A stretch of DNA of 27,477 nucleotides from Macrostomum lignano (lineage: Eukaryota). Below, piece after piece: positions 1-27,477 of this stretch. Position 1 is the stretch's first letter, and each line of letters begins with the position of its first letter. The notes under the pieces are model-generated. The model worked only from the letters and a program-made list of their open reading frames with translations. It was not told where the DNA came from and did not search any database. Where the stretch lies: contig NIVC01002403.1 of the NCBI GenBank assembly GCA_002269645.1, positions 1 to 27,477 of the forward strand, given 5' to 3'. Both the position numbers and the translations under genes were made by a program.

Positions 1-165
1 AGAAAGAGTAGTTGGCAGCAAATACGCTACGACTAGATAGAACCAGATAAGTCTGCATCTGATGCCTCTGGCAAGGGTTGGATTGGCTTAGTAGAAGTGA
101 ATTGTGAAAACTGCAATAAAACTGGCAAAATTCATTTTTAAGACATTTAATGAGACATCAAATGC

Positions 166-745
166 TATGTTCCTCCCCTCCGTTCCTCTGATCCTCTCCG
201 CTCCTCTGTTCCTCTCATCCCCTCCGCTCCTATGTTCTCCGCTCCTCTGTCCTCCCTCCCCTCCTTGTTCCTCCCCTCCGCTCCTATGTTCCTCCCCTCC
301 GCTCCTATGTTCCTGCCCCTCCGCTCCTATGTTCCTCCCCTCCGCTCCTATGTTCCTCCCGCTCCGCTAATATTTTCTTCTCCTCCCCTCCGCTCCTCTG
401 ATCCTCTCATCCCCTCCGCTCCTCTGATCCTCCCTCCGCTCCTCTGTTCCTCTCATCCGCTCCGCTCCTCTGATCCTCCCCTCCGCTCCTCTGTTCCTCT
501 CTCCCTCCGCTCCTCTGATCCTCCCCTCCGCTCCTCTGTTCCTCTCATCCCCTCCGCTCCTCTGATCCTCTCATCCCCTCCACTCCTCTGTTCCTCTCAT
601 CCCCTCCGCTCCTCTGATCCTCTCATCCCCTCCGCTCCTCTCTTCCCCTCCGCTCTCTCCTCCGCTCCTCCTCCTCCCCTCCTCTGCTCCTCTCCTCCCT
701 CCGCTCCTCCCCTCCTCTGATCCTCTCCTCCCCTCCGCTCCTTTT
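166..745. repeat. CT-rich degenerate tandem repeat (CCCCTCCGCTCCTCTGATCCTCTCAT-like units)
   Basis: Recurring cccctccgctcct(c/a)tg(a/t)tcct blocks. The Leu/Ser/Pro ORFs at 104-370 and 232-720 are its translation. Confidence 0.9.
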
Positions 746-901
746 CTTAAGGTTACCGAACAGCCTTGCCTATACGCTCGAACACTAGGTGGTCACGTCG
801 CAAATAGCCCGCATCCAGATTAATAAGTGTAAATTGACAGAATAAAAGCAGACTCAGAAACTGCTGGAACAATAAAGCCATGTAGACTGGGGTCTGCAAT
901 A

Positions 902-907
902 TTTATT
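902..907 (-). terminator. Candidate polyadenylation signal (AATAAA) for the minus-strand MAIP1-like gene
   Basis: TTTATT on the plus strand about 120 nt past the stop codon at 1025-1027. Confidence 0.4.
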
Positions 908-1024
908 GATGTTGAAAACTTCATTTGTACTTCATTTCAGTGATAAAGGATTACATAAAAATTATCAGGCAATGAAATATTATAATTACAACTACTGCGG
1001 TTACTAAGGTTAAGCAAAGTAGAA

Positions 1025-2483
1025 TTAGTTTTGCACTTGTTGCACCCAATCTTTTAACATCATGACATTGACATTGTCAACCAGCCAGCCATTGTCCGAA
1101 TATTCTTGCCCGCTTGGCGAGCGGACACGATCTGAGCCGGGCGGAAAGATGAAGGTTCTCTGCAGGCCCAGACTCCACACGAATCCGTGCTCTAAAGTGT
1201 CCGGGTCCTTTGGCCTTGAGCTCATGAGCTGCAGCACCAGCATCATCAGCTGGTCGGCAGCCGGCCTCTTCAAGCTGCCAAGCAGAGTCATTCTAGCATC
1301 GACAACCATCACACCGGTTGCTGGCTGTCCCTCGCCATTGAAGTTGCCGCTTAGCTTGGAAAAATGCTGCGGCAGGCCGCTCAGGGACTGCGGCGGTGGG
1401 GGACGGTGGCGGGTCGGCTGTGAAACTGCCGCTGCTATGATCAACTGAAACTGCTATGACCAACTCTATGACCAACTAAAACTACCATGACCAATTGAAA
1501 CTACTATGACCAATTGAAACTACTATGACCAACTGAAACTGCTATGACCCACTGAAACTACTATGACCAACTGAAACTACTATGACCAACTGAAACTGCT
1601 ATGACCCACTGAAACTACTATGACCAACTGAAACTACTATGACCAATTGAAACTGCTATGACCAACTGAAACTACTATGACCAATTGAAACTGCTATGAC
1701 CAACTGAAACTACTATGACCCACTGAAACTGCTATGACCAACTGAAACTACTATGACCCACTGAAACTGCTATGACCCACTGAAACTACTATGACCAACT
1801 GAAACTACTATGACCAACTGAAACTACTATGACCAACTGAAACTACTATGACCAATTGAAACTGCTATGACCAACTGAAACTACTATGACCAACTGAAAC
1901 TACTATGACCAACTGAAACTACTATGACCAACTGAAACTACTATGACCAATATGGCCAACTAAAACAACAGGAGAGCCACAATGCCCCTCTAAAACAAGC
2001 AGCCCCACAAACCTCAATATTGGCCACAATAATGTTACTGGCCATTCTAGCCAGCTGTTCCCGCTGCTCATCATTCATCCTGCTGTAATAATCCTTGGCC
2101 AGGCTCAGGCACTCGGGGCTGAGCAGTCCGCTCAACGAATCGTCTCCCTGGTCAGCGGCGGCCAGGCCGTCAACAATGACTGGCAGGAGGTCGCGGCAAG
2201 CGTCCGCAAAGCTACGAGGCGTCAATTCCCGATCGCGACTAGCCGTGCTCAGTAGAGCCAGTTTAATCCGGTTGCCGATATTGCGAAACAGGCCGCCAGG
2301 AGAGCGGATTAACGGATTAGGCGACAGACGGATGATAGGCAGGCCGGATAGCTGCTGCTGCGGCTGAGACGAAGACTCGCTGCTGCAGCCGCGAGAATAC
2401 AAGAATTTAGCTAATGATCTTGGCGGAAGCAGCCTGCGATGGCCGCAGCGGCATTGCGCGGCAGTGATAGCGGCGAGTTGCAT
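1025..2483 (-). CDS. Two-exon gene for a probable mitochondrial Tim44-like / MAIP1 (C2orf47)-like protein
   Basis: Exon 1 is 2483-2013 (157 codons) and ends NIIVANIE at a phase-0 donor GAG|GTTTGT. Exon 2 starts at a phase-0 CAG acceptor at 1417 or 1387 and ends in TAA at 1025-1027. The N-terminus is Arg/Ser/Leu/Ala-rich and acid-poor (MQLAAITAAQCRCGHRRLLPPRSLAKFLYSRG), like a mitochondrial presequence. From memory, SFADACRDLLPVIVDGL..D.L.GLLSPECL and LGLQRTF...WLVDNV resemble MAIP1 EF.EGAKQAF..VS..L...F..L..LV..E.L and YEFQREF...WTI..I. No search was run. Confidence 0.6.
1438..1951. repeat. 19-bp minisatellite (AACTGAAACTACTATGACC) x about 26, filling the MAIP1-like intron
   Basis: Direct tandem periodicity with minor variants (aattg, ctgct, ccact). 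Confidence 0.95.
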
Positions 2484-2714
2484 GCATATTTTTGAAAAAA
2501 AAGTTACGTAGGGAATACGATTTGCTTACTTGCTTACTAGCCAAGTAGCAACACAGGCATTGTCAATGCATTAACAGCAGCAGCATTGGATCAATGCGTA
2601 AGGTGCAATGGTCGGCAGTCAGTAGTCAGTACTGCGTCAGTACATAAATTGCATATGCATCGGTGAATAGACTGTCAGGAATAGAAATTGGAGAGGGTAT
2701 GGTAGGCTGGGAGA

Positions 2715-3100
2715 GAAGTAGTCTGGGAGGGGGGTAAAATCGGAGGAGGGTAGACTAGGTGAGGAGGGGGTTGACTAGGAGAGGAGGGTAGACTAGGAGA
2801 GGAGGGGTAGACTAGGATAGGAGGGGGGAGACTAGGAGATGAGGGGATAGGCTAGGAGAGGAGGGGGTAGACTAGGAGAGGAGGGGATAGGCTAGGAGAG
2901 GAGGGGATAGGCTAGGAGAGGAGGGGGCAGACTAGGAGAGGAGGGGATAGGCTAGGAGAGGGGATAGACTAGGAGGGGATAGACTGGGAGAGGAGGGGAT
3001 AGGCTAGGAGGGGTTACACTAGAAGAAAGGATAGAGAGGAGAGGAAGGGGTACACTAGGAGAGAGGGTAGACTAGGGAGGAAGAAGGTAGGCTAGAAAGG
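2715..3100. repeat. GA-rich degenerate ~20-bp tandem repeat (GAGGAGGGGATAGACTAGGA-like)
   Basis: Recurring ggagggg..ag(a/g)ctaggaga blocks with no CpG. Confidence 0.85.
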
Positions 3101-3199
3101 GGAACCTTATGAAGTAGATAAAAGCTAAGCCACAACTAAAGTCAACAAAACCTTGTCCTGCATAGTAAACCTATGCCTTAATATTCTCAACCAGTTTCA

Positions 3200-3855
3200 C
3201 GCCAATTGCATCTTTACCAATGGCATTGTCTCGATGCTCAACTAGAGACAATGCTACTCTAGCTATTGACCTGTGCAATATCATCAATGACCACTGGAAC
3301 CCTAGTGAGCTCTACTGCTATATTGATGGTTTTAAGCAGTCAGTCAACACCAGCTTTGGTGTTAGAATCTTCTTGAACAGATGGGTCATTGGATTGCAAC
3401 CTATGCTCAATATATTGGGGTCAACTCCAATGTCTTCCAAGGTAAAGTTCTTGCCATCAGCTCTTGCATTGCAGAGCTTTTTGCCACTAGTATACCAGGC
3501 AAAAAACATTAACTTTTTATTCAGATAGCCAAGCTGCCTTGCATGCTATCAGTGGTTATAGGGTCAACTCTGCTATAGTCCACAACTATATGAAACTCCT
3601 TAAAATATTGGGTTTTACCAACAAAAATTACTCTTAAGTAGGTTCTGGGGCATGTGGAGATACAAAGGAATGAGCTAGCTGATGTCCTTGCAAGAGTTAG
3701 CACCTCTGGCTCTTCTCTTAGGACTAAGCCTTTCATTCTAATTACTGGCTCTATTATCAATTTGCATATTAAAGCATGGATTAGGACTTAGCATTGTTCA
3801 ACTTGGGCAAACTGCATTGCCTGCAGGCAATCCAGAGGCATTGTTCCCTAGCCCT
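3200..3855 (+). mobile_element. Decayed non-LTR retrotransposon fragment, RNase HI domain (several frameshifts and stops)
   Basis: Ordered RNase H motifs across frames: YIDGFK (3319), NVFQGKVLAI (3429), YSDSQAALHAI (3518), *VLGHVEIQRNELADVLAR (TAG at 3639), then KPFILITGSIINLHIKAWIR. These follow the non-LTR RNase H pattern YTDGSK / VFQAE..AI / SDSQAAL / WVPGH.GI.GNE.AD.LA. Confidence 0.85.
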
Positions 3856-3862
3856 TTTATTA

Positions 3863-4820
3863 GGGGCCTATTTCATAAAGCATTTGTTGGACAAATTACA
3901 AGTGATGAGTAATAATTCTGCAAAATAATGCATTTTATAAAAATAGCTGTCACAACTTTATAAATTGACAAGTTATAAGTGACAAGCAAAATTTGACAAA
4001 TTACAAGCACTTCTTTACTTCTTTAGGGGTTTTATCCATAAACATGCACTAAACTAGATGCTTCTATATGAAAATACTTCTTGTCTTATGTTTTTTGATA
4101 AATTGCTATGACACTTGTAGCTTTTATCAAATTGTTTTCTTATATATTTTTATTTTTTCATGTCTGATAGCATACATGCGCAACAGTCGGCCGAGTCGGC
4201 CGATCCGGCCGACCGATTTGGCGGCCAACCAAGGAAGTCGCAAAAATGCCCACCCGAAAAAATAACCAAGTAGTAGTGCTAAGTAGCTGACGAGGCATTT
4301 TGGCTTAATAAGACAGTCATAGTTACTCCTGCCGTTTACCCAAAGTTGCGTTTATTTGCTTTAGGGTTTTTTTACATGTAAGTCGCATTTTTGGCCAAAA
4401 ACTACGTCGCATTTTTGTTAAAACTAAGTCGCATGGCCGACCGAATTTCGGAGGTTGCGCATGTATGAGGACATCAATATACTAATGAACCTTCTAAACA
4501 AAACATCCCCTTTGGTCTAGGTACAATCCAAAAAAATCTAAGTTGCTTTTTCTTTGTCTTTCATTGTAGTAAATAAAGTATTATATATAGACCAAGAAGA
4601 ACATAGACTTATAGAGACTATCTCTTAACCAAATCTATCAAAGCAAAAAAAGAAAAATCTTAAAACTTTGGTCTATGGTCTAAAGGCTAGATCACTTTTA
4701 TATAGGCCTAGTTCAACTATAAACATAAAAAATGAGTTATTTTTTATACTAGAAATGCACCATGTTTATAAAACCAAAATTGTTGATACTTGACACTCGT
4801 AGCTTTATGAAATTGACCCT
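3863..4820. mobile_element. Possible non-autonomous DNA transposon bounded by imperfect 19-bp inverted repeats; contains the 4171-4467 MITE
   Basis: Left end GGGGCCTATTTCATAAAGC (3863). Right end GCTTTATGAAATTGACCCT (4802-4820) has reverse complement AGGGTCAATTTCATAAAGC, a 16/19 match. The two ends could belong to separate fragments. Confidence 0.45.
4171..4467. mobile_element. MITE copy 1 (CpG-rich, perfect 14-bp TIR CATACATGCGCAAC), hAT-like family
   Basis: CATACATGCGCAAC at 4171 and GTTGCGCATGTATG ending at 4467. Internal repeated AAGTCGCA and GGCCGACCGA motifs. No TSD is visible on this copy. Confidence 0.85.
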
Positions 4821-5039
4821 AGCTCTAAAAACTCATTTTGTGTCTTGCAAAGATATATCTAGGCTGTCATCTACTATACCTTTTATTTCTCTACATACAA
4901 AACTTTTTTGCTAAAAAAAGTCTAAAAGTGACACTTTTATGTTCAGTTAATGATGCTCTACCCTAGCCTAGCCTATATAGGTTTTAATATCCTACACTTC
5001 TAGCCATGGTCTAACCATAAGGCCTTGGGCCTAATCATA

Positions 5040-5337
5040 CATATATGTACAATTGCTGGCTGACTTGGCCAATCTAGCTAGCCTACCATAAATTGTGGTA
5101 AACCAAAGGTAAGTAGCAAAACTGCCTATCCAAAATATAGATGATAGTAGGCCTAAATTAGATGATGAGACATTTAGCCTTACTAAGATAGTTATAGTTA
5201 CTCCTGTCATTTAGGCCCTATCCAAAATTGTGTTAATTTTTGCTTAATGTTTTTTTCACAATTAAATTGCATTTTTGGACAAAAGTAAGTTGTAATACTA
5301 ATAGCCAGTATAAATTCAAGGGGGTTGTGCATATATA
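5040..5337. mobile_element. MITE copy 2, heavily C>T/G>A-mutated relative of 4171-4467, with an 8-bp TSD
   Basis: TIRs CATATATGTACAAT / GTTGTGCATATATA. TSD TAATCATA at 5032-5039 and 5338-5345; an 8-bp TSD is typical of hAT. It is colinear with copy 1, e.g. 5184-5213 vs 4309-4338 match 26/30. Confidence 0.85.
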
Positions 5338-5954
5338 TAATCATAGATCATATGACATAAGATAGTATTATCATCATAGGACATAGGTCTAGGTCACAAA
5401 GAATTTAGGTACCAGCCCTACACAATAGGCCCCCTATGCCTATAGTATAGCCATAGCCAAGCTATAGCCATCATTGCTTCATTGGGTATAATAATCATGC
5501 TAAATAGGCATGACTTTATTTTTTAATAACCTAGGCTTAGGCCCTAATTGATTTGTAGTGACTTTTGCAAAAGTACAACACAGTATGAATTATTTATTTC
5601 TATAGGGGCCTAGTTAGTATCATTATCAAACTTTTGCGGTCACTAGGCTAGGCTTACTACAGATTCCTTGACAATAAAATCAAAACAGTTAAGCCTAGGC
5701 TTTTAGATTTCTGCTCTATCCAGCCTTTTGGCTCTTAGCTTAGCTTAGCTTATCATATCCACTTGTCCTGTTTTTCCAGTCCACCAAGTCAAAAAGCTAT
5801 GCCCTGGGAAGACATTACCATAACATTACTGCGCATGCATATACAAAATTTTACACAATTAAAAAGTTCAGATATTAGGCCTTTTTATTTTAAATCCAGC
5901 CAACCCAAAACTAGCCTAGAGACCCTACGCTGAAATATATGCTGGTAAAGACGA

Positions 5955-6071
5955 GGGGCCCGTTCTATAAAGCCATCGTAAGATAAGATCGTTCTTAGCT
6001 CCTATCTCAGCAGTGTAAAAGTTCCGATGTACGATCCAACTTACGCTACGACAGCTTTATAGTACGACCCC
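5955..6071. mobile_element. Small foldback MITE (117 bp), CpG retained
   Basis: GGGGCCCGTTCTATAAAGC at the left and GCTTTATAGTACGACCCC at the right, with extended imperfect internal inverted symmetry. The ends resemble those at 3863/4820. Confidence 0.7.
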
Positions 6072-6539
6072 GAGAACTAGTCCATATAGGCCTACTAAAA
6101 TATTAGCTAAATATAAAATTAATACACGACGATCCCGAGCTTGAAGCGAGCGAGCGATTTGGCGAAGCGAGCTAGCTTGACTCGAGCGGTGTGCTCTATA
6201 TAAGTTAAAAATAAATTTCCAGTAAAACCACGCTAATTAATTTTTCACATTTGTTAAAGAGAATACATACAAATACAACATTTAATTATATTTTTTAACT
6301 TTCTACGTTTATAATATTGAAATTATAGCTGAAATTTTGACATAAAATTTGTATGTAAGCTACTTTTTTAACATCAATCGAATTCTCTCTATTATTTCAC
6401 CAAAATCGATTTACCATACCATCCTGCCATCCATATCTTTTGACTATTGTGAAAAAGATGTAAAGTTTAAAACAAAATTCATCATTCAACGCATTTGTTT
6501 TGTCTGAATAATCTAAACACTTCTAATCACAGCCTAAAA

Positions 6540-9500
6540 ATGATGAAGCTTTTTTCAAAGAACAAGTCGAAAGATTCCACGGGTACAGCTCCAGCTTCCA
6601 GTTCCAGCAAGGAATCAAATGGTTGCTATAACATCAAGGAAAAATCTCTTGACAAAATTTATCGAGCAGCATGGAATGGAGACATAAAAAAACTCAATAC
6701 CTTTCAAAACGATGTCAATGTTCCGGACTCGGAAAAACGGTAAGTCAGCGTTTTTCACCTATGCCATTCATATTGGACAATTGACCTAGGTATAAGCTAG
6801 GTTTAAGAAACTAGGTCAACAGTAATAAAATTTTATTACATTGATGAGTTATTTAAAATCCTGGCACGTTTACTACTTTTCAAATGAGTTTAATGCGGAA
6901 GCAAAACTTCAGATTTGCACAAATTAGAACCAAAAGAAACCAAGTTAATCATTTATATCATTCATTTTTATATTACATAAGGTCTTACTGAAACCTAATT
7001 GGTACAGTCACAGTCATCATAGAAATTATCAGAGAGCAAATTCGAGTCTAGTAATAAATAGAATAAATAAATAAATAGGCCACCCATTGAATAGCAGCTA
7101 GATCAATTAATGTAACAAGCATTAAAAGAATGTAATATCGCGTATTGTCATTTTAAATCATCATTGTAGCACGGCTTTGCATCTTGCTTGTGCAAACGGA
7201 CAAGAACGAGCGGTGGATGTTCTGTTGTCTATGGGTGCCGATGCCACCGTAGTTGACAAAGAGAATCGAACGCCTCTTTATCGAGCTGTACAAACCAACC
7301 GAGCCCTCTGCATCAGAGTGCTTTTAAAGAAAGTTCCAAATTTGGCTAAGGATGAGTCGGTACGTCGTTAATGTACAGCACCCTGTTCCCTCAACCAGCC
7401 CCAGCACCCTGTTCCCTCAACCAGCCCCAGCACCCTGTTCCCTCTACCAGCCCCAGCACCCTGTTCCCTCTACCAGCCCCAGCACCCTGTTCCCTCTACC
7501 AGCCCCAGCACCCTGTTCCCTCAACCAGCCCCAGCACCCTGTTCCCTCAACCAGCCCCAGCACCCCGTTCCCTCAACCAGCCCCAGCACCCTGTTCCCTC
7601 TACCAGCCCCAGCACCCTGTTCCCTCTACCAGCCCCAGCACCCTGTTCCCTCTACCAGCCCCAGCACCCTGTTCCCTCTACCAGCCCCAGCACCCTGTTC
7701 CCTCTACCAGCCCCAGCACCCCGTTCCCTCAACCAGCCCCAGCACCCTGCTCCCTCTACCAGCCCCAGCACGCACCAAATTCATTTCTCATGTCCAGAGG
7801 CCACCATCAAAGCGCCGTGTTCCTTCCTTCATGCAGTCGATCTCGCTGCTGCACATGGCGGTGCAAAACGGCAGCTCAGAATCGCTGGCCGCGCTGCTGT
7901 CCTCAATGTCCGACGCTGTGGACACCACGGACTCAAACGGCCGGACGGCTCTCATGCTGGCCTGCGAGTCGGGCCGGACAAGCATGGTGGCGGCGCTGCT
8001 GGACAAAGGAGCCAGCCTCGCGGCTACGGATGCTGCGGGTCTGTTGACAGAAACACAGAAATCGCATTAGCAAGATGGTTCCCCTCTGCATCGCTCCAGC
8101 AGCTAGGGTGTTTTCTAGACTCCCAGAGTGGCTGTTTAAATAGTCAAAAGTGTCTGACGCTAGGCCCTGAGCATTCCAGCGCAGACAGATATACGATTAT
8201 TATGCCAATGGATATATAGATTAAGGTATAGATATTATAGAGGATATATAGAGGCAATTATAAGAAAGCAACCACTAAAATGGTGGTGGGGATTGACGAG
8301 TCAGTGAGATTGACAGGTGAAGAGTCAGTAAGATTGGCAAGTAAATAAGCAGTGAGATTGGCAGGTGAAGAATCAGTGAGATTGGCGGGTGAAAAGAATC
8401 TGCGATATTGACAGGTGAAGAGTCAGTAAGATTGACAGGTGAAGAGTCAGTAAGATTGACAGGTGAAGAGTCAGTAAGATTGACAGGTGAAGAGTCAGTA
8501 AGATTGACAGGTGAAGAGTCAGTAAGATTGACAGGTGAAGAATCAGTGAGATTGACAGGTGAAGAATCAGTGAGATTGACAGGTGAAGAGTCAGTAAGAT
8601 TGACAGGTGAAGAGTCAGTGAGATTGACAGGTGAAGAGTCAGTAAGATTGACAGGTGAAGAGTCAGTAAGATTGACAGGTGAAGAATCAGTGAGATTGAC
8701 AGGTGAAGAGTCAGTAAGATTGACAGGTGAATAGTCAGTGAGATTGGCAGGTAAATAAGCAGTAAGATTGACAGGTGAAGAGTCAGTAAGATTGGCAGGT
8801 AAATAAGCAGTAAGATTGACAGGTGAAGAGTCAGTGAGATTGACAGGTGAAGAGTCTGTGAGATTGACAGGTGAAGAGTCAGTAAGATTAGCAGGTAAAT
8901 AAGCAATAAGATTGGCAGGTGAAGAGTCAGTAAGATTGGCAGGTAAATAAGCAGTAAGATTGACAGGTGAAGAGACAGTAAGATTGACAGGTAAATAAGC
9001 AGTAAGATTGACAGGTGAAGAGTCAGTGAGATTGACAGGTGAAGAGTCTGTGAGATTGACAGGTGAAGAGTCAGTAAGATTAGCAGGTAAATAAGCAATA
9101 AGATTGGCAGGTGAAGAGTCAGTAAGATTGGCAGGTAAATAAGCAGTAAGATTGACAGGTGAAGAGACAGTAAGATTGACAGGTGAAGAGTCAGTGAGAT
9201 TGGCAGGTAAATAAGAAGTAAGATTGACAGGTGAAGATTCAGTGAGATTGACAGGTGAAGAGTCAGTAAGATTGACAGGTGAAGATTCAGTGAGTTTGAC
9301 AGGTGAAGAGTCAGTGAGATTGACAGGTGAAGAGTCAGTGAGATTGACAGGTGAAGAGTCAGTAAGATTGACAGGTGAAGAGTCAGTGAGATTGGCGGGT
9401 GAAAAGAATCTGCGATATTGACAGGTGAAGAGTGAACAGAAAAAAATGATCATCAGAGACGGATAAAATCCGCAAACAAATTTAAAACTGCTCAAGTTTT

Positions 9501-12500
9501 TCCATTTGCCAAACAAAAATGAATACGGGTAAGCCACGCATGCTCAAAAGTACACCGCCTGTGCGACCCCAACCGTTCACGCAGGGCGCAGCTGCTCGGA
9601 CTACGCCAAGCCGCACCCGGACTGCCTGAAAATCATCGAATCACGCCGGAGCGGCCGACCGAGCGTCAGCAATCCGAACACGCCAAGTGAGAGCCGCCGG
9701 GAATCCCTTCTCCTTGCCGCTGCGTTGGAGAGCTGTCCTCTGTCCAAAGTAGATTGACCTTCGTCTTGGTATCTTCCTCCGCTTTAGGGTTTAGGGATTT
9801 ACCTCGAAGTTTGAGATTTACCTCCAGATTTAGGATTACCCTGTAATTTATGGATTTCCCTCCAAGTTTGAGATTTCCCTAAAGTTTGAGATTTCCCTCC
9901 AAGTTTGGAATTTTCCACCCCAAGTCTGGCATTTCCCTCTAAGGTTGGGGTTTCCCCCAAATTAAGGAAATTCCCTCAAAAGTTGGGATTTCCCTCAAAT
10001 TATGGGAATTACCTATAAGGTTGGGATTTCCCTCAAATTTAGGGAATTCTCTTCAAGGCTGGGATTTCCCTCCAAATTGAATAATGTGCCCCGCTTTTGG
10101 ATTCCCTTTTGTTTTTTTGGATTTTCTTCTATTATTTATTATCTTCGGCCTTCAATATATTCTTCTACGAAATTTATGTTCGTTTTTTAGCTCGTAAAGT
10201 ATCCCAACTTTGCAACCCCCTTCTTTTCTTGGTTCTTAATAATTCTTCAAGATCTTCTACAATCATTTTTGTGCCTATCTATTTGTCATAAATGCGTTAG
10301 TGAAAAACCAGGCTTCTATCACCGTTGCAGGAGGAAATCGTACGAGCAGCGATTTTGAAGAAGACGAATCAAAATCGACAGATTTCGACATTCCAGTAGT
10401 AAGTTCGGGTGTCCTAACAAGCTTAATTTACTTTACCTACTAAACACAGACAGACCCATATTGTTTGAGAGTGTACTTTTCAGCATATCTTTCTTTACGC
10501 ACTACTCGAAATAGCAGATGGCAGGACAGGAAAAGCAGCGAAAGTCGAAAGCGGCTGCTGAGCCCGAGAATTCGTCGAATCAGGTCGTTTATCGGTTGCA
10601 GCAATTGAGTTTCTTTGAGTTTCTGCTACTCTTTTTCCACGCGGAGATGCTTTGTGTGACGATTTCCTTGCATTCTTGCATCCCACAGAATTTACTTCCC
10701 TGTCGTTTTGATGGCTTTTATATTCCCTTTTTCAAATTTTTATAGTCACGCATACGAAAATTGCTTCAATTTGCATGCATTTCTACTAACAGTAGATTAA
10801 AAGAGTGCATACAAAAAATTACGTAATAATACAGAATACTAGAGTGGCTGGCCGCAGCAGGTCGCCCGTTGTAGCCCTGGTGGGCGGTCGCAGGGCGATC
10901 AGTCTGAATGTGCTGCCGCCTGGCGAATCCTCGGTGCAAGTCTTTGATCCGGGTGAGCCGTTCTACATGGTGTGAAGGAAAAGTTTAAGTGGCTTCGGTT
11001 ATGGGTTAGAAGAAAAATATATTTTGTCAATGTAAGTTCAGACGGGTGGAGAGACTGGGTAATTTACAGATGTAAAATAAGAGTGTGCTGCAGGAAGACA
11101 ATCAACTGGGTCAGTGAGAGTGAAGTCAGTGAGATTGACAGGTGCAGAGAGAGTGAGAGACTGACAGGTGCAGAGACAGTGAGAGACTGACAGGTGCAGA
11201 GACAGTGAGAGACTGACAGGTGCAGAGACAGTGAGAGACTGACAGGTGCAGAGACAGTGAGAGACTGATAGGGTGCAGAGACAGTGAGAGACTGACAGGT
11301 GCAGAGACAGTGAGAGACTGACAGGTGCAGAGACAGTGAGAGACTGACAGGTGCAGAGACAGTGAGAGACTGACAGGTGCAGAGACAGTGAGAGACTGAC
11401 AGGTGCAGAGACAGTGAGAGACTGACAGGTGCAGAGACAGTGAGAGACTGACAGGTGCAGAGACAGTGAGAGACTGACAGGTGCAGAGACAGTGAGAGAC
11501 TGACAGGTGCAGAGACAGTGAGAGACTGACAGGTGCAGAGACAGTGAGAGACTGACAGGTGCAGAGACAGTGAGAGACTGATAGGGTGCCCAAACTTCAC
11601 ACGGATCTCCAGAGACCGAGAAGAGCCGCTCCCTGAAGGTGCCAATCGTGCGGGACAAGCGGAAGCGCTCTCGCTCACAGTCGCCAGCGGTCTCGCCGAC
11701 CGCCTCAATTGAGAGTCTGGGCAGCGATGATGAAGCTGCTCGTCTGGCAGCTGGCAGTGTCGCCGGGGAAGCCAATAAATCTTCCGCGGTACTGCTTCCG
11801 CTGCCGCTGTTGCTGCTGCTTTTTCAACTCGCTGCTCATCCATAATCTTTTCACCTTGGCTGCGCCATGCGACAATTTAATACACCTGAGCTGATAACAG
11901 CTGACAGCGTTAGGTTAATCCCGCATTTATCTACAGCTAATTTTCCCCATATTTAGTAAGCTAAGCAGCTCTCTGTAGGCAGTGATAAGAAAACTAAACC
12001 AGAGTTTGTGAAAGCTATACTACTGCAGCATTACTCTTGGGCGCACAGTTTCCTTAAAGCTTGAAACTAATCATCTTTTCTAAGTTTGAGGCCATAACCA
12101 TATTACTTTCCTAATTTATCGATTTCCAAAATCTCTAATAATACAGAAGACTTAACAGCAAGAGTGACGTGCGTGCAAATTAACTGGTAAAGCTTAACTT
12201 GCAAGATGTGCCCAGCTAATTTTTCTCACATTTTCCGTGTGAATTTCACAATTTTAATCCATATCGATCGATAACAAATAGCCGTGAACTCACTCCAATT
12301 AATTTTGATGCACAAAAATGATGCAGATAATGTTATATTCTTAGTAACAAATTAGGAGGTAAGAAAGAAGTAAAATATATACTCGAATTAAATGTACATT
12401 TTGGCACTTGTAAAACCATTTGAAGTCTGAATTTACTAAAAATCGGTTAACAAATCTGATTGGCTGGTCGGGTTGAACTGTTTCTACTCGTATTTTTAGA

Positions 12501-15500
12501 AACGCTGTAGGACGACCCCCATTGAATATCGTCTGCCCGCTTCATTCACGCGACCGGCCTCGGCCAATAAAATTTTTGTGCAATTATTATCACTTAAAGA
12601 TAAGAGCTTTGCATTGTACTCGTACTTAAGACTACGATTAGTATATTTTTGTTTTATTCACCCCTACCGTCATAGAGAGCCGAGGCACCGCCGATGAGGA
12701 AATCTCTCGCCGCCGTACCTGAAGCTGCTACTGCGACGACAAAGAATTCTGCCGCAATGACGCCACCGGCGCCTTCGCAGCCGGCCGCAGCAGCGAGTGT
12801 CGGCGGCGGCGGTGGCAACGAGTCGGACTCGGACTGGAGCAACTCGCAGAGCGCGTCGGCAGCGGCCCCCGAGACTGGCGGCAAGTCGCTAGGCGCCAAG
12901 ATCAATCTCAAACTCGAGCTGGAGAAGCGAATGGCTGGCACAGCGGCCGCGGCCGGCTCAGTCGGATCGGCCAAGAACAATATAGCCGACGACGTCGAGG
13001 ATATCGTTGAAATTGGCGACGCCGAGGACGACGACGATGACAATACGGTGGCGTCGGAATTCCCGCCGACAACGGCGCCGACACCGAGATCAGTTGGCAA
13101 TGCGGCCACTCCCAGGGACGGTGTGAGTGGTTTGAATTGCCTGGGTATGCTTTTAACGAAATTAATAAGGACGTTTAGACCCTGTGGGCAGGGAGTCAAG
13201 TGGGGGGTTTGAAATGGGTGTGTGTCTATGGGCAGGGAGTGAGGTGGGTGGGTTAGAAATGGGTGCGTGTCTAGGGGCAGGGAGTGAGGTGGGTGGGTTA
13301 GAAATGGGTGCGTGTCTAGGGGCAGGGAGTGAGGTGGGTGGGTTGGGTAGAAATGGGTGCGTGTCTAGGGGCAGGGAGTGACGTGGGTGGGTTAGAAATG
13401 GGTGCGTGTCTAGGGGCAGGGAGTGACGTGGGTGGGTTAGAAATGGGTGCGTGTCTAGGGGCAGGGAGTGACGTGGGTGGGTTAGAAATGGGTGCGTGTC
13501 TAGGGGCAGGGAGTGAGGTCGGTGGGTTAGAAATGGGTGCGTGTCTAGGGGCAGGGAGGGACGTGGGTGGGTTAGAAATGGGTGCGTGTCTAGGGGCAGG
13601 GAGTGAGGTCGGTGGGTTAGAAATGGGTGCGTGTCTAGGGGCAGGGAGTGACGTGGGTGGGTTAGAAATGGGTGCGTGTCTATGGGCAGGGAGTGACGTG
13701 GGTGGGTTAGAAATGGGTGCGTGTCTATGGGCAGGGAGTGGGGTGGGTAAGGGTAGAAATGGCAGCGTGTCTAGGGGCAGCGAGTGAGGTGGGAACGTAG
13801 AATGCTGTATTAAATTCCTATAAATAGAATTTATTCTAACCTAAACATAAACTGCAGTTTCAGCGGCAAGATTCGGACTGGGAGGCCTCGGAAATTTCAG
13901 AGGCGCCGCCACCGCAGCCAAAGCTAAAGAGGGTATGCGAATGGCCATACTTGCCAACTATTTACAGAGTTCCAAAACAAGCTAATGCTTCACTTGTCTT
14001 ACCTATCAAATCAGGAGTCCACAGAGCAAGTCACCGCTGCAAAAGCAGACGATGAGGAGTCAGACTGGGACGAGTCTGTCGCTGTGTCGGCCGCAGCAAA
14101 AGGCCCTGACGAAGTCAAGGTAGAGTAAGAGAAAGCCATACCGTACACCTCTGTCAGCAGCATCAAGCTTCCATGTATCTTCCACTTTTCCCAGGCTCAA
14201 CCAGCGTCTGCAAAGCTGTCAGCGGCACCGGAAGACGAATCCGACTGGGACAACTCCATGACGGAGGCGCCGAGCATTGCAGCTGCCGCCGCGGTGCCGC
14301 AGCCGTCCAATTCTAAGCCACTGCCTGCCACTGTCAATCTTGGAGAGTCGGCCAACTCCGTTGCTAGGGATGAGGTAATTTTTTCTACGTTTGTCTGTAC
14401 GTAAAGTTTATTTTATTTGCTTAAAGCGAAAATTTTGTAGCACAACTCCGATTTCTGTACGTTTCTGTACTTTTGGAAATCAGCTGTACATTCAGAAATT
14501 TAGATTAGCTTTTCGAAACGTAGTTCTATTTTCTGAACGTAGCTTGACCTTTTGGAAGGTAGCTTGACCTTTTAGAAGGTAGCTTGACCTTTTGGAAGGT
14601 AGCTTGACCTTTTAGAAGGTAGCTTGACCTTTTGGAAGGTAGCTTGACTTTTTGGAAGATAGCTTGACCTTTTGAAGGACATTTTAGAACAAATGTAACA
14701 ACTGTCAGATAGTAGTTTGTTTACTCGGTGAGGCAGCGCTGGATTCTGCCGCTGTACTTATAACTAAGTGACTAGCTGATTGACTATTGAAATATTGACT
14801 GTACATCCAGTGTACCACCACCCCGATTTCGTGCCCCGTGCGCCCCGCCACCCCAATGCGTTAATAATTATATATTGAGCATCGTTTGCGTTAGCATCGT
14901 TTATGATTAATATATCGAAACTGAGACATCGTTCATTTTACCAAATCATCGTGCTACTCAGTTGAACTCTTAGTTAAACGACACGACACTCGAAACATTA
15001 CTGAACTTCCAGAAATATGCTTGACTTTTATATCCAATCTAAGTTATCAGATGCTATCGAAAGTTATAAGCTAGTTCCAATAACTGATTACCCTTGCAGA
15101 TCAGCGAATGGGACTCAGCAACCGAGGACGTGCCCAGCAGCGCGGCCACGGAAGCCCCCTCTCCAAGAAAACAGCAGCAGGAGCAGCCGCCCGACTCAGC
15201 ACGCAATCAAGGAAGCCTGCAGCCCATTGCGGAGGAGGCAGCAGTGGTGGCCGCCGCGATCGCTGCTGATCTGGTTAGAGCGCCAACTATTTTTAATTGC
15301 CGCAAAAAACCTAAACGCATTTCTAATAAGTTAACTAACGGTCCGTTTAAACTTTGAAAACCTCACTAGAACCAGCCTCCGGCAGCAGCCGTTTCCGTCG
15401 ATGTCGCTAAAAAAGCAGACGGTCTGGAATTCTGGGACTCGGAGGCCTCGCTAGCGGCGTCTGACGGGCCGCCGTCGAACCGGTCGGAGCCGTCAGCGGC

Positions 15501-18500
15501 CAGCGGCGTCGAGAAGCCGCTAGCAGCAGCGGCCAAGGACAAGTTGGAAACGCAGGCTCAGGGGGACACGGACACCGACGAGGACATCGACTTCGCGCGG
15601 GACGGCGGGGGCAACGTCACTGTGAGTGCAGCTGGGTAAAGGCTTCTGTATTGCAGTTTGTAGTGGTCTCAGTACGAGAAGTGTTCTGAGGAGTGCTCTA
15701 GCTTGTGCATGGATGTTCGTGCACGGTGCAACTCACACATCCATGAAAGGCGAGGGCGAATCCCCAAGGCACAGAGAGAGCACATGCTTGATGATTAGAC
15801 ATAGCGAGCTACTAATTCCAAGTAGTATTATTACTATGTAGTATTTCAATCTTAGTTTTAGAAATAGACTTGAAAATGGCTCTTTAGGTTCAAAAACGTC
15901 TGTAGCCATGGTAACAACATTAAACAAGATTAATTGTTTCAAAGTTGACGGTTTAACACGGGTGAACGCAGTTCGCATTGCTATCTGATATTCTGAACCA
16001 TGCATGCACTTATCCAAATTGAAAACTTCAGATCAAATTCGCTGGCAGGAACGAAACGACCGAAGATTATGGAGTGCAGGAAATCGGGTGGGTTCAGCTG
16101 CCTGAGTTGTGCATCCTGGTTTCTATGAAAGCGCATAGTCACCCATCTGTGCGAGCGTTACTTTAAACAGGGAAATCATGCCGCAAAACTGTTCAAATTT
16201 TAATTTATAGGACATCAGCTTCACCTCAAGAAGCTGGCGAAAAACTCAATGCTGATGATGAGGAATCTCCCAAACGGTCCATTGAAGAGTTCCCAGCTGC
16301 TGCTGCTGATGCTGCCGCTTCAGCGACCGGGACGCTGTGAGATCTTCATCGGCTTTTTGAAACTCTCCATGAAGTCACCCTGAAGTTATTAATGAAATCA
16401 GCCTGCAACTCTCCATGAAGTCACCCTGAAGTTATTAATGAAGCCACCCTGAAACTCCTATATTAACTAGCCACAAAATCACCCCGAAATTTCTCATAGC
16501 AACAAAAAAATTCCTGACGCTACTCTCCTTCACTGCAATCTCTTCCAGAAGCAGAAAGCCAAGCAGCCCTAGAGCACCGTCGCCGAAGCCGATGACGTCA
16601 TCAGTCGCGGTCGCAACTTCTGCCTGCCCCAGCCCGGTCCGGGAAGACCCCGAGGCGCTCGCCCGCCTGCAGGCGGAGCTGGCCACTGCAGTCGACAACC
16701 TCGCCGAGAGTCGCGCCGAGTCGGCCCGCCTGTCTGAGGAGCTCGAACTCGCGACCAACAAGCTGTCGGAGGCTCGACGGCTCCAGGCAGACGCGGAGGC
16801 CGAGCTGGCGACGGCTCGGAGGCGTCTCGAAGCCGAGCAGGCCGAGTCCGCACGCCTTGCCGAGCGCCTGCGCGCCGACGCGGCCAGCGCCGAAGAATCG
16901 GCGCGAGTCGACCTTCGCCGAGAGCGCGAGGTCAGCGCTGAAGCGTCGCTGGCGCTTGAGGCGGCGCGGTCTGAGGTAGCTGAGCTGAAGCGCAAACTGG
17001 AGCTGGAGCGGGAGGAGGGCGAGCGGTGAGCGCCGATTGGCTGATTGAACTTTCAATGAGTACAAGCTACCCTGAAGCTCTCGTGAAGTCATCCTGAAGC
17101 TCTCCTGAAGTCACCCTGAAGCTCTCCTGAAGTCACCCTGAAGCTCTCCTGAAGTCACCCTGAAGCTCTCCTGAAGTCACCCTGAAGCTCTCCTGAAGTC
17201 ACCCTGAAGCTCTCCTGAAGTCACCCTGAAGCTCTCCTGAAGTCACCCTGAAGCTCTCCTGAAGTCACCCTGAAGCTCTCCTGAAGTCACCCTGAAGCTC
17301 TCCTGAAGTCACCCTGAAGCTCTCCTGAAGTCACCCTGAAGCTCTCCTGAAGTCACCCTGAAGCTCTCCTGAAGTCACCCTGAAGCTCTCCTGAAGTCAC
17401 CCTGAAGCTCTCCTGAAGTCACCCTGAAGCTCTCCTGAAGTCACCCTGAAGCTCCCCTGAAGTCCTCTCGGAGCCCTGTAAACCTAAGAAGCTCAAATAG
17501 CACAATGGAATTTCGCAAACTTTGCAGAATCAAAGCCGAGATGTCAATCAGAGCCTCTGCCGTCGCTGAAGCCAACGGCGATGCGGCATCGCCGGCTTCG
17601 GCCGCGGCGGCATCCGAGGCGCTGGCGGACCTGCGCGAGCGCCTGGCGGAGACCCGCGCCGAGTTGGCGACCGCGCGAGCCGCCCAAGTTGAGACGTCGG
17701 CGGCCGCTGAGGCGGCCACCGGAGCGGCCCGCGCCAACGGGGAGCGAGCCGGGCGCGCCGAATCGGCGCGGCGCATCGCGGCGCAGCTGACGGAGGCGCT
17801 GGCGGAGAGCGCGGAGGTTGGAGAGTCGGCGCCGGCGCTAAGAATTCGAATTCGAAAACTGCTGGGGCTGGTGAGGCTGACAGGCTGGCTGAGATGCTGG
17901 GGTTGATGGGGCTTGTTGAAGATGCTGGGATTGGTGCGGCTTGTTGAAGATGCAGGGATTGGTGGGGCTTGTTGAAGATGCTGGGATTGGCTTGTTAAAG
18001 ATGCTGGGATTGATGGGGCTTGTTAAAGATGCTGGGATTGATGGGGCTTGTTAAAGATGGGATTGATGGGGCTTGTTGAAGATGCTGGGATTGATTGGGC
18101 TTGTTAAAGATGCTGGGATTGATGGGGCTTGTTAAAGATGCTGGGATTGATGGGGCTTGTTAAAGATGCTGGGATTGATGGGGCTTGTTAAAGATGCTGG
18201 GATTGATGGGGCTTGTTAAAGATGCTGGGATTGATGATGAGGCTGACTGATATACTGGAAATTTTATACAAGAGGAAAAGTTAACTTAAATTTTAGCCCG
18301 ATGTAGATTTTGATATCCAAGAAGCCTCGAGACAGCAGCAGCAGCACCGCTCTTCCCCAGTCGAAGTTCTGGTCTCGACCAGTCAGAACTCGGCGCCCTC
18401 TCCAGCCGCAGCCACTGAGCGCACCGGCCTGACGCTCGAGTTTAGAAGCAACGGGTTCGACAGCGCCGATGGACCCGAGGCCGTCACGTTCGAGTCGGTT

Positions 18501-20904
18501 AGAATGGTGAGAATTACCAGATGTGGACACCTTCCTCAGCTGCATGGAAATTTATCGCTCAGCTACACGGAAGCCCACTCAGCTACACCGAAGCCCCACT
18601 CAGCTACACCGAAGCCCCACTCAGCTACACCGAAGCCCCACTCAGCTACACCGAAGCCCCACTCAGCTACACCGAAGCCCCACTCAGCTACACCGAAGCC
18701 CCACTCAGCTACACCGAAGCCCCACTCAGCTACACCGAAGCCCCACTCAGCTACACCGAAGCCCCACTCAGCTACACTGAGCACCCTATATCACTCATCC
18801 AGCTCTCTAAAAAAATCCAGGGGCGTCGCCACCAGGGGGGGGGCATGTCCCCCCCCCAGAAAAATCTATAGGAGGGGACATGTCAATGCTTTGTCCCCCC
18901 CACCTAACCTTGTGACCCGTTAAGGAAATCAATAATTTCACTTCAGGGCGACAAAAAATAGCGCCTGTGGATCGAAAATGGTGCCTGCGGTGCAAAAATG
19001 AGTGCCTGCTGCGCTAAAATGAGTGCCTGCTGCGCTAAAATGAGTGCCTGCGGATCGAAAATGGGTGCCTGCGGTGCTAAAGTGAGTGCCTGCGGTGCAA
19101 AAATGAGTGCCTGCGGTGCTAAAGTGATTGCCTGCGGTGCAAAAATGGGTGCCTGCGGTGCTAAAATGAGTGCCTGCTGCGCTAAAATGAGTGCCCGTGG
19201 TGCTAAAATGAGTGCCTGCGGTGCAAAAATGAGTGCCTGTGGTGCAAAAATGAGTGCCTGTGGTGCAAAAATGAGTGCCTGTGGTGCTGAAATGAGTGCT
19301 GACAACACCACTTCTGAAAATACTGTACATGTAAAATCTTGGCTTTGTGTGCTGGGGGGGGGGGCCCAGCATAAAATTCATGGCAACGGCAACGCCCCTG
19401 GAAAAAAATTGTTTCCGCCTCCCCAGATGGACGCCGAGCAGCTTCGGCAGGCCTGCTTGCAGCTCAGCTCGACCTGCGAGCACCTCAAGCAGAGCCACGA
19501 TCAGGAGCGCCGGCTGCGCCGCAAGCTCACCGACGAGCTGCAGCGGGTCAGCAACGCGGAGGCGCACACCGCGGCAGCGCTCAGTCTGGAAAAGGAGCGC
19601 GCCAGAGCTGTCGCCTCGTCTCGAGCCTTCTTGACTGACGCCCAGCTGACGGGGTACATCGGTGGCGAGCAGTCCAGACTGCCGCAGCCGCCTCCGCAGC
19701 AGCAGCCCCAGTTGCCTCATCAGCAGCAGCAACAGCAGCCTCACATCCAGCAGGCCTCCGAGCAGCTCCAGACACTGGCTAGACCCCATCGGGGCTGGCC
19801 GCCAGTGCTGGACTGTCAGGCGTGGGGTGGAAGGTCCGTTGGCCACGGACACGAAAGCTGGAATTCCGGCCCCTCTGCTGGGGTTGACCCTGGTGGACCT
19901 GGTGGCAGGCTCACCGACATGCCCTCTGCACACTCACGCGGCGACGCGGTGGTGCAAGGCCCCTGTCCTATGGTGAGCGGGGCATTGACGGCTGGCTGTG
20001 CCATGTTGCAGTCAGACCGTTCCCGTAGGCCCATTGACCAGGTGACCCAGCGGGGCCGGCATCAACAACAACAACAACAACAACAACAGCAGCAACAGCA
20101 GCTGGACACGTTCCTTCTTGAGAAACTGCGCGCCGAATTAAATCGCAGCATCTCTAAACATCTTGAGTCAGGTGAGTCATAACAATTTGTCATTTCATCT
20201 TCTGTGGAACTTCAAACAGGCCGCCTACCCCATAAAACCGACACCCCAAATCTTCAAACAGGCCGCCACCCATAAAACCGACACCCCAAATCTTCAAACA
20301 GGCCGCCACCCATAAAACCGACACCCCAAATCTTCAAACAGGCCGCCACCCATAAAACCGACACCCCAAATCTTCAAACAGGCGCCACCCATAAAACCGA
20401 CACCCCAAATCTTCAAACAGGCCGCCTACCCCATAAAACCGACACCCCAAATCTTCAAACAGGCCGCCTACCCCATAAAACCGACACCCCAAATCTTCAA
20501 ACAGGCCGCCTAGCCCTTAAAACCGACACCCCAAAACTTCAAACAGGCCGCCTACCCCATAAAACCGACACCCGAAAACTTCAAACAGGCCGCCTAGCCC
20601 TTAAAACCGACACCCCAAAACTTCAAACAGGCCGTCTTACCCATTAAACCAACAACATATCAGAACTTCAAACAGGCCGCCTACCCCATAAAACCAGCAC
20701 CCCAAAACTCAGCTCAAATTCTCACCTGCGCTCCAATCCTAACCCGCCGCCCATAAATCCCTGAACTCAGAGGACACCGCCAGACGCAATCTGATCTCGA
20801 GTCGAGCCAAATCAACAACTCGATTGTCGGAGTCGCCTGGAGTCACAGCCGGCGAGAGTGACTTCTCCTACCTGACATACCTGAAGAGAAAGTACCTAGT
20901 TTAA
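6540..20904 (+). CDS. ANKRD26: ANKRD26-family ankyrin-repeat/coiled-coil protein, 21 predicted exons, about 1,465-1,475 aa
   Basis: Phase-consistent GT-AG exon chain: 6540-6739, 7170-7359, 7837-8038, 9585-9686, 10331-10398, 10515(or 10518)-10583, 10835-10952, 11613-11788, 12676-13122, 13858-13932, 14015-14119, 14195-14374, 15100-15273, 15370-15621, 16032-16087, 16211-16336, 16549-17025, 17501(or 17528)-17816, 18297-18506, 19427-20171, 20771-20904 (TAA). The N-terminus YNIKEKSLDKIYRAAWNG..R|TALHLACANG..DKENRTPLYRAVQ..GRTALMLAC..GRSCSDYA matches the ANKRD26/POTE ankyrin region. Exons 17, 18 and 20 are coiled coil. The C-terminus KLRAELNRSISKHLES...YLTYLKRKYLV* parallels the ANKRD26 end. Low-complexity middle exons, especially 7 and 8, are less certain. 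Confidence 0.8.
7376..7771. repeat. 26-bp minisatellite (CAGCACCCTGTTCCCTC[T/A]ACCAGCCC) x about 15, ANKRD26 intron 2
   Basis: Direct tandem periodicity. Confidence 0.95.
8299..9433. repeat. 24-bp minisatellite (AGATTGACAGGTGAAGAGTCAGT[A/G]) x about 47, intron 3
   Basis: Direct periodicity, with an interspersed variant AGATTGGCAGGTAAATAAGCAGTA. Confidence 0.95.
9790..10110. repeat. Degenerate ~19-bp tandem repeat (TTTGAGATTTCCCTCCAAG-like), intron 4
   Basis: Recurring (g/a)gatttccctc(c/a)aa(g/a)tt at about 19-nt spacing. Confidence 0.75.
11120..11590. repeat. 26-bp minisatellite (GACTGACAGGTGCAGAGACAGTGAGA) x about 17, intron 7
   Basis: Direct periodicity; shares its core with the intron-3 24-mer. 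Confidence 0.95.
13190..13800. repeat. 45-bp G-rich minisatellite (ATGGGTGCGTGTCTAGGGGCAGGGAGTGACGTGGGTGGGTTAGAA) x about 13, intron 9
   Basis: Direct periodicity; it translates as the repeating MGACLGAGSDVGGLE pseudo-ORF. Confidence 0.95.
14539..14677. repeat. 20-bp minisatellite (GTAGCTTGACCTTTT[G/A]GAAG) x about 7, intron 12
   Basis: Direct periodicity with alternating G/A variants. Confidence 0.9.
17069..17468. repeat. 22-bp minisatellite (CTGAAGCTCTCCTGAAGTCACC) x about 18, intron 17
   Basis: Near-perfect array. The unit is itself a diverged 11-bp dimer. Confidence 0.95.
17895..18240. repeat. 28-bp minisatellite (GATGCTGGGATTGATGGGGCTTGTTAAA) x about 12, intron 18
   Basis: Direct periodicity. 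Confidence 0.9.
18556..18780. repeat. 21-bp minisatellite (CACTCAGCTACACCGAAGCCC) x about 10, intron 19
   Basis: Near-perfect tandem array. Confidence 0.95.
18817..19401. mobile_element. hAT-like non-autonomous element carrying an internal 21-bp minisatellite
   Basis: TIR CCAGGGGCGTCGCC at 18817 and GGCAACGCCCCTGG ending at 19401 (13/14). 8-bp TSD AAAAAAAT at 18809-18816 and 19402-19409. Confidence 0.8.
18975..19310. repeat. 21-bp minisatellite (AAAATGAGTGCCTGCGGTGC[A/T]) x about 16 inside the hAT element
   Basis: Direct periodicity; it produces the spurious KMSACGA N-terminal extension of ORF 18998-20182. Confidence 0.95.
20211..20710. repeat. 40-42-bp minisatellite (TTCAAACAGGCCGCC[T]ACCC[C]ATAAAACCGACACCCCAAATC) x about 12, intron 20
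   Basis: Direct periodicity, degenerating towards the 3' end. Confidence 0.95.
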
Positions 20905-21409
20905 TACTTGCCTTTCGGTTGGATGTTCATGCTCATTTAAACAAATATTATGAGCTCATAAATTTCGGATGCCAGTTTTACTATCGCAATTAGGAGCGTA
21001 TTAACACGCGGTTTCTTATATTCTAACATTCTAGATTTTTTTCTTTTTACCTTCCGTCGAACAGTCTTGTTTCTCTGTCTATCTCATTTTTTTCTTAGAA
21101 TTTCACTTTTCTATTTGTTTATTTCACGTGGCCTGGATTGCATTGGTAGCAACCTTTTGTATTTTTAGTCTAAAAAAATACGAGTATATTTCCAGCTGGC
21201 CTTCTGGACTCCAAACATCTTGAGCAGCTTTTTGTACTATTATGTCATTTATACTTTTTTGCTTGTCATTTTTTAGAAATGTTTAAATGCCTCCATTCGC
21301 ATGGTTCTGCTCACCGTCAATATACCTAATTAGAACCTGAGCTGCATCTTTTTACATTATTAAAATTATTAGACGCTTCTTGGAAAACAGCCTTTTTTCT
21401 TTAAGTTGA

Positions 21410-21415
21410 AATAAA
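21410..21415 (+). terminator. Candidate polyadenylation signal for the ANKRD26-like gene
   Basis: AATAAA about 500 nt after the stop, following a T-rich 3' UTR-like stretch. Confidence 0.4.
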
Positions 21416-21534
21416 ATTCAGAGGAACGTATCACATATTTAAACTTGCTTTGACCTTCTCCGTCCAGCATCCGTCAATACATTTTATTTTTATTATTTCT
21501 ATTTACGATAAGTATACTAAAATGCCAAAGTATA

Positions 21535-21575
21535 AGTAGTAGTAATAGTAGTAGTAGTAGTAGTAGTAGTAGTAA

Positions 21576-21611
<36 letters not shown>

Positions 21612-21612
21612 C

Positions 21613-21685
<73 letters not shown>

Positions 21686-21757
21686 ATAGTAGTAGTAGTA
21701 GTAGTAGTAGTAGTAGAGTAGTAGTAGTAGTAGGAGTAGTAGTAGTAGTAGTAGTAG

Positions 21758-21829
<72 letters not shown>
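21535..21829. repeat. (TAG)n / (CTA)n trinucleotide microsatellite, about 295 bp
   Basis: Long GTA/TAG run with a few interruptions. Confidence 0.98.
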
Positions 21830-21831
<2 letters not shown>

Positions 21832-22296
21832 TGTGGTAGTGCTGACGACTGAATGCTTGAGAAACTGTCCATAAGTGTCCATAGTCACATGGGGTCATAC
21901 CTGTTGAAGGTCCAGAAGCTCCGCCTGGGTGAAGGCCAGTGACCAACGAAGTCAGAGTTGATGCAGACACATGTGGTCGACGTGCTGATGGAGGCTTTGG
22001 AGGCTTTGCAAGGCTGAACTGATGCGCAGTGCTGATTGGCGCCCAGGGGTGTACTGAATGCACTAGCGCAATTATGAAAAAAATCCGACCTTCTGGCAGA
22101 ATCGTCGAATATCTCGACTTTCCAGAGGACTGTTGACAATTGACTCTTATTTGAGAAAGTGCGAAACAAAAAGTTAGTCTTTTTTCTTGAATTTTGTGTA
22201 CCTGAGTTGCTACGTTCCACACGTACTACGAGTAATAGCAGAGGATTATGAGTTACAGTTTGAATACCGAAACTCTAGCTGTTAGAGTATATATTA

Positions 22297-22302
22297 TTTA
22301 TT
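22297..22302 (-). terminator. Candidate polyadenylation signal for the HD-domain gene
   Basis: TTTATT on the plus strand about 60 nt beyond the stop at 22363. Confidence 0.45.
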
Positions 22303-22362
22303 GACTCGAACACGTTGCACAAAAAACAAGTTAAACCAACGCGGTGCCTCCATATTCCCCTA

Positions 22363-23021
22363 TCAAGCTGGCGACTTGGAAGCCAGGTAATCCATGCAGA
22401 GCTGTTTGAACCGTCCTAGCTCGACTGTGTAGTCCACGCTCGGGTCCTTGCCAGCCTCGTCCCAGGTGCGCATCTCCAGATAGGCGCAGTGATCTGGCAG
22501 GCTCTCGAAGTGGTCGGCCTCCGCGGTGCTCATGGCGCCTCCCTGGTGCTCCAGCGTGGCCTTGCTCGCCTCCGACAGCTGCTCCCGATATCCGGGCCGC
22601 TTAGCAACCAGGTAACGCTTCGCCTGAACATGATTCAGCACGAAGGCGGTAATTTCCGGCGGGAACTGCAGCAACTCCAGATAGCGAGCTCCCAGAATGT
22701 CGTGATCCACCGTGCCGTAGTCAACGCCGTCGGTAACCATGCGAGGCACCTGGGGATCCAAGCCGCTCAGGTGATGCCCGATGTCGTGCAGCAGGGCGCA
22801 AGGACGATGTGGCTCGGCTGGTTGAGACCTTCGGCAATGAGGGCGCACTGCACTGCGTGCTGGCACTTGGAGATGTCCTCGCCGAGGTAGTTCTCGCTGC
22901 CGTACCTCTCCAGCAGGTCGAACACCTCGTCAACGCGGGCTTGAAGACTCATCTGAGCAGCTGGAATCGATCGAGGTGGCAGCTGGTAGCCCAGCTTGTC
23001 TATTGTCGAGGTTGCTTGCAT
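22363..23021 (-). CDS. phnZ: Intronless HD-domain diiron oxygenase of the PhnZ/TmpB (1-hydroxyphosphonate C-P cleaving) type, with an apparent 1-nt deletion at about 22797
   Basis: Joining ORFs 22767-23021 and 22363-22866 gives ENYLGEDISKCQHAVQCALIAE..IVLA[A]LLHDIGH..DHDILGARYL..NHVQAKRYL..LSEASKATLEHQGG.M...EA..F...RTWDEAGKDP. This is the PhnZ-family motif order, with the Tyr, His, HD, His, His and Asp metal ligands present. Start is ATG 23021 or 22952; stop is TGA at 22363-22365. Confidence 0.85.
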
Positions 23022-25673
23022 GATGAGGCAGTTTGATTGTTTTTTGTCAATTTATAAGCTACGAATATATAACGCTAGCAATTCTGTCCCACATTTTATA
23101 GGCTGAACACTGCAGCGCTGCACCTGTTGGGTTCTCGCGCTCTACATATGCATGTAGAGTATAGTGTGCTGTGTACACAATCTGTATATTGCAGTATAGC
23201 TGCCCACCGAGAGAACTGCGTGAGTCAGACTTTACCGCAGCACTGGTGGCACACAGCAATTTTTAGCTGTCCCTATCTCTTGAGTGTTTTCTTCTTTTTT
23301 CGATCGCATTTGTCTATGGTAAAACCCCTATTATAAGAATGTTTGTAAACTCCGTTGAAATAACGCAACAAATTGTATTTTAAGTGTTGACGCTCTTCTT
23401 ACGCGTACTGAATTTTCTTCCGCCCTAATTTAAGGAGATGTACGCTTGTATAATTACTGCATGAATGTGGCATTTTCTTGTTCTTTTTTGAATCAAGTAC
23501 ATGTAGTATATTAACTAGAGCGTTATGGACGTTCAAACATACAAACCTTAGAGATTTAGTGTATTTAGATTGTAATAAAATTAATTGGAATGTATGTAGG
23601 TACTCGATCTTACATAGTCTTAAGCTAAAGCTTGCTGGCTTAAAAATTGATATAGCTTTTTAAAGACTAGATCAACAACATGAAAAATTTCAAATGATAT
23701 TGCTAAACATTGTTGTCTGCACTATTATCAATATGACAGCCGGTATAGGAGTACATGTAGCTACAAATTTGCTTTTCGATGAAACTATACCTACAATAGT
23801 GGCTTAAGAGTACCTGGGTGCAACAATTTTACTACAAATATAGTGGATTCAAGAAAGACAAGACAAAACTTCACTTGTGAACATTTGCAACTCTTCAACA
23901 TTTGAACATTACATGTATATGAAATAAAAAGAAAACGATATGAAAATGAAACGTTCACTACACAGCTATATAAAATACAATAGAGTAACATGTTGTGGAT
24001 GCTAAATTAAGAAATGGTAATCTTTGCACCGCCCCAGATCGAATGCAATCGCATTGATTTTGTGATGAAAAAAGATTTTTTCCTATCTCCACAGTGTATT
24101 TTTTCCACGAAAATGGCCTCCTAAACAGTTACTTTGAGTCTTTGAGTTTGTACCTACTGTTGTACTTGTGCACATCATGTACTGTATGCTGCCTTGCATG
24201 CTAAAACGCGTGTGCTGCGTGGTCTGATTTCGTATGTACATGTACACATGTAAATGTAAATCATTTGTATTGTATGGTACATGTAATCTTTCATCCCAAT
24301 CCCATTCGTTTTAACTGCATGATACGAACTACCATGAAATTATCAATATAATTAAGTGTCTACTTTAGACGAAAATTATTTTTTGTCGCTTGCCCACGGA
24401 AAGTATCATACATGTATTGCACCACGTACACGTTAATAAGAACCAACCAAACCTGTACAAATAATATGCAATATATAGCACAACTGCAAAAAATAGTTGC
24501 AGATTCAAGTCTTAGTAACTATTTTTATATTTTCAAGCCATTAATAAGGATTCAAGTTGCAAACTGTGTTTAACTAAACTCAAAGAGTGGTACTATAAGT
24601 TCAAACGTAAAGGTTATGATTGTTTAATTATGATCGGCAGGCAGATCGATCGAACTACTAGCTATTAATGCTCAAGCTTAGCCGATATTTTAACAACCTG
24701 AACTATTACAACGGTGCTAGACGTGTCTTGTTGACAGTTTAAAATATTTTTACCCAATTTTTAGGATTAAAAGTCTCTGCGAATAATATGCATCTACGCA
24801 CTTATTATGGTAAATAATATTGCTATTTATTCATCTCTCTTAGTTCGGAAATATAATCCTATATCTAAAGCTGAGTGGACCGGCTGGGTTTAACACATAT
24901 CTCCTCCTAGACATGCCAACACATAAGATATAAGTTTTAAGTTGTTATTCCTATGCAGAGGGTGGGCCTATTGACTGTAACAGAAACAGATTATTGTTCA
25001 GATAAATATTCCAAATAAATTGAATAAGAATACATCTATTGCTGAACTATTTAATGTTATACATTCTTGTTTGTTTGGAATTGGTAAGATGAAAATGTTG
25101 TCAACTGTTTTATAGCTTTTTTAGGTCTTAAAAACTTAAAATACTAAGAATATAATTTATCTACAAGAGGTAGATTTAAAAAGATTTATTTAATTTTCTG
25201 TATTACTATTCAATAATATTTCAGTCATAGTAAATTATGCCTACAAAGCTATGGCTATTTCATACGGTAAACTCACTCCATCTTTAATGATAAGTTTATT
25301 TGATAAGTTTTAATATATGTGTTTATTATAATAATTTTATTGGCTATTCTAATTATAAAACTTACTTAACTTTATTTGTTAAGCCACAGTTTCCTTGTGC
25401 TAAAATATTCAATTATTTATTAGATATTTTGACTATGTTATGCTGCAAAATTATATTGGATCTAGCAGTAAATAAGCTACTTATGGATACTAGTTAATTT
25501 TTAGCAAAATGTCTGACATGATAGAGATTTACATCATAAATTGAACTTTGCCTTGAATTTCAGCTCACTCTTCAAAGTGGCTTGAACTCATCTAACCAGT
25601 AGTAGTGCCCTCCCCCAGCAGTCCCCGCCCACCCTGACGCAATAGCCCAGCTAGTGACCCCCAGCTATTCGGC

Positions 25674-26387
25674 ATGCAGCGCCTTAGCGCGGCCAGCTTG
25701 TACGACTCTGACCTGGGCATCGGCCTGGGCACCCCGATGGACACGGCCTCCATCTGCTCGTCAGTCACCTCCGACTCCGGCGTCAGCGTTGGTCCCGGCG
25801 CATCTGGCCAGATCCCCGGCCTGCGCCGGATGCAGTTCCCCAGGCCTGTGCGCGTCAGCCAGGCTCCGCCGCTGCCACCGCCGACATTGACTTCGACGAC
25901 GACACCACCGCCGACGCAGCAGCAGCAGCAGCAGTGCCAGCCTGTAGGCGGCCTCGCTCGTCCCAGAACTCTGCAACACTTGCAGCTGCCACAGCAGCAG
26001 CAGCAAAATCAACAGGCGCGACATATGCTGATGGCGAGGCCGAATTCTTCATCTCCAGTTTCGCGTCTGCAGCAGCATCAGCTGTTGTCGCCAAGCACTT
26101 CCTCTGTTTCCTCGCCTCAATCCAGCATCGCTTCCGGTAGGTCGACGCCTCAGTACGCGGTGCCAGACGCTTTGCAGCAGCAGCAGCGGCAGCAAAAGAT
26201 ACTCCAACTGCAGAAGCGGTCTCTGCCGCCCCCGCCGACTCCGCCGCCACCGCCGCCGCCACCTGCGTACAGCGCGAGTCACACCCTGCTGACGTCCAGG
26301 ACGATGCCAGCTGCTGCTGCTGCCGCATCATCGGCCTCGCCTGCGACCGCGATAGCGGTCGCCTGTCGCGGTCAGCCAGCGGGCTTG
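25674..26387 (+). CDS. Coding exon (probably the first) of an unidentified gene, disordered Gln/Pro/Ser-rich region
   Basis: 238 GC-rich codons from ATG 25674 to a phase-0 donor TTG|GTGAGT at 26387. Codon style matches the other exons. No recognisable domain. A possible next exon starts at 27417 (CGCAG|CTC, open to the window end). Confidence 0.65.
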
Positions 26388-26514
26388 GTGAGTTCTGCAA
26401 CCAAGCACTTTCATTGCGGTTTAGGTTTGAATTTTCAAAGAAAAATGCTTTATGATAATTAAATATGAATTTGGTTTTGTTCATCTCTGAGAATAGAGGG
26501 GAAAAAGGAACAAA

Positions 26515-27058
<544 letters not shown>

Positions 27059-27477
27059 AGTATGAAATCATTGAGATAATTAGACCCAGTAAACTGCTCA
27101 CTTAGCAATCAGTAAACAGCCCTTGAACTGTTTCGCTAGTTGAGCAGAAGGAATGCTTGGAATGCGATAAAGAATTATTTCTAGCATATCAGATTTTAAG
27201 CCAGCTCAAGCTTTTAAACTTTAGTTTCATTGGTCATTGCGGAAGATAGGCACAACGGATATTAATTTTTTTAGTCTTAACTTGGCGTCGAAACTGCTAT
27301 GGAAATTCTTCAACTCAGCCTTCAGACTCGTACCTCTGATCATTCTGGTTCATTATCTCATTGCATTGAAGTCTCATATTTATGTGCTTTCTGCATGGCC
27401 TGCTCCATACGCGCAGCTCACACGAACTGTATTACTGAGTCTCGCTGGTCTTCGCTTCTCAACCCAGCCTGTACCTT

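Follow-up and report, generated by a model that had tools for sequence, protein, structure and literature searches.

The breakdown of phosphonates is regarded as a microbial trait, and to our knowledge C–P mineralisation of hydroxy-aminoethylphosphonates is at present attributed to microbes and fungi only. Two bacterial HD-domain enzymes are the closest described systems for the gene considered here. PhnZ from uncultured marine bacterium HF130_AEPn_1 (4MLM, 4MLN, 4N71) is an (R)-2-amino-1-hydroxyethylphosphonate oxygenase, and TmpB from Leisingera caerulea (6NPA) is an (R)-1-hydroxy-2-trimethylaminoethylphosphonate oxygenase. The same family of HD oxygenases, which comprises 4,781 representative clusters, mostly metagenomic, also includes PhoF of the fungus Fonsecaea multimorphosa, a fused PhnY-PhnZ enzyme, and HD-PhyH fusions of eukaryotic microbes. 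In animals, the only HD-domain diiron oxygenase that we know to be established is the mixed-valent enzyme MIOX (myo-inositol oxygenase), which cleaves a C–C bond. The YxxE mechanism and the six-ligand motif of the PhnZ/TmpB enzymes have been described, with the substrate-gating loop represented by Y24/E27 in PhnZ and Y30/E33 in TmpB (PMC8177086).

A gene of this family in the flatworm Macrostomum lignano illustrates how a sequence of bacterial appearance may belong to a long animal history. With fair confidence, the locus can be read as a copy of an ancient animal PhnZ/TmpB-family gene, Mlig025485, that has lost its introns and whose frame is broken by a probable long-read consensus error.

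The Macrostomum locus

The window, that is, the whole stretch of DNA analysed (27,477 nt), is contig NIVC01002403.1 of the M. lignano assembly Mlig_3_7 (GCA_002269645.1), a redundant contig of 27.5 kb. On its minus strand lies a copy of the M. lignano gene family Mlig025485, a single exon predicted to encode a 219-residue HD-domain mixed-valent diiron oxygenase of the PhnZ/TmpB family (Table 1). The first-pass annotation had described this gene as lacking introns, rich in host-like GC codons, followed at about 60 nt by AATAAA and set among multi-exon animal genes, and these descriptions hold. The gene has no intron and is colinear with the 219-residue protein; the signal is present; and the neighbours are LIM and ankyrin genes. 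The coding sequence has a GC content of 0.61 and a GC3 of 0.755, as against a GC of 0.38-0.42 in the flanks and a GC3 of 0.72 in the adjacent LIM exon (exon 1, delimited by ORF conservation with no annotated model). The TATAAA upstream may be a promoter element, and its use would make Met24 a possible true start, for a protein of 196 residues.

Table 1. Positions in the window of the HD oxygenase gene, its catalytic residues, its reading frames and its putative signals
Feature	Position	Strand	Remark
HD oxygenase gene	22363-23021	minus	659 nt, single exon
Start codon ATG	23021-23019	minus	
Stop codon TGA	22365-22363	minus	
CDS part 1, codons 1-74 (Met1 to Leu74)	22800..23021	minus	same as L007 (Mlig025485g3) throughout part 1
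Alternative start Met24	22950-22952	minus	CDS part 1
Tyr45 of YxxE loop	22887-22889	minus	CDS part 1
Glu48 of YxxE loop	22878-22880	minus	CDS part 1
His55, first metal ligand	22857-22859	minus	CDS part 1
Frameshift site, GC remnant of codon 75 (GGC, Gly)	22798..22799	minus	alignment to intact copies
CDS part 2, other frame, codons 76-219	22366..22797	minus	
His79-Asp80	22783-22788	minus	CDS part 2
His107	22702-22704	minus	CDS part 2
His131	22630-22632	minus	CDS part 2
Asp188	22459-22461	minus	CDS part 2
ORF of 84 aa, one frame	22767-23021	minus	
ORF of 167 aa, second frame	22363-22866	minus	
Annotated truncated product of 125 aa, Met95 to stop	22363..22740	minus	contig annotation
AATAAA poly(A) signal	22302-22297	minus	60 nt past stop; kept in paralog L001
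TATAAA	23051..23056	minus	30-35 nt 5' of first ATG; kept in L001

The rest of the window offers little further context. A Pfam scan of ten selected non-repeat ORFs of at least 90 residues, other than the HD gene, returned one weak sub-threshold match and nothing else, and none of the ten contains a 2OG-oxygenase domain; Rfam and tRNA scans of the window gave no match. Gene calls on positions 12363-27477 of the contig consist of the truncated HD product only. The earlier statement that neither a PhnY nor a TmpA gene accompanies the HD gene in the window is in agreement with both the ORFs scanned and these gene calls. Likewise, no linked Fe/2OG hydroxylase, either a PhyH-type PhnY or a BBOX-like TmpA, occurs within 10 kb of the gene, whether at the paralog loci or at those of Pecten, Glandiceps, Paramuricea and Palaemon.

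Family membership, motifs and fold

Assignment of the protein to the PhnZ/TmpB family, as first proposed, is supported by motifs, profile scores, sequence matches to known structures and the fold of a model. TIGR03276, the model for phosphonate degradation HD-domain oxygenases, is the best-scoring curated model (162 bits, E 1e-47; 162.1 bits for the intact paralog P0121), and matches to PDB sequences include PhnZ (4e-31) and TmpB (3e-27). All six metal ligands (H55, H79-D80, H107, H131 and D188) are encoded, together with H83 and K135; over 72 homologs, H55, H79, D80, H83, H107, H131 and K135 do not vary, and conservation reaches 90% or more at Y45, E48 and D188. The segment Y45-L-G-E48 aligns with DYIGE of PhnZ and EYLGE of TmpB. 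In an AlphaFold model of a paralog (P0001, 96% identical; pLDDT 93.3, pTM 0.90), Foldseek detects the same fold in PhnZ (TM 0.90 to 4N71/4MLN, rmsd 2.1-2.2 Å) and in TmpB (TM 0.80-0.84 to 6NPA), with the next matches at TM 0.3 and E 0.04. MIOX is a remote structural match to the flatworm model (TM 0.42-0.49, E 0.8) and, unlike the flatworm protein, has no YxxE loop.

These similarities are accompanied by consistent differences from each of the described systems. The flatworm protein and PhnZ are of similar size and have in common the H...HD...H...H...D ligands, the YxxE loop, AKRYL and QGG, but the animal protein is only 32-34% identical to PhnZ and its loop after HDxGH is 5-6 residues longer; moreover, the animal gene differs from phnZ in having no adjacent PhnY gene, in its eukaryotic setting and animal intron history, and in that its activity is a prediction. 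TmpB is 36% identical to the flatworm protein and has IIVGALLHDIGH and a FPxxIT segment in common with it, but no TmpA gene lies upstream of the flatworm gene, and the score on the TmpB equivalog model NF049941 is 133 bits against a cut-off of 300. The model for the hydroxymethylphosphonate dioxygenase PhnZ1, NF052439, is missed as well (97 bits, cut-off 300), and the curated trusted cut-off of TIGR03276 (214.6 bits) is missed by all nine animal sequences tested (162-202 bits), the eight others scoring, with Cafeteria, 177-202 bits. Some eukaryotic HD fusions, such as the chytrid protein P0228, rank high on the animal profile. PhoF and the HD-PhyH fusions are, however, bifunctional proteins of 430-480 residues, whereas the animal proteins stand alone, have 185-227 residues and contain no PhyH domain.

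The bacterial sequences nearest the animal clade are TIGR03276 "Phn-HD" proteins of Bacteroidota, Bryobacter and Planctomycetota. Their genes are clustered with a TIGR03364 FAD oxidoreductase, a PhnX-like HAD hydrolase and DUF5690, and, as in animals, have no 2OG hydroxylase neighbour; unlike the animal genes, they are operon genes whose products have no animal loop, and the flatworm protein scores below their trusted cut-off. A literature search found no established substrate for these proteins. The loop itself, 22-23 residues with M(V/I)T(D/E)G, is present in 12 of 13 animal sequences and in none of 110 other matches or 80 bacterial loci.

A broken frame in one of three copies

The complete PhnZ-type motif set reported for this locus is only in part borne out, for every residue is encoded, but the set is split over two frames. 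At 659 nt, the gene is indivisible by three and its ORF is incomplete as deposited; the first-pass annotation overlooked the frameshift in this copy. One G of a GG pair is absent at 22799, so that the window reads CTT-GC-GCC where intact copies read CTT-GGC-GCC, and codon 75 is GGC (Gly) in L001 and L007 by alignment and in L003 by sequence and translation. The missing base falls 5' of five of the six metal ligands. The second part of the coding sequence also encodes His83, Lys135 and the animal-specific loop with RMVTDG, and the annotated 125-residue product is without His55, His79 and Asp80.

The assembly contains three syntenic copies of the gene (that in the window, L001 and L007) with the same flanks and 92-98% nucleotide identity. 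The reading frames of L001 and L007 are intact; the L007 coding sequence is that of the window but for the one G, and the L001 protein is 96% identical to that encoded in the window. Contig-specific markers of the window are an 8-bp indel at about 23700 and a 12-nt repeat difference at about 21717. Over 7.07 kb of alignment between the window and L007, none of 33 substitutions falls in the 1,411 coding nt and all 33 fall in the 5,661 non-coding nt, a scarcity in coding DNA with a binomial P of about 6e-4. Of 18 one-base indels, on the other hand, two are in coding DNA, and most are in homopolymer runs of at least two bases. The second coding indel shifts the neighbouring LIM exon relative to both other copies.

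Because substitutions shun coding DNA and one-base homopolymer indels do not, the frameshift is probably an error of the long-read consensus, and this copy not a true pseudogene. The even spread of indels and the broken LIM exon are what leftover PacBio indel errors look like in a small contig with multi-mapping reads at polishing. The assembly was produced from PacBio reads with Canu and polished with Pilon, and 180 Mb of it lies in blocks of at least 95% identity (PMC5730564).

The competing explanation takes the deposited deletion at face value, as a null allele or a decaying redundant copy on a duplicated chromosome of the hidden-polyploid DV1 line, with products limited to fragments of 84 or 125 residues, neither of them able to bind two irons. 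The annotation pipeline likewise called the 125-residue ORF alone, redundant copies of M. lignano genes would be free to decay, and exact look-ups of the 84- and 167-residue ORF products in other public assemblies found no match and no independent contig bearing on the deletion. Nevertheless, a coding sequence with no substitutions, next to non-coding DNA with 33, does not appear to be decaying, and the even distribution of one-base indels, one of which breaks the neighbouring LIM exon, points to sequencing error. A genuine loss of function in this copy is considered unlikely, and a consensus error is the reading followed here.

Substrate and proposed mechanism

By analogy with the bacterial enzymes, a catalytic sequence can be proposed for the intact protein. 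Tyr45 would cap Fe2 before substrate binding; the 1-hydroxyl and phosphonate groups of a 1-hydroxy-2-amino(alkyl)ethylphosphonate would chelate Fe1 while Glu48 bound the amino group; and addition of O2 at Fe2 would lead to oxidative cleavage of the C–P bond, yielding phosphate and glycine or an N-methylated glycine. Chemistry of the OH-AEP or OH-TMAEP type is plausible but cannot be assigned to the protein, since its scores fall short of every curated equivalog threshold and its closest bacterial relatives have no linkage to PhnY or TmpA.

In the gene neighbourhoods of bacterial homologs, scored here from same-strand adjacent ORFs only, TmpA lies ahead of the HD gene at 26 of the 80 loci, and these TmpA-linked homologs have a mean distance of 1.28 to the animal clade, the second largest among ten context classes. 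As the bacterial relatives closest to the animal clade are also without a dedicated hydroxylase, the animal enzyme may need neither PhnY nor TmpA, and it may act directly on natural (R)-HAEP. (R)-HAEP is a natural compound, and lipids containing N-methyl-AEP occur in molluscs (PMC10590968). In marine invertebrates, the enzyme would probably serve to regain phosphate from phosphonates of the diet or of the animal itself.

An unlikely alternative is a substrate for the animal clade other than a 2-amino-1-hydroxyethylphosphonate, such as another alpha-hydroxyphosphonate, a non-phosphonate alpha-hydroxy acid or a diol, in which case the enzyme would not be phosphonate-catabolic in the manner of PhnZ or TmpB. 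No curated threshold is reached, and the animal loop, which follows the HD motif and precedes the third histidine ligand, may lie alongside the active site, a position that is itself predicted. The nearest bacterial relatives adjoin genes among which the role of the HD protein is putative, and C–C bonds are also cleaved by HD-domain oxygenases, for example MIOX and SmaX (PMC12186529). Yet the six ligands and the YxxE loop are complete, residues conserved between PhnZ and TmpB (AKRYL, SxASxxTLxxQGG, RxWDE) are kept, the C–C-cleaving SmaX has lost its second iron site, and all conserved bacterial contexts are phosphonate contexts. Whether marine invertebrates, from cnidarians to tunicates and with this flatworm among them, possess an ancient nuclear gene whose product is a stand-alone C–P bond-cleaving oxygenase is, on this evidence, about evenly poised between acceptance and doubt. 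A literature search found no relevant paper on an animal PhnZ, on its RefSeq name or on phosphonate in Macrostomum.

An animal lineage with ancestral introns

The label "bacterial-type" given to this gene does not stand, as it groups with homologs of marine invertebrates and encodes a loop absent from all bacterial sequences examined. Its closest relatives are from molluscs, crustaceans, a coral and hemichordates, with further homologs in a crinoid and a tunicate; the best matches are animal sequences of 47-52% identity (one gastropod, 49% over 75% of the query), bacterial sequences reaching at most 48%. Exact exon models from Pecten, Glandiceps, Paramuricea and Palaemon have introns at the same exact positions, so that members of Cnidaria, Mollusca, Arthropoda and Hemichordata have both. 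The first is in phase 0, before (I/V)V(L/I)GALLHD, the second in phase 1, after YY(D/E), and the two are 226 nt apart. The Macrostomum gene has neither, and its link to the animal clade is one of sequence. In neighbour-joining (NJ) trees, 192 of 200 bootstraps give Macrostomum a sister group made up of eukaryotes only, while strict animal monophyly is weak (93 of 200 and 41 of 200). The phylogenetic check that had been called for favours an animal clade and vertical inheritance but leaves strict monophyly of the animals weakly supported. With its common introns and animal-only loop, this is the vertically inherited animal clade that the first-pass annotation had named as evidence against its proposal, although the annotation had in mind a clade with no phosphonate activity.

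As judged from these comparisons, the gene belongs to an ancient animal lineage that includes cnidarians, molluscs, crustaceans, hemichordates, a crinoid, a tunicate and flatworms, and that had two introns as early as the cnidarian-bilaterian ancestor, both of them lost in Macrostomum. A diverged ortholog is present in another Macrostomum species (dS about 1.4), with a dN/dS of 0.07 between the species and 0.23 between paralogs, and the gene models of M. lignano are transcript-based (PMC5730564). Together, the data indicate that a PhnZ/TmpB-like gene has been resident in animals since before the cnidarian-bilaterian split and has been kept under purifying selection in marine invertebrates.

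How the introns were lost is a separate issue. The joint absence of both ancestral introns would be expected of a retrocopy whose intron-bearing parent persists elsewhere in the genome. No poly(A) tract follows the AATAAA, however; all three copies are syntenic and intronless, a 90%-identity cluster contains their three products alone, and no further M. lignano homolog is found among the best matches, all of which make a surviving parent improbable. The intron loss itself is real; retroposition is a candidate cause, but no poly(A) remnant attests to it.

Recent horizontal transfer of a bacterial phnZ or tmpB into the flatworm, raised as a possibility in the first-pass annotation, would account for an intronless gene in a mostly bacterial family. 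It is very improbable, since the nearest relatives are animal genes with conserved introns in four phyla, the sister group is purely eukaryotic in most bootstraps, the animal-only loop is present, the codon composition is host-like, LIM and ankyrin genes flank the gene at three syntenic loci with contigs as long as 1.57 Mb, and the ortholog in the other Macrostomum species has diverged; on synteny, composition, introns of the animal homologs and the loop it is rejected. Bacterial contamination or a chimeric join, for which there is the bacterial look of the family and nothing more, is rejected on the same four grounds and merits almost no credence, as the assembly holds three copies of gene and flanks with 92-98% nucleotide identity, with a eukaryotic AATAAA and M. 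lignano-type tandem repeats on both sides.

Implications

A bacterial-looking intronless gene is, in this case, neither a product of transfer nor of contamination, and the broken frame in contig NIVC01002403.1 is best handled as an assembly defect. On the reading given here, it is an old animal gene that has three copies in M. lignano and did not arrive recently from bacteria, and its product is a predicted iron enzyme related to bacterial enzymes that break C–P bonds. Knock-down is in use in flatworms, and M. lignano would be a practical test system if the prediction is true. Transgenesis is established in the species (PMC5730564). Molluscs, for their part, are known makers of phosphonolipids. 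If the prediction holds, hydroxy-aminoethylphosphonates of the diet or of an animal's own phosphonolipids could be mineralised by the animal itself, and if the enzyme cleaves C–P bonds, animals would have a direct part in the marine phosphonate cycle.

A PhnZ/TmpB Fold and Active Site

Joining the two open reading frame (ORF) pieces of the HD gene gives a protein of 219 residues that matches Pfam HD, the NCBIfam model TIGR03276 ("phosphonate degradation HD-domain oxygenase"), and the PDB chains of PhnZ and TmpB. The intact paralog carries the YxxE loop residues Tyr45 and Glu48, all six metal ligands (His55, His79-Asp80, His107, His131, and Asp188), and also His83 and Lys135; such features mark out PhnZ and TmpB as mixed-valent diiron oxygenases (HD superfamily review, PMC8177086). 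Across a 72-sequence alignment, H55, H79, D80, H83, H107, H131, and K135 are invariant, with Y45, E48, and D188 at least 90% conserved. An AlphaFold model built on this alignment, whose first sequence is the paralog P0001 at 96% identity (pLDDT 93.3, pTM 0.90), has as its sole strong PDB matches PhnZ (TM 0.90, rmsd 2.1-2.2 Å) and TmpB (TM 0.80-0.84), the next match falling to E 0.04 and TM 0.3. The family named by the first-pass annotation is thus borne out.

None of the curated thresholds is reached, the scores being 162 bits against a cut-off of 214.6 for TIGR03276 (Phn-HD), 133 against 300 for the TmpB equivalog, and 97 against 300 for the PhnZ1 equivalog; eight other animal homologs tested also score below the TIGR03276 cut-off (177-202 bits). 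Membership in the PhnZ/TmpB family is therefore solid as regards fold and active site; assignment of a substrate is not. The enzyme family is well known, and animal members have already been labelled by automated annotation; literature searches found no paper on any of them.

An Ancient Clade of Animal Enzymes

The nearest relatives of the protein come from Palaemon, Pecten, Lottia, Pinctada, Patella, Pollicipes, the octocoral Paramuricea, and the acorn worm Glandiceps, mostly at 47-52% identity, and several are named [quoted passage not shown] in RefSeq; the best bacterial genome match has 48% identity. A profile of animal sequences run against 1.84 billion representatives added Halocaridina, Ptychodera, the crinoid Anneissia, Haliotis, and the tunicate Ciona savignyi, whose homolog (P0124, UniRef H2YLI9_CIOSA) ranks third against that profile and is without the M(V/I)TDG loop signature. 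Among the named best matches, most matches being unnamed, there is no homolog from a vertebrate, insect, or nematode.

In other animals the gene bears introns and lies amid ordinary animal genes. Exact GT-AG exon models, fitted in four phyla and reproducing the deposited proteins, share in all four a phase-0 intron directly 5' of (I/V)V(L/I)GALLHD (the Macrostomum codon 71/72 boundary) and a phase-1 intron in the codon following YY(D/E) (Macrostomum codon 148). The two are spaced by exactly 226 nt in scallop and acorn worm, by 139+87 nt in coral, and by 115+111 nt in shrimp. Because these positions are common to four phyla, both introns were already in the cnidarian-bilaterian ancestor. Macrostomum has lost both, perhaps by retroposition, so that its place in the clade has to be judged from sequence. 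The Pecten maximus locus (L002) also holds a tandem duplicate of the HD gene 3 kb downstream (15890-17658), with exon pieces matching in tblastn, and the Palaemon locus (L006) a stray duplicate of the 17 codons that open the third exon, inside an 11.7-kb intron (20694-20744).

Between HDxGH and the third histidine, the animal proteins have a loop of 22 residues (23 in Macrostomum) carrying M(V/I)T(D/E)G, which occurs in 12 of 13 animal sequences and in none of 110 other matches or 80 bacterial genome loci. The 13 animal sequences cluster together in NJ trees, with bootstrap support of 93/200 in one sampling and 41/200 in another, which brings Cafeteria into the group; in 192 of 200 replicates the sister group of Macrostomum contains eukaryotes only. 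GC3 is 0.755 in the HD gene and 0.72 in the neighboring LIM exon, in keeping with the host-like codons described earlier. Measured against L003, a diverged ortholog in a different Macrostomum-like sample, dN/dS is 0.07 at dS ~1.4; between the two paralogs it is 0.23. Gene models of M. lignano are built from transcripts (PMC5730564).

The first-pass annotation had the family right but the origin wrong, and its interpretation is partly supported. It had raised horizontal transfer or a retrocopy as possibilities, to be checked by phylogeny against bacterial, fungal, and invertebrate homologs; the NJ trees do not support transfer, and the animal relatives, the introns shared by four phyla, and the animal-only loop argue against it. 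With the host-like composition and the diverged Macrostomum ortholog added, recent transfer is rejected, as is contamination on the same body of evidence, including the transcript-based models.

A Duplicate with a Probable Assembly Error

The top database match of the 219-residue protein is a Macrostomum lignano protein of 96% identity, and clustering at 90% identity groups three sequences: P0001 (BOX15_Mlig025485g1), P0121 (BOX15_Mlig025485g3), and the truncated 125-residue product annotated on the window contig, which an exact look-up gives as NIVC01002403.1 of assembly GCA_002269645.1. The two intact copies, on contigs of 1.57 Mb (L001) and 395 kb (L007), each consist of one 660-nt exon with a LIM-domain gene on one side and an ankyrin-repeat gene on the other. 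Both align colinearly with the window. The gene is intronless, as described; the poly(A) signal reported about 60 nt downstream was also found. Identity to L001 is ~92-94% over the gene and 5' flank and 86-97% elsewhere, and identity to L007 is 98.4% across 7.1 kb. Starting ~40-45 nt past its poly(A) signal, L001 has ~1.27 kb of extra DNA (10777-12050) without counterpart in the window (compared at 22234-22254), which may be a transposon insertion.

Features of the HD gene and its surroundings in the window
Feature	Position	Strand	Basis or remark
Start codon ATG	23021-23019	-	sequence
Stop codon TGA	22365-22363	-	sequence
AATAAA	22302-22297	-	60 nt past stop
ORF piece 1, 84 aa	22767-23021	-	ORF list; N-terminus MQATST...
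ORF piece 2, 167 aa	22363-22866	-	ORF list; ALLHDIGHH... to stop; frame differs from piece 1
Annotated product, 125 aa, truncated	22363-22740	-	exact look-up; first residue Met95
Remnant of codon 75 (GC)	22799-22798	-	alignment to L001, L007
Met24 position	22950-22952	-	aligns with start of other animals' proteins
TATAAA	23051-23056	-	30-35 nt 5' of Met1
LIM-domain gene exon 1	25674-26440	+	1-nt homopolymer deletion ~26359, one C of C run
(AGT)99 microsatellite	21535-21830		467 nt beyond HD gene's poly(A) signal

The earlier observation of a complete PhnZ-type motif set is partly confirmed: the motifs are there, but a 1-nt frameshift, which had been missed, interrupts the reading frame. The gene (22363-23021) measures 659 nt, which is indivisible by three, and its coding sequence equals that of L007 except for one G, CTT-GC-GCC standing for CTT-GGC-GCC (Leu74-Gly75-Ala76) in L001 and L007. 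As only one of the six metal ligands is encoded ahead of the break, a genuine frameshift would leave fragments of 84 and 125 residues unable to form the diiron site.

Over 7.07 kb the window differs from L007 by 33 substitutions, 18 one-base indels, most of them in homopolymer runs of at least two bases, and nine longer indels. Coding sequence makes up 1,411 nt of this comparison (the HD gene and LIM exon 1, the extent of the latter taken from ORF conservation). It holds none of the 33 substitutions, against ~6.6 expected (binomial probability ~6e-4), and two of the 18 one-base indels, against ~3.6 expected; of these two, the one in the LIM exon puts it out of frame relative to L007 and L001 alike, and the contig annotation calls no LIM gene on the window contig. 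Substitutions filtered by selection alongside unfiltered single-base indels form the pattern of residual long-read indel error, and the frameshift is probably technical in origin. The Mlig_3_7 assembly is a Canu build of PacBio reads with Pilon polishing, and 180 Mb of it lies in duplicated blocks of ≥95% identity, where short reads multi-map (PMC5730564); hidden polyploidy is described in M. lignano (PMC10468722). That the frameshift is genuine, making this copy a null allele, appears rather doubtful; the window copy is a duplicate probably damaged by assembly.

The true start codon may be Met24, giving a protein of 196 residues, as other animals' proteins start at this position and a TATAAA lies close to Met1; on the other hand, the other Macrostomum species shows partial conservation of the 23-residue extension. 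Sixteen tandem arrays with periods of 19-45 nt lie between 168 and 26946, occupying ~6.8 kb (25%) of the window contig, and many long spurious ORFs are translations of them.

Genomic Context and Partner Genes

The reported lack of a PhnY or TmpA partner agrees with a search of 10 selected non-repeat window ORFs of at least 90 residues, which found no 2OG-oxygenase domain; the HD fragment is the sole gene called at 12363-27477. No 2OG-oxygenase gene was found within 10 kb of the HD gene in the paralog loci or in four other animals. Among 80 bacterial genome loci, TmpA (NF049936, 571 bits) directly precedes the HD gene in 26, and a PhyH-type PhnY-like gene adjoins it, up- or downstream, in five. 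About 20, from Bacteroidota, Bryobacter, and Planctomycetota, have instead a TIGR03364 FAD oxidoreductase, a PhnX-like HAD hydrolase, and a DUF5690 membrane protein. Of the context classes, this one, seen also in the metagenomic relatives P0013 and P0017, comes nearest to the animal clade. No PhnY or TmpA neighbors occur in these clusters (loci L014-L018, L020, L022-L024, L027, L030-L032, L035; L009-L011).

Many proteins of eukaryotic microbes, 430-480 residues long, combine an N-terminal PhnZ-like HD domain with a C-terminal PhyH (PhnY-like) domain and resemble fungal PhoF, as described in the HD superfamily review; unlike these fusions, the animal proteins are stand-alone. Examples in the profile matches, one from the chytrid Podochytrium, include P0167, P0181, P0208, P0211, P0222, P0227, P0228, and P0230, and in P0218 the HD domain is fused to a PhnX-like HAD domain instead.

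Possible Substrates and Mechanism

Conservation covers the ligand set and the gating loop, and the rest of the mechanism is drawn by analogy with PhnZ and TmpB (PMC8177086). On this model, the resting enzyme would hold Tyr45 on Fe2; the hydroxyl and phosphonate groups of the substrate would chelate Fe1; and Glu48 would swing in to bind the amino group as Tyr45 departs. O2 on Fe2 would then give a superoxo-diferric species that abstracts the C1 hydrogen, and four-electron oxidation would cleave the C-P bond to phosphate and glycine or N-methylated glycine, restoring the Fe(II)/Fe(III) state.

As (R)-HAEP itself occurs naturally and molluscs contain N-methyl-AEP lipids (PMC10590968), it is plausible that the stand-alone animal enzyme acts directly on pre-hydroxylated phosphonates. 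Use of a different substrate seems unlikely; pointing that way are the missed curated thresholds, the position of the animal loop between the HD motif and the third histidine ligand, where it may border the active site, and the cleavage of C-C bonds by the related HD oxygenases MIOX and SmaX (PMC12186529). The point of interest is not the window copy itself, but the ancient, conserved animal clade to which the gene belongs.
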